Shown here one piece after another: positions 1-64,000 of a stretch of 64,000 nucleotides of DNA (positions are counted from its first letter, which is position 1; each line of letters starts with the position of its first letter). A program made the position numbers and the translations under genes. The notes under the pieces were generated by a model. It made no database searches and was not told where the DNA came from. It was given only the letters and a program-made list of their open reading frames with translations. Origin of the DNA: Selaginella moellendorffii (Eukaryota > Plantae > Lycopodiophyta); contig NW_003314261.1 in the NCBI RefSeq assembly GCF_000143415.4, positions 2,987,266-3,051,265 on the forward strand. The letters run 5' to 3'.

Positions 1-1087
1 CTTTCTATTGGCCGGAGATGCGATGTGATATTATCTGATATGTGCGTAGCTGCATTTGGTGCCAAGCTCGTAATACTCCCCCTTGTGCTACAAAAAAACA
101 GTTGGAGTCAATTGCAGTTTCCTGTCCGTTTGAGTTGGTGGTGTTTGATTTTATGGGACTTTTTCCACAGTCGACTGCTGGCAATGAATATGTTATTATT
201 GCTTCTGATTACTTGACTCATTGGGTGGAAGTTGGTGCTCTTGCTAGCGCCTCTACAACTGCTGTTGGATACTTCCTCCTCAATCGAGTGGTGTTCCAGC
301 ATTCTTGTCCAGAGCGGATTCTTTTGGATAATGATCCTGCATTTATGGCTGAGGCATTTCATGTTTTGAAGTCTCGGTTGGGGATATGCCACACTTTCAC
401 GAGTGCTTATCATCCACAATTAGACGGTCTAGTGGAACGGCTCGTTCGGACATTCAAAGGGATGATTGTGAAGTATATGAACTTTCAGCATTTGGATTGG
501 GATGGTTATTTGTCGTTTCTTCGGTATGCCTATATCACAGGGGTGTAGAGTTTTGTTGGTGCTTCACCGTATAAACTTCTATATGGTCATAATCTAATAT
601 TATCAATGGAGCTGAGTTTACCTTCGCAATTGCCACAAGCACCCGATGCTAAGTCATGGGATTAATATTTGATGAGCATTCTTCCACTTGTCCGAACAGA
701 GTTTGCCAAACACTTAGGCCGCGTACAAGTGGGACAACAACGGCGCTACAACTCCCATCATCATCCACTTGCAGAGTACAAAGTGGATGATTTAGTGTTT
801 ATCTAGTTTCCCTATCTTACGGTACGTGGTTTATCTAAGAGGCTCCTTGCGCAGTGGAAAGGACCGTATCGGGTGTTGTGGCAAGTTGAACCACAAGTTT
901 ATGAGGTTCGGCATGATGTCCAATAGGCCGATCCTTTGGAGATTATGCATGTGCAGCGGTTAAAACGCTTCATACAAAGGGATCAGGAGCAGTTCATACC
1001 ATCTATAGACCCGCCGATGCCTCCTCCTGACGTTCCTCCAGATCCCGGTCTGTCTACAAGAGAACCCTGATGGCCTTCCATTATTTC
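1..1087 (+). mobile_element. Degenerate Ty3/Gypsy LTR retrotransposon integrase (3' end of pol), cut by the window edge
   Basis: ORF 42-548 has the zinc-finger end CxxC, PFELVVFDFMG, the DDE core (ILLDND...AYHPQLDGLVER) and downstream WKGPYRV. Multiple in-frame stops after 546. Confidence 0.9.
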
Positions 1088-1277
1088 GAGAGGAGGGGAT
1101 GATGTGAGGGCCAAGTGTACGGCTACGATGCCGTATACTAATATTAGCGTAGTGGGATTTTAGTAGCTGTCGGATTGTTTTCAATCTGGACCACTCGCTT
1201 CTGTATATAAGCTAGGGTTTTTGGGCTAATTGATAGGCACATTTTTGTATTCCCTTTCCATATTCCATCCACTCACA
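1088..1277 (+). mobile_element. Polypurine tract plus 175-bp 3' LTR of the Gypsy element
   Basis: GAGAGGAGGGGATGA (1088-1102) directly precedes TGTGAG (1103). Inverted terminus CTCACA ends at 1277. TATATAA at about 1204. Confidence 0.75.
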
Positions 1278-1309
1278 GACTTAATTGATAGCAATATTTA
1301 TAATATATA

Positions 1310-1743
1310 TGTAAACTTTTGAATTTGGACTTTCTGAGGTTACTCAACCCAATATGTCGTAAGACCTTTAACGAAAGTTAAGAGTTTTAACTTTATTGAC
1401 ACCCTACCCCTAACTAATTGAAAATTCTTAAAAGGTCACTCAATCTAGTATATCCTAAGACCTTTAATGAAAATTAAGAGTTATAGCTCTCTTGACACCC
1501 CTCAAGTCAAGCCCAATTAGAGAAAATTAGACCATCAAATATTAATTTTAACATACAGTGTAATTCTTTTAACCAACTAACAAAATTGATTCCCTTAACC
1601 AACCAACAAAATCAAACTCAAGACCCCTCTGATACCAAATATAAACTCTTGAATTTAAACTTTTCAGAAAGTCACCCAATTTAGTATTATTTAAACCAAA
1701 GACATTTAACCCTAACTATCCCAAAACCTTTAACCAATTAAAC
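1310..1743 (-). mobile_element. TRIM-like miniature LTR element (two LTR copies, tRNA-Met PBS, PPT, about 140-bp internal region)
   Basis: Minus strand: PBS TGGTATCAGAG (1637-1627). PPT ACTTGAGGGG (1507-1498) abuts TGTCAAG...TTTACA (LTR 1497-1310). A second decayed LTR copy begins at 1640; its far end is uncertain. Confidence 0.6.
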
Positions 1744-1768
1744 AAATGGATGCACTCTTATTCATAGG

Positions 1769-2900
1769 TGTAGCACACCTGAATTTGGAGCTGAACTCCA
1801 AACCCATTGCATTGCATAATAAGGGTCTAATATAATCCTATGAGCACCGACTCCCCATATGTAGCACTTACATGCAAAATGGTATCAGATGATGTCTGGA
1901 ACAATTTTGGTATATCGGTGGCTTAACATGAGGAGAAGGGTACCCTGCATTCCAACCATTATCCCTACTATACATTTGAAACCCCCCATAATTTCTATAT
2001 TCCGTAGATATGCTAAATTAGCAAATTTAGATACTTTCCATAATTAGCTAATGAAATGAAATGAGACCAATATAAAAGGCATGATAATGAAGGTGTTTGG
2101 CAAACAAAATAAGCTATCATGTAACAATATTAATGGACTAAACTCTATTACCAATTCTTATATTTAGCTAAATTTCTTCCGTGGGAATCCTGGGGATGAC
2201 ATGTACTATTTGTTTGATCAATTCATGATAGTTGCTATATATCATTCTTAGGATGATGCTTAGTGTCTATATAAATTCCTCATATATCTCCAAGAGACAA
2301 TGTTACAATGGTATAATAGTTTAACTAAAACCTTCTCCCAAATGTCTTTAACATATTTGGACATATTAACAATTATAACAATGTTTTCTATCAATTGCAT
2401 CATTTCTAGCAAGGGCTATTTGAGTCAGTTATGCAATTTGATATTCATTTCCTAAGTCTTTTACTTAATGTGGAGTCAAATATGTTCAAATAGATCAAAT
2501 TGGGTATATTGTGGCTAATACTTCATCAAAATTTTATGAAACTTATGCATGTACTTATTCTAGCCACCTTTGATGATGCTCTTTAATTGGCACAATATTT
2601 TGAGATATTACCTCTCCCACTTGTAGTTATACATATTTTTCCTATAGGAGACAATCTTGTTTTAATAGAGGTTAATGTTGTTATTGTCTATATTCAAGGA
2701 CAAGGATATGGTCATGGCCATGATGTTCATTATTTTACCTATGATGAGGTTAGCCACATGTATTTGTGTTATTAGCATTTTCTGGTTTGACATCCTCCAT
2801 TTCTTAAGTGGAGACTTTGGCATCAACAATATATTGTTGGTGTTACTTCAGTAAAAGGTCTTAACACGAAGATTTTTTTAGTAAATAAAAAGTCATGTAA
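1769..2900 (+). mobile_element. Decayed LTR element: short 5' LTR, tRNA-Met PBS and gag remnant
   Basis: TGTAGCAC at 1769 and TGGTATCAGA at 1880-1889. Fragmentary gag-like peptides FFRGNPGDD (about 2173) and FLIYLQETMLQWYNSL (about 2275), with many stops. Confidence 0.5.
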
Positions 2901-4117
2901 GTAATAGAGAGACCTTGTGTGAATAAGTTAATAACCCCTCTATCCTTTTTTCAAGAATACCATCAAATGATTCACTTGACACAAATTCATCCAATATTTA
3001 TTTTTCAAGTTTAGTTTTATATTAAAAATTCCCTTGTTATCTTTTTTGTATTGGTTGATATAAGTTTTAGTTTATCTTCTATTGCTTAATTTGTTAAAAT
3101 ATATTGTTATTTACATTTATATCATGCAATAGAGCCAATCTTCATTCTCTATAACAATGGTTGTACACATATATATGTACAATATGAGGTAGATCTAGTT
3201 GTGTATATAGGTAATCTCAAAGTTGAGCTTTAATCATTACAAGCGGTGTCAAGTCAAGTTTTTGACTTCATACTTAATATAAATCAATTATAACACAATT
3301 ATGTCAAGTATGAATTTGAAGTTTTTCCCAATTATTTTATACTCTTTTATATCTCTTCAATTCGTCTCACTTTTGTTCTATTTCATCTTTTTACTTTTAC
3401 TTTTATCACTTTTATCTCTCTACCCTTTTATTCATCTTTTCCCTTTTAAAATCCTTTAAATAGTCTTTATACTACAATGGTGAATTGGCTCAAGTAGGAA
3501 TATATTAATCTCTTCAACTTTGACCTATTGTTTGAAACCAAAATTGCAATGTATCATCTTATTCTGCTTATTCGATCAAGGTTGTTGTTTAGTGTTGGTG
3601 AGTGAGATTTGGTGTCTCACTTTTAAAGACTTAAGTGTTTCCAAGTTGTTATTTCTAGTGCAGTACCTGAATCCTATCACTTGGTTAAGCTTATAGAGAT
3701 CCAATTTCAAGCACTGCCTTCTTTACATGTCACTCAAGCTGCCCAAGATGCTTAAGTCACCTATATATCCACTCCTTCCTCTTTACAACTGTTGACATGT
3801 TATATGCCTACTACTGCACTTCCTACCATGAGCCCTTCTAGTGACAATTAACAACCCTACTCCTCTTAGAGTGAGATAATTTAACTTTGCCCTTGCCTTT
3901 TTCAAGCATGCTTAAGGCAATTGAAATCTAGTATGTGAATCTTTTCTATTTTACCCAGTTTGCTGCTCATGAGTAAGATTTTCTTTGTGAGAGCCAACTA
4001 ATGCAAAGGCTAAGCATTCCTGCATCTCCAACTCTCACAACTTTATTCCAGCTTCTAGATTTCCAAGAGCAAGTCATTGGCTCGCTGCTTTGCAAGTACA
4101 TAAGCCCACAACCATTG

Positions 4118-4280
4118 GGAGGGTACTTGTACTCAAACCATATAAAAGACTATAGCATAGATTAACAATGGAAATAAAGAGTTCCAATGTTTTAAAGGGA
4201 ATGAGTAAGTGTTTCCCAGTTTTTATTTTCGTTGCTAATCTATGCTATAGTCTCTCATGGTTTGCATAGAAGTGCCCTCC
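4118..4280. mobile_element. MITE-like element with about 60-bp imperfect terminal inverted repeats
   Basis: Left arm GGAGGGTACTT...GACTATAGCATAGATTAACAATGGAAATAAA is the near reverse complement of right arm TTTATTTTCGTTGCTAATCTATGCTATAGTC...AAGTGCCCTCC. Confidence 0.65.
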
Positions 4281-4934
4281 TAGATTCAGAATGATCATAT
4301 ATAACCCACCCTCTGATCACCATGATTTTTCTCATAAGTCTCCCTTTAGAGGGTCCTTTTCTTAGGATTTGCCACCACATTATTCTTGCCCTACTAGAAT
4401 GGAGCTACATTTTGTTATCCTATCATCTTAACTTGGTGCCTAACACTCTAGAATGGATCACCTTTGTAGTGAAATCAAAATAGTCAAGTTTGACATGGGA
4501 AGCTAAAAGTTTCACAAAGTTTCTCATGTGCAGAGCCAGGAGCAAGATGGGAAGACTGACTTTGTGGCCAAGAATTGTTGCAGGATACCAATGCTATCTG
4601 AAAATGCGAGCAGAGATCCGAAATGGCATTGGATACATCAGCGTACTCAATGCTTTTAAAAAGCAGACTGAATGAACAGGGAAAAATGAAAATCGAAGAA
4701 GGTCCATATTCCTCACACGCAAAGACTTGGCGACCCTGGCTGCTCGTGGCGCTTAGCTTCTTCGTTGCATCGCAAAAGAACAGAGGGCAAGAAAATAATA
4801 TTCCCGTTGCGAAGGTAGAATATTCTATCTTGACCTAAAGCTCACGGGCGAGCTAATCTTGGTGGGCGCGAGCTAGGCGGCAGCGCCTGCGCGCGAAGAA
4901 TGTGACTGAATTTCGCGAGGGAGGGGGAGAAACC

Positions 4935-7518
4935 ATGGCACAGGTGAGGCGCTCCAAGCGGCAGAGAGTGGCGGTGGATTACGCGCGCCTGGACGAGACG
5001 GGCTTCGACGATTGCACCAGGGTTCAGTACAGGAAGCTGTCGCGGGCGGTGGCCAAGTGGGACGATGCTTCTCAAGGCGAGGCCGAGATCGGCAGCCAGG
5101 GAGGCGGAGGAGGAGGCGGAGGCGGAGGGGGCCAGACTCTCGCAGCCGCCGCCGTGCCCGTCGTGGAGGCCAAGGATTTGTCACACTATGTGCACTCCAC
5201 GGGCTTTAAGAACCCGTGTGTCGTGAGAGCTGTGGACGACGGTGCCTCTGCTCTTGGGCTAAGGTATGGATGCTTTCTTTTTCTTTGTTCTCGCTTACGT
5301 TTGCTAAATTCTTTTATCTCTTTCGCATTCCTGGTTGTTCTAGGCTCCCGGAGACACAATTGACTGTCGAGGATTTGGCTAAGCTGGTTGGCTTCGACCG
5401 GCAGATCGAAACTATAGATGTTACCACACAGGTATTCTTTTCTGCTTATCGTTCTTCTCACTTCTTCTTTGGGAATCAGGCTGAAGGTCCCGTGTATGCT
5501 ATGGAGGATTGGGTGTCGTATTTCTCGTCGCCAAATCCAAAGAAGCCTTTACTAAACGTTGTGTCACTGGATCTGGCGAACACTCCGCTCCAGAAAATGG
5601 TGAGGCCGTAAATTCCCTCACCTTGAGCTCAAAAGTCATTATTTTTTCAGAAGGATAACACGGCATGTTCCTGTATAGGTCAGTGCGCCTTCCTTAGTGA
5701 AAGAGCTGGACCTTGTGGAGAAGGCGTGGCCTCGTAACCAGAGTACCACCATTCCAGAGGTTTGCGACTTCGTCACTGTACGCATGGCTTTACTCAAACG
5801 TAGTCTACAAATAGGTCCAGCTTTATGCGATAATGAGCGTTGAGGGTTGCTTCATGGATTTTCATCTTGATTTTGGAGGGTCCTCGGTGTGGTACCATGT
5901 TATAAGGTAGGTGCTGGTATTGTCTTCTTTTATCTGTTTGTGTAAACGCTTGTTTTACAGTGGGAAAAAGACATTTTTGATGATCCCTCCAACAAAGGGA
6001 AATCTCATGCTTTTCGAAGAATGGTCTTCATCAGATAGGCAGGCAGGTATTTAGTTTTCGATGTTAGCATTGTTTTATGAGAAAAGCGGCCTTGCAGGCT
6101 AGCGTGTTCTTTGCAGAGCGAGCTAGCGGAGGCCAGAAAGTCGAGCTCTCGACTGGAGACACTCTCCTACTGTAAGCCGTTCTTCTATTCGCTAGTTTGC
6201 ACATCCATCTAACGTTTGTTTTGCTGCAGGCCTGGGGGCTGGCCGCATTGTGTTGTAACTCACTCCGACTCGATAGTTATTGGTGGAAATTTCCTGACAG
6301 GCTACAATCTGGGGCTTCAGCTCGATATATATCCTTTATCTTGTTCTTTGGATGACAGCGACAGATTCTTTTCCTTGACCTTACAATACTTGGCTGATGG
6401 AGGAGCGGCTCAAAGTTCGCCAAAAGTTTCGGTTTCCCTTCTATAAGCAGCTAATGTGGTATGTGATACTTCCATGGCAGATTTGTGTAGCTGATGTTTG
6501 AAATTATAGGTATACTGCAACTCGCTATTTACAGCTACTAAAAGATGACTCTGGCAAAGAAGAGGTTACTAGCTGGGAAAAGGAAGGTCTTCCGAAACTT
6601 GTAAGAGGTCTCAAGTTCTGGTTGCAGGTAAGATGGGTAGTGTTCATGCTTACGTTCTTACAAGACTCGTGTTTTCTTCAGTCTAAGGATGGCGGTGAGG
6701 TGCCTCCCGACATTTCTGACCCGGTTGAACTTTTGAAAGAACTCGAGAACATCTTAAAAGTGAAGGTAACAAACAAAGCGGCATTTTTATGGTGGCTCAC
6801 ATGCGTATGTGGCAGAAAAGCAGTTCGGATGTGGGTTTGACGAGCCCGACGGAAGGCGAGACAAGCGTAAGCGAAGGGATTCGACTTAATCTACTATAAT
6901 TCTTGCATATGTTTCAGGTGAAGCCAGAAAAGGTCGAAAATGAGGAAGAAGAGGCGGAGGAAGAGCAAGAGGACGATGAAGGAGAGGTAAGCTCATACTT
7001 TCTACATGTGGTAGTCACACACCTCTCGTGCCAATGCAGGTATTGTACGATGAAAACCGGAAGGATGACGACGAGGATTTCGACGTGGAAAAGGACGGAG
7101 ATGCGACCAGCAGCGACACTGACGAAGAGTTTGACGATGAATCAGAGTACTCAGAAGACAGTGATCGACCACGTCGGAAACCAAAGCCATACTCTCGAGG
7201 AGGACGAAAGGTAAAAGTCTCGATACTCTTCCCGCGCGTGTTTAGATATCACAAGAGCTCGAATTCCAGGAAGTAAAGTCGGCCTCGGTGTCGAAGCTAA
7301 TGCACGGAACGAAGCCATCGCCGGTGAAGAAAGCCTCAAACACCAAAGCCAACACGACCGTGAGGGAGCGATTGATGAAGAAGATCGGAGTAGATCCGAG
7401 GATGCCTTTCAATCCCAGGCAGCAAAAGCCGAGGCAGCGAGAAGAAAGCCCCCCTCCAGAGGAAGAAGAAGGCGATGAAGGAGACGAATTCGATGGGGAA
7501 GAAGCCGCGAGGATTTAA
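4935..7518 (+). CDS. JmjC-domain histone demethylase of the JHDM1/KDM2-KDM7(PHF8)/Jhd1 type, multi-exon, acidic/basic C-terminal tail
   Basis: Spliced product contains [86 protein letters not shown] and [13 protein letters not shown]. The HxD...H Fe triad is present. Confidence 0.88.
6329..6389 (+). other. U12-type (minor spliceosome) AT-AC intron in the JmjC gene
   Basis: 5' site ATATCCTTT (6329-6337), branch site TTCCTTGAC (6371-6379), 3' AC (6388-6389). Removing it restores LQLDIWLMEERL in frame. Confidence 0.9.
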
Positions 7519-7658
7519 GAGAATAAGAACCAGTCATATGCTTATGCTTCATTTGGATGTATAGAATGTATTCTATCGTCTGGACAATAGCTAGCTAGCC
7601 CGGTCGCGAGGTCGAATCTAGGGAGGCCGCGAGACCAAATATTTAGCCAGGTGGAAAG

Positions 7659-9181
7659 ATGGGAGACATGGCATTGAGGGTTTCGGTCCCTTGTGTGTCG
7701 CGGATCCACAGGGCGGCGCTAGCGTCTTCGTCTAATCGCTGCTCTTCTTCTCTTCAATCCACATCGCTGCATTCCAGCTGCGCGAGGATCGTCGGGCGCT
7801 GCATTGATCGAGCTCCCGCTGCTGGTATGGATTTTCTACTCCATCGGGCTTGGATTATCGATGGCTTTGGTGTTGCAGGTGGTTTCCGGCAGAGGATCAG
7901 AGGTATGGCGTCTACCGAAGCGGCGGAATTGGACACTGGAAAGGAGAGCGTTCTGGAATGGGCACAAAAGGATAATCGCCGCATGCTACATGTCGTGTAC
8001 CGTGTTGGCGATTTGGATAAGACGATCAAGTGAGTTCTTCGGTTGCTTTTTTTTTTTTTTTCTGTGGGATCATCTTTGCTTTTTGTCCTTAGATTTTACA
8101 CCGAGTGTCTTGGAATGAAGCTCTTGCGCAAGCGTGACATTCCCGAAGAGAGGTACACGAATGCTTTCCTGGGTTATGGACCCGAGGACAGTCACTTCGT
8201 CGTAGAGCTCACATACAGTAAGTTTATCTCAGACCTTTTCTCTCAATGCGCTGTTTTGATCAATTTCTTTTTGCAAGACTATGGAGTTGATAAGTACGAT
8301 ATTGGAACTGGATTTGGACATTTCGGGATTGCTGTCGAGGACGTGAGTGAGTTTGAGATTCATAGCTGTGAGCTCATATGAAACTACAGGTGTACAAAAC
8401 CGTGGATTTGGTTAAAGCCAAAGGTGGGAAAGTCTCGAGAGAGGCGGGTCCTGTCAAAGGAGGATCCACTGTGATAGCCTTTGTGGATGATCCCGATGGA
8501 TACAAGTTCGAGCTTATTCAGAGACCAGCGACCCCGGAGCCTCTGTGTCAAGTCATGCTGCGTGTTGGTGATCTCGATCGATCCATCAGCTTCTATGAGA
8601 AGGTATATCAACATGCTTAAGCCATTCGTGCCTTTCTGCATGGTCTTTTGTTCCAGGCGCTTGGAATGAAGCTCCTCCGCAAGCGTGACAATCCCGAGTA
8701 CAAGGTAAGCTTAAAGTTTCTCGCCTCATGCTTCTATGCTTGTCTCGTGCGCGAGTGTGCAGTACACGCTTGCGATGATGGGATACGCGGAGGAAGATAA
8801 GACCACTGTGATGGAGCTGACTTACAACTATGGTGTTACCGAGTACACCAAAGGAAATGCTTATGCCCAGGTTCGTGCATCACTCCATCTTTGGCCTTTA
8901 TAGTTTCTCGCTCTCTCTCTCTAGATTGCTATTGGCACGGATGATGTCTATAAAACTGCTGAAGCAGTCAAAGTTTCTGGTGGCAAGATTACTCGCCAGC
9001 CAGGCCCTCTTCCTGGCATCAGCACGAAAATCACAGCTTGCCTCGATCCGGATGGCTGGAAGACTGTAAGCTTTTCCTGATGCATTGTTTCTCGATCCAT
9101 CTCACACGACTATTTTGTTCCCTTTCCTTTATCCTTCAGGTCTTCGTTGATAACAAGGACTTTCTCAAGGAACTCGAATGA
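7659..9181 (+). CDS. GLX1: Glyoxalase I (lactoylglutathione lyase), two-domain Ni2+-type, N-terminal transit peptide
   Basis: [73 protein letters not shown] and C-terminal [13 protein letters not shown]. Confidence 0.95.
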
Positions 9182-9556
9182 ACTAGAACTGCAATTTTCA
9201 GTGCCTAATCGCTTTTAAAAAATTAAATATGAATTCCAGCCAAACCTGGTTTGTATACATCATTGTTCCTGCTCATGGAGCAGCTGTGAGGAGGCATCCT
9301 TGGTGGTTGTTCTCACCGCTATGACCACCAGGAGATTTGAGCACATATCCAAGCTTGTGCTTGGTTCAAGGATTATACCCCAATAAGAGCTTTGGGAACG
9401 AACCACACCTCACCTCCACAGTCCTCTTGACGATCTCATAAGCACCTCTTGGCGGTTGGCGCTGAGCAATATTGCGGATGAGGAGAAAAGTGGGTGAAAA
9501 AATTCTGATGCTGGATTGCCAGGCTGGGCTATGAGAAGAGTCATCCAGTGGCTCGC

Positions 9557-10314
9557 GAAAATCAGTGAAGTTTCGCCACGTGCTTAAACATAAAAAGAGG
9601 ACGTGAGTTGTTGATAATTTGGAAGAATAATTGTGAGAGGTGGACATGTCAATACAGTATAAACAGTTTATGCGACACCTTGTAATGATATTCTCAGTAA
9701 GTATGAAAATTAGTGAAGTTTCGCCACGTGCATAAACACTTAAAAGACGACGTGAGTTGTTGATAATTTGGCAGAATAATTTTGAGATACAGTATAAACA
9801 GTTTATGCGACACCTTGTATAAACAGTTTATGAATGAACGATTAAAGTTCAAACGATTTATCGGTCACCCTTTGTAAAGCTATTGACAAAATGGGAATAT
9901 AATGGAGTTAAAAGGTCGGATTTCTTGCCCGTTCTGCGTCTATCATTAACGTGAAGAAGCAAATTTGTTTCGATGCGGATTGCCGGGCTAGGTCAAACAC
10001 ACGTATAAAAGTACGGAAAATAGTTAAACATCTAAAAGAAGACGTGAGTTGCTGATAGATTAATGAGAGGTGGAGGACATCATTACTTTTAGTGTCAACG
10101 TCGAATGGTTATTATAATGTGCAAATTTCTTGAGCTTTTTATATTCTCAATCAAGACAAACGATTTATCGGTCAGAAATCTGTTTCTTTCTGCGAGGCTC
10201 GCCACAAAATGGGAATATATTTGACTACGTAAAATGGACGGTCGCAAGGTCAGATTTCCTGCCCGTTCTGCGTCGATCAATCAAGGTGAAGGAGCTGCTA
10301 GAATTTGTTTCGAT
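9557..10314. repeat. Two pairs of diverged direct repeats (about 120-160 bp) in the intergenic/promoter region
   Basis: Unit A at 9557 and 9705 (GAAAATYAGTGAAGTTTCGCCACGTG..., contains a G-box). Unit B at 9850 and 10157 (CAAACGATTTATCGGTCA...TTTGTTTCGAT). Confidence 0.8.
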
Positions 10315-10837
10315 CCAATCACGACCTTCGTCAAATTGTTCGCTTGGCACGGTGATCGAGAAAAGGCACAATCAGACGGCTACACGCTGATATTACGGTT
10401 AGGATTTCTGTGCCCCTAGAAACTTCTTGCTCGAAGGATAATAATGAATCAAGATATTCACAGCTGGGGGGTTTATACTCATTATTGTATTCTAAGTATA
10501 AAAGGTATACATCATTCTCTTCGTTTTTTCTCTCCCGGATCTCTTTCCTTCTGGTTTTCTTCGCTTGGCTATGGCTTTCGCTCGGCTCTTCCGTCCTTTC
10601 GTTTGTTCTTTCTCTGTTAGGAACTTCGGATCTCGTGGTCGTGGATGGGAAACAAGCTTCACTCGTTTGTTTTAATATGTCTTTGTTTCTTCTTCCTTTC
10701 TCATAGATCCTCTTTGCATTTCAGATGTGGAGCAGTCCGAGCACAGTGTGATCCTGGGGACAGGCCAAGACCAGAGGATCTGGCGTAGCCAGACCCTGGT
10801 CATTGCCCAACAAGCTCCAGCAGCTGACAACGAGAAC

Positions 10838-11663
10838 ATGGATGCTGGCGCTCCTCTTGCTGCTCACGGTGGCGCTCCTCCTGTTGCTAACGGTGGCGCT
10901 CCTCCTGCTGCTCAAGGAGGCGCTCCTCTTGCTGCTAACGGTGGCGCTTCTCCTGCTGCTCACGGTCCTGCTGCTGACGGTGGCGCTCCTCCTGCTGCTC
11001 ACGGTCCTGCTGCTGACGGTGGCGCACCTCCTGCTGCTCGGGACATGCCCTCGCCGTCGTCGGCCACCGCCGAACAAGCTGGATCCCCGATGTCTACGTG
11101 GGACTGGGACGCGTCTTCATCGTCGTCGGCCACCTCCGGGCAAGGTGGATCCCCAATGTCGTCGTGGGACTGGGACATTTCTTCGTCGTCGTCCTCGGCC
11201 ACCTCCGAGCAAGCTGGGCAAGCTGCTGGGTCACCAATGTCGTCCTGGGACACGCCCTCGCCATCGTCGGCCTCATCCGGGCAAGATTCACAGATGTCTT
11301 TGAGGGACGCGCCTCCGCCGTCGTGGGGATCTCCTGTGTCGGTTAGTTGTTCTTTCTCTGTAATGTCACTGGAAATTCTTGTTTTCTTATTAGGAAACCG
11401 ATTCTTGGTCACCTGGCGTGGGCAACGGCGAACCGGGCGGTGGGAACGGACCCAACAATCGCGGACCCGACGGTGTGGACGGACCCGACGGTGCTGGCGG
11501 GGCGGAGGGACCGAACAACGGCGCGGGCGGCGGAAATAGTAGCAACGGTGCGCGCAATGGCAACGGTGGTGGCGGCAATGGTGGGAATGGTGGTGGCGGC
11601 GGACTCGGCGGGGGTGGTGGCGACAGCGAGACTTACGTGGACCCGGAATGGCTCAACTACTGA
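10838..11663 (+). CDS. Orphan low-complexity, repeat-built protein (Ala/Gly/Pro repeats, SPMSxWD repeats, Gly/Asn tail)
   Basis: ORF 10727-11341 joins in frame to 11394-11663 through a phase-0 GT-AG intron (11342-11393). First ATG at 10838; true start uncertain. Confidence 0.55.
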
Positions 11664-11891
11664 TAATTCGTGTTTTGTAAACTTTTTTGCTCGAAATGAG
11701 AATCGACGTCGTTCCAGCCATGGTAGCCGGGCATAGACGGTTTTGCTGGGCTGGGCCGAGGTGCGTATCATCAGGCACTGGGCTCCAGCCGGCACGATAT
11801 ATCCGCTGGTGTCGTGTTCAAGTACTCTCCTCTCCACGGTTTCTACGCCATGCAAACATCGAAAAGTTCGGTCTAGCTTTTTGGAGTTACG

Positions 11892-13390
11892 ATGCGGAGG
11901 CAGTGCCTTGACGATCTTCCAGACGAGGTGCTCATTCGGATCATGTCTCTCCTCGCCTGGTCGCGCGACTTGAATCCCTCGTCTCTGGTAAGCAAGAGGT
12001 GGGCGCAGCTGGCAAGGCTCGTCACGCACTACTCCTTGGAGTCGAGCAGTCGTGATGTGGAGCAGGGGCTCATCCGCTGGTTTGGCCACAACGATCTTCG
12101 CCAGTTATCCATTCGGTTCCAGCAAAGTTGCACTCGCTGGCTGCACCAGATCGGGAAAGGGCTCCACTCAGTCACCATCTACGGAGGTCCGCAGCACAAG
12201 TTCGAGGACTTCTGGTCCAATATCTCGGCGTGTCAGGAGCTCCGCTGTCTCCACGTCCACGTCACACAACTCGGCTCCACGCTCGGCAATGCAACCTTGC
12301 CTTCACCGCTGCTGCCCAATCTCCTCTTCCTCAGTTTTCACAGACCGATCAACGTGACTGTGCTGCAGCAGCTGCTCGAGATCTGCCCCTCCCTTCTTGT
12401 AGTGCGGATGAATACGATAGTGGTGAGCTCGCCCGGTATGTAAAGCTAACCCGATTTCCCCAGTTTGGGCATTTTTTGCTGTCAGCTTGCATTTCTCAAG
12501 TATGTGACTTTATAGGTACCTACGTGCTCAAGAGCCGCAGCCTTGACAGCTGCCAGTCGGAATTCTGCGAGGGTGATGGACGCGACAACTTTACGCTTGC
12601 ACTTGACACACCAAAGCTCCGGTGGATGTTCTTTGTCGTTCCGCGCATCCAACTGCAGCCCACTACATGCAACGTAGAGTGGATCCGGGTGAGAGAGAGC
12701 ATGCGGCATATCCAGGGGCTGCGCTACTCCAGGCTCAAAAAGATCATCTTCCTCAACCCGTTTAGCAGCCCTGCCCAAGTAATGGACAAGGTAGCTTTGT
12801 GTAGAACGTTGAGCCTGAAGAAGTTCTATTTCTGCATCTTTGACGATGGCATTCCACCCTGCTCTATTGATCTTGTGGCCCTGCTGGAGCCGTTCCAGGG
12901 CCTTGAGGAGTTCATTGTCTCTTTTATAAGTATCAAGGTGAAGCTTTTGCTTTTTGTTCCAATGCCTCACGGTGTGTGTGACTAAATGCAGCAACTATAC
13001 GTTGCAAACTGGAGCAGCATGGAGAAACCCTTGACAGTTAGAGTCGAGTTCGTCCACACCAAGCACATCTGGGAAAGAAACGGTCTGGAACTGGAGTTCG
13101 TCCGTGGGCTGGTGGAGAGAAGCAGCGGCACAAAGGTCGAGCTAAAGTGTGTCTACTGGACTAACAAAGATGCTAGTCCACAGATTCCTGCGCTGCTCGA
13201 GGAGTTTGCGAGAGAGCACCCAGGACGTGTCAAGCTGCAGCCCCTGCAGTGGGTGCCCCGGAGCGACTGCGGCATGCTGTGGCGATCTTGGCAAGAAAGT
13301 GTTGAGTCGGAAGCTCCCTACGCTGCAATCGATCACTGGTGCAGAGGGATGCACGAGTCGCATTCGCACATACCATGCGGCTGGCAGTAG
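11892..13390 (+). CDS. F-box/LRR-like protein, 3 exons
   Basis: N-terminal F-box LDDLPDEVLIRIMSLL...SLVSKRW, followed by LRR-like LxxLxL segments. Introns at about 12436-12516 and 12938-12991. Confidence 0.8.
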
Positions 13391-13434
13391 CTATCATGAG
13401 CATCTATCAATCAACATGAATCACTGAGCAGCAG

Positions 13435-13753
13435 AACGAAGTAGAAGACAACACCAGCCCAGTGTAGTCTTGGTGTTAACTAACACCAGACTATACATGA
13501 TATTACAAAGCCATTTAGATTTAAAAATCAACGAGAAGCATTATTCATAGACGAAGTCACAAACATCTGGAATGGATGTTACACAATGTTAGTAGAGGCT
13601 TTTCAATTCAACCAATCCTCCGTGGTATACATGGGACCTTCAGGCTAAATCGCAGGAAGTGAGAAGAACGAAACTTGAATAGATAAACATCAATCTGCTG
13701 GTCGAAGCCAACCAGCTTAGCCAAATCCTCAGCAGTCAATTGTGTCTCGGAGC
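13435..13753 (-). pseudogene. Inverted, deletion-riddled partial copy of the JmjC gene (source about 5344-5940, exons and introns)
   Basis: Reverse complement of 13690-13753 matches 5344-5409, including a 31-nt perfect run. Further collinear blocks match intron 2, exon 3 (CTGAAGGTCCC), the 5749-5775 junction and intron sequence near 5910. Confidence 0.85.
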
Positions 13754-13759
13754 AAGTTA

Positions 13760-13935
13760 CAGCTTGGATACGAAGCGATCCAGGTGCTTCTCATAAAACT
13801 CCTCAAGACCAACAGGGCTGCAGGATCAATGAAGGTGGAATGTCCTTGGTGAAGCTTTCTTATTTGTTCCATTGGAGCACCCCTTGGCAGCTTTCTCACC
13901 CAGCACATCTGGGAAAGAACAAGTCTGGACAGGCT
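13760..13935 (+). pseudogene. Decayed direct partial copy of the F-box gene (source about 12680-13090)
   Basis: GGTGAAGCTTT...TTTGTTCCA matches about 12937. AGCACATCTGGGAAAGAA matches about 13062. Confidence 0.55.
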
Positions 13936-15448
13936 GATAAGACTGCTTCCCGATGTCAGGACCAGTGGAAAATTGTTGTTAATAATGTGGACATCATCTT
14001 TGATTCAAAGTGGTAAATTTTAAACTAAACATGGAAAGTATTGTTGTTTTTATGTTATTTTAATTGTGCTGATTTGATCATTAATTTGATTAGTAAACAA
14101 TATTACCATGGTGATTCGATTTGAAATTGAAAATACCACTAAATCTAGATTTCTCTAAGTTTATTCTTCCACAACATTATAAAATTTTATTCAGGTTCAA
14201 AAGCAAAATCAATGCCCCTCTCCATTGCATTTAGTTGCTCCTCTTGAGAATCCTCTCACATTCTGGAGGATTTACTTCATTTCCTTGTTATTAATTTGAA
14301 TTTCCACCAAGGCCTCCTTGTGTTCTTGACACTCTGAAACCTCCTCAAATGCAAGATCTAACATCTCCTCATCATCCACATCCTTGAGATTTGATGATAG
14401 AATTTCAACATCTCCTAGTCACTCATTGGAATTTCTGCCACCTCAGGAACACAATAACAGTGTGTTCTTCTCTGTTTGCAACTTCATTTTCCTCAAGTAA
14501 TGTTATCATTCTAGCCATCTTCATGTTATCAATGTCAAAATCTTCCATATCCTCAACCTGGATCACTGCCCCAACTTTATTGATCTATTGACCACTCTGT
14601 TTCACTTTGACTGTTGTTGACTGGCAAACCTTTGCTTTCTAATGTGTTGTTAACTTCTTAAGTGCTGCTAAATCTTGGCCATGAGGAGAAAGCAATAATG
14701 AGCTAGTACTACAACAATATTGACTTTTTGAATTGCCTAATTGATATTCCAAATTGGAGGCCACTCTACAGTGAGGATGAAGACCCAAACAATGAATAGT
14801 TTTGGAGAAGATAGAGCCCCTTGTACACCTTGGTACTCTTCTTTAGCATCACAAATGAAAATCTAAAATATTTCCTTTTTTACAAGCTTAAGGGTTGAGA
14901 GTGTTTAAAGTTTTTGGTAAAGGGAGTTTTATTAGATATCTTTTAATTTCCACCTTTATATAATGGAATAAGAAGAAGACTCTTTGAAATTGCCATGGAA
15001 AAGTTACCTTGCTGCTCTTGTTTGTTCAAAAAGATTAATGCTTTCAGTGAAAACCTAGTTATAAGCTTAAAGGCCCACTAGTGTTCTTAGAGTAAAAAAC
15101 GTTTCATCCAAATAATTTTAAAGAAAGCTTTGAATTTGTTTATATTAACCACTTCATAATCTATTCTGTGTATTTTATATGAGGTGAGCTAACCGAGATT
15201 ACAGTCTGCTGGAGGAACTTGCTGGGTGTGGAAAAAAACGATCTCGTCCTCATCTTCATCCTGCTCGGCTCCAAATTCTCCAAGACCTAGTGAAGCCGTT
15301 GTGGGCATGATGTGGAGTATGTGTTGACTCGGAAGCAGAGAGTTGTGGCTATGCAAGCAAGTATGAGTATCTTTGAATCCTCGTGAATCACTGGGAGATC
15401 GGGAAGGAAGCTCTTGTATCACACAACGTATATGTCTCATTGTCTTCC

Positions 15449-17639
15449 TCAATGCAAGTTCCTGACTGCGCGGCCAGACTTGTACAAAGATTGATACACG
15501 GGCTTGATCCTGACGCTCACGTAGACGCTGGCGGCAGACCCGACGAGGCACACTCCAGCCATGATCAAGAACGTGAGCCGGAAGCAGTGAGCTCCAATGC
15601 ACTGGTCGGCCTGCGGCCCGTCTCGCGCCTCCATGTCGTAGAGGTAGCCGGCGATGACCCCCGAGAAGAGCAGCGATCCCACCGGGTCCCCCATGGTGAG
15701 GAAGTTGTAGATCTTGCCAAAGTGCTTGAGGCCGAATAGCTCCGACGCGGTGGGAACCATGACCGAGAAGTGGACGCCGTAGCAAAAGCCCAGCAAGATG
15801 GAGCCGACGTGAAGCGAGCTCGTGCCGGCCCATGCAAACAAGAGATGCGCGACTACCATCAGGCACTGGGCTCCGGCCAGCCAGAGAGTCCGAGGAACAG
15901 CCTTCCTGCAAAGAATGCTGGTCAGTGATCCATTGGCGCTATAGAACTTCTACGAGCTGAGATCTTACCGGACGTATTTCTCCGAGATTGCTCCGCCTCC
16001 AAGCCGGCCCAGGAAGTTCCATATCCCCAGGAGTGTGACGAAGATCGTCACGTCGGTGAATCCCTGCGCCTGGCCGATCTGTCCCAGATTGTTGATGGCC
16101 GTCACACCCGACCCCACTCCACAGAAGAACGTGAAAAAGAGCAGCCAGAAGTCCGCCTTGAGCAGCGACTGCCTCAAGTTGAAGTCCTCTCCACGCCTCG
16201 GCTTTCTCTTCCTCGACACAGCGCCTTCTCCCACGGCCATCAGCACGTCCGTATCGTTTTCTATGTCGGCTTCACTCAGACTCGTCGCGCTGTCGCTGGT
16301 GCTCATCCCCGGCGGGAATTTCTTTCGATCGTCCCAGGAGAGCTCCTCCTCGGTCCGCTCGATGTAGCTATCGTCGTGCCGGAAAGTTGGCAGAGTTCTC
16401 GCGTCCTCCTCGTCAGATTGCCCGAGTTCTTCTTCGGTGGATCCTATTTGGAACTGGACGGTTTCCTCGCGCACGAGGGGCTCGCCCACGCCGCCGTCTT
16501 CTTGTTCCAAGTTACGTCTCGATGGTGGTTCCTCAGTTCTCTTAAACAACCCGAGGATAAAGAACTTGAGAGCGACGAAAACCGGAGCAAAGAGGAACAA
16601 GAGCATGACAGTGGCTATAACTCCGGAGACGATTGGATTACTCGGGAGAAAGTCCTGGACAAAAGTGGCGACGAGAAGGTAGAGCGCGAGGGACACGCAA
16701 ATAACATGAACGAGAAAAAAGTTTCGTTTCTCTTCGGGTTCACGGGTGGCGTCGGGAACTGGACGAACGAAACCCATGCAAGCCACGGACACAGCGAAAG
16801 GACTGGTGGAAAGAAGCAGCAACAACGAGACCGGGTTCTTAAAGAGGAAGGACGTGTAGAGCTGGGTGAAGATGGCACCACTGAGACCAACGAAGCCTTT
16901 GAGGATTCCCACAACAGTACCTCGGCTCTGGGGGAAGTTCCGCATGGTTGTGACGAGAACCGCGGTGTTGAAGAATGTGGCACTGTTGGCACCGATGCAA
17001 ATAGCTAGACACATCTGCAAAAATAAGTATATGAATACTAGAAGGAAAGAAAAAGGAAGGACTTTCAAGCTCAGAAAACGACCCAAAATAGTTTGCAAGC
17101 TTTTCCACTCTTTCAGCTCTTTTGTCCACTCTTTCGGTGACTAACTCTATAAGCGAAACGCAAAATCTAGAAAATGAAACCAGCACTTGACCAAAAAAAT
17201 TGTTTTTTTTACCTCGTGCTTTGCCAGGAAATGAGAAAGAAATCCGAGAATGAAAGAGAACTTGCAACGCAAAACTTATCTCTAGAGCTCAGGAAAAACT
17301 TACTTGCCAGTATGGAAGTGGAGCGATCCTTTCACTGACGACGAGCCAAAGAACGCCATATCCGAGGAACGCCTCCAGCCCCCCAATGAAGAGGATGAGC
17401 CATGCAGGGAGCTTGTTGGAGAGATAGCCAGTGATGAGCCCCACATTCTCGCCGATGTCCTTGGCCACGCCCAGATTGTTGAGCTCAATCTGCGAGTAGT
17501 GGAGCACCGCCTTGAGCCGCGGCGAGAAATGCGAGAAGGTGTAGGCGTTGCCGGCAAATGCCTGGATCCAAATCGACGCCGCCAGGCCCAGCCATTTGAT
17601 CGTCAGCTGCGACGAGGGCCCGGAAGAGATCGACGCCAT
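15449..17639 (-). CDS. Nodulin-like major facilitator superfamily protein (NFD4-like), 3 exons
   Basis: KWLGLAASIWIQAFAGNAYTFS, NSATFFNTAVLVT, RRGEDFNLRQSLLKADFWLLF and CIGAHCFRLTF. Confidence 0.93.
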
Positions 17640-17924
17640 TCTTGTTGCTCGCTTCTCCGCCGATCGACCAGTAGCATCTGGCAGGGGGATTTCAAGGACA
17701 CCCACCTGGATGGCACTGGTGGGCGACTCGCGATGATTAGTCTGACACCAAACGAGAATGGAATAGAGGAAAACCCTGCCGCTGTTTGCGGCTCATGTCG
17801 TGCGGTCCGATATCCTGGCAGCACACGTGTCCACCTCCCATCAGCCCTAAAACAGAGTTGCCCATAAACCCTAAACCTTAAACAGAACATAAACAGAACT
17901 AAAAGATTTAGAGGCAATGGTCGC

Positions 17925-19955
17925 ATGAATCCCAGCAGCATTGTGGCTGTGCTGCCTCCACTGCGAGCCCTTCCTGATGATGGATCGGACTACTTTGCAG
18001 CGCTTCTCCGATCAAGCGGCGACTTTCGGGAGGCATCGGGCATCCGGGCCCGGATCTTGGAAAGCGAGCATCGTCAGAATCTCTACCTTGCCAATCTCAC
18101 GATCCAAGTCTATGGAAAGTTTGGCAGGATTGACGAGGCACGCGCGGTCTTTGATGCCATCAACCGCCCAAACGTTTTCTCGTGGACTATCCTCCTCACG
18201 GCATATGCCCAAAGAGGGCATCTGGACGATGCCAAACGGGTTTTTGACAAGATGCCCGAGCGCAACCACGTCGCGTGGAATGGGCTCCTCGCGGCATATT
18301 CCCAGCACGGTCGAATCCAAGAAGCAGAGAATCTTTTCCAAAAGATACCCGAGTGGAACCTTGTTACATGGAACGCGATGATAACAGGATATGCCCAGAA
18401 CGGGCATCTGGAAAAAGCCCAGGAGATATTCCAAAGCATGCCGGAGAGAGACGTAGTTTCCTGGACTGCGATCATCACCGTTTATTCCGACAAAGGCCAA
18501 GTTCTCTCAGCGAAAAAACTCTTCGATTCCATGCCTGGCAGGAACATCGCTTCCTGGAATGCGATGATCCAAGTCTACTCCCGCAGCGGGAACCTCCAAG
18601 AGGCCAACCAGCTCTTCCACCGAATGCCCGAGCGCGACTTCGTCTCGTGGATCAACATCATCACCGCCAACGTTCACTGCGGGAGCATCGAACAGGCAAA
18701 GTCAGTCTTTGACGAGATTCCCGAACAAGAAACTCAATCCTGGAATGCGATGCTTACCGGTTACGCCCAGCACGGGAACTTGGAGGCCGCCAAGAGCATC
18801 TTCGACAGCATGAAGCACCGGAACATCGTTTCCTGGAACTCCATGATCCAAGTCCACGTCCAAAAGGCCAACTTAGCCGAGGCAAAGCAGCTCTTTGACA
18901 GGATGCCCGAGCGAAACCTCCCGTCCTGGACTGCTCTGATCACTGCCTACGCGCAGGAAGCCGACGTGAGGTCGGCCAAGCAGGTCTTCGACAGCATGCC
19001 CGAGCTCGACGTAGTCGCGTGGTCGACGATGATAACTTGCTGCGCACAAGCCCGCCATCTTCGCGATGCCAAAGAAACCTTCGACACTATGCCGGAGAGG
19101 AACCTGGTTGCCTGGACCAACATGATAACTGCGTACGCTCAGTCTGGAAAACTGGACGAGGCCCGAGAGATGTTTGAAAGAATGCCGGTACGTGATGGAG
19201 TAGCCTGGAACACCATGATCTCTGCTTATGCCAACCACGGTTATCCGGACGAGGCCAAGGTCCTGTTTGATGGAATGCCGCAGCCCGACATGGTGTCCTG
19301 GAACGTGATAATGGAGTCTTATGCCCAGAACAACCAGCTCCTCGAAGCAAGGACCACCTTTGAGAAGATGCCCGAGCGGGATATAGTTGCCTGGACTGTG
19401 CTTGTGGCCGCGTACGCCCAAGCAGGACATCTGATCAAAGCCAGGAAGATCTTCGACTGCCTCCCGAAACAAAACGTTGTGTCCTGGACAGCCATGATAG
19501 CTGCTTATGCCCATTCTGGCCATGGTAAGCTTGCCGTCGAGCTCTTCCAACTGATGGATCTCGACGGACTCAGCCCCGATGAGATCACGGTCACGGGTCT
19601 TTTGAGTGCCTGTAGTCACGGTGGCCTCTTCAAGGAAAGCTTGCAGTACTTCGGCTTCATGAACCAGGACTACGGATTAAATCCGTCTGCCGAGCACTAC
19701 TGCTGCATGATCAACGTTCTCGGCCGTGCTGGGCAGCTGAAGCATGCGCAGGAGCTACTCCAAGGGATGCCATACCTTCCCGATGGCACAACTTTGGGAG
19801 CCTTGCTGGGAGTGTGGTCAGCTTACGGTGGTGCGTCTGCCGGATCAAATATAGCCGAGCGCGTCGTTGAGCTGGACCCTGAGAACTCGGCACCATATAT
19901 CTCTCTGGCTAACATCTTCGCAGCTGAAAGTCGTCGTCGAAGAGCCTCGACTTAA
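17925..19955 (+). CDS. PLS-class PPR protein with long run of 31-aa S-type motifs and a truncated E extension (candidate RNA-editing specificity factor)
   Basis: Intronless 676-aa ORF with repeated MPERxxVxWxxMIxAYAQxG. Ends with HYCCMINVLGRAG...ELDPENSAPYISLANIF; no DYW domain. Confidence 0.93.
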   Translation: MNPSSIVAVLPPLRALPDDGSDYFAALLRSSGDFREASGIRARILESEHRQNLYLANLTIQVYGKFGRIDEARAVFDAINRPNVFSWTILLTAYAQRGHLDDAKRVFDKMPERNHVAWNGLLAAYSQHGRIQEAENLFQKIPEWNLVTWNAMITGYAQNGHLEKAQEIFQSMPERDVVSWTAIITVYSDKGQVLSAKKLFDSMPGRNIASWNAMIQVYSRSGNLQEANQLFHRMPERDFVSWINIITANVHCGSIEQAKSVFDEIPEQETQSWNAMLTGYAQHGNLEAAKSIFDSMKHRNIVSWNSMIQVHVQKANLAEAKQLFDRMPERNLPSWTALITAYAQEADVRSAKQVFDSMPELDVVAWSTMITCCAQARHLRDAKETFDTMPERNLVAWTNMITAYAQSGKLDEAREMFERMPVRDGVAWNTMISAYANHGYPDEAKVLFDGMPQPDMVSWNVIMESYAQNNQLLEARTTFEKMPERDIVAWTVLVAAYAQAGHLIKARKIFDCLPKQNVVSWTAMIAAYAHSGHGKLAVELFQLMDLDGLSPDEITVTGLLSACSHGGLFKESLQYFGFMNQDYGLNPSAEHYCCMINVLGRAGQLKHAQELLQGMPYLPDGTTLGALLGVWSAYGGASAGSNIAERVVELDPENSAPYISLANIFAAESRRRRAST

Positions 19956-20025
19956 GCGGCATTATTTCCGGACTGTACAAAATGATCCCCGGTACTAACC
20001 AAAAGCCTTCGCTGTACACGCGTTC

Positions 20026-22176
20026 TCATAATTGTTTTTGCTGTCTTGTAAGTAGCCTTCTGCTGCTCGTTTTCTTTGACTGACAAATGCAGCCTGGATT
20101 CGGATTTGCGTAGAAGTTTTCTTCCCACTTCGGAGATTCACCGGATTCCCTGTACGATGGAGCACCTATTTTCTTGTGATGCACTCTTCTGATTTCTGCT
20201 GCGAAATTGTCCCACGAGAGATTTCCTGTTTCGTAATCATCCACGAGAGTTACTACACTTTGTCTGCAACAAAAACCAACTGTAAGATAATGCATTAGAG
20301 AACCAAACAACCAGGACGTACCGGTCCGGACTGATCGTTTTCCTGTGTCCCTCAAACCTCCTGTGCCCCTGAACAGCCTTGGCCATGTTTCCGTCGTATG
20401 TATAAACGAAGGTATCGCTCTCCAATGCCATGATATAGTCCAGGCCTGCGATTCTGTTTTGAAAGCCCTTGAACTCCGCCAACTCCTGCTCCGTTGCAAG
20501 AGTTGAATGGGTGTAAACGTTTGGATACACGCTTTGGAAAGCTTTCATACTGTTGTTTCCGAAACTTTCGCCTGCCGCAATGTAAATGTTGGTGGATGCC
20601 GGATATCCCAAGCCTTTCAGTAGAAGAGCAGCTTCGTGAGGTGTCAGAGGGCAACCTCCTTCCATCCGTTTTTCTTCCGCAGCAATCTCCTTTTCTTTCC
20701 AGTGCTTAGTGCTGTAACGCATATCACGTAACACGTTCGCTTCATCGGCTGTTAGCCCGTGCGAACAACCCGTGAATGCCAACATGTCCTTTTCGTATCT
20801 ACATTCAGGTGAAGCCTCAGAAACTGCAGTTGATAGGTAGGACATATCACATTTTACCTCAAGTGGAGAGCTATATACGGCCCTTTATCTCGCATCCGCT
20901 CAACAAGAACTTGTCCCAACCTTTGAATTGGCTTGGCGTACTTCAGAGCTCGATAATTTGCTCGGCAGCGAAGTTGTTGTACACTGTTAGGAATATCATT
21001 GTTCGCTAGACGTGAATCCGCATGGGTGAAGTAGACAACCTTGTGCTTCTTGAGCAAGGGAAGAATCTCCTCTTTGTAGTAAGATGCCTGGTAAATCGCA
21101 CGTCAATACTATCCAAACGAGACAGCGTAGCAAGCTATACCTTCGACCATGATACGGGAGCTTTCTTGACTGGCTCGGCGCTCTCCAAATGGGAAGGAAG
21201 AGCTTTCACAATTTGTACATCGTCTTTCAAGGTCTCTATGAAGTGATCGATGTCAAAAATGTCCGCGAATTCACTGCACTATGAAACTGGCATAAGCATT
21301 CAACTCCAGATTTAAAAGTACCTTGGATCCTCCCAGAAGGAGCTGTGATCAAGTGTAGGCATGACTAAAGTGGCATTCATGATCCTGGCTACAGCAACCA
21401 TGTCGCATATCTGAGAACGACATATGCGTATTATTCCAAAATGAATAGAAAAGAAACAGACAATCGCATACCCCGGTTCTCATCTGATTGAGGCCACCAT
21501 TCGCGTTTACCCGAAGATAACCATTTGTAGCTGCTCCAGCCTCTGCCAGAAAATTCTTAGCATTTCCACAAGAGTGAGAAAACTTACTTCGAGATTTCTT
21601 GGATCGTGCTATGCATTGCTCGTACTTTGAGGAGTCTGGATTCGCCCACAAGGAGTTGTAGAGCTGCCATTCATTCTCTCAGATGATCTAGCCTAATGCA
21701 TGAAAGAATTCACGTTACCTTCCTCTCGACATGAGACACTTTCGTGATTGTGCTTTCGATCATCGCTCGCTGGTAGGACTCGGCTGGCTGAAACAAAGAG
21801 AAGAAACAGTGTGATCCTCGTCCTTCAGTCTCGGAGCCCATACCTTCGTTAACAAGAGCTGATCGAAATCTCCCCCCAGCCACTCCACAGACAAAATCTT
21901 GGCTAGGGCAAGAACGATCAAGAGCAGGCCGATGAGTCCCAGCAAGGATTTCCTCCACGCTCTGGCGGCCGCGCAGCTGGAATCCTTGGCATCGCTCTGG
22001 AAAATGCTCGTGGCCAAAGCGTGGAAGGGATCAACCTGCATCCGCTTGGTGGAGATCGACCGCCGGTAGACGGGCGTCTTGCTCTCGCCGCTCAGCCTGG
22101 GGCTGAGAACGATCTCCGCAACATCCCGCGACATCATGCCGCCCGGGAGATGACCTCTGCTCCACTGCGGCGCCAT
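20026..22176 (-). CDS. O-fucosyltransferase-family (DUF246/GT106) Golgi glycosyltransferase, multi-exon
   Basis: N-terminal TM helix, [46 protein letters not shown] and [16 protein letters not shown]. Confidence 0.93.
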
Positions 22177-22303
22177 GGATCGGCGATATTACGCCTCCGC
22201 TACCGACCGCCGCCGCGCCGAGTCGTCGTCAATGATCCCACGCGCAATGGGGACCAAGAAACTAAGAATCGATGATCGAGCAAGAAGGGAGAAGAAGAGA
22301 GCG

Positions 22304-22334
<31 letters not shown>

Positions 22335-22900
22335 TCCTAACACGGCATGTAAGTTATATGAATCTTCTCTTACCTATCACTTTTAACCACGAGTGAATCC
22401 GCGCTCGTGAAAAACCCAAAACGCGGTGCTGCCACGTGTCAGAGAATAAACATCTCCCTGCCGCACATTCTGGGGCTGCGTTTATTTGACCAGCGGTTGT
22501 GTGTCCAAACCAAGGCAGCGTTGTATTTGACCGTGTCTCTTGCAAACCTTAACTTTAATTCCTTGTGTCTTGATCGATATATGGATACTTGTCCATTGTC
22601 TATGGTTGTGGCTGGGTATCGACGACGCCAACTATTGCTCGATTGAGCAACAGTCTACCTAACGACCTTTGTTAACATAACCATGTGCTTACCATCGTAC
22701 TGAATTAAAGGTACCACCTTTTATTTGTAAACGACGAATTTAAGATATTCTTCGATTTCTAGAGGAATCTTAGCTTTTAGTTCAAGGGTCCATGTCATTG
22801 TGGCCAGCACTTTTGCAACAACGACCATAATGGTTTTTCCAAACATTATAAACCCTCTCTTCTTTCTCACACAGCCCATACATTTGTAGCCCCTCTTCCA

Positions 22901-23413
22901 ATGAGATATCTCTCGCTTCTTCCATCGCTTTGCGTCCTCTTCTTTCTGGTTGCCACTGCCAATGGATCCACCACGAAGAAGCAAGGTAAGGTAACCTTCC
23001 TCCAGTTCTACATGCACGACATTGTCACGGCCAAGCATCCCACCGCCGTCATGGTGGCCAAGCCCCCTTCCAGGAACGATTCGTTTGGCCTGGTGATGAT
23101 AATAGACGATCTCATCACGCAAGGACCCTCTTCCAGCTCCAAAGTTTTGGGACGGGGCCAGGGAACTTATATGGTGTGCTCGCTCACCGCCATTAACTTG
23201 CTCTTCAGCTTCGCCGCTGTCCTGGACACTCCAGAGTATAAAGGGACCATCAGCTTCCACGGCCTCGACATGCTTGCACTGACCGTGAGAGAGTTCGCTG
23301 TGACGGGAGGAACCGGAGATTTTAGATCGGTGCGAGGCTACGCTACCATCGAGACGCAGGCTCTAAAGGGGCTCAACGCAGTGCTCCTGTTCAAAGTTTA
23401 TCTCACATATTAG
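22901..23413 (+). CDS. DIR: Dirigent protein
   Basis: Signal peptide, FYMHD, FGLVMIIDDLIT, LGRGQG and REFAVTGGTGDFRSVRGY. Confidence 0.93.
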   Translation: MRYLSLLPSLCVLFFLVATANGSTTKKQGKVTFLQFYMHDIVTAKHPTAVMVAKPPSRNDSFGLVMIIDDLITQGPSSSSKVLGRGQGTYMVCSLTAINLLFSFAAVLDTPEYKGTISFHGLDMLALTVREFAVTGGTGDFRSVRGYATIETQALKGLNAVLLFKVYLTY

Positions 23414-23464
23414 CATAGAGAAAAAGAGAGAAGTGTGGACCTTACTATTGTCCGGAGAGCTCGT

Positions 23465-24517
23465 TTAGCTTCCGGAAGTTTGTGCACACCCGAGCCCATG
23501 CTTGACGATGAGAGGCTCGGTGAATCCAAACATTTTTCGCTTCTCATTGTACTCGACGTAGTAGTTCTCTTGCTGGAGCGTTCCTATGACCGCCTGAGCG
23601 GCCCCAGTCTTGAGAAAGCCGAAGCACACCACGCCGGTGTTCTTGCCTGTTGGAATCATGTAGTTTCCCGGCGTGATCGTCCACAAGGCGTTCTTTCCAA
23701 AGTCCATGACAACGCTGGGGAACGAGCCGAGCTGCGTTGGGCTCATGCGGTAGCAAAGTGACAGCGGCTTGAAAGTCGCCGGTTCCCTCCTGATCTTCTT
23801 TCGCGCTGCTTCTCGGACAACTTGCTGCCGGACGAGATCGTATGCTGCATTTGGAAGGCTTGTGAACCGAGCCGTAGTTCCAATCTGGATAAACTCCTGT
23901 GCCTTGACGGGCACGGAGCCAAACTGGACTCTTTGCAACCGGAGCAAATACGTTGTCGAGCCGGAACGAGGATTGTTGTTGACGAAAAGCGGAGTCCGGA
24001 TGAAGGAAACAGGTCGGGACTGTAGAACGTCCGAGTTGTTAAACAGGAAGTAGCTCCGTCTTCCGAACGAAAGCTGGCCTCGACCACCGTCTTGCATTGC
24101 TCCCAGGCAATAGGCAAACGTGAGAGGAAGCTTTGCGGCGCTAGTAGCCTGGAAGGGAAAGCTGGACGTACTGGAACCCAGTGCCAAAATGCTGGGTGCG
24201 TTCTTCTGGCTTCTGCATGAGATTCGGACAGGAAGCTCCAGGCTTGTAGGAATCGAGCCGCCTGAAAGGCCAGTAAATGAGATGTTGAAGGTTTCGCTGG
24301 TCGACGCGCAGTTGGATACAGGAAGCTGAGCACTTGTGTCCAGAGTAAAGTCTCTAGACTGGAACTGGTTGCTCCTGCCAACCTTGAAAGTCAGTGTTGC
24401 GACAAAATTACTCCCAGAGGAGTGAAGTGAAGCGGATGGATAAATGCTCGACCGCTGAGCATAGCTCAAAACGCTATTCACAACGACGACCAGGACCTGC
24501 ACGAGAAAGGTTGCCAT
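23465..24517 (-). CDS. Secreted pepsin-fold protein of the TAXI/XEGIP/basic-7S type, probably non-proteolytic
   Basis: Signal peptide, FAYCL, LSLCY...FPSVVMDF, CFGF...VIGTLQQENYYVEY. The catalytic motifs read DTS and GTT instead of DTG/DSG. Confidence 0.8.
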   Translation of the reverse strand: MATFLVQVLVVVVNSVLSYAQRSSIYPSASLHSSGSNFVATLTFKVGRSNQFQSRDFTLDTSAQLPVSNCASTSETFNISFTGLSGGSIPTSLELPVRISCRSQKNAPSILALGSSTSSFPFQATSAAKLPLTFAYCLGAMQDGGRGQLSFGRRSYFLFNNSDVLQSRPVSFIRTPLFVNNNPRSGSTTYLLRLQRVQFGSVPVKAQEFIQIGTTARFTSLPNAAYDLVRQQVVREAARKKIRREPATFKPLSLCYRMSPTQLGSFPSVVMDFGKNALWTITPGNYMIPTGKNTGVVCFGFLKTGAAQAVIGTLQQENYYVEYNEKRKMFGFTEPLIVKHGLGCAQTSGS

Positions 24518-24677
24518 CGCCGCAAGTGAAAATGGCTGCTTGAAAATTCTCACCCTTTGGTTCATATATAAAGCCTTGAGTGTCATGTCCGAGAGGCATC
24601 ATATGATCCACTAGAAAAAGCGACCAGAGTAATAAGTTGCCGCAGAAGTGATAGAAGCACGGGGAAAAAGCAGAAAA

Positions 24678-24750
24678 TGGAGATGAGGGGCATTGATCCC
24701 CTTACCTATCGCATGCGAAGTGATCGCTCTACCAACTGAGCTACATCCCC
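24678..24750 (-). tRNA. trnA-CGC: tRNA-Ala (anticodon CGC), possibly weakened/pseudo
   Basis: GGGGATGTAGCTCAGTTGGTAGAGCGATCACTTCGCATGCGATAGGTAAGGGGATCAATGCCCCTCATCTCCA is 73 nt with a G3:U70 pair and is followed by TTTT...TTTTT. One A:C mismatch in the anticodon stem. Confidence 0.85.
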
Positions 24751-24824
24751 AGTTCGAATATTCACAGTATAAGCCGCATCACCTGGGAGGCAAACTAGTC
24801 ATCTGCACAGAGAGAACACGCCAT

Positions 24825-26538
24825 TCAATTAGTCAGGGGCAAAAGACTTAGATCGAGAAGCTTCCACCAGTTGAAACGAATTATCTCCTCGTCATCATCA
24901 CCGTCATCTGATTACAGGACAAATAAGCTAGAAAGTCAAAACATACAGTTCCACTTACAGTTTCTGTAGACAGCCATGAGATCTTGCTCGTTTACTTGCC
25001 AAAACTCATTTCCATCGATTTCTATGCCGTAGCTCGTCACCAGAAACGGCATAGCAATGGCAGGAGACACAGGACACTTCGCTATACGGATACACCGACG
25101 ACCTGCAAATGGTTGAAAAACAAATTAAGAAAGCAACAGAAATCTCACCTTCACGAACTTCTAGAACAAGTCTGATATTAACAGCATGCGCCCAAGCTGT
25201 ACCCAGAGCGACCCAAAGCTCTGACTCACCATCACCATATCCTACAACAATACATCGTAAACACACAATAGTTAGGAGATAGAATCCACACCTTCGTATG
25301 TGCCCGAGGCCCTCACGTGATTTGTCACGACGACTGGAAGTCTACATGATTCGGCGAGGTACCTGGAAATATGCACGATCTATCAGTTTGATTTTACTTG
25401 AGACTTACTTTAACAACGATGCTTGCTTTCCAAGCAACTCCTGCCTTTCGAAAATCTCGTCCTCCTTGTCTCTGCAAGGGGTGCCTCAGGTCATATGCTC
25501 ATTTCAAGGTGAAGCCTACCCTTCTAGTAAAGTTGCAATGCTATCGATCACCAAGAGCTTGACATTACCTTCAGGTATTATAGATTGCAGTTTCTGTAGG
25601 CTGAAAGCTCGAGAAGACGCATGTTAAAGAAAATAGATATCCGTCTTGATGGTACCTTGCACCTTTCTACGAGCTCCGGAGCAGAAGTAGGCGTCAATAT
25701 CATCATGCGCTGCGCAATCTACGTTGAAAAAAGACAATGAGTCATTTGAGCGATTAGAAAATGAAAGCTTACTTCTCGGACACTGGCCTCGTTACAGAAA
25801 ATCCCGGGATATTTGTGGGAGCCTATTTGCATCACCCTTCACACGCATCGAGCACTTCAACCTACATACATTGTATAATTTCCTTCAGATTACCTTGTGG
25901 TGGAAAACTTTCGCTCAGTATCAATGTAAACAACACTGCCCCCAAGGCCACCAAAGCTCGTCGGAATGACCGTCTGGATCGATAGAGTGAGACAGAGCTG
26001 GCAAAGAAAAAAAAAATGGAAAGAAACGAACCATTGTCATTCCAGGAAAAACAATTTATAAAGGACCTGTGTCTTTCCAATGCCTGGGGGTCCAACAAGC
26101 TCAGTGATAACACCGGATGGAATCCCACCACACAGGGCGTCGTCGAGGAGCTTCAAAGTAGTCGAGAGGTGACCCATAGCAACCTCGTTCTTAGATCGCA
26201 TTTGCACGATAGAGAGCACCTAACGGCGAAAGAAAAACAAATCAAACAAGGCGAGAAAAAAAAAGTCGAAGAAGCGCAATCACACCGTCTTGAATGGCGG
26301 ACAAACGCTCTTGTTGATGCGCGCGAGCGCGGCCTCGAAAGAATCCATCGGCATGTCGAGGAGTTCCATGAGCTCCATTTCTGTCAATCCCAGCGCATCC
26401 TGCCCACAATGCAGGCGATCTTCGGCCCAAGAACGCTCGCAATCAGGATATTACCTTGGCATTGTGGATCTTGCGAGCTGCGAAGAGACGAACCACGGCC
26501 TCGTCGAGCCCCATCCTGGCGATCGACCTGTTCGCCAT
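24825..26538 (-). CDS. RAD51B: DNA repair protein RAD51 homolog B, multi-exon
   Basis: MANRSIARMGL...FAARKIHNAK, LDDALCGGIPSGVITELVGPPGIGKTQ (Walker A), ALGTAWAHAVNIRLVLE and IRIAKCP. Last exon approximate. Confidence 0.9.
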
Positions 26539-26817
26539 CGCCCAAACCCTAAACCTGTGCCTCAAAGATTTTGAACATATTCAGGTATATTCTAAAACGT
26601 ATATTCTAGAATACTGTCAAAACTCCTAAACCCTAAGCCTTAAAGGAACTCATTATCTCTTTATTTAATTACTTTTATTATATTATTTCAATGTGTCTAC
26701 GTATGGTATATTATGTATGCTGGTATCAAGGCAGCCACTACAGATCAGGCTTTAAGATTGGATTCCATGCTTTGCGTGAAAGACTTTCGGTCATTAAACT
26801 TAAGATTGTGATGGGAT

Positions 26818-27468
26818 TTAGAGGTGGAGGCCAAGGGAGCAGGAATCGAGTTTGCTAACCTTGAGGAAGAGTTCGTGCTTGAGCACCATGTTTGCTCCAC
26901 CGGCGTACGCAAGAACCTGGGTGGCAACCTGGCGACCCTTTGAGAAGTACAAGTCCCCAGTTCCCCCAAAAACTGGGAGATCATTGGCAATCAGCGAGAA
27001 ATCGAACAGACCATCCGCGGAAACGTAAGAACCATTGTAAAACGGTGTGGAGAAGACAACCGCGCTGTTGTAAGTGACCAAGCTCCCAGCCACCGGCACG
27101 AAGAACGTCCCTTTGACCCTCCCAATCTCTTGGGACTCGTAAGATGGAGTGAGAGTGAGGCGATTGTTAAACACAGCTCCATATCCGGCGGTAAAGTTGG
27201 GATTCAAGCTTGTGCTTCCCAGGATCGCCCGCTCGCTCTGGATCTGGCTCGAGTTGGCTGGGCTCCTGATAATGTGGCTGTAGAACACAAAGTTCTTTGG
27301 AAGCCCGCAGCAGCAGTCGAGAAGCTTGAAAGTTTTGGTTGTTAAAAATCATATGAGTAAGTGATATAGAAAACTTACTGATATGGGAGGAAGATCAAGC
27401 GATGAGATTGCGAGTACCAAAGTCATGATCAGCAAACTTGTGAAATGTGCAACATGCTTGTCAGCCAT
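26818..27468 (-). CDS. Divergent dirigent-like protein, 2 exons
   Basis: Exon 1 MADKHVAHFTSLLIMTLVLAISS (signal peptide) splices in phase 0 to LLDCCCGLPKNFVFYSH...GAVFNNRLT...IGRVKG...LPVFGGTGDL. Confidence 0.8.
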
Positions 27469-28291
27469 CTCTGGACGACGCACAGATTAACGAGTGATTT
27501 GGGGGCGAAGTTATGCGACTAATTGGAGCGGGGGTCCGCAAAGTCAACGAGATGGATCGTGATTTTCGCTGCCGAGTTGCCAAAGTCAAAGATACCCGCG
27601 GGCTGGTGGAACGAACATAAGGATGGTAAGGGTTCTTGGGGTTGGTTTCTAGCGTATAATGTAATTCATGATAAGATTTTATCTCGATTGAATGTATGGC
27701 TTTCGACGTCTGTCAATGTTGAGGCTGATGGGCAGAAAAATATAAGTCTTTTGGCTCTTTTGAGACAAGCACGGGCGTGTCGCCTTGATTAAATCCAAGC
27801 ACACGTAGATTTTTGCGATTGGCAGCGAGCGTGTCAAGCATCTCTTTGAGACTTTGACATATTTGTTCGTTTCACGGCTCTCTCCCAAATTCCGGAAGAG
27901 CGGGAAGAACAATCGAGACAATGCGCGAGGAAAATCTCAGAAAACCGCCACGAAGCAGTTTCCAGATTATAACTTGTCACCAAGCGCGGTGGAATATCCC
28001 GCCACGTTGCGGGGGAATAGGCCTGGCTATGGCGAGCTATGCCCCTGTTCATCATGACTGGAGTAAAACCACGTCCGGCGATCATACCAAAGAAAAACGA
28101 GCATCTTTTAAATCAATGTGATGGATTCGAAGCAGAGGAGAGGGAATTAGGGCTCCATTTTTTTGCCGACGCTTCTTCTTCGCCTTCCTCCTCTTTCGCC
28201 TCTCGCGATCGCCATGCGCAGCTCGCCGATCGCTCAATCGATCCAAGAAATCCGGTTTCTTGGCCGCCTCGCCGCGAGGTAGCACCAGATT

Positions 28292-31070
28292 ATGGATTTT
28301 TGGGACAAGCAGCGGCAAAAGATCCAGCTCCGGAGGGCATCGCTGGCGGCGATCGCGCTCCTCGCCTGCATTGTCTTCGTCTACCAGAGCTTCCAGGAGC
28401 CAAGCGATTCCTCCTCCTCTTCTTCTTGGTTTTCTTTTCACAGCCCCGGAAGAACGAGGCACGAGGCCGCGTCGGCCATTTCCGGCAACGATTCCACGCG
28501 ATCCAAGCCCGCCATCGAGCTCGTGTCCCAGGCCACTTCCAGCTCGATTCCACCGCCACAATTACTTCCTGGCAGCCCACCGCCGGTTCCTTCGCAAGAA
28601 CTAGGACAAGGAGGCGGCGACGAGCTTCCTCTTCTTCCTCCATCGATTGCTCCCTCGCCGACGCAAGAAATTTCTCTTCCGAAGAAGAATTTGACACAGG
28701 AAAGATCGGATTTCAATGCTTCTGCTCTTGCCAATTTGGATCGCAAAGTCGTCAGGAAACGCGAGGTCGGTGGATTTCCTCTTTTTTTTTTCCTTCCTTC
28801 GTGTGCGTTCTTCCGCTGCATGGATTCATGCTCCAAACTCGTTGGATTTTTTTCTTTCGAAGTTTTCGATTTTGTCGAGGTTCGAGTAATTACTAATCTC
28901 TGGCTGGATCTCGAATTGGATCTCTTGGGGTCGAATCGCATTGCGTCTCGTGGTTCGCTTCTCACTCCCGAATTTAACTCTTTGGTTTCTGTCATGTAGA
29001 TACCGCAATGGCGTGTGATTCTGGAACAGGATCTTCGTCGTGCGAAGCAAGAGATCAAGGTCGCAGGGCCACGGAACACGCAGCTGGATCCACAAGCCAC
29101 CCGATCCATCTACCTCAATGCCTACAAGTTCCACAAGTACGTTCATTCTTTCTTGGTCTTCGTGCAAATTTTTTCGTGCCTGTTTTCGAGAGTGACACTG
29201 TGACAGTCACTGGAAGAACCAGAGTTTGAGTTAGTGTGTAAGTTGGCCAGTTCGTTCCACCACAGTTTGCATGGATGATACATTGTCTCCGCAAGTTGCC
29301 TGGAATGCTTTCTTTGTGGTTTTTGGTTTTCCTGGAGTTTTTTTCTCTTCCAGTACGTAGAGTTTGTTGAGCTGTTATGCTTGCCCTGTCCCGTTCGCTC
29401 GCTCGTGCCATTGTTTTATTCTCTTAATTCTCGTACGAGTTTCCAGTGTAACTTCTTCGTTGTTTAAGCTCTTGCTTAATGAGTTTTCCTTACTTCTTTG
29501 CGAATTCGTGGCAGCGACTGACTTGGTTCGTCTGTTTCAATCGCAGGAGCTACGAACTCATGGAGAGATTGTTCAAAGTGTACGTATACAAGGAAGGGGA
29601 GCCTCGGCTCGTCCACAAGGGACCTTTGACGGGGATTTACTCCTCCGAGGGGCGATTCATTCACGAGATGAACCAAAACAGCCGCTTTGTCACGCACGAT
29701 CCGCAAGAGGCCCACATGTTTTTTCTTCCGTATAGCGTTGCTCACATGGTTCTCGACCTCTACGTTCCAGGCTCGCACACCATGCTGCCGCTCGCCACTT
29801 TCATCAAGGACTACGTCAATCTCATCGCCAGCAAGCACCCGTTTTGGAACCTGACCCGTGGCTCCGATCACTTCTTCACCTCCTGCCATGACTGGGTACG
29901 CAGTTTTCTATTTCTTAGGAAAAAAACTGAGATGGTGCATCTTTGGTGGGGCTTGCAGTCTTATCGTCTAGCTAGCACTTAATGAGAATGGTTCGTTTTT
30001 GCATTTAGTGGTCTGTCTGTCTTTCATTTGTTTAAGCATAAAGTCTCTCCTCCATGATTTTTTTTATTCCTGTTCATGTGGAGAATATCATGCTAGCACT
30101 TCTTTGGGTATGATTGTCGGATTAAACTACTTGCATTCTCTTTTTTGTTCTTGGGCTAAAGTTTGTACCCAACACGGTTTGTTCTCCTTTCCACGGGAAC
30201 TTTCCTGTGCTACATGAAAATCTCATGCTTTGTACCCGCGGAAAGTGTGGTGGAATTCCAGCTTACCCGAATGAGTGGAAGTGTCACATAATTTCTGTGC
30301 TTTTTGATTGTGCCGAACACTTGTCTGATTGAAGTCTTAGTACTATTTCTGACCTGTGCTCCTTTCAGGGCCCCGCAACAGCCCGAGACCACCCGGAGCT
30401 CCGCAAAAACTCCGTCAAAGTGGTGTGCAACTCGGACCTCACGGAGGAGTTCGTGCCGGACAAGGACGCGTCGCTGCCCGAGACGTATCTCCATGCGGTA
30501 AAGCTTCCGACCAAGCTCGGCGGCCCGGGGCCGAGCAAACGGCCCATCCTGGCCTTCTTCGCGGGTCAGATGCACGGGAGAGTCCGGCCGGCACTGATCA
30601 AGCACTGGAAGGACCGAGGAGACCCCGACATGAGAATCTACGAGGTGCTCCCACCCGAGGTGGCGCGGCGGACGAGCTACGTCCAGCACATGAAGAGCAG
30701 CAAGTTTTGCATCTGCGCCATGGGATTCGAGGTGAACAGCCCCAGGATCGTGGAGTCGATATACTACGACTGCGTGCCGGTGCTGATCGCCGACAACTTC
30801 GTGCTGCCATTCAGCGACGTTCTCAACTGGGGATCCTTCTCGCTCACGGTGAGCGAGAAGGACGTTCCCCGGCTCAAGGAACTGCTGCTGGCGGTGTCCG
30901 AGGATCGGTACCGAAAGATGCAGAGCCGGCTCAAGAAGGTGAGGAAGCATTTCTTGTGGCACGACAGCGCGGAGAGGTTTGATATGTTTCATATGATCTT
31001 GCACTCGGTTTGGACGAGGAGGCTGCAGCAGATGGATGCGATTATCGGTCATGAGACGTCCATGGTTTGA
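28292..31070 (+). CDS. Exostosin-family (GT47) glycosyltransferase, At5g03795/XGD1-like, 4 exons
   Basis: N-terminal TM, SYELMERLFKVYVYKEGE, GIYSSEGRFI, WNLTRGSDHFFTSCHDW and SKFCICAMGFEVNSPRIVESIYYDCVPV. Confidence 0.93.
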
Positions 31071-31224
31071 GATGTGATAGAACAATGGTTTTGGAAGAGA
31101 ATCTACCTTGTGTGAATACTTCTTTCACGAATAAAATTCATTTCATGGTATATACCTACCATGAGCAAGTTAAGATATAATCTAACACATATAATCTATA
31201 TTTGTAAACTTAGGGTTTGGCAAG

Positions 31225-32361
31225 ATGCGTGGTGAGCAAGTCTTGTGGGTGGTGGTCGAAAACGTGGAGTTGGATCATCTCTGCGTTGGGCTTGGCCACC
31301 TTCACCAGGAATGTCCAGAACTCTTTGCAGATGAGCTGATTGATTTGATTATTGACAAAGCACCACTGTTAAAGGTATCAGTTTTCCACATGCTCATTGG
31401 GAAAAGGCGCAGTAACACTGTGGTCCGAAGGTTTCTTGATGCCGAGTTTGCAAACGATGCTCTGAACTCACTTGACCAGGCGTGTGATCAGGAGACTTTC
31501 ACAAGAGTACTTGCATATCCTTTTGAGAGGAGGCCCCCTCTCAACGGCAAGCTTTTGGATGCCATCGACACAATGAAGGGTTTGGGCTACAAACGCGAGA
31601 TTTGTGTGTTTGAAAATGCTATTCTTTTCTCACCTAACGAGAGGCTCTTTTGTGAAATGGTTAAGGAACATCCAAATGAGGCTGCAGAACCAGATGTGTA
31701 CCAAAAAACGTTTGACAAGGGGAATATGGAGCTTAAACATTTTGTTGGTTTAGAGGCAAAAGCCAAGGGTGTCAAGCTGAGTATTGAATCGTTCTTCAAA
31801 GGAATACCTGAAAGTGATGTGAACAGGGGTCTCGCTTTACTGCTTGAGATTTCTGCCTCTCCAGCACAAGCTTATCAGATTGGGCTGAATAGTATAAGCT
31901 CGCCCCATATCTTTGTATCTATTTTGAAAAAGGCTGTAGAGGCAAAAGTGACGGTGAATCCAACTTCAAAGCTTATTCACATGCTTGGACAGGTGAAAAA
32001 TGACCTGGGAGATACGTTTGTAGCAGATGCCATAAAGAGAGACCTTCTCAAATTGGATGATAAAGAACTAGCAGGCTGTTTTCGAACACCTTCATACTCT
32101 TCTGCTAACTGGGCGATTAACCAGGAGAATGCTAGACTACTTTTTAAGTTGGCAACCACAAACAGTTGCCAGCCATTCCCTCTACTCCTGAAGGAGATGC
32201 TACGAACAAGCTTTCACGCAGATTCGGTGTGGCTCTGCTATGTGGCATTTCGCAACTTGATGAATCCTGATGCAGATACATGTCGCGAAATGGCTGGAAA
32301 ACTCGATGAATATGGTATGACTACCGAAGCTAGTTATTTGCTGGACTATTATTTCCCGTAA
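31225..32361 (+). CDS. Intronless orphan protein (378 aa), family not recognised
   Basis: Long open frame in fairly AT-rich DNA. Telo-box TAGGGTTT just before the ATG. A decayed paralogue at 35088-35611 supports coding ancestry. Confidence 0.65.
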   Translation: MRGEQVLWVVVENVELDHLCVGLGHLHQECPELFADELIDLIIDKAPLLKVSVFHMLIGKRRSNTVVRRFLDAEFANDALNSLDQACDQETFTRVLAYPFERRPPLNGKLLDAIDTMKGLGYKREICVFENAILFSPNERLFCEMVKEHPNEAAEPDVYQKTFDKGNMELKHFVGLEAKAKGVKLSIESFFKGIPESDVNRGLALLLEISASPAQAYQIGLNSISSPHIFVSILKKAVEAKVTVNPTSKLIHMLGQVKNDLGDTFVADAIKRDLLKLDDKELAGCFRTPSYSSANWAINQENARLLFKLATTNSCQPFPLLLKEMLRTSFHADSVWLCYVAFRNLMNPDADTCREMAGKLDEYGMTTEASYLLDYYFP

Positions 32362-32414
32362 ATTCGTTCAATAATGTTAATATATTTTTTAAGATGTTTA
32401 TTTTCTAGTTGATC

Positions 32415-33635
32415 CTGGGGTTTATGAATGTTGGTTGGGCTTCCTAGGAAATGGTGGAAATATGGTGGGCTGTCCACCAGCATCGCGCTGCTTGCGCCCA
32501 TCCATCGGCAAGGCTAGAGAATTTAGACTCCGATTTCGGCCGGGGGCTTCGATATACGGTGGAGGATGGATTCGATTGATCGACCTCGCATTCCAGAAGT
32601 ATGTTCATTCTTTCTTCTTTTCGTGCCTATTTTTCGTGCCTGTACGTAGAGTTTGTTCAGCTGTTCTGTCCCGTTCGCTCTCGCCCGTGCCATTGTTTTA
32701 TTCTCTAATGGTCCTACGAGTTTCCTTGTAACAAAGTGTACGTATACGAGGAAGGGGATCCTCGGCTCGTCCACAAGGGACCTTTGACGGGGATTTACTC
32801 CTCCGAGGGGCGGTTCATTCACGAGATGAACCAAAACGGCACGATCCGAAGAGGCCCACATTCCATATAGCGTTGCTCCAGGCTCGCACAGCATGCTTCC
32901 ACTCATCACTTTCATCAAGGACTACGTCAATCTCATCGCCAGCAAGAACCCGCTTTGGAACCTGACCCGTGGCTCCGATCACTTCTTCGTCTCCTGCGAT
33001 GACTGGGTAACGCAGTTTTCTATTTCTTAGAAAAAAAAAACTGAGCTGGTGCGTGCATTTTTGGTGGGGCTTGCAATCTTATTGTCTAGCTAGTACTTGA
33101 TTTACATTACATTGCAGGCTGTTTATAAAGGACACGTAGGGCATCCGAACTGGTTATTTAGAAGCAGTATTTGTGTAGATTCATGTCCGGCAGATGAAAC
33201 TGGAAACATATCTGGCATATGTGTAAGTGAATTGAGCAGCGTAGTCTTGACCATTGCTGCTTTTATGGCCAGGATTCAGTGTTTCTTGGGCCCAGTTGAT
33301 ATCTTGTATCCGAGACTCTGTGTAGGCAAAGGAAGCCTCAAGTGCACTGTGTAGTGTTGAGTATGGTGGTTAAGTGCAATGGGTTCACTTCTTGGCAGTA
33401 GAGAGAGGTAGTACTTCGTCAAGAATGGTTCGTTTGAGCATTTAGTGGTCTGTCTCATTTGTTTGAGCATTTAGTGTCTCTATAATTTTGACCTTCCTGT
33501 TCATTTGGAGAGAATATCATGCTAGCACTTCTTTGGGTATGACTGTTGGACTAAACTACTTGCATTCTCTTCGACACTTCCACTCATTCGGATAAGCTGG
33601 AATTCCACCCCTTTCCGCAGGTGCAAAGCATGAGG
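32415..33635 (+). pseudogene. Chimeric relic: 5' fragment of the downstream PPR gene fused to exon/intron fragments of the upstream GT47 gene
   Basis: 32436-32578 matches blocks of 35686-35885. 32590-33570 matches blocks of 29130-30140. 33573-33635 is an inverted copy of about 30222-30287. Confidence 0.85.
33099..33408 (-). mobile_element. 310-bp insertion flanked by an 8-bp direct repeat, possibly a 5'-truncated non-LTR element
   Basis: TAGTACTT at 33091-33098 and 33409-33416. The parent intron (about 29970) has a single TAGCACTT and no insert. The minus-strand end has an (AATGT)n tail. Confidence 0.55.
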
Positions 33636-34027
33636 TCCCATAATTTTGATTGTGCGTTGGTCCCCGAGCAACAAAGTCTTCGTCTACTATTTTGTTTTCG
33701 ATATTCTCAGTTTTTGATTTGAGTTTCTTGTTCATGAACTAGAACAGTGTAAGGAGATAGTCTTGATGTTGCGGAAAGCACTCCTTGCAAAGTGCATGTG
33801 TCCATGGGAGCATATGCCAAAGGTTTATCAATGGATGGGGCTTCCGGGCATTTAGCAGGGGTAGGGGACAGCGACAGCAGAGAAGAGGAAGGCGGACGAG
33901 CTGGAGCTTCTGGAAGCTGTAAGAGTGGTGCCTGAGATTGCGTACGCTGGATCTGTGCTTTGGATTGGCTTGAGTGCTCAAAAGCTGCCCAAATTGGAGT
34001 ACTAATAATAACTTCGGGTTTTAGTGT

Positions 34028-35611
34028 TAGAACTGAGGGAATATTCCATTTGCCGCCACGTCAGTATTAGGGTCCCATTCCAAGTGCTTGAAAAACAGTC
34101 GATCATCGTCTGTAAGGAAGTGAAGAAGAAGAATAAAGGATGCCTCGACTAAAAGTTCCTTGGTGAAGCAGTGCTCTAGATCGTGTGAACGAGCGGCTTT
34201 GAATACAGAGGGAAGCAAGAGAGTGTCATCAAGCCACCATGAGCATTCTGTGTCCTCACTGTGGGTAACGGGTTTACCTTAGAGCAAACACCTGGGGTGT
34301 TTTTACTGGTGCATTGCCAGGAAGACATTGCTGCCAAGGTTGCGACTTTCCTTTAGAAGAACATCATCACGAGATTTGGCTGCCCTTTGGAGCTGGTAAG
34401 CTATAGAGGTACTCACTTTATCAATCAAGTGATTGCGACCTTGGTGGAGAAGTATGGCAGCGCTCATTGTAAGTCCACTCCCTATCACCCTCGTGCTAAT
34501 GGACAGCGCACAAATAAGATACTGTGCGACATTATCACAAAGCTTGCCAGTGCTTCTCGCACTGATTGGGATCAACGCTTGTTGGATGCTCTCTACCGCG
34601 TTGCTTACAAGGTCACCACCAAAGCTTCACTGTTCCAGCTTGTTTATGGACAAGAAGGCATCCTACCACTCGAGCTTGAGATTCCATCTCTCCGTATGGC
34701 TGTCAAGCACAACTTGGACTGGGACAACACTCTTCAAGCTCGACTGGACACTTCTCCAACTCGACGAGTGTCAACTTCTCGCCTTCCAAGCTCGCGAAGC
34801 ACTTCAGAAGTGCCACAAAGTCTGGTACGATCGTCATTTGCGTGCTAAGAATTTTTCTGCTGGTGATCAGGTTCTACTATATGATAGCAAGCACTGGAAA
34901 AAGCCTGGGAAACTCCGTATTCGCTGACTTGGCCACATCGTTGAAGTTTTTACCAATGGCTCGGTCCAGCTTGAAGATCTTAGCAGGAACTTGTTACCAA
35001 CTCGTGTTAATGGGGCTCGCCTGTGCAAGTCCCATGAGCGAGATGAAGCTGCTGTGGAGCTGTGTGCTCCAGGACGGAGCTCAATAAGAACTGAGGGAAT
35101 ATTCCATTTGCCACCACATCAATATTAAGGTCACGACCATTGGGGAGGGGAAGTCCACAAGGGAAAAAACAGTCGATCATCGTATGTAAGGAAGTGAAAA
35201 AGAAGAATAAAGGATGCTTCGATGAAGAATTCCTTGGCGAAGCAGTGCTCTAGATCGTGTGAACGAGCGGCTTCGAGTACGGAGGGAAGCAAGAGAGCGT
35301 CATAAGCATTCCGTGTCCTCACTATGGGCAATGGGTTTACCTTAGAACAAACACCTAGACATGTTTTCCACAAGCTTATTGGGAAAAGGAGCAATAACAG
35401 CATGGTTCGAAGGTTTATTGATGCTGGCTTTGCGCTCTAGACTTGCTATGATCAAGAGACTTTCACCAGAGTACTTGCTCATCCGTTTGAGAGGGCACTG
35501 ATTCAAGCTTTTGGAAGCCATGGACACAAGGGCTACAAATGTGAGATTTGTGTGTTTCAGAATGTTCTTTGTCTGTCACCCAACGAGAGGCATTTTCGTG
35601 AAATGGTTAAG
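34028..35611 (+). pseudogene. Two decayed copies (34028-34294 and 35088-35611) related to the 378-aa orphan, separated by the Gypsy fragment
   Basis: 34028-34294 and 35088-35356 are direct repeats. 35364-35611 aligns to 31381-31666 (VFHKLIGKRSNNSMVRRFIDA vs VFHMLIGKRRSNTVVRRFLDA). Stops and deletions present. Confidence 0.8.
34295..35085 (+). mobile_element. Gypsy integrase fragment (frameshifted)
   Basis: IITRFGCPLELVSYRGTHFIN...STPYHPRANGQ, LFQLVYGQE and FSAGDQVLLY...PGKL. Confidence 0.85.
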
Positions 35612-35655
35612 GTAAACTTATCGTGGGGTTTAGGGTTTATCCATTACGATGGGGA

Positions 35656-37977
35656 ATGGCGTCTTGCTGTGACTCCATTGCTTTCCTTGGGCTTCCTAGG
35701 TCTCGTGGAAATCGCGGCGGCGAGCGGCGCTGGAAATGTGATCGGCTGTCCACCAGCATCGCGCTGCTTGCGCCTCCGGTGCTCTGCCCTTGCTCATCCG
35801 CGCCAATCGGCGGAGGTAAGCTAGAGAACGTAGACTCCGATTTCGATGCCGAGGGCTTCGATAGGGTGGATGATGGATTTGATTTAAGGCACAGTGGCGG
35901 CGGTGGGAGAGAAGATAGTTTTCTGCTGTCGAGCTCAGAGCTTGAGGAACTTAAGAGGCTGGAGGAAAGCACTAGAGAAGTTAGTGGCGATTCTTTTCGA
36001 GCTATTCTTTCTTCGAGGCTAGAAAAGGCGCAAGGAACGAATTCTTCTTTGTCAATCCATGCTCCGTCGGGTGCTCCTTCTAGTCGATGGTCTGGCAGAG
36101 GCAATCGCTCAAGTTCTCCGAGTGATAAATGGAACCAAGCACAGTCCATCATATGGAAGTGGTCGAAATCTTCGCAGAGCTCCAGTTCTTCCCAGTTGCC
36201 TCAAGGAGATCGTCTCATCAACATTGACGATGTGATGAAAGCTCTTCGAGGCACGGCTACTATAGAGGAGCTTGAAGCCGCGATGCTGCCATGGAAAGGA
36301 AAGATCTCTCCGAAGCTCATGGTGACGATTCTAAACATGCAAGACGACTGGCAGCGATCACTGGCTCTACACGACTGGATGATCGAGAAAGGTGGCTACG
36401 CTCCATCCATCTTTGCTTACAACGTTGTTCTCAAGAACGTTCTTCGAGCGAGACAGTGGGAGCTCGCCGAGGGCCTTGTGCTTGAGATGGTCGAGAAAGA
36501 CTTGGTGCCGGATAAGTTCACTTTCTCGACGCTTATCAGCGGGTATGGACGAGCGAACCGGCTGGAAGATGCAATGGGATGGCTGCAAGAGATGGAAGCA
36601 GGAGGAATCAAGCCGGACCTTGTTATCTTCAGCACACTGATCGAGCTCGCTGGTAAAGTCAAGGACTACTCCAAAGCAACATCACTCTTCTCGAAACTCA
36701 AGGCTTCCGGGATCGCTCCTGACAAGGTGATCTACAACTCCATGATAAATCTCTACGGGAAGGCAAAATTCTACAAGGAAGCGCAGGGTCTTCTAGCGGA
36801 GATGAAGGAGGCGGGGCTTATGCCGGATACTGTGAGCTACACTATTCTCATCAACGCTTACGCGGAGTCCCAGAAATATCTGGAAGCCAAACAAGTTTTT
36901 CTCGAGATGAAGACGAAGGGGATTCAACTTGATGTCACGACTTGCAACATGATGATCGATGTGTACGGGAAGCTGGAGATGGTCAGAGACGCGGAAGAGC
37001 TTTTCTGGAGCATGAGCAAGACACTGGGGATTCAACAAAACGTCGTCACGTACAACACCATGATCAAAGTTTACAAAGAGGCCGAGTTGCTGTCGGAGGC
37101 TTTCAACGTTTTCTATTACATGCAAAACAAGGGAGGTGTGGAGCCGAATGTCATCACCTACAACACGATACTCTTCCTGCATGGACTGACGCTTCAGCAC
37201 GAGAAAGCCATGAGGCTCGTCCGGAAGATGCAGCAGCGAGGGATAGAGCCAAATGCGGTGACTTACTCGACTTTGATATCCATATACGGGAAGACTGGAA
37301 AATACGATAGAGCAGCATTCCTCTTCAAGACGCTGAGGGAGAAGGGATTCGAGATGGACGAGATTTTATACCAGTCAATGATCGTGGTGTACGAGAGGGC
37401 CGGCTTGGTGGCTCATGCGAAGCGTTTGCTCGAAGAACTTAAGCAACCGGACATCGTTCCAAGGGATACAGCAATCAGCATCCTAGCCAAGGCAGAAAAA
37501 CTGGAGGAGGCAGCGAAGCTTTACTGGCGATCACACGAGGCTGGAGAGATCAAAGAGTCGGTTACATACAAGTCCATGATTCAGCTCTTCGTGAGGAACA
37601 AGAGGAGCAAGAACGCAATCGACGTTTTCGAAAACATGCGAGAGAGCGGTTTCTTGCCCGACTCGGAGACGACTGTGGTGCTGCTAGCAGCTTATGGCCA
37701 GCTCCGTCAACTGGAGGACGCTGAGAAGCTCTACCTGGACATGCGCGAGCGGGGGTGCACGCTGGAAAAGGAAGTCCACTTCCAGATGCTCAAACTGTAC
37801 GGTGACGCTCGGAAGATTCGGGAGGCCGAGGACATGTTTGCGGCGTTAAAACTCGAAGGCCTTGACGGGGACGAGCTCTACCTTACAATGATCCGGATTT
37901 ACGAGCGAGCAAGCAAGCTCAACGAAGCATCGAGGCTCTTCTCCGAGATGAAGTCACGCCAGCAAGTGGGAGGATGA
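35656..37977 (+). CDS. P-class PPR protein, chloroplast, At5g39980 (PDM3)-like
   Basis: Intronless, with transit peptide. DWQRSLALHDW...PSIFAYNVVLKNVLRA, HAKRLLEELKQPD and EVHFQML match my recollection of At5g39980. Confidence 0.9.
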   Translation: MASCCDSIAFLGLPRSRGNRGGERRWKCDRLSTSIALLAPPVLCPCSSAPIGGGKLENVDSDFDAEGFDRVDDGFDLRHSGGGGREDSFLLSSSELEELKRLEESTREVSGDSFRAILSSRLEKAQGTNSSLSIHAPSGAPSSRWSGRGNRSSSPSDKWNQAQSIIWKWSKSSQSSSSSQLPQGDRLINIDDVMKALRGTATIEELEAAMLPWKGKISPKLMVTILNMQDDWQRSLALHDWMIEKGGYAPSIFAYNVVLKNVLRARQWELAEGLVLEMVEKDLVPDKFTFSTLISGYGRANRLEDAMGWLQEMEAGGIKPDLVIFSTLIELAGKVKDYSKATSLFSKLKASGIAPDKVIYNSMINLYGKAKFYKEAQGLLAEMKEAGLMPDTVSYTILINAYAESQKYLEAKQVFLEMKTKGIQLDVTTCNMMIDVYGKLEMVRDAEELFWSMSKTLGIQQNVVTYNTMIKVYKEAELLSEAFNVFYYMQNKGGVEPNVITYNTILFLHGLTLQHEKAMRLVRKMQQRGIEPNAVTYSTLISIYGKTGKYDRAAFLFKTLREKGFEMDEILYQSMIVVYERAGLVAHAKRLLEELKQPDIVPRDTAISILAKAEKLEEAAKLYWRSHEAGEIKESVTYKSMIQLFVRNKRSKNAIDVFENMRESGFLPDSETTVVLLAAYGQLRQLEDAEKLYLDMRERGCTLEKEVHFQMLKLYGDARKIREAEDMFAALKLEGLDGDELYLTMIRIYERASKLNEASRLFSEMKSRQQVGG

Positions 37978-39536
37978 AAATCTGGCACAGTACATACATA
38001 TGGAGCACGGAGATCTGGACCAAGTTTCCAGCAGCAGACCGGGAACAGGAATCGACGAAACACGGAGGAAAAGGTGGTGTTGATTTTGCTGGATCCTATG
38101 TCAGCCACTACAAGTGAGTGCGTTTGGTATCACTGCTTGTGGATTTTCTTTCTTTGGCGTTTCTTTTTTTTTTTTCTCGCGTCCTGACGACGAAGCTTTT
38201 GTTGCTACAGGGTTGATTTCCGCAGCTTCTTCTTCTAGAGTTGATTGAACGGGTCATCCACAGGACGTGTTCGTGTTTTGTGGATCCAAAGCACACTAGC
38301 AGTTCGTGCAAAGGAAGACTTTCACATGTGTTGCCAGCCGGAAGAGTGTCACGACGTTTGACTTGCACTAAACAACGCTCTTAAGGTACTCGTTCATCCC
38401 AGCTTTTCCAAATGCCACTGCAAAACAGGATGTCAACAGCGAATAATTGGCAGCGGCCCACGACAGAGAGTTGCGTGATTATCTTTAAACTTCCAGCGTA
38501 TCTCTCTTAGGCTCGGCCATTTAACAAGTCGGTCGTGGACAGGAAAAGCTCCAGATCAATCAAACACGATGCCGCTCGAGAGAAAAGATTATCCTTGAAA
38601 ACACTCTAAGCAGCAACAGTGATCAAGTGTAAGTGGACCCAGCCCAGCTGCTTCCATACAAAGACACGAATCTAACAACTTTACAGGAGATTTCGTAGCT
38701 TCCAAGTGGAACCAACGAAAGAACGAATCGGTTGGATGTGTAAGAGGGCGATTTTATGAGACGTGTGGTGAGACGTTCAATCGGCCACCAAACGATATAT
38801 ATCACAGCACCGGAATGAAGAGCCTTGCTCGTCTCGCAACATAAAAAAAAAGCAAAGCTTCCTGAGTAATAAACTTTGATCGATTTATATGACCAACCAT
38901 ATCGTTGTATATTGTCTCGCAATAGACTATAGACTATATGGTACATGGTTTTGGTCTTTAATGAGATATCTGCCTCGCATTTAAAGTTTTCACCATGGCA
39001 GTGTCGGAGCCCGTGCTCGGGCCCGTCGGATGGACCATCCGACGGTAAATAACGGCGGTTAAAAGGGACAAAAAGCGCACGATTTAGTCACGAACCATGC
39101 GGCTTTAACACCTCTGGCGTGGGCCCGCCTTGCCGACGCGGTTGATAGCACGTAGACGTCGACGCGCAGAGAAAACCCCGCGACGCGCGGTTCTCATCAC
39201 CGTGTCTAGGCGAGAATATCCCCGGCTTTGAGAGTTTTCCCAGGGGTAGGACTTCCATTTGAGTGAATGCGAGGGTGAGGAGCCGGAGGAGGAGGGAATG
39301 CGGCAAGGGTTTGTTCTTCCCTGGCGCCCGAGCTCCCGCCCAGCGGCGTCATCGATCTAACAATCTTTTCGGCGAATTCCGGCGATTGCTCGAGGATCGG
39401 CAGGTCAGCCATGGCGGATCTTTGATTATCGGGCGAAATTCTCATTCCAGTGCCCCGCGGCGTCTTCTTTCTTTCTCGCAGAAGCGGCGCGGCAATGGAT
39501 TTCCCCCTCGCGGTCTAGGCGGCGGTCCAAGAAGCG

Positions 39537-42500
39537 ATGGAGGCCAACGCTGGGCTAGTCGCGGGATCTCACAAGCGCAACGAGCTCGTTGTCATTCGCG
39601 GAGACGGAGTAATGATCTTTCTCTCTTTCCGAAATGCTTACGCTATCTCCGATTTGGGTGGATCTTTGATGGACTCGCATTGTTTCTTCGTTCCCAGGTG
39701 AAGCCCCTGAGCCATTGCAAGAGCGAAACCTGCCAAATCTGTGGCGACGATGTGGGATTGACGGTCGATGGCGAGACATTCGTCGCATGCAACGAATGTG
39801 GATTCCCTGTCTGCCGCCCCTGCTACGAATACGAGCGCAAGGATGGAAACAAGTCTTGCCCGCAGTGCAAGACGAGATATAAGCGACTCAAAGGTGTGTA
39901 AAGCTCTCCTTGTCTCTCTGCGTCTTTCCTTTCCTTGACCATTTGCTCTCCAGGAAGCGCTCGGGTCGAGGGCGATGATGAGGAGGAGGACGTAGATGAT
40001 CTTGACAATGAATTCAGCGTTCACGAGTCGGATGATAAGATGGACCAGCAGCATCTTGCCGAGGCTATGCTCCACGCGCATATGACGTATGGGAGAGGAG
40101 ATGGTGAAGAAGCGGACATGCCAATTCAGCCTGGAATCCCTCTCCTTACAAATGGACAAGTGGTAAAAGTGTTTGATACTGTCGATTTCTTTTTACTTAA
40201 ATCACTCGTGTAGGGCGTCGATCCAACCGAAATTCCTCCGGATCACCATGCATTGGTCGTTCCTAGCGTTGGGCCCGGGGGCAAACGAATTCATCCGGTC
40301 TCAGATCTCGATGGTATGGATATATGTTTGTGTTTTACGTGATTGGTCTGAAGTCATGGCTTTTTAGTTCAAGTAAGATCCATGGACCCTACGAAGGACC
40401 CTTCAGCTTACGGTTATGGAAGTGTGGCCTGGAAAGAGAGGCTAGAAGGCTGGAAGTTGAAGCAAGATAGGATGTCCATAACAACAACGGATGGAAACCA
40501 TCATTACAATGATGGCAAAGGAGGAGATGAAGGAGAGCTGCCAATGTAAGAGCTTCTTTCCTAGATGCGTTTCTTTGACGTGCTCGTGTACTTACATGCA
40601 GAATGGACGAGTCCAGGCAGCCTCTCTCGAGAAAAATTCCGATTGCTTCCAGTAAGATCAATCCTTACCGGATGATTATTGTTGTCCGTCTTGTGGTTCT
40701 GGCATTTTTTCTACGTTATCGAATCTTGAACCCCGTAAAGAATGCGTATGGCCTATGGCTTACCTCCATTATTTGCGAGGTCTGGTTTGCCATCTCATGG
40801 ATTCTCGACCAGTTTCCCAAGTGGTTGCCTATCAATCGAGAGACATACCTTGATAGGCTTGCGCTGCGGTAAGACTATGTACCAGACTGTGGTACTGTTT
40901 TTTTATGCTTGTGATGTCATCTTTCTTTTCTTACAGATATGATAGAGAAGGCGAGGTGTCTCAACTTTGTGCCGTGGACATTTTTGTCAGTACAGTGGAT
41001 CCAATGAAAGAACCACCAATTGTTACAGCGAACACTGTTTTGTCCATACTCGCCGTTGACTATCCCGTGGACAAAGTCTCCTGCTTCGTCTCTGACGATG
41101 GTGCTGCCATGCTCACCTTCGAAGCATTATCTGAAACTTCGGAATTTGCACGAAAGTGGGTACCGTTTTGCAAGAAATTCAGTATCGAGCCTCGTGCACC
41201 AGAGATGTACTTTGCTCAAAAAATTGACTACCTCAAGGACAAAGTTCAGCCTTCGTTCGTGAAAGAGCGGAGAGCTATGAAGGTAATCTACCAGCGTATA
41301 TTTTTTTGGAATAACTCACGATATGGTCTACCAGAGAGAATACGAAGAATTCAAGGTGCGGATGAATGCCTTGGTGGCCAAAGCACAGAAGATACCAGAA
41401 GAGGGGTGGACAATGCAAGACGGAACGCCTTGGCCAGGAAATAATGTTCGTGATCACCCTGGAATGATACAGGTATCGCTTGTGAATTAAAGGATTAAAA
41501 CTGATATCGAAATGGCAGGTTTTCTTGGGGCATAGTGGAGGCCACGACACAGAAGGCAATGAATTGCCTCGTCTCGTCTATGTTTCTCGTGAAAAGAGAC
41601 CCGGGTTTCAGCATCACAAAAAAGCGGGTGCTATGAACTCTTTGGTATGTCTGTCCGTTGTGTTTATTTTTAATTTTGACCCGGCTTGGTGTAGGTTCGT
41701 GTATCCGCTGTCCTCACAAACGCTCCCTACCTTCTGAACCTTGACTGTGATCATTATATCAACAACAGCAAGGCATTGCGGGAAGGAATGTGCTTCATGA
41801 TGGATCCTACAGTAGGAAAACGAGTTTGTTACGTTCAGTTTCCTCAAAGGTTCGACGGCATTGACAAAAACGATCGATACGCCAATCACAATACTGTGTT
41901 TTTCGACGTAAGCAGTAGTTAATGTTCATCTCTTTTTGTTTCCTAAGATTATTCATGCGATTGCAGATCAACTTGAGAGGTCTGGATGGAGTTCAAGGGC
42001 CTGTATACGTCGGTACGGGATGCATGTTCAGGAGGCAAGCACTTTATGGATACGATCCGCCGCCCAAGCAGAACGCAAAGGGTAAAGGAGGCTGTTGTGG
42101 TCCCCGCAAAAAATCGAAGGGCTCTAAAACGAAACAATCAGACAAGAAAACCAACAGAAGCGAATCAAGTATACCGATATTCAGTCTCGAGGGAATAGAA
42201 GAAGGCTTGGAAGGTATGCATTTGATTTTATTTATCTACTTCGCTGTTAACATGTGGTCACAGGTTATGACAACCATGAAAAATCATCGTTGATGTCTCA
42301 AAAGAACTTTGAAAAAAGATTCGGCCAGTCTCCAGTATTTGTCGCCTCAACGTTTCTGGAAAATGGAGGAGTTCCTGAAAGTGCAACACCAGCTTCACTT
42401 TTAAAAGAGGCCATACATGTTATCAGCTGCGGATACGAAGATAAAACTGACTGGGGGAAAGAGGTGAGTTTCTCGTGTTTTAAATGGCTCTACAGGCCTG

Positions 42501-43515
42501 ATTTCCTTTTTGCCTTTCAGATTGGCTGGATATATGGATCTGTTACGGAGGATATTCTAACAGGCTTCAAAATGCACGCTCGCGGTTGGAAATCGATCTA
42601 TTGCATGCCAGCTCGACCAGCTTTTAAAGGATCTGCTCCAATCAACCTGTCCGACCGTCTGCACCAGGTCCTGCGGTGGGCTCTCGGGTCAGTGGAGATT
42701 ATGCTCAGTCGGCATTGTCCTATCTGGTACGGCTATGGTGGAGGCTTGAAACTTCTACAACGGGTAGCATACATCAACACAATAGTCTACCCCCTTACGT
42801 CCATACCTTTGGTGGCATATTGCACTCTACCGGCGATTTGCTTGCTCACAAACAAGTTCATCATTCCGACGGTAAGATTTCGTCTCTTCCACTCGCTTCT
42901 CATGTGTCTCAAGTGCTTGGCTTTTACGTGCAGATAAGCAACTTTGCCAGCCTTTGGTTCATCTCGCTGTTTGTCTCCATCTTCGCGACTGGTATCCTGG
43001 AGATTCGGTGGAGTGGGGTCGGCATTGACGAGTGGTGGCGAAACGAACAGTTCTGGGTTATTGGAGGCGTCTCGTCCCACTTGTTCGCCGTCTTCCAGGG
43101 GCTGCTCAAGGTTTTGGCGGGCATAGACACCAACTTTACGGTCACGACCAAAGCCGCAGAGGACGAAGACTTTGCCGAGCTCTACACCTTCAAGTGGACG
43201 ACTCTTCTCATCCCCCCGACGACGCTAATCGTGATCAACATGGTTGGCGTGGTGGCGGGCTTGTCGGACGCAATCAACAACGGCTACCAGTCATGGGGTC
43301 CGCTCTTCGGCAAGATCTTCTTCGCCTTCTGGGTCATCGTACATCTATACCCGTTCCTCAAGGGTCTCATGGGACGCCAGAACCGCACCCCGACCATCGT
43401 CATCGTTTGGTCCATCCTGCTCGCCTCCATCTTCTCGCTCCTCTGGGTCCGGATCGATCCTTTCCTGCCCAAGGTTCGAGGTCCCAACTTGCAACAATGC
43501 GGCCTCAACTGCTAG
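39537..43515 (+). CDS. CESA: Cellulose synthase catalytic subunit, multi-exon
   Basis: [20 protein letters not shown]-type CQICGDDVG...[23 protein letters not shown] and C-terminal QCGLNC*. Confidence 0.98.
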
Positions 43516-44575
43516 CCCGAGCAGCAAGAATTCTCGTAGCAGCAGCCACCAAACAAAGTTGCCAGGGAATGGACTGGAGGAGGAACTTCTCTTCTTTTCC
43601 ACGACGAACAGCCGACGAAAGCCAGGTTCTCTCTGTTTTGGTTTTCTTCACTTTTTCGAGTGTATACTAACGACTGTGAGGAAACAAACCACTTCGATCA
43701 CGTAATAAGTTCTTTTTGCGGGCGTGGGACGAGCGAGAGAAAAGCTTCTGCGCTTGCACGGTAGCTCCGCCCGCTGTTTGTGTACTGTGCATGATTCGAA
43801 GCGAGGAATAAAAAGCGTGTCACACAGGCAGACGATTTTAGTGTCAGAAATCACGTCCACAAAATGGGACTTTTACCGGTTTGTTTGCTTGCTGTTCTTC
43901 GCAAACTTGTTCGCCATCCTTTCATTGTATTGTCTCTAGTAAACAATCATTCATTCGTTCTACGAGAGAAGAAGAATGGATTAACCATCGCCATCATTCA
44001 CCAATACGATTAATATATTTCCTCGAGAATTTGGACGTTGAAGTTTCGAGCGTTTTGTTCTTGGTGTTCCTCCCTGGCCGACGACGATCATACCCTGTAC
44101 ATCAATCAAATCCCAATCAATGTCGCAGCTAATAGCTATCAACACAGCTAGCGTTAAGCGAGAGCCCCACTACTAATAAATATTTTCTCATCAAGCTCCA
44201 TACTTTTCCTTCCCACCACCTTCCTTGATCCGGCGGCGCTATCGCCTGACGCGTGGCCCGAGGAGCAGCCGTGGCACGCTTTGCTCCACTCAATCCTGTC
44301 CGTCCGTCCGGTCCCGCGCCCGTCCGTTGGCGCGCCCGTCAGCCCGCCCGTCCTGCCCGTCAATGCTGCCAGCCCGGCCCAGCCAGCTCACCGCCAGTCA
44401 GTCATCATCCATGTCACAAGTATATAAACACCACCTTCCTCTTCTCCCTCACTTTCCCTCTCCTCTTCTAAAACCCCAGAGGTTTCTCGAGATTTCTCCA
44501 TCCTTCCGATCCATCAGACCACTCCACCAGGAGAAGATCGAGGAAGGAAAGAAATTCCTCTAGCATTCCTCTAGC

Positions 44576-45568
44576 ATGGCTGCCCTGCGATTGCTCGATC
44601 GCCCAATGCTCTTGATCTCGCTACTGCTCTGTTTCTTCGCGCTCGCCAATCTCGTCAATCCCTGCGCGGCCTCTCGCGGCATCGCCAATCGCCGCCACCT
44701 GAGCGCGCTCGTCAAGGATCCGCCGCTGGTGCTCGACTACCACAACGGCGAGCTCCTCTCCGGCGCTGGATCGCTCAACGTCTACGCAATCTGGTATGGC
44801 GACTTCCAGGACTCGCACAAGTCCGCCATCGCCGACTTCTTCGCCTCCTTCCAGGACCCCGCCACTACCGTGAGCAGCTGGTGGAAGATCACCTCCGGCT
44901 ACAAGGACGCCTCCGGCGCCTCGATCTTCCCATCGCTGCGCTATGCGGGACACACCGACAACGCGGCCGCATCGCTGGGCCGGAGCCTCAAGCCCGCCGA
45001 TCTCGAGTCACTCCTCTCCAAGTCGCTGGAATCCGCGGCCTTCCCGACCGATCCAAAGGCGCTCTACCTCGTCCTCACCGCGGCGGACATCGACGTGGAG
45101 GGATTCTGCGTCCAGTCGTGCGCATCGCATCGAGTTCTCAAGGCCGCTAGCGGCAAGAGCATCGCCTACGCGTGGATTGGCGACTCGTCCTCGCGCTGCC
45201 CGGGCAAATGCGCGTGGCCGTATGCCAATCCCAAGGATTTTGGAGGACCCGACACGAAGGCTCTGGTGGCGCCCAATGGAGTCGGGGTGGACGGCATGGT
45301 GATCAACATCGCGGCCATGGTCGCGGGTGCCACCTCCAACCCGTTTGGGACGGGCTACTTCCAGGGCCCGTCAACCGCGCCCCTCGAGGCCGTCACCGCC
45401 TGCCCGGGAATCTTCGGGCAGGGGGCATATTCCGGCTACCCCGGCCAGCTCCTGAGCGATGCAGGCACCGGGGCCAGCTACAATGCGCGGGGCAGCAATG
45501 CCAGGCATTTCTTGCTGCCCGCGCTGTGGAATCCTTCCACTCTCTCCTGCGCTTATCCTCCCTCGTGA
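44576..45568 (+). CDS. EXL: EXORDIUM/PHI-1-like secreted protein
   Basis: LDYHNGELL, IWYGDF, CPGKCAWP, GVDGMVIN, TSNPFGTGYFQG and GYPGQL. TATA box at about 44421. Confidence 0.95.
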   Translation: MAALRLLDRPMLLISLLLCFFALANLVNPCAASRGIANRRHLSALVKDPPLVLDYHNGELLSGAGSLNVYAIWYGDFQDSHKSAIADFFASFQDPATTVSSWWKITSGYKDASGASIFPSLRYAGHTDNAAASLGRSLKPADLESLLSKSLESAAFPTDPKALYLVLTAADIDVEGFCVQSCASHRVLKAASGKSIAYAWIGDSSSRCPGKCAWPYANPKDFGGPDTKALVAPNGVGVDGMVINIAAMVAGATSNPFGTGYFQGPSTAPLEAVTACPGIFGQGAYSGYPGQLLSDAGTGASYNARGSNARHFLLPALWNPSTLSCAYPPS

Positions 45569-45899
45569 CGAGAACCTCGAGCTCCATCCGTCAATCTACA
45601 CAGGTTCCAAATCTAAGAAACTTTCTTCAGATATAGATCAGCTATAGATTTTACACGAAACTTGAGAGAGAGGATCGCTCATAACCATGTTTAGAATGTA
45701 CAAATCGCGGAGAAAGAAAAAAGTGAAAAGAGAGACACAGGGAGGAAACTATCTTCTAATACCAAAAGGCAATAAAAACGAAAAGAATGTGGTGCTGTTG
45801 TTCTTTTATTCTCGCAGTGTCCAGTTCCCAATGTAGTATAGTAGTAGTGCATTACTCGAAGACGGCACCTCTGTTGTTGCTTGGACACCCAGCAAAGCT

Positions 45900-48260
45900 C
45901 TGGGCCAAATCCATAGTTTTTTCTACTTTGGGTTTCTCAAAACAAGTTGGAACTGTTTGTCAAGCAGAGATGAGGACCACCAGCACCATCCTTCCAGAAG
46001 AAAGCTTTGTGTTTTCTAAGCTTCTTTGGAGGGGATTACTATCTAAAGGTGATCTGGTCCCCTCGCCACATCTATACCGACACAGTTTGAAACATTTCGG
46101 GTGGTATTTCAGCACCACGGATCTAACATATAGAAAGAGAGCTGCCTTCCAAACAATTGCTCGCAATCAGTCGAATAAGATTGGCTTTGCTTTGCTGATC
46201 GGATCGATCACTGCCTTTGTCTGTGATTCCCAATGCCCACCTCGCATTACATTATTGCGTGATTCCAGCAAAGAACACACAGGGCGCTGTGCACAAGTGT
46301 TAAAAAGGAAATTGGGAAAGCGACAAAGAAACACCAGCCCATAGCCGTGTTCAAGGATTTTGTGATCTCGCTCACACCAAGCAGAAGAAAGTTATGGTCA
46401 AAGCACTGTGGGAAGAAGTCAACGATGCATTCCATGGATAGTATTTTCTTGCCAAAACCCCACACCAACCGGCATTAGCAGGAAAGCAGTATTGCGCATC
46501 ATACTCAGGTCTACAAGATCTTGGTAAAGATATTTTGCCTCTTTTCTCTTATAGAAGCCCATAAATATTGAGAATCAAGACCCTCAGAAGAGCCAGTGCT
46601 GGTACCATCCCATTGGCTGCTGCATGCATCCCTCGTGAGCGTAAACACAATTGACACACCAACAAAGTGCCAGCCTACCAAGTTGCCAGAAAGCTGATGT
46701 TAAATCATGTGAATTCCTGGAATATTTTCCAGGGGCACTTTCAGAAAATTGGCCGAAGTACTATTTCGAGGTGAAAACAACCGGATCCACCATGTACGGA
46801 AATTGACACTCCAACAAGAAAGGAATTGATGGGTTCATTCCATGAAGAAGCAGAGCTACAGGGACTTGAATGATTCACGACTTTCATTGAGTGAGTACGG
46901 CATGTGAAACAATAGAAAAACACCTCTGCTATGAAACGAGTTATAGTACGGCAAAGGCATTAAAATACTTGAGATCTTCAGGCAATATCCCGGACCACCA
47001 TGGAAACGACGAACGGTGCGACGCACCTAACAAAGAAACGGCTGCCATTCTTGACCAAATCCCACAGCAGCAACCTTTGAGCACGAGCTCCTAAAGTGAA
47101 TAAGCGATTTGAGATCGCCGACTCTTTTTCAACAACTTCCAGCTTATAGAACCCTTGCAATGCCAGAGATCACCTTGAGATCAACCCTGTAAATTACATC
47201 ACAAGTATGGTGGTGCTTTTACCATCCGTTGCATCAAGAAGTCAATCCATGGTCAATCTATAATCTTGAAGGTTTTATCATGCAACTTCTGCCACTCTAC
47301 AATCAAGATTCTTATAGCAAGATTCGTAGGAGTTACAATGGAAGAGGAACAACGCTGAATCCCCACACCAAGGAACTTGACACAGGTACAGCTTGCACCA
47401 CTTTTCATGGCACTTACTGGACAATGGACATTGATGTCGTCACTGTCGTCCGATATCTGCTGGAAGCCTGCCATGATAGGCTCTTTAGACAGTTCCCCGG
47501 CTCACGGCGCCAAGTTGCCCATCAACGCACACGACTGGCCATGCCAGCAGGGTTTGCACGAGCCATGAACCTCAGTACGCTATCAATCTTCTTCTTACCA
47601 TTGAACTTGGTCCTGGCGTCGTCTCCACAAGTGGTTTGCACAGACAAAACAATACCATGATTCAAGAGCAGCAAACTTGCTGATTGGCTGTTCCTCGTGA
47701 TCCTAAACCAAATGCCAGCTTCACAAGTTGCCCGAAAGTTGACGTTGAATCATGTGATTCCAGGAATGATTTCCAGAGCACTATGTAGAATTTTATCATC
47801 CTAGAGTTTCATAGGACACCCTTTGAGGGTGAAAACATCAACTCGCACCGCAGCAGGCACTAACACTACCAAAAGAAGAAGAACCAATCCAGTACGGAAA
47901 TTGACACTCCAACAACAAGGACTTGCACAAAGATGATGTGTCCTTCTATGAATGAGCCATGCTACACGGGCTTGAATGATTGAGTGGACACTAGTGTCGA
48001 ATCCAAGCCACAAAGTCCGGACCCATCCTCCCTCGTCAATCGGACCAATTTAGTACGGCTGGTGTCAAGTGAGTGTCAAGCAAAAGTGGAGGGGTCAATA
48101 GAAAACGAATTCCGTAGTTAGACCTCCCTTTGCCAATGAAACGAGTTCGAGGCGAAGGTCTTCAGGCAATATCCCAGGACACTTGGGCGACGAAATTGGA
48201 CCATGCAGAGAAACGACGAATCGGACGATGCACCTAACAAACAAATGCTGTCCTCTTCTG
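45900..48260 (-). mobile_element. Highly decayed L1-type LINE ORF2 remnants, two partly duplicated copies
   Basis: Minus-strand fragments VKFLGVGI...WQKL, VSWD...KGGL, WNEPI and CRLVWGF...WKAALF. Direct repeats 46680-46885 vs 47725-47985 and 46930-47045 vs 48136-48250. Confidence 0.5.
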
Positions 48261-49033
48261 ATCCGGTGAGATCAGAAAACCAAGAAGTTTCGGGCTCACG
48301 GGAGCTCGCTGATCCCAAACCGATGGATCAATCATTGTCAGTCGAATCATCCATGACCAGGAAAATTTGGCAAGCCAGCTTTTATTCTCGATCGAATCGA
48401 ATTTGATGACGTTCGCTTCTCGAATCAGTCAATCGCCCGAATTACTTCTTTCCCGGCAAAAAGGTTTTTAAAAATTTGAACTTTGAATGCAAGGATATTC
48501 CCCACTCCACGTCAGCGATCCGCCTGACAGCTGGTGTCGATAAGCTCGCCGAGAGCAATCATTGAAAAACCACGCGCAGGGTAACGGGCGGCCCGATCGC
48601 GCTCTACGTGTCCCCCGTGACAACTGGCCTCCATCTTGACGCTACAGTTTTCCTACTGTGGCATTCACCATGGCGCCAGGACAGGTGTCAGACATCCATT
48701 GGCCTCCCCGAGAAATTCGAATGCCAGGAACTTACTTTTAGGGCTCCTGGGCGTGTGATGGAAGCTAAGCTATGGCTGGCGCCACCGCCACCGACGCACC
48801 ACTCCTCCTCCTCCTCTTTGCTCCACTGCGCGACAAAGTGCCATTAGCTTACCTACATTGGTGGCGTGGCGCTTTGTCTCGAGGTATATAAATCGCTGCA
48901 GGGAAGACGAGCTCGCTCGTTGTTTGTTTAATTCCTCCGTCTCCTCTCTCTCTCTCTCTCTCTTCTGTCCAGGGATTCCAATCGATCTTCTGGCAAGAAA
49001 TACTTGAATTCTATCGATTCTCCTGCCACGGAT

Positions 49034-50011
49034 ATGCCGATCGTCGCAAAGCTCGCGCTCCTGCTGCTACTGGCGATCGCGGCCAGGGCCGGCGCCGCCC
49101 CCTCGATCGATCGCCGCGCCACTCGCCAGCTCCAGGAGCTCGTCCCCACCGCGCCGCTCGTCCTCGATTACCACGGCGGGCGATTGCTCACCGGCCGCGG
49201 CTGCCTCATGGTCTTCCTCGTCTGGTACGGCGATTTCACGCCCGCCCAGCAATCCATCATCGTCGACTTCCTCCACTCCTTCAACGCATCCAACACGGCC
49301 TCGCCGTCCACGTACGGATTCTGGAAAATAATCTCCACCTACACGGACGCCACATCCAACCGCGTCAAATCCTCGGTGCGCCTGGGCGGTCAGATCTCGG
49401 TGGGCATTCCGCTGGGGAAGAGCCTCCACCGCAGCGACATTCCGCGCGTAATCGCCACCGCGCTGGCCAGTGCCAAGCTGCCAGCTCACCAGAAATCCCT
49501 CTACGTCCTCCTCACCGCCGCCGACGTGGCGGTGGAGCGCTTCTGCATGGACAGCTGCGCCACCCACTCCTACTTGAACGGCTCATTAGCCACGCGAGGA
49601 CCCCGGCTTCCGTACGCCTGGGTGGGCAATTCGGCCACCCAGTGCCCGGGCATGTGCGCCTGGCCATTCGCGCTACCCCAGTACGGACCCCGAGATAGCC
49701 AGCCACTCGTCCCGCCGAATGCTGACGTGGGCATGGACGGCATAGTGATCAACCTGGCGCTCATGCTGGCCGGCGCCGCCACCAATCCATTCGGCGATGG
49801 TTACTACCAGGGTGACGCTAGCGTCCCATTAGAGTCCGGTACGGCGTGTACGGGAATCTTCGGTACTGGATCGTACCCCGGCTATCCTGGAGAGTTGCTC
49901 GTCGATAAAACCAGCGGGAGTAGCTACAATGCGCAAGGTTTGGATGGCAGGAAGTTTTTGCTGCCGGCTGTGTGGAGCCCCGGGCTCAAGCAGTGCTCCA
50001 CGGGATTCTAA
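49034..50011 (+). CDS. EXL: EXORDIUM/PHI-1-like secreted protein (second, divergent paralogue)
   Basis: LDYHGGRLL, VWYGDF, YAWVGNSATQCPGMCAWPF, ATNPFGDGYYQG and FLLPAVW. TATA box at about 48885. Confidence 0.95.
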   Translation: MPIVAKLALLLLLAIAARAGAAPSIDRRATRQLQELVPTAPLVLDYHGGRLLTGRGCLMVFLVWYGDFTPAQQSIIVDFLHSFNASNTASPSTYGFWKIISTYTDATSNRVKSSVRLGGQISVGIPLGKSLHRSDIPRVIATALASAKLPAHQKSLYVLLTAADVAVERFCMDSCATHSYLNGSLATRGPRLPYAWVGNSATQCPGMCAWPFALPQYGPRDSQPLVPPNADVGMDGIVINLALMLAGAATNPFGDGYYQGDASVPLESGTACTGIFGTGSYPGYPGELLVDKTSGSSYNAQGLDGRKFLLPAVWSPGLKQCSTGF

Positions 50012-50308
50012 GATATATAGAGTTTCGCCAAAGTAACAAAAAAAAAGTTAGATACAGGATAGGTGGGTTTGAAGGAATGAGAAAAAACTTGTGAATCTTT
50101 GAAGGTTGTGACATACCCCATTTGGTTTGTTTCCTTCTGTTTTCCTGCTTCACGGGATCCTGGAAAGAAAGTTTCAAGTGAACTTGTACAGAAAACTTCT
50201 AAATGTTTATACTCATACCATTTGGTTGTGAAACTTTGCGAGATCCTGGAGAGGAAAGTTTGATCTAGAGTGAAACATGAAAGTTGAGACGGACATACCA
50301 TGCTGATG

Positions 50309-51787
50309 TCATGACTTTGCGGGTGATGGTGAGTGTTGCTCCGGAGGATTCATCCATTCGAAGTACGTGCATTTGCCACCCTCGGTGAGCGTCCAGTTGC
50401 CGCAGGACAGGAAGAACTTGCCTTGGTTCGGCCCGGCCTTTCTCACAAGTCTCGTCTTGCACTTTACCCCGCAGTAGCAAAGGTTATCTGCGCCGACGGT
50501 GATGCTCGTCTCGTCGATGTCACTGCTGCGTGGAAGAGCCTCGAGGATTTTCTTCAGCTTTGGCATGAACTCCGAGCTGATATTCGTGATGGCTGGCTTC
50601 CGGGAGCTCTGATGCTGGGTGAACCCGATCTGCATCCCGCGTCTCACGAGCTCCATTGCAAGCGAGGCGGTGTTCTTCGCGTCATCGAGACCACAGTGCT
50701 CTCGCCCTTGCCATTGCAGCCCGGCATGCTGCACAGCCTTTTTCAAGTTGAACTTGTCGCCAAACTTCTCCTGGAAACAAGACTTGAGATTTATCCACCT
50801 GCAAAGAGTTATAAGTAAGCTCAGGAAAGGAAAGATCCAAGCACTGGCGTCATACTTGTTGAAGTAGGACGGCTTCGTCAGACCCTTCAGCCGGCACTCA
50901 AAATCGAGCATGACTTTGCAGTCCCAGTCCGTCCAAGTTATCACCCCAAATCTCTTGCTCTTGACGCCTTTATCTTCAAGCCACTTGTCATGCTTGACCA
51001 AAGCCTCGGCCAAAGCCATTCCATTATCAACCTGGACAAGAAAGAAAAAACCTATAGCGTGAGCACGGAGAAAAAAAAAACTCGAAGAAACGAACTAAAC
51101 TACGAGCAAACGAACGAACTATTCTACAAGGAAAACGAACTAAACTACGATCAAAACGAACTAAAATACGAGCAAAGATGAAATAAACTACAAGCAAACT
51201 GCGAACTAAACTACGAGCAAAGATGAAGGGTGATGCATCGAAACCTGGGTCTGCTCAATACCGGTAAGCCGCTTGCAAAAATCCGTGAGCTGGGGATTGA
51301 ATGTGGGCTTGACATACGTCTGGAAGCTATCCTCCACTGATAAAGAATGCACCGCGACCAGGACCGAAGGAAACTCGATGATCTCCTGCGGGAAGAACAC
51401 GGTCGAGTCGCACGTTGCCTCGAAATCGATCACCACAAAGTAGTCGAAAGCCTGCTCCACAAGTTTCTGATCTATAGAAACTTCTCCATATTTCTTGGAC
51501 GACGAACTTCTAGCGTTTTCTTTGATCTCTCTCTGTTCCTGCGAGGCCTCCCTCAAAATCTCGCCCACTACCAGGTCTCCTACACGGCCATCCTCCGGCA
51601 AAAAATCCCCAGGCGTCTTTCTAGCGCTATCCGCCGCATCTGACGAAGAAATCTTACACTCGACCGCTACTACGCTCGATTGGAATCGCAAGCCGCTATA
51701 GCCGAATCGCGCACTATGAAAACTATGCCCGAGGAGCCGTCTCGCTAGCAGAAGCTCGCGGCATATCACCATTCTCTCCGCATTCAT
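50309..51787 (-). CDS. ERI1/ERI2-type DEDDh 3'-5' exoribonuclease with C-terminal GRF zinc finger, 3 exons
   Basis: VVIDFEATC, EIIEFPSV, TWTDWDC, GREHCGLDDA and CYCG...GPNQGKFFLSC...CTYFEW. Start codon uncertain. Confidence 0.9.
51087..51226. repeat. Intronic minisatellite (AAACGAACTAAACTACGAGC-like units)
   Basis: About 6 degenerate tandem copies inside intron 1 of the exonuclease gene. Confidence 0.8.
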
Positions 51788-51945
51788 GAGCGCTCAAGCC
51801 GCCATTGCGTACCTCGCGATTCATCCAGCCTCCATTTCCCAGCCAGACCTAGCCATGGCCCAAAAACCCTAAACCTCCGACTAAAAGAGAATCTTTTCAA
51901 ATGTATGAATCGCACGGCTCACATTAAATCCTCAATGTAATTTTC

Positions 51946-53475
51946 CTAATTGGCCATGGTATTCGCGAGCAAATCCATGAAATCTTGCGAATTTATCACC
52001 TTAAGAGCCGAGCACAGCACCAAAACTTCGTGACGCTTCCACAATTCGGGGTGTCGCAAGTAATCCTTTTCAGATGTTACAGCAACTACGACCTCGCGAG
52101 TGCTTTTCTTCAGCTCTAAAATCTTTTCCTCCATAGCCACCATGTCCTGGAAGTTAGCCACGAAATCACCGAACATGGTTGGACAATACTAAGAAAAAAT
52201 CAGCACACCTCCGCTTGAAATATATGGTGATCATTATAATCCAGTCTGTGAACTTCCGAAGGTCCAAGCTATCCATAAACGAAGTTCTATCATCGCCAAG
52301 GATTCGAGGTAAACTAGTGATACCTGAACGAGGCAGAGAGACATGGAGTCCGGGCATCCCACACCGGAGATGCAAACAACCACGGCACCCTCGACAGAAG
52401 TTAATGCAAGCGATCGATCTTGTGACGGGCAGAAAAACTGTTGCGGAGCCATCTCGGAGAAGGCAAAAACTGGCTTTGATCCATCCAAATGGCCTTCCAG
52501 GATGGATACAATGGCTCCGAGTCTTTTTGTCGAAACCTGAAAGAAAAGTACTCGTTACTGAAAGAACCGAGGTTTGGAGCTTACAAGGTTTGCGTGGTGA
52601 ACGACGATAACTTGGGCTCGTCGTAGAGAATCAAGAGGTTCACGCAGAGGGCCCCAAGGGATCATCCTCTCGTTTCCAAACAGTGTCACGGCATTCACCA
52701 TGACAATCTCAACGTCCCTTGCTATCCTGAGATGCTGTCAAATGCCAAAGAGAAGGAGAAAAGAAGAGAAGGAAAGTGAGACCTCGTCTATGCGAACTTA
52801 AGCAAACAAACCTGCATACCATCATCAAGAATGGCAACTCCAATCTCAGAGTTTCTAGACCAAGCCCGTGGATTGCCTCCAAAGTCGATCAACTTGGCAA
52901 GCGATCTTCTTCTGGCCGTGTCCTGCTTGCCACACTGCTCCAGAATCGAAAGCGCGGATTTCACCCTGTCAGCTCCAACTCCAAGCCTGACGGGAGAGCC
53001 TTGAAAATGCTTCCCCAGCATTCGAGCTTCATCCCCACCTCCATATCCCTGCTCAGTTCCAGCAAGATGAATGCTGGAAAAAACGAAACTAGAAGGTTGT
53101 ACCCTTGTGAGAACAATTGGATTGATTCCAGCGTAAACGAAGCACCATGCAAGAAACTCCGCCATGGGTGTCTTCCCATTTCCGCCCCAAGTCACATTTC
53201 CAACGCTCACAACCGGCACCGGCAGTCTGGATGGAAGCGCAAGCTCTCTATCGAAACTAGGAGCGAAAGCAATTCAATTACCTCGTTGCCCGAAAAATTC
53301 CTGCATCGTAGAGCATTCGCCGGGCGCGCACCACTGCAGCGTACACCGAGCTGGACACCCGCAGTAGCGGAGAAATGCGGCGCTCCAGGAGCGGCAAGCT
53401 GCGGGCATCGGAGGCAGCGGCAATGCGCACGACCGCATCGCGCAATCGCTTCTTCTCCCGCGCTGCTATGATCAT
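51946..53475 (-). CDS. LPXK: Tetraacyldisaccharide (lipid A) 4'-kinase, multi-exon
   Basis: LPVPVVSVGNVTWGGNGKTP, ILTR/GYGGGDEARML, AILDDGMQH and VTSEKDYLR. Confidence 0.92.
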
Positions 53476-53526
53476 AAACCCTAAAAAAATAAAGATTTAG
53501 GGTTCTTGAGCGCAAAAGGCCTAGCG
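53476..53526. promoter_or_regulatory. 51-bp spacer between divergent ATGs, with two oppositely oriented telo-boxes
   Basis: AAACCCTAA (53476-53484) and TTAGGGTT (53497-53504) lie between the LPXK ATG (53475) and the RPC9 ATG (53527). Confidence 0.7.
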
Positions 53527-54558
53527 ATGAAAATGTAAGCGCAACGTCTGCGAATCGTGTGGTGGGTTTGACTGGCTTGAATCGCTGTTGGGCAGCATCG
53601 AGGCGCACACTGGAATCCTCAGCAACCTCGAGGTGCTGGATTTGCTGCGCAAGCGAGGAGCCGACCAGGGTTTTGCGGGAGCTGTGAGTACCGTAACGCA
53701 GTCCGAGCTCAAGGTAAAGAAAGCCACAGAACTTGTGTGAGTAAGAGAATTAGAGAGCACTGATCGATCGATGGTTTTTGCGAGCTTCTAGGTGTACGAC
53801 TATCTCATCCACACGCCCGCTGCCACACAGTCCCGAGAGAGCTTGGCGAAGCTATCCAAAGAGCCCCTGGCAGCCCGGCTACTCAGGCCGGAACGCTTGC
53901 AAGTCGCGAACTTACGCCCAGCTTCCGCTGTGGAAGTTCATCTGGTAAGACATCTCTTCACTCAGAGACAGAGACGAGAAAGATCTCTCTCTCTCTCTCT
54001 CTCTCTCTCTGGTAGACTCATCTCTCTGGCTCTTTGTCTGGTTGATCTCTCTCTCTCTGGTAGACGTATCGTCTCATCTTTCGCTCTCCTCTCTCTCGGT
54101 GGGAGTTCTTCTGGTGAGACGTCCTTGCTTCTTTCTCTCTCTGGTAGCCGTATCGTCTCATCTCCGGTATCGCTTTGGTAGACGTCTCGTCTCGTCTATC
54201 TCTTTCTCTCTCCCTCTCTGGAAGATCAGTAGCAATTTGCACCCAGGAAATGCAAGGTTCATGCACGAGACAGCCACTAGACATGGATCGACAGAAACTT
54301 TCATATATCTTTGTTTAGAGTCTCCAAGCATGAGCAGTGACGACCAGCTCTGTCAAACAGATTGTCGAGGATATCCAAAACAGGTTCACCGACGAGGAAG
54401 TGGAGGAGCTCGTCAGCCGCGTGAACCAAGTACTGCCCGCGCCCGCTCCATCTTCGGCTGCTCCTGAGGCACAAGGGGCAGCAGCAGCAGCGCTTGACAT
54501 CGATCCGGATGATGACGACGCCCAATTAATGGACTGGACGACGCAGCCAACGCTATAA
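53527..54558 (+). CDS. RPC9: RNA polymerase III subunit RPC9/C17 (CRCP homolog), 4 exons
   Basis: Spliced MKI/IEAHTGILSNLEVLDLLRKRGA...ELK/VYDYL...ERLQVANLRPASAVEVHL/IVEDIQNRF. Confidence 0.88.
53965..54225. repeat. CT-microsatellite-derived intronic tandem repeats
   Basis: Recurring TCTCTCTGGTAGAC...CGTCTCATCT units in the long RPC9 intron. Confidence 0.75.
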
Positions 54559-54586
54559 ACTCCGGAGAGCAAGGGAGGACTTCCGT

Positions 54587-54797
54587 CACAGAGAGAGAGA
54601 GAGAGAGAGAGAACTATTCCTTGCTCTGATTTTGATATATAGATTTGATCCTGTCCTCCATCTTTGTAGCTAAACTCCACTCCACTTGAGAGAGACACAG
54701 AGAGAGAGAGAGAGAGAGAGCTATTCCTTGCTCCGATTTTGATATATAGATTTGATCCTGTCCTCCATCTTTGTAGCTAAACTCCACTCCACTTGAG
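54587..54797. repeat. Near-perfect tandem duplication (about 105-110 bp) anchored on (GA)n
   Basis: CACAG(AG)n..CTATTCCTTGCTCYGATTTTG...CTCCACTCCACTTGAG occurs twice. Confidence 0.9.
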
Positions 54798-55655
54798 GAA
54801 GAAATTGGAAGAAGGGGAATAAAAAACTGGACAAAGGAAGAGGGACAGACAGACAGAGCTAACAGGTTCGCTGTGTTTGGTGCGTGTGTAGGTTACAGAA
54901 GCAGCAGCAAAACAGAGCAGTGTATGCGACAGAGCACGATATGGATGAGAAGAAAACAAGAGTGGAGACTTCGCCGGATGATCCAAATCCAAAGCACCGT
55001 CGCTAAGCAAGCGCAAGCGCAGTCGCGTTAGCTTAGTCGCGTAATCCGGGGGGGCGACGGTGGCGGTGGCGGGGCGTGTTGTGATGATGGATGGATCGCA
55101 GTTTCCTCATGAGGCAAGCAAGGGAAAAAAGGAGCGAGCCAATTGCAGCCACGCTCGCCAAGGGCCAACATTGCAACAAACAAAAGCGAAAACCGAAAGG
55201 CCAGCAAAGCCAACTAGAGCTCGCTTGCAGCTCGCTCGCTCGCTTCGTATCGCTTTTGCCATCGCCCAAAAGCGGTGCGTTGTGTTTTCCCGGCTAGCGT
55301 TACGAGTTTTAATGGTACCAGCAGCGCGCAGAGCCTTATAGCGACACTCGTGACACGGCGGCGAGCGAGAGGTGCGCGAATGAGATGTGCACAAAGTGCA
55401 AGTTGCAAGTTGCAAGGCCCCGGGAGAGCGAAAGTTTCTCGCTCCGTCGCAGAGGAAAAAGATAAACGGCGAAAAAGCGCGGGCTGGCCGCTTGCGCGCT
55501 TCAGGTTGAGGGATCCAGATCTGAGAACGAAACAGCTCCGCCCGCGCGCAGAATCAGAGCAGAGGAAAATTTTGCGATCGCGGTTTTATCCGCCCACGCA
55601 CGGTTCCTTCCTTCGCACGCGCCAAGCGCGCGAAACCAAACAAGCGCCAAGAACC

Positions 55656-57446
55656 CTAAAAAACAGGGGGGGGCCAAAGAGTACTACTGTTTTTACGGTT
55701 GGAAGACAAGGATTTTCTTTTACTTTTCTTTTTCTTCCTCCATCTTCTTGACGAGGAATCAAACAGAAGCAAGAACAATGCGAGACGCTTCCGGCTCTTG
55801 CACTCCACGCATGAATCCGGCAATCCTAGCTCATCATCGCCGTCAGCGGCAGCAATGATCCACCTCCCTCGTCGCCTCCTCCGCTTCTTCTTCTTCTTCC
55901 TGGATCGATTCTTCTTCCTCCGCCGGGGCGGCGGATCTTTCCCGCATTGCCAAGGGCGGCGATCGGATCTGGAGGAGGAGGAGGAGCCGGGGGGGAATCC
56001 AATCCGGTGGCCTTCTTGTTGGAGCAAACTCGCGCGGTAGAATTTCGGTTGTGGATTCGTCCACGCCCAAAACTCGTAACAGAAAACCAAACCGCAAGAA
56101 GACGAAGAAGTCGAGGAAGAAGAGGCCTCTTCCTCGGCATGATCCACCGGCGATGATTCCAAACTCCTCACACCCTTTTCTTCTTCTTCTTCTTCTTCCT
56201 CTTGATCTTCCACCTCGAGCTCCACTTCCACCGCTTTGCGCTCATCATCATCGCTGCTGGCATCGACAACCTCGCCATCCTCCCCGGACTCGAAATCCGA
56301 GAGGAGATTGAATGGGTCCGGGAGATTCCAGTTGTTTCCCCCTTGCGGCGATCGCACAACGATCCACTTGCCCCCCGCGGAGCTCGGGCTCATCCCCGGA
56401 TCGCTCCCGTGACCCTGATCATCCCAGTTGCCGCAAACTTCCAATCTGGGACGAACCAATCGCCGCCTCTCCGCGACTCCTTTCTCCTCCTCCTCCTCCG
56501 CCACCACCGGCATCTCCGCCAGGAGCTTGGTAATCTGGACGCTGTCCAAATCCCCTGCGCTAGCTCGCCGCGGCGCCGCGATCAGCGACGGCGATGGCGA
56601 TTCCATGGCCTCCATCACAAATGGGTGCTGGAGGAGCTGGGCGCTCGTCCACCGCTCCCGGGGATCCCTCCTCAGGCAATTCATCACGAAATCCTTGCCC
56701 TGCTCGGACAGCCACCGCGGCAGCTCGGGCAGCTCCTCGCTACACCCGATCCGGTAGAGCGCCGAGAATGTGTGCTTGACATCGCCCCAGGGCGCGCGGC
56801 CGGTGATCATCTCCAGAACCGTGCATCCCAGCGACCAGATGTCCGAGGCCGTGCCCTGTTCTTCCTGCCGGACCACCTCGGGCGCCATCCACAGCGGCGT
56901 CCCCTTGATCATGGGCGATTGCTGGTGGTGCTGGTAGGGGGCGGCGCCGCTCAGGCGCTTGGCGGCGCCGAAGTCCGCGAGCTTGACGCCGGTGGCGCCG
57001 ACGAGGACGTTCTTCCCCTTGATGTCGCAGTGCACGATCCCGCGCCGGTGGAGGAAGTCGAGGCCTTCGAGGATCCCCCGGGTGTAGATCCTCGCCAGGG
57101 ATTCGTGGAGCTTGCCGCCCAGCTTGGCCATGAGATCGGCGATGCTGCCGCCGGGCATGTACTCGAGGAAGACGCTGCGCACCGGCTGCCCCGATTCCGC
57201 CGAGCTCGACCACGCCGATCCCAGGCACTTGACGATCCGGGGAGAGGATTGGAGGCTCTGGAGGATCGACAGCTCGTTTTCCAGCGCCAGCAGCGCGCCA
57301 TCGCTGGACCGCCCGCCGCTACACTCGGTCGATTTCACCGCGAACAGATCCCCTGTTTCGTTGTCCACCGCCAAATTCACGCTGCCGAAGGCCCCCGCGC
57401 CGATGAGACCGCCGCACACCCACGACCTCACGACCCGATCGGCCAT
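55656..57446 (-). CDS. Intronless MEKK-like MAP3K (MAPKKK13-20/NPK1-related clade)
   Basis: IGAGAFGSV, FAVKS, HCDIKGKN, DFG and GTPLWMAPE, then a long acidic/basic tail. The 3' end may be spliced. Confidence 0.92.
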   Translation of the reverse strand: MADRVVRSWVCGGLIGAGAFGSVNLAVDNETGDLFAVKSTECSGGRSSDGALLALENELSILQSLQSSPRIVKCLGSAWSSSAESGQPVRSVFLEYMPGGSIADLMAKLGGKLHESLARIYTRGILEGLDFLHRRGIVHCDIKGKNVLVGATGVKLADFGAAKRLSGAAPYQHHQQSPMIKGTPLWMAPEVVRQEEQGTASDIWSLGCTVLEMITGRAPWGDVKHTFSALYRIGCSEELPELPRWLSEQGKDFVMNCLRRDPRERWTSAQLLQHPFVMEAMESPSPSLIAAPRRASAGDLDSVQITKLLAEMPVVAEEEEEKGVAERRRLVRPRLEVCGNWDDQGHGSDPGMSPSSAGGKWIVVRSPQGGNNWNLPDPFNLLSDFESGEDGEVVDASSDDDERKAVEVELEVEDQEEEEEEEEKGVRSLESSPVDHAEEEASSSSTSSSSCGLVFCYEFWAWTNPQPKFYRASLLQQEGHRIGFPPGSSSSSRSDRRPWQCGKDPPPRRRKKNRSRKKKKKRRRRRGRWIIAAADGDDELGLPDSCVECKSRKRLALFLLLFDSSSRRWRKKKKSKRKSLSSNRKNSSTLWPPPVF

Positions 57447-57910
57447 AGCCGTCAAGAACGAGCGCCAACGCTCTTCACTCTTCTCTCGCTCAGTTCTTTC
57501 TCATTCGAGGGCTTGAAAGAAATATACGACGAGAAAAAGAGTTAAAAAACCAAGCGGGTTTACTTGCCCTTTTACCCCCTTGATCCACCCCGAATATTTT
57601 GGGGAATCCGACCGAAGGCACTCCTTCTCTGGCGGGGAAAAGCATCAGGATAGATTCGCCGCCACGCTCAGGTAATGCGTGCCACGTGGCGGGCCCGGGT
57701 TCGTTTCAAAGGGCCAACGCGGCTCCCATTGGACGGCAATTGGCGGCGGCTCTCTTGATTGGCCACTCGGCACAAAGATCAACCACTGTACCTACCAGTG
57801 GCCGCGCCTCACCGGCTTTTAACAGGGGGAGGCTCTGTTTTAGGGCGCAGCAAAGGACGGCAGCCAATAGAAACGATTACACTATTACACGACGTCTGGT
57901 GTGGTGGTGT

Positions 57911-58002
57911 GGAAAGATTCGATTTAGATGCTTGCTACATGGCCATGAAGGGAACTGGAAAGATTCGATTTAGATGCTTGCTACATGGCCATGAAGGGAA
58001 CT
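57911..58002. repeat. Perfect 46-bp tandem duplication
   Basis: GGAAAGATTCGATTTAGATGCTTGCTACATGGCCATGAAGGGAACT twice. Confidence 0.95.
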
Positions 58003-59890
58003 ACGTGCGAGAGCGTGAGCTGTGTTTTCTGTGTCGCCACTCTCGCGCCAGCCCAGCCTCAATTCCACCGGTGGACGGGATGGACGAAGGTGGTGCGCTC
58101 CTCGTCGAGGTAAATTGATCGAAGATTTCTTCTGCTATCTATATCTGCAACAAAACAAACCACGCCTCAAAGCAAGGAATTAAAAGCAAAAGTAAATTAA
58201 AAAAAATTAAAGAGAAAAAAGGACGAGAAAAAAACAAAAAAGTAAAGAAGCCCCTTTGGCGCTCGTGTGCTTGCTTGCTACGGGTCAACTTTGCTGGGAC
58301 TTTGCTTCACGTTAAATGACAGGGTAACCCCAGCGCAGCTTGATTGAAATTTTCAGAGGAGCGCCATCGCAAGCTAAGAATGGCAAGCTTGTTGGGGATA
58401 AGACGAAAAGGTCCGACGCTCGCTTTTCACGAATATAAACAGAGAGAATCAGATATGGATTTACCAAAATCGCGAGCTACCAATAGTGTTGGCAACAATC
58501 GTGTGCCATATTTAACAAGCGGACGATTAGCCAATCACACGCCGTAAACTCTTCCCCGCCGTGCGCGCCAATGCCGAGCAACTGCCAATCACAGTGGCCG
58601 AGGGCCCAATCCAATTGGCCCTGGCGCGTAGCCAATCACGGGAAATAACGACCGGAATTGTCACAATGCCAAGCAAAGTGCAGCGCATGTAGAAGAGCAG
58701 AATTGGGCGCTTGATTATAAGAGAGAGAGACAGCGGCAGCGGTGGTTCTGTATATTTTTAGGTTTCTCAATCACGGTAGAGTGCATGCCAAGCATGAACA
58801 AGATATTTCCCTTCCCCAGAGTTTTCTAGTTTTTTCCCCGAATAAAAGTGTATAAAAAAGCATTGTGGGAGAAAAACTTGCCTTGAAGGGGCATCCAAAG
58901 AGAGAGTGCTTTGTGCCGGTGGCGTGTCGGTCGAGGCACGACGGTGGTGGTATTTTTGTGTGTATAACAAGACTTTGATCTCGCGCTAGGCTGGCTTTCT
59001 ATTGCTATATACGTTTTTGTCTGTGCCGCCGTTGTTTACACAAGCAATCGCCTTGCTTGTCTTGTTTCTTCCCGCCAGAGTGAGCCGAACCAGCAAACAA
59101 CAGCGATTTAACAACGAAAGAGATAACGCAAGCCCATGGATCACAGCACAGACATTCCAGCTCTTTGTGTTGTCCACGCATAATCGCCCCCCGCCCCGGC
59201 AATTGCGAGCCCAGAAATCCCAAAAACAAGCAGAAGGGAGGCCTGGACGGACGCGATCTCGGCGAAAGCATATATAGTGTTTTGGGGTGCGATTAAAATA
59301 CGAGGCCTTTGGCCGGTTAGTTGCGGCGCACCGCATTTAAGCTTAGACAAATGGCGTTGCATCATCGATATATGGAATAGAAAATCTGCCGGCCAGTGGG
59401 ACTCGCTTCCTGAGTTGTATGGACTTTAGCTTGGGGGCTTGCGGCAGCTTTCAGTTAGGTTAGGGGCCAATGTTTCCTGGCTTTTGAATTTTAAGCCCCT
59501 TTTTCAAAGAATTTATGCTTTCCTTTCTTTGGTGTTAGCTTAAAGGTCTCTTGTGCGCGCGTGTGGTGGAGGATGGCTTGTCCATTGCTTGCTCTTGTCA
59601 CAAGTTGATGAATGGGGCAAGAAACATGAAATTCGGTGACGAGTACCAAGTTAGGTCACCCTCGCAAGAAAAAAAAAGAAAAAAAGAAAAACGAGCAAAC
59701 GAACGTTAGGTGGTGGTGGTGGAGATTGGTTAATTAAAATCGGGTTGGCTTTGGCTTTCGAGAGTTTGAAACTTCAAACTTGCCACACCTAACCCCGCGA
59801 GTGTATGCGCATATCCCTGGCGCCAATTTGGGTGCCCCCGCGCGCGCGAGTGACGTCGGAGATTCGTCCTGTGTATCCAACAAGAGAGCC

Positions 59891-61654
59891 CTAGCGAAGA
59901 TTGGATGTAAAAATCGGAGCCAATCGAGCCATCAATCGCAATCCCGGAACCGAAGCGGCGGGATCCATGGAATACCAATCTTGCGCTCGACATTGCAACT
60001 GCAAGAGGGATCGATCAGGGCGTGCGAGCGGAATCGCCACCATCGCCACTTGCCAAACAAAATCAAACGAGAATGAGTGGGACAATGAATCCAACGAGCA
60101 GAGGCACAACAGCACGCACGCACGCACACATACCACAAGCAGCACAAAAACGAGAGCTACACGGTTTTCGAGTGTCAAATTGGTGCCAGTATCTTTCAGA
60201 CTTGGAGTTACAACAGCGCGGGGGGAATATCTCGCGGATATTCCCCCCGTGGCTCTTCTGCTAGCCAGCTTGATCCGGCCTCGGCTTCTTGGAACGGTTG
60301 CCGGTGGCGGCAGCCGAATTGATCGTCCGGTTCTCCCAATCCCCGCAAAAGCCCTCGCGATTCCACCCCTCAAAATCGGCAAATCCCCCAAAAACAGGGG
60401 AGTTGCCGACGATGATCCGGAGGAACTGGGGCCGCAATCCGATGATTCCGGCTCTTGGGCGACTCGCAATCCGCTGGCAATGCCGCAATCCTGCGGCTGC
60501 TCGATCGAATTCTCCTCGTCCTCGGCCTTGGAGACGGCCTTGGAGATAGCCGGCGAAGCTGAGGCTTGCTCTTCCTCCTCCTCCTCGAGCTCCTCGGCGA
60601 AATCCGAAAGGTGCTCGAACGCATTCGCGGCGGGTGGCTGCCCCTGCGGCGATCGCACCACAATCCACTTGATGTCTTCCTCCAGCCTGGGCAGGTCGCC
60701 GGTGGCGCTGCTCTTGATCGAGAAGAAGCGGGAGAAATCCAAGGGGCTCCTCGGCGATATGGGCGCCGCCGGCGCTGCCTCAATCTTCTCCTCCTCCTCC
60801 TTCTCCTCCGCCGCCATCTCGCCGCTCACAAAGGGATGCCGCAAGAGCTCCTCGGCCGAGGCCCTGGAGCAGGGATCCCGGCACAGGCACTTGGCCAGGA
60901 AATCTCGCCCAGCGCTGGAGACGAAGCTGGGCAGCTCCGGGATCTCGTTGGAGCAAGCAATCTTGTACATGGCGACCATGGGGCTGGATCCACTCACCGC
61001 CTCGCCCCATGGCGCCTTGCCCGTGAGCATCTCGATCACCGTGCAGCCCAGCGACCAGATATCCGACGCCGCGCCCTGTTCTTCCTGCCTCACCGCCTCG
61101 GGCGCCATCCACAGCGGCGTCCCCTTCACTCCCCCGGCCATGGATTTGGCCCCGACCCTCTTGGCCGCCCCAAAATCCGCGAGCTTGACACTCTCGCAGC
61201 CGACGAGGATGTTCTTCCCCTTGATGTCGCAGTGGACGATCCCGCTCTTGTGGAGGAATTCCAGGCCTAGAAGGATTCCCCGCGTGTAGATCCTCACCAG
61301 GGACTCGTCCAGCTTCCCGCCCAGCTTGGCCATGAGATCCGCCAGGCTCCCCCCGGGCATGTACTCGAGGAAGACGTTCTTCATCGCGGGCTTGCTGGGC
61401 TCCGCGGCGGTGTCGTCGCCGCCAAGGCACCGGATGACCTGTGGGCAATCCAGGCTCTCCAGGATCTGGCGCTCGTTCTCCAGAGCCGCGATCTCGCCGC
61501 TGTTGCCCATCTCCGCGGATTTCACCGCGAAGAGCGAGCCATCCGCCCTGTTCACTGCCAGGCTCACGGTGCCAAAGGATCCAGCGCCGATTGCCTTGCC
61601 CCTGATCCACGAGAAGCCCTGTTTCTGCTGCTGATTCTCCATCGCCATCGCCAT
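59891..61654 (-). CDS. Second intronless MEKK-like MAP3K (tandem paralogue)
   Basis: IGAGSFGTV, FAVKS, HCDIKGKN, GTPLWMAPE and SPRSPLDF, with a hydrophobic Cys-rich stretch near the C terminus. Confidence 0.92.
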   Translation of the reverse strand: MAMAMENQQQKQGFSWIRGKAIGAGSFGTVSLAVNRADGSLFAVKSAEMGNSGEIAALENERQILESLDCPQVIRCLGGDDTAAEPSKPAMKNVFLEYMPGGSLADLMAKLGGKLDESLVRIYTRGILLGLEFLHKSGIVHCDIKGKNILVGCESVKLADFGAAKRVGAKSMAGGVKGTPLWMAPEAVRQEEQGAASDIWSLGCTVIEMLTGKAPWGEAVSGSSPMVAMYKIACSNEIPELPSFVSSAGRDFLAKCLCRDPCSRASAEELLRHPFVSGEMAAEEKEEEEKIEAAPAAPISPRSPLDFSRFFSIKSSATGDLPRLEEDIKWIVVRSPQGQPPAANAFEHLSDFAEELEEEEEEQASASPAISKAVSKAEDEENSIEQPQDCGIASGLRVAQEPESSDCGPSSSGSSSATPLFLGDLPILRGGIARAFAGIGRTGRSIRLPPPATVPRSRGRIKLASRRATGGISARYSPRAVVTPSLKDTGTNLTLENRVALVFVLLVVCVRACVLLCLCSLDSLSHSFSFDFVWQVAMVAIPLARPDRSLLQLQCRAQDWYSMDPAASVPGLRLMARLAPIFTSNLR

Positions 61655-64000
61655 CGCTGCTGCTAAAGCTCAAGATCCAAGATCGAGAATTTTTCCTTTC
61701 CCTCCTTTTGATTTTCCCCCTCTCTTGAAACACACCACGAACTGGTCTAGGGATTTGGAAGGAGGGGCGTGGCTTAAATAGAGCCGGGGATAAAGGCAAG
61801 GGAAAAGGTTAAAAGGCAAAACTCGTGGGTAAACTGGGCAAAAGTTTGAAAAAAATTTCCAGTTTGGCCCAACGGCGGGCGGGCGGGCTGCTACAGTCTC
61901 GGGCAGTCTGGGCAGCGACCCGGACACCGCCAATCACGCCCCATTTCGCATTGGCGTGACATCGCGGGTAGCTGGCCCGGGCAGCACGTTATTGGCCAGT
62001 AGCATCCCCCCGGGAATATGCTAATTTTCTGGGTTGGCGATATTTCTTTTCTTTCCATGACTGGGTGGCCTCGTGCCTTACTGTTCTCGTAGCATGATTT
62101 GCACATGGATGCCACTGGGTCCACAATGTGGGCATTTCAAACCAAAGCTATGGTACGGGTTAAAATCGCTTGCGTGGTTCCCATCCGGTGGCTGGATATC
62201 ACCACATGGGTAACTGGCATACCCATTTCTTTCACGTGGAGCTGATGCAAAGGGAGCTGCCAGGAAAGGGGGTGTCTGGCCTTGGCGCAGCTTCCTTGGA
62301 AGAAGCTGGCTCTCTTGGATCGCGAGGAAGGCGCTAGGAAGCTCGCATTTTATCACGTGGTGGTTGTCGAGGACGATAGCGTCTTCCTGGGCAGCTTCCC
62401 GCGAGTGAGATCAAGGAGGAACGAAACTCTCTTTCTTGTCGCGTTAGGGGGACCTTTCCAATCCAAGGGCTTGGATTTCGATCACATGGGCGCAAAACTG
62501 ACCCTCGCGGGAAGCTTCCCGCCACGAAGGTGGACCAAAAACTCCTTGTAAGATCTTTTTGTTGTCACGCAATCGCAAGGTCACTTGTTGGCTTGAATGG
62601 TGTTTGTTTTGTTTCGCCTCGTCCTTTTGCAAGACCCTGTGAAGCTTCTATGGCAACTTCGCTGGTGGAACTAAACTCCTCAAGAACTACTCTATATCAC
62701 AGTCAATTTGAGAATGAGCACCGGAAGTATCGAATCGAAGGTCAAGTGGGGTCTCTTTAAAGATCCATTCCGCCAAAGTCCTCTCCTATATCACACCGCC
62801 AAAGCGTTGGGGTCATTCATTCCTTGTCCTAGGCAATATTGACCGCCCCTTTCTTGTTAGATTGTTTGGAGCTCTCCAAAAGACTTGAATTGTGAACAGT
62901 CCTAAGCCATCCCGTGAAGGGTGTGAAAGGCGAAACTTCGAGGGGAGCTTCGATGCAGCTGCAAGCAAAGCTTTTCTCTGCAGAGAAGCAAATCATGTCG
63001 TGGCATTGTTATCGAAAAGAAGGCAACCTTTCGGTCAATCATGCAGGTGAGAGAGTGGACTAAGGGGTAGCCACGAGCAAAAGTCAGCCCGTTGACAAAT
63101 GGCCTACAGTGGGGGGGCTTGACAAAAAGAAAGAGAAACGAAAAGAGGTGCATGACTCCACTAGTGGAACACTGGACGCGCCCACGCCTTGCATTAAAAC
63201 GACGCCTCTTGGGCACAAAAGTGGTGCCCGGCTGGGGCATACGCGGCACAAACGTAAGATCCCACACTATCTCGCATCTCAAACATGCCAGCACGATATA
63301 TGATGCGCTCGCTTCTCGGGGGAGATGAGATGTTTTTCCAGCCCAGGTTGCTGCGAAGGTGGCCCGCGTCCATATCATCCCCCACCACGGCGATAACATT
63401 TGGCATCAAGGACCGCTCACACATTCTTTTATAGAAGATGAGGTCGCCAACAGTGCGCACGAAGAGGATTTCGCCAACAGTGCCCCCCCGGGACGATCTG
63501 GTGACGATACAGGTGGAGAGTTGGAGACGAGCTCCATGGCAATAGAACTTGGGTGGCTGGCTGGCTGGCACCGCCCACACACAGGATCGCAAAGCGTCTT
63601 AAAAAAACAAAGGGATGATCTTCCCAGATCACAGGCCAAGTGTCGAGAGAAGCACACAACTTTCCAAATGTCCGGTATCCGAGCGAGAAGTTCCCATGGC
63701 GACGGGTAGCTTGGCTCACGTCTTTACACTTGGCTCGTCATCTTGGATTCGCTGCACCACCAAACGCCGTGTAACAGAGGTTGAGTGTGTCATGCCGGCA
63801 TCACTTTTTTTGTGTGTGGCCGGTCAATACGAGTTGAATTGTTTGACTGGCTTTTGGCTGCCTGGACCAATGAGATGGGCACACGCACCTCCTGGACCCA
63901 GCGTTGTTCTAACCAGTGCGAAACAGAGCAAAGAGTTAGATCGATAATGAATGAAACTTCAACAGGGGAGCCAACACAGCAAGATTGATTGCTGATACAT

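Follow-up and report, generated by a model that had tools for sequence, protein, structure and literature searches.

Does Selaginella moellendorffii, a lycophyte, carry an intact histone demethylase of the JHDM1 (KDM2/KDM7/PHF/Jhd1) family, and what has become of this family in other plants? The question is raised by a gene near the start of a 64,000-nucleotide stretch of its genome (the window), in which a first-pass annotation had claimed a demethylase of this type that is retained in seed-free plants and lost in angiosperms, possibly with altered cofactor use. The scheme in PMC6546728 is attributed here to Qian et al. 2015. The accompanying claim that surveys report the clade as absent from plants could be confirmed in the papers, as Zhou and Ma 2008, with moss in their data set, describe KDM2 as animal-specific and KDM2, KDM4 and KDM6 as having no plant member, and the KDM2 group is missing from plants according to PMC2579438 and PMC6546728. 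It does not hold for all of the literature, however, since Iyer et al. 2010 recorded JHDM1/KDM2/PHF2 as occurring in plants, and the Selaginella protein is already correctly named in RefSeq, as "jmjC domain-containing histone demethylation protein 1". The family is a known one and not a new kind of system, but its phyletic pattern is under-reported. A 2022 survey of 21 plants (PMC9029850) lists 12 Selaginella JmjC genes in five groups, with 437404 and 408434 not included; the low JmjC score of the protein in Pfam (24.5 against a cut-off of 24) may explain the omission. The "KDM7" of a 2025 Arabidopsis preprint was set aside as belonging to the unrelated plant PKDM7/JMJ14-19 group, and no literature on JHDM1 together with Marchantia was found.

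Gene model and unusual introns

Translation of candidate exons in the region 4500-8000 gave a spliced frame that is open over 591 codons and 15 exons, from an ATG at 4935 to a stop at 7516-7518 (Table 1), with introns of 48-80 nt. The protein is identical residue for residue to RefSeq XP_024528476.1 (P0158, 591 amino acids), which shares its protein cluster with the older gene model EFJ37823.1 (SELMODRAFT_437404). Its scaffold in the Selaginella assembly is 6.95 Mb long, and the downstream neighbour, at about 7659-9200 on the same strand, is a gene for a two-domain glyoxalase I (lactoylglutathione lyase). Positions 1-4000 of the window are AT-rich (GC of 0.36 vs 0.47-0.56 elsewhere), have no long open reading frames near the gene and may be intergenic or repeat DNA.

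A syntenic second copy (XP_024527750.1, P0264), followed by the same glyoxalase gene, is found on scaffold GL377573.1 and is an allelic haplotype. Gene plus flanks are 97.5% identical between the two copies, with site differences of 1.1% in exons and 1.6% in introns, and the codon differences comprise 12 synonymous and 7 non-synonymous changes, six of the latter falling outside the catalytic core.

Table 1. Features of the JHDM1-type gene and its product, in window coordinates.
Feature	Position	Strand	Basis or role
Entire coding region	4935..7518	+	spliced open frame; equals XP_024528476.1
Exons 1-5	4935-5263, 5344-5431, 5480-5599, 5679-5759, 5815-5906	+	exon model
Exons 6-10	5961-6042, 6098-6171, 6230-6328, 6390-6458, 6510-6627	+	exon model
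Exons 11-15	6682-6765, 6816-6866, 6918-6986, 7040-7210, 7270-7518	+	exon model
Catalytic core, residues 74-412 (N-terminal mixed domain, JmjC beta-helix, Jumonji helical domain)	5154..6765	+	exons 1-11; end-to-end alignment with KDM7A and KDM2A crystal chains
Met220 codon (replaces 2-oxoglutarate Thr)	5854-5856	+	aligned to KDM2A YTDFHVD, T209 equivalent
His223 codon, iron ligand	5863-5865	+	KDM2A H212 equivalent
Asp225 codon, iron ligand and pocket base	5869-5871	+	KDM2A D214 equivalent
Lys240 codon, 2-oxoglutarate-binding Lys	5968..5970	+	invariant, 56/56 aligned family members
Intron 6, GC donor (GCAGGT) and AG acceptor	6043-6097	+	GC-AG form used by RefSeq protein; signals kept in other haplotype
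His295 codon, third iron ligand, inside GWPHCVVT	6246..6248	+	KDM2A H284 equivalent
Intron 8, U12-type AT-AC, 61 nt	6329-6389	+	donor ATATCCTTT; branch-site-like TTCCTTGAC 11 nt before terminal AC
Asn309, pocket base			KDM2A N298 equivalent
Tyr210, Phe226, pocket walls			KDM2A Y199, F215 equivalents
Tyr233, low-methyl-state marker			KDM2A Y222 equivalent
Lys334-Phe335, flap over substrate			KDM2A K323-F324 equivalents
C-terminal basic motif, residues 538-556	7354..7410	+	V540, R541, R543, G549, D551, P552 invariant in land plants; predicted helix 540-547

Two of the introns carry unusual signals, GC-AG in intron 6 and AT-AC in intron 8, and these are kept in both copies and used independently by the RefSeq annotation. 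At intron 6 the donor context is CAG/GCAGGT, with a rival GT donor 4 nt downstream and a rival AG 19 nt past the normal acceptor. The GT-AG form (6047-6116, with 5961-6046 joined to 6117) is in frame and 5 residues shorter, but it was rejected because it loses the SVFFA segment, which is present in all orthologues, and because RefSeq has the GC-AG form; it could be an alternative isoform. The signals of intron 8 are identical in the other Selaginella haplotype, and the moss Ceratodon has an AT-AC intron (ATATCCTC and CCTTGAC; locus L005, about 3887-4124) that matches it in codon and phase. In a leech the nearest intron is GT-AG and lies one codon upstream of the intron 8 site, and in the alga Myrmecia the intron is at a different position.

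Family assignment, distribution and ancestry

In a search of the whole protein against the PDB the best matches were KDM7A (1e-71), KDM2A (2.5e-71), PHF8 (5e-64), PHF2 (1.5e-52) and worm KDM7 (5.5e-38), and the next JmjC family, JMJD6, followed at an E value of 0.077, some 70 orders of magnitude behind KDM2A and KDM7A. These similarities far exceed what chance would give. Single exons gave the same families: exon 5 matched KDM2A at 7e-11 and PHF8 and KDM7A at about 1e-08, exon 8 matched all three at 2e-05, and exons 3 and 9 matched them weakly and in collinear order; exon 7 by itself matched nothing in the PDB. The family signatures claimed in the first-pass annotation are all present, NVVSL in exon 3, P.LV.ELD.V...WP in exon 4, FRFPFY...MWY across exons 9-10 and two others in exons 5 and 8. 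Pfam assigned the Jumonji helical domain (PF17811) to residues 315-407 with an E value of 4.8e-10 (40.2 bits vs a cut-off of 23.4), JmjC to residues 211-310 and also Cupin_8, and PHD (PF00628), CXXC, F-box and LRR domains were all absent from the whole-protein search, as had been claimed for the first three. In the per-exon Pfam search, for which the exons are too short, only the Jumonji helical domain appeared (exon 9, E value of 0.04), and a feature search of the ESM Atlas returned mixed JmjC clusters without useful taxonomy.

An AlphaFold model built from a 56-sequence alignment has pLDDT values above 90 over about residues 70-415, with helices predicted at 316-415 in the region of the Jumonji helical domain, and a tail that is disordered except for a short helix at 540-547. 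When the model was compared with the PDB by Foldseek, the top 30 matches were all PHF8, KDM7A, KDM2A, PHF2 or worm KDM7 (target TM up to 0.89, rmsd of about 2 Å). JMJD6 came after these (E value of 1e-12, TM of 0.52-0.57), and JMJD5 and TYW5 matched at the level of the fold only, with a query-normalised TM of about 0.3. Sequence, Pfam, fold and the tree described below support the assignment of the gene product as a genuine and intact member of the JHDM1 family, and the clade named at the outset is borne out by the same four lines of evidence. The outcome that would have spoken against it, a grouping with JMJD6 or the JmjC-only clades, did not occur.

Both ends of the protein carry short motifs. 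At the N-terminus a short basic motif precedes a poly-Gly run; the 11-Gly run of residues 56-66 is encoded by a GGA/GGC repeat at 5100-5132 and, among the aligned orthologues, is confined to the Selaginella protein. The acidic tail is disordered apart from the C-terminal basic motif, and a [ST]V[RK].RL.KK motif of this kind ends the family proteins of land plants, Mesostigma, other green algae, chytrids and Mucoromycota; the animal KDM2/PHF proteins that were inspected do not show it. The motif may serve nuclear import or nucleosome contact.

Relatives were collected by HMMER with exon 5 against 1.84 billion representatives. The best full-length relative, a Psilotum nudum protein (P0014), then served as query in a word-indexed search of 5.8 billion proteins. 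Full-length orthologues, with E values of 1e-220 to 1e-124, were found in Diphasiastrum, Ceratodon (two genes), Marchantia (MpCupin43), Sphagnum, Ceratopteris and Adiantum, all of them in chromosome-scale assemblies, and in Calypogeia. Ranked next were green algae (Myrmecia, Bryopsis, Coccomyxa, Mesostigma), followed by fungal Jhd1 and animal PHF8, KDM2 and PHF2. Neither search, both of which covered protein collections in which gymnosperm proteomes are sparse, turned up a named seed-plant protein; the Psilotum query belongs to the fern part of the tree, beside the expected branching point of any seed-plant orthologue. Orthologues in Arabidopsis or rice, which would have contradicted the proposed loss in angiosperms, were likewise not among the relatives in these searches. 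Physcomitrium patens is absent from the orthologue matches, though Ceratodon and Sphagnum are present, for which loss in this lineage or incomplete annotation may account; a Physcomitrium without the gene would fit the moss data set of Zhou and Ma 2008, in which the family is missing.

In a maximum-likelihood tree (IQ-TREE, 34 rows and 442 columns), Viridiplantae were recovered with support of 100/99, the land plants with 99/99 and the bryophytes (liverworts and mosses) with 93/90. The lycophytes adjoin the fern clade (100/100), in which Psilotum is outermost, and the animals (KDM2 plus KDM7/PHF, 98/93) are sister to the fungi. Two proteins known from transcripts, P0151 and P0152, branch after Psilotum and before the Polypodiales within this clade and are thus fern proteins. 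Since the tree mirrors the species tree, the gene is vertically inherited, and it is co-orthologous to both KDM2 and KDM7. These comparisons show the family to be ancestral to the green lineage and kept in algae, mosses, liverworts, lycophytes and ferns, and it was probably lost once, in the seed-plant ancestor. The proposal of retention in seed-free plants and loss in angiosperms is supported by this distribution.

Active site and the methionine at position 220

Roles and numbering of the active-site residues were taken from KDM2A (Cheng et al. 2014, PMC4197961). Alignment confirmed the intact HxD/H triad and 2-oxoglutarate-binding lysine that had been described for this protein (His223, Asp225, His295 and Lys240), as well as the methionine in place of the usual 2-oxoglutarate-binding threonine. 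Among 56 aligned family members the iron triad, Lys240, Tyr233, Asn309, the pocket walls and the flap are invariant or nearly so. The position of KDM2A Y222, kept here as Tyr233, is Asn in KDM4/5/6, which accept trimethyl-lysine (Cheng et al. 2014, PMC4197961). From these residues the enzyme is predicted to retain its chemistry and to act on mono- or di-methyl lysine. The 12-residue insertion loop of KDM2 that carries N186 is absent, as it is from the KDM7, fungal and algal proteins, and Pro294 (GWPH) is common to the entire green lineage, whereas fungi and animals have GWIH.

In the family alignment Met220 is also found in liverworts, mosses, both lycophytes, Psilotum and the fern proteins P0151 and P0152, and Thr is found at this position in the Ceratopteris/Adiantum (Polypodiales) clade, green algae, fungi and animals. 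On this distribution Met220 is no oddity of Selaginella but the ancestral residue of land plants, and the tree implies two changes, from Thr to Met on the stem of the land plants and back to Thr inside the ferns. The substitution is expected to take away one hydrogen bond to 2-oxoglutarate. Phe occupies the equivalent position in KDM4/KDM5 enzymes, which are active (PMC9029850), so a hydrophobic residue at 220 is compatible with the use of 2-oxoglutarate. A working enzyme is favoured since Met has been kept for so long while the other pocket residues are invariant. The suggestion of altered cofactor use through Met220 finds no support in the alignment, given that the residue is ancestral for land plants, that the other cofactor and pocket residues are invariant and that KDM4/KDM5 have a hydrophobic Phe.

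Probable function and comparison with known systems

Taken together, we consider it likely that the gene encodes an intact JHDM1 dioxygenase, probably a demethylase of mono- and di-methylated histone lysine, that has come down by vertical descent and was apparently lost on the seed-plant stem. The protein is made up of the catalytic core (mixed domain, JmjC and Jumonji helical domain), a disordered tail of acidic character and the C-terminal basic motif, with no reader or DNA-binding domain, and most likely carries out an Fe(II)/2-oxoglutarate-dependent hydroxylation of a methyl group on the mono- or di-methylated lysine, the methyl being released as formaldehyde. The target lysine is not readable from the sequence; the N186 loop is absent and there is no PHD finger to guide the enzyme. 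H3K36me2/1 would be the most parsimonious target, H3K36 being the target common to fungal Jhd1 and animal KDM2. The gene goes back by vertical descent to the ancestor that green plants share with opisthokonts and is older than the animal KDM2/KDM7 split; Met has stood in place of the 2-oxoglutarate-binding Thr ever since the ancestor of land plants.

Other readings of the same data were weighed against this one. The protein might be a catalytically weakened or non-catalytic chromatin factor, in which Met220 lowers 2-oxoglutarate binding and which acts as a scaffold through its N- and C-terminal motifs. The occurrence of Met across bryophytes, lycophytes and early ferns and the strong conservation of the terminal motifs would agree with this, and the title of PMC6753492 reports a demethylase-independent function of KDM2. 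Invariant iron ligands, Lys240, Tyr233, Asn309 and pocket walls across the land plants would be unexpected without catalysis, however, KDM4/KDM5 are active despite their Phe (PMC9029850), and the ferns with Thr are otherwise alike to their relatives with Met, so that we regard a weakened or non-catalytic protein as unlikely. An active dioxygenase on a substrate other than histone lysine, either a non-histone protein or another type of residue, would account for the lack of a reader domain, and the substrate determinants of KDM2A are only partly present; as the residues that form the methyl-lysine pocket of KDM2A are nevertheless conserved, and many fungal Jhd1-type proteins are likewise without a PHD finger, this too has a low probability.

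That the closest relatives outside the green lineage are fungal Jhd1 proteins might point to a contaminant or to a recent horizontal acquisition from a fungus, but the gene lies on a multi-megabase Selaginella scaffold with the same neighbours in both haplotypes, its introns are Selaginella-sized, the U12 intron is shared with a moss and the tree mirrors plant phylogeny; the intact reading frame also argues against a decaying pseudogene. Synteny, shared introns and the tree refute all three of these readings, which we hold to be exceedingly improbable.

The preferred reading, an intact demethylase lost in seed plants, would provide a datable loss of one class of histone demethylase, and MpCupin43 of Marchantia would be a tractable model for the role that the enzyme had until other JmjC groups replaced it in seed plants. 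Met, conserved at a cofactor contact, and its natural reversion in ferns form a ready pair for enzymology. It is conceivable, although we think it rather doubtful, that the change from Thr to Met, which bryophytes and lycophytes have kept for over 400 million years and which was undone in the Polypodiales, retunes how tightly the enzyme binds 2-oxoglutarate (or oxygen or succinate) and makes the protein a metabolic sensor acting on chromatin or on a non-histone target; if so, the loss in seed plants would be a real rewiring of H3K36 or H3K9/K27 demethylation.

With the surveyed plant JmjC groups (KDM3, KDM4, KDM5, JMJD6 and JmjC-only) the Selaginella protein has in common the JmjC fold and Fe/2-oxoglutarate chemistry, but its gene falls outside all of them; even JMJD6, the nearest other family, is too distant in sequence and fold for membership of the JMJD6 or plant JmjC-only groups. 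Human KDM2A/KDM2B (JHDM1A/B, FBXL11/10) score equal to KDM7A, and the equivalents of their Fe triad, Y222, N298, Y199, F215 and K323-F324 are kept. They have CXXC, PHD, F-box and LRR domains and the N186 loop that aids H3K36 reading, whereas the Selaginella protein has none of these and lies outside the animal clade, so that it is not a member of the animal KDM2 subfamily. With human KDM7A (KIAA1718/JHDM1D) and PHF8, core residues 83-412 could be aligned structurally at about 36% identity, and the JmjC plus Jumonji helical domain, with no insertion loop between WP and PxVQ, is shared. Unlike the Selaginella protein, KDM7A and PHF8 carry a specificity-directing N-terminal PHD finger, which reads H3K4me3 and in the absence of which the protein does not belong to the KDM7/PHF subfamily, and they have Thr where it has Met220; its tail is acidic, with a different end motif. 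The Jhd1-type proteins of Mucoromycota and chytrids are similar in size and build, with a core, a low-complexity linker and a C-terminal [ST]V[KR].RL, and many of them lack a PHD finger; they differ in having Thr and GWIH, and form a separate clade that is joined with the animals.
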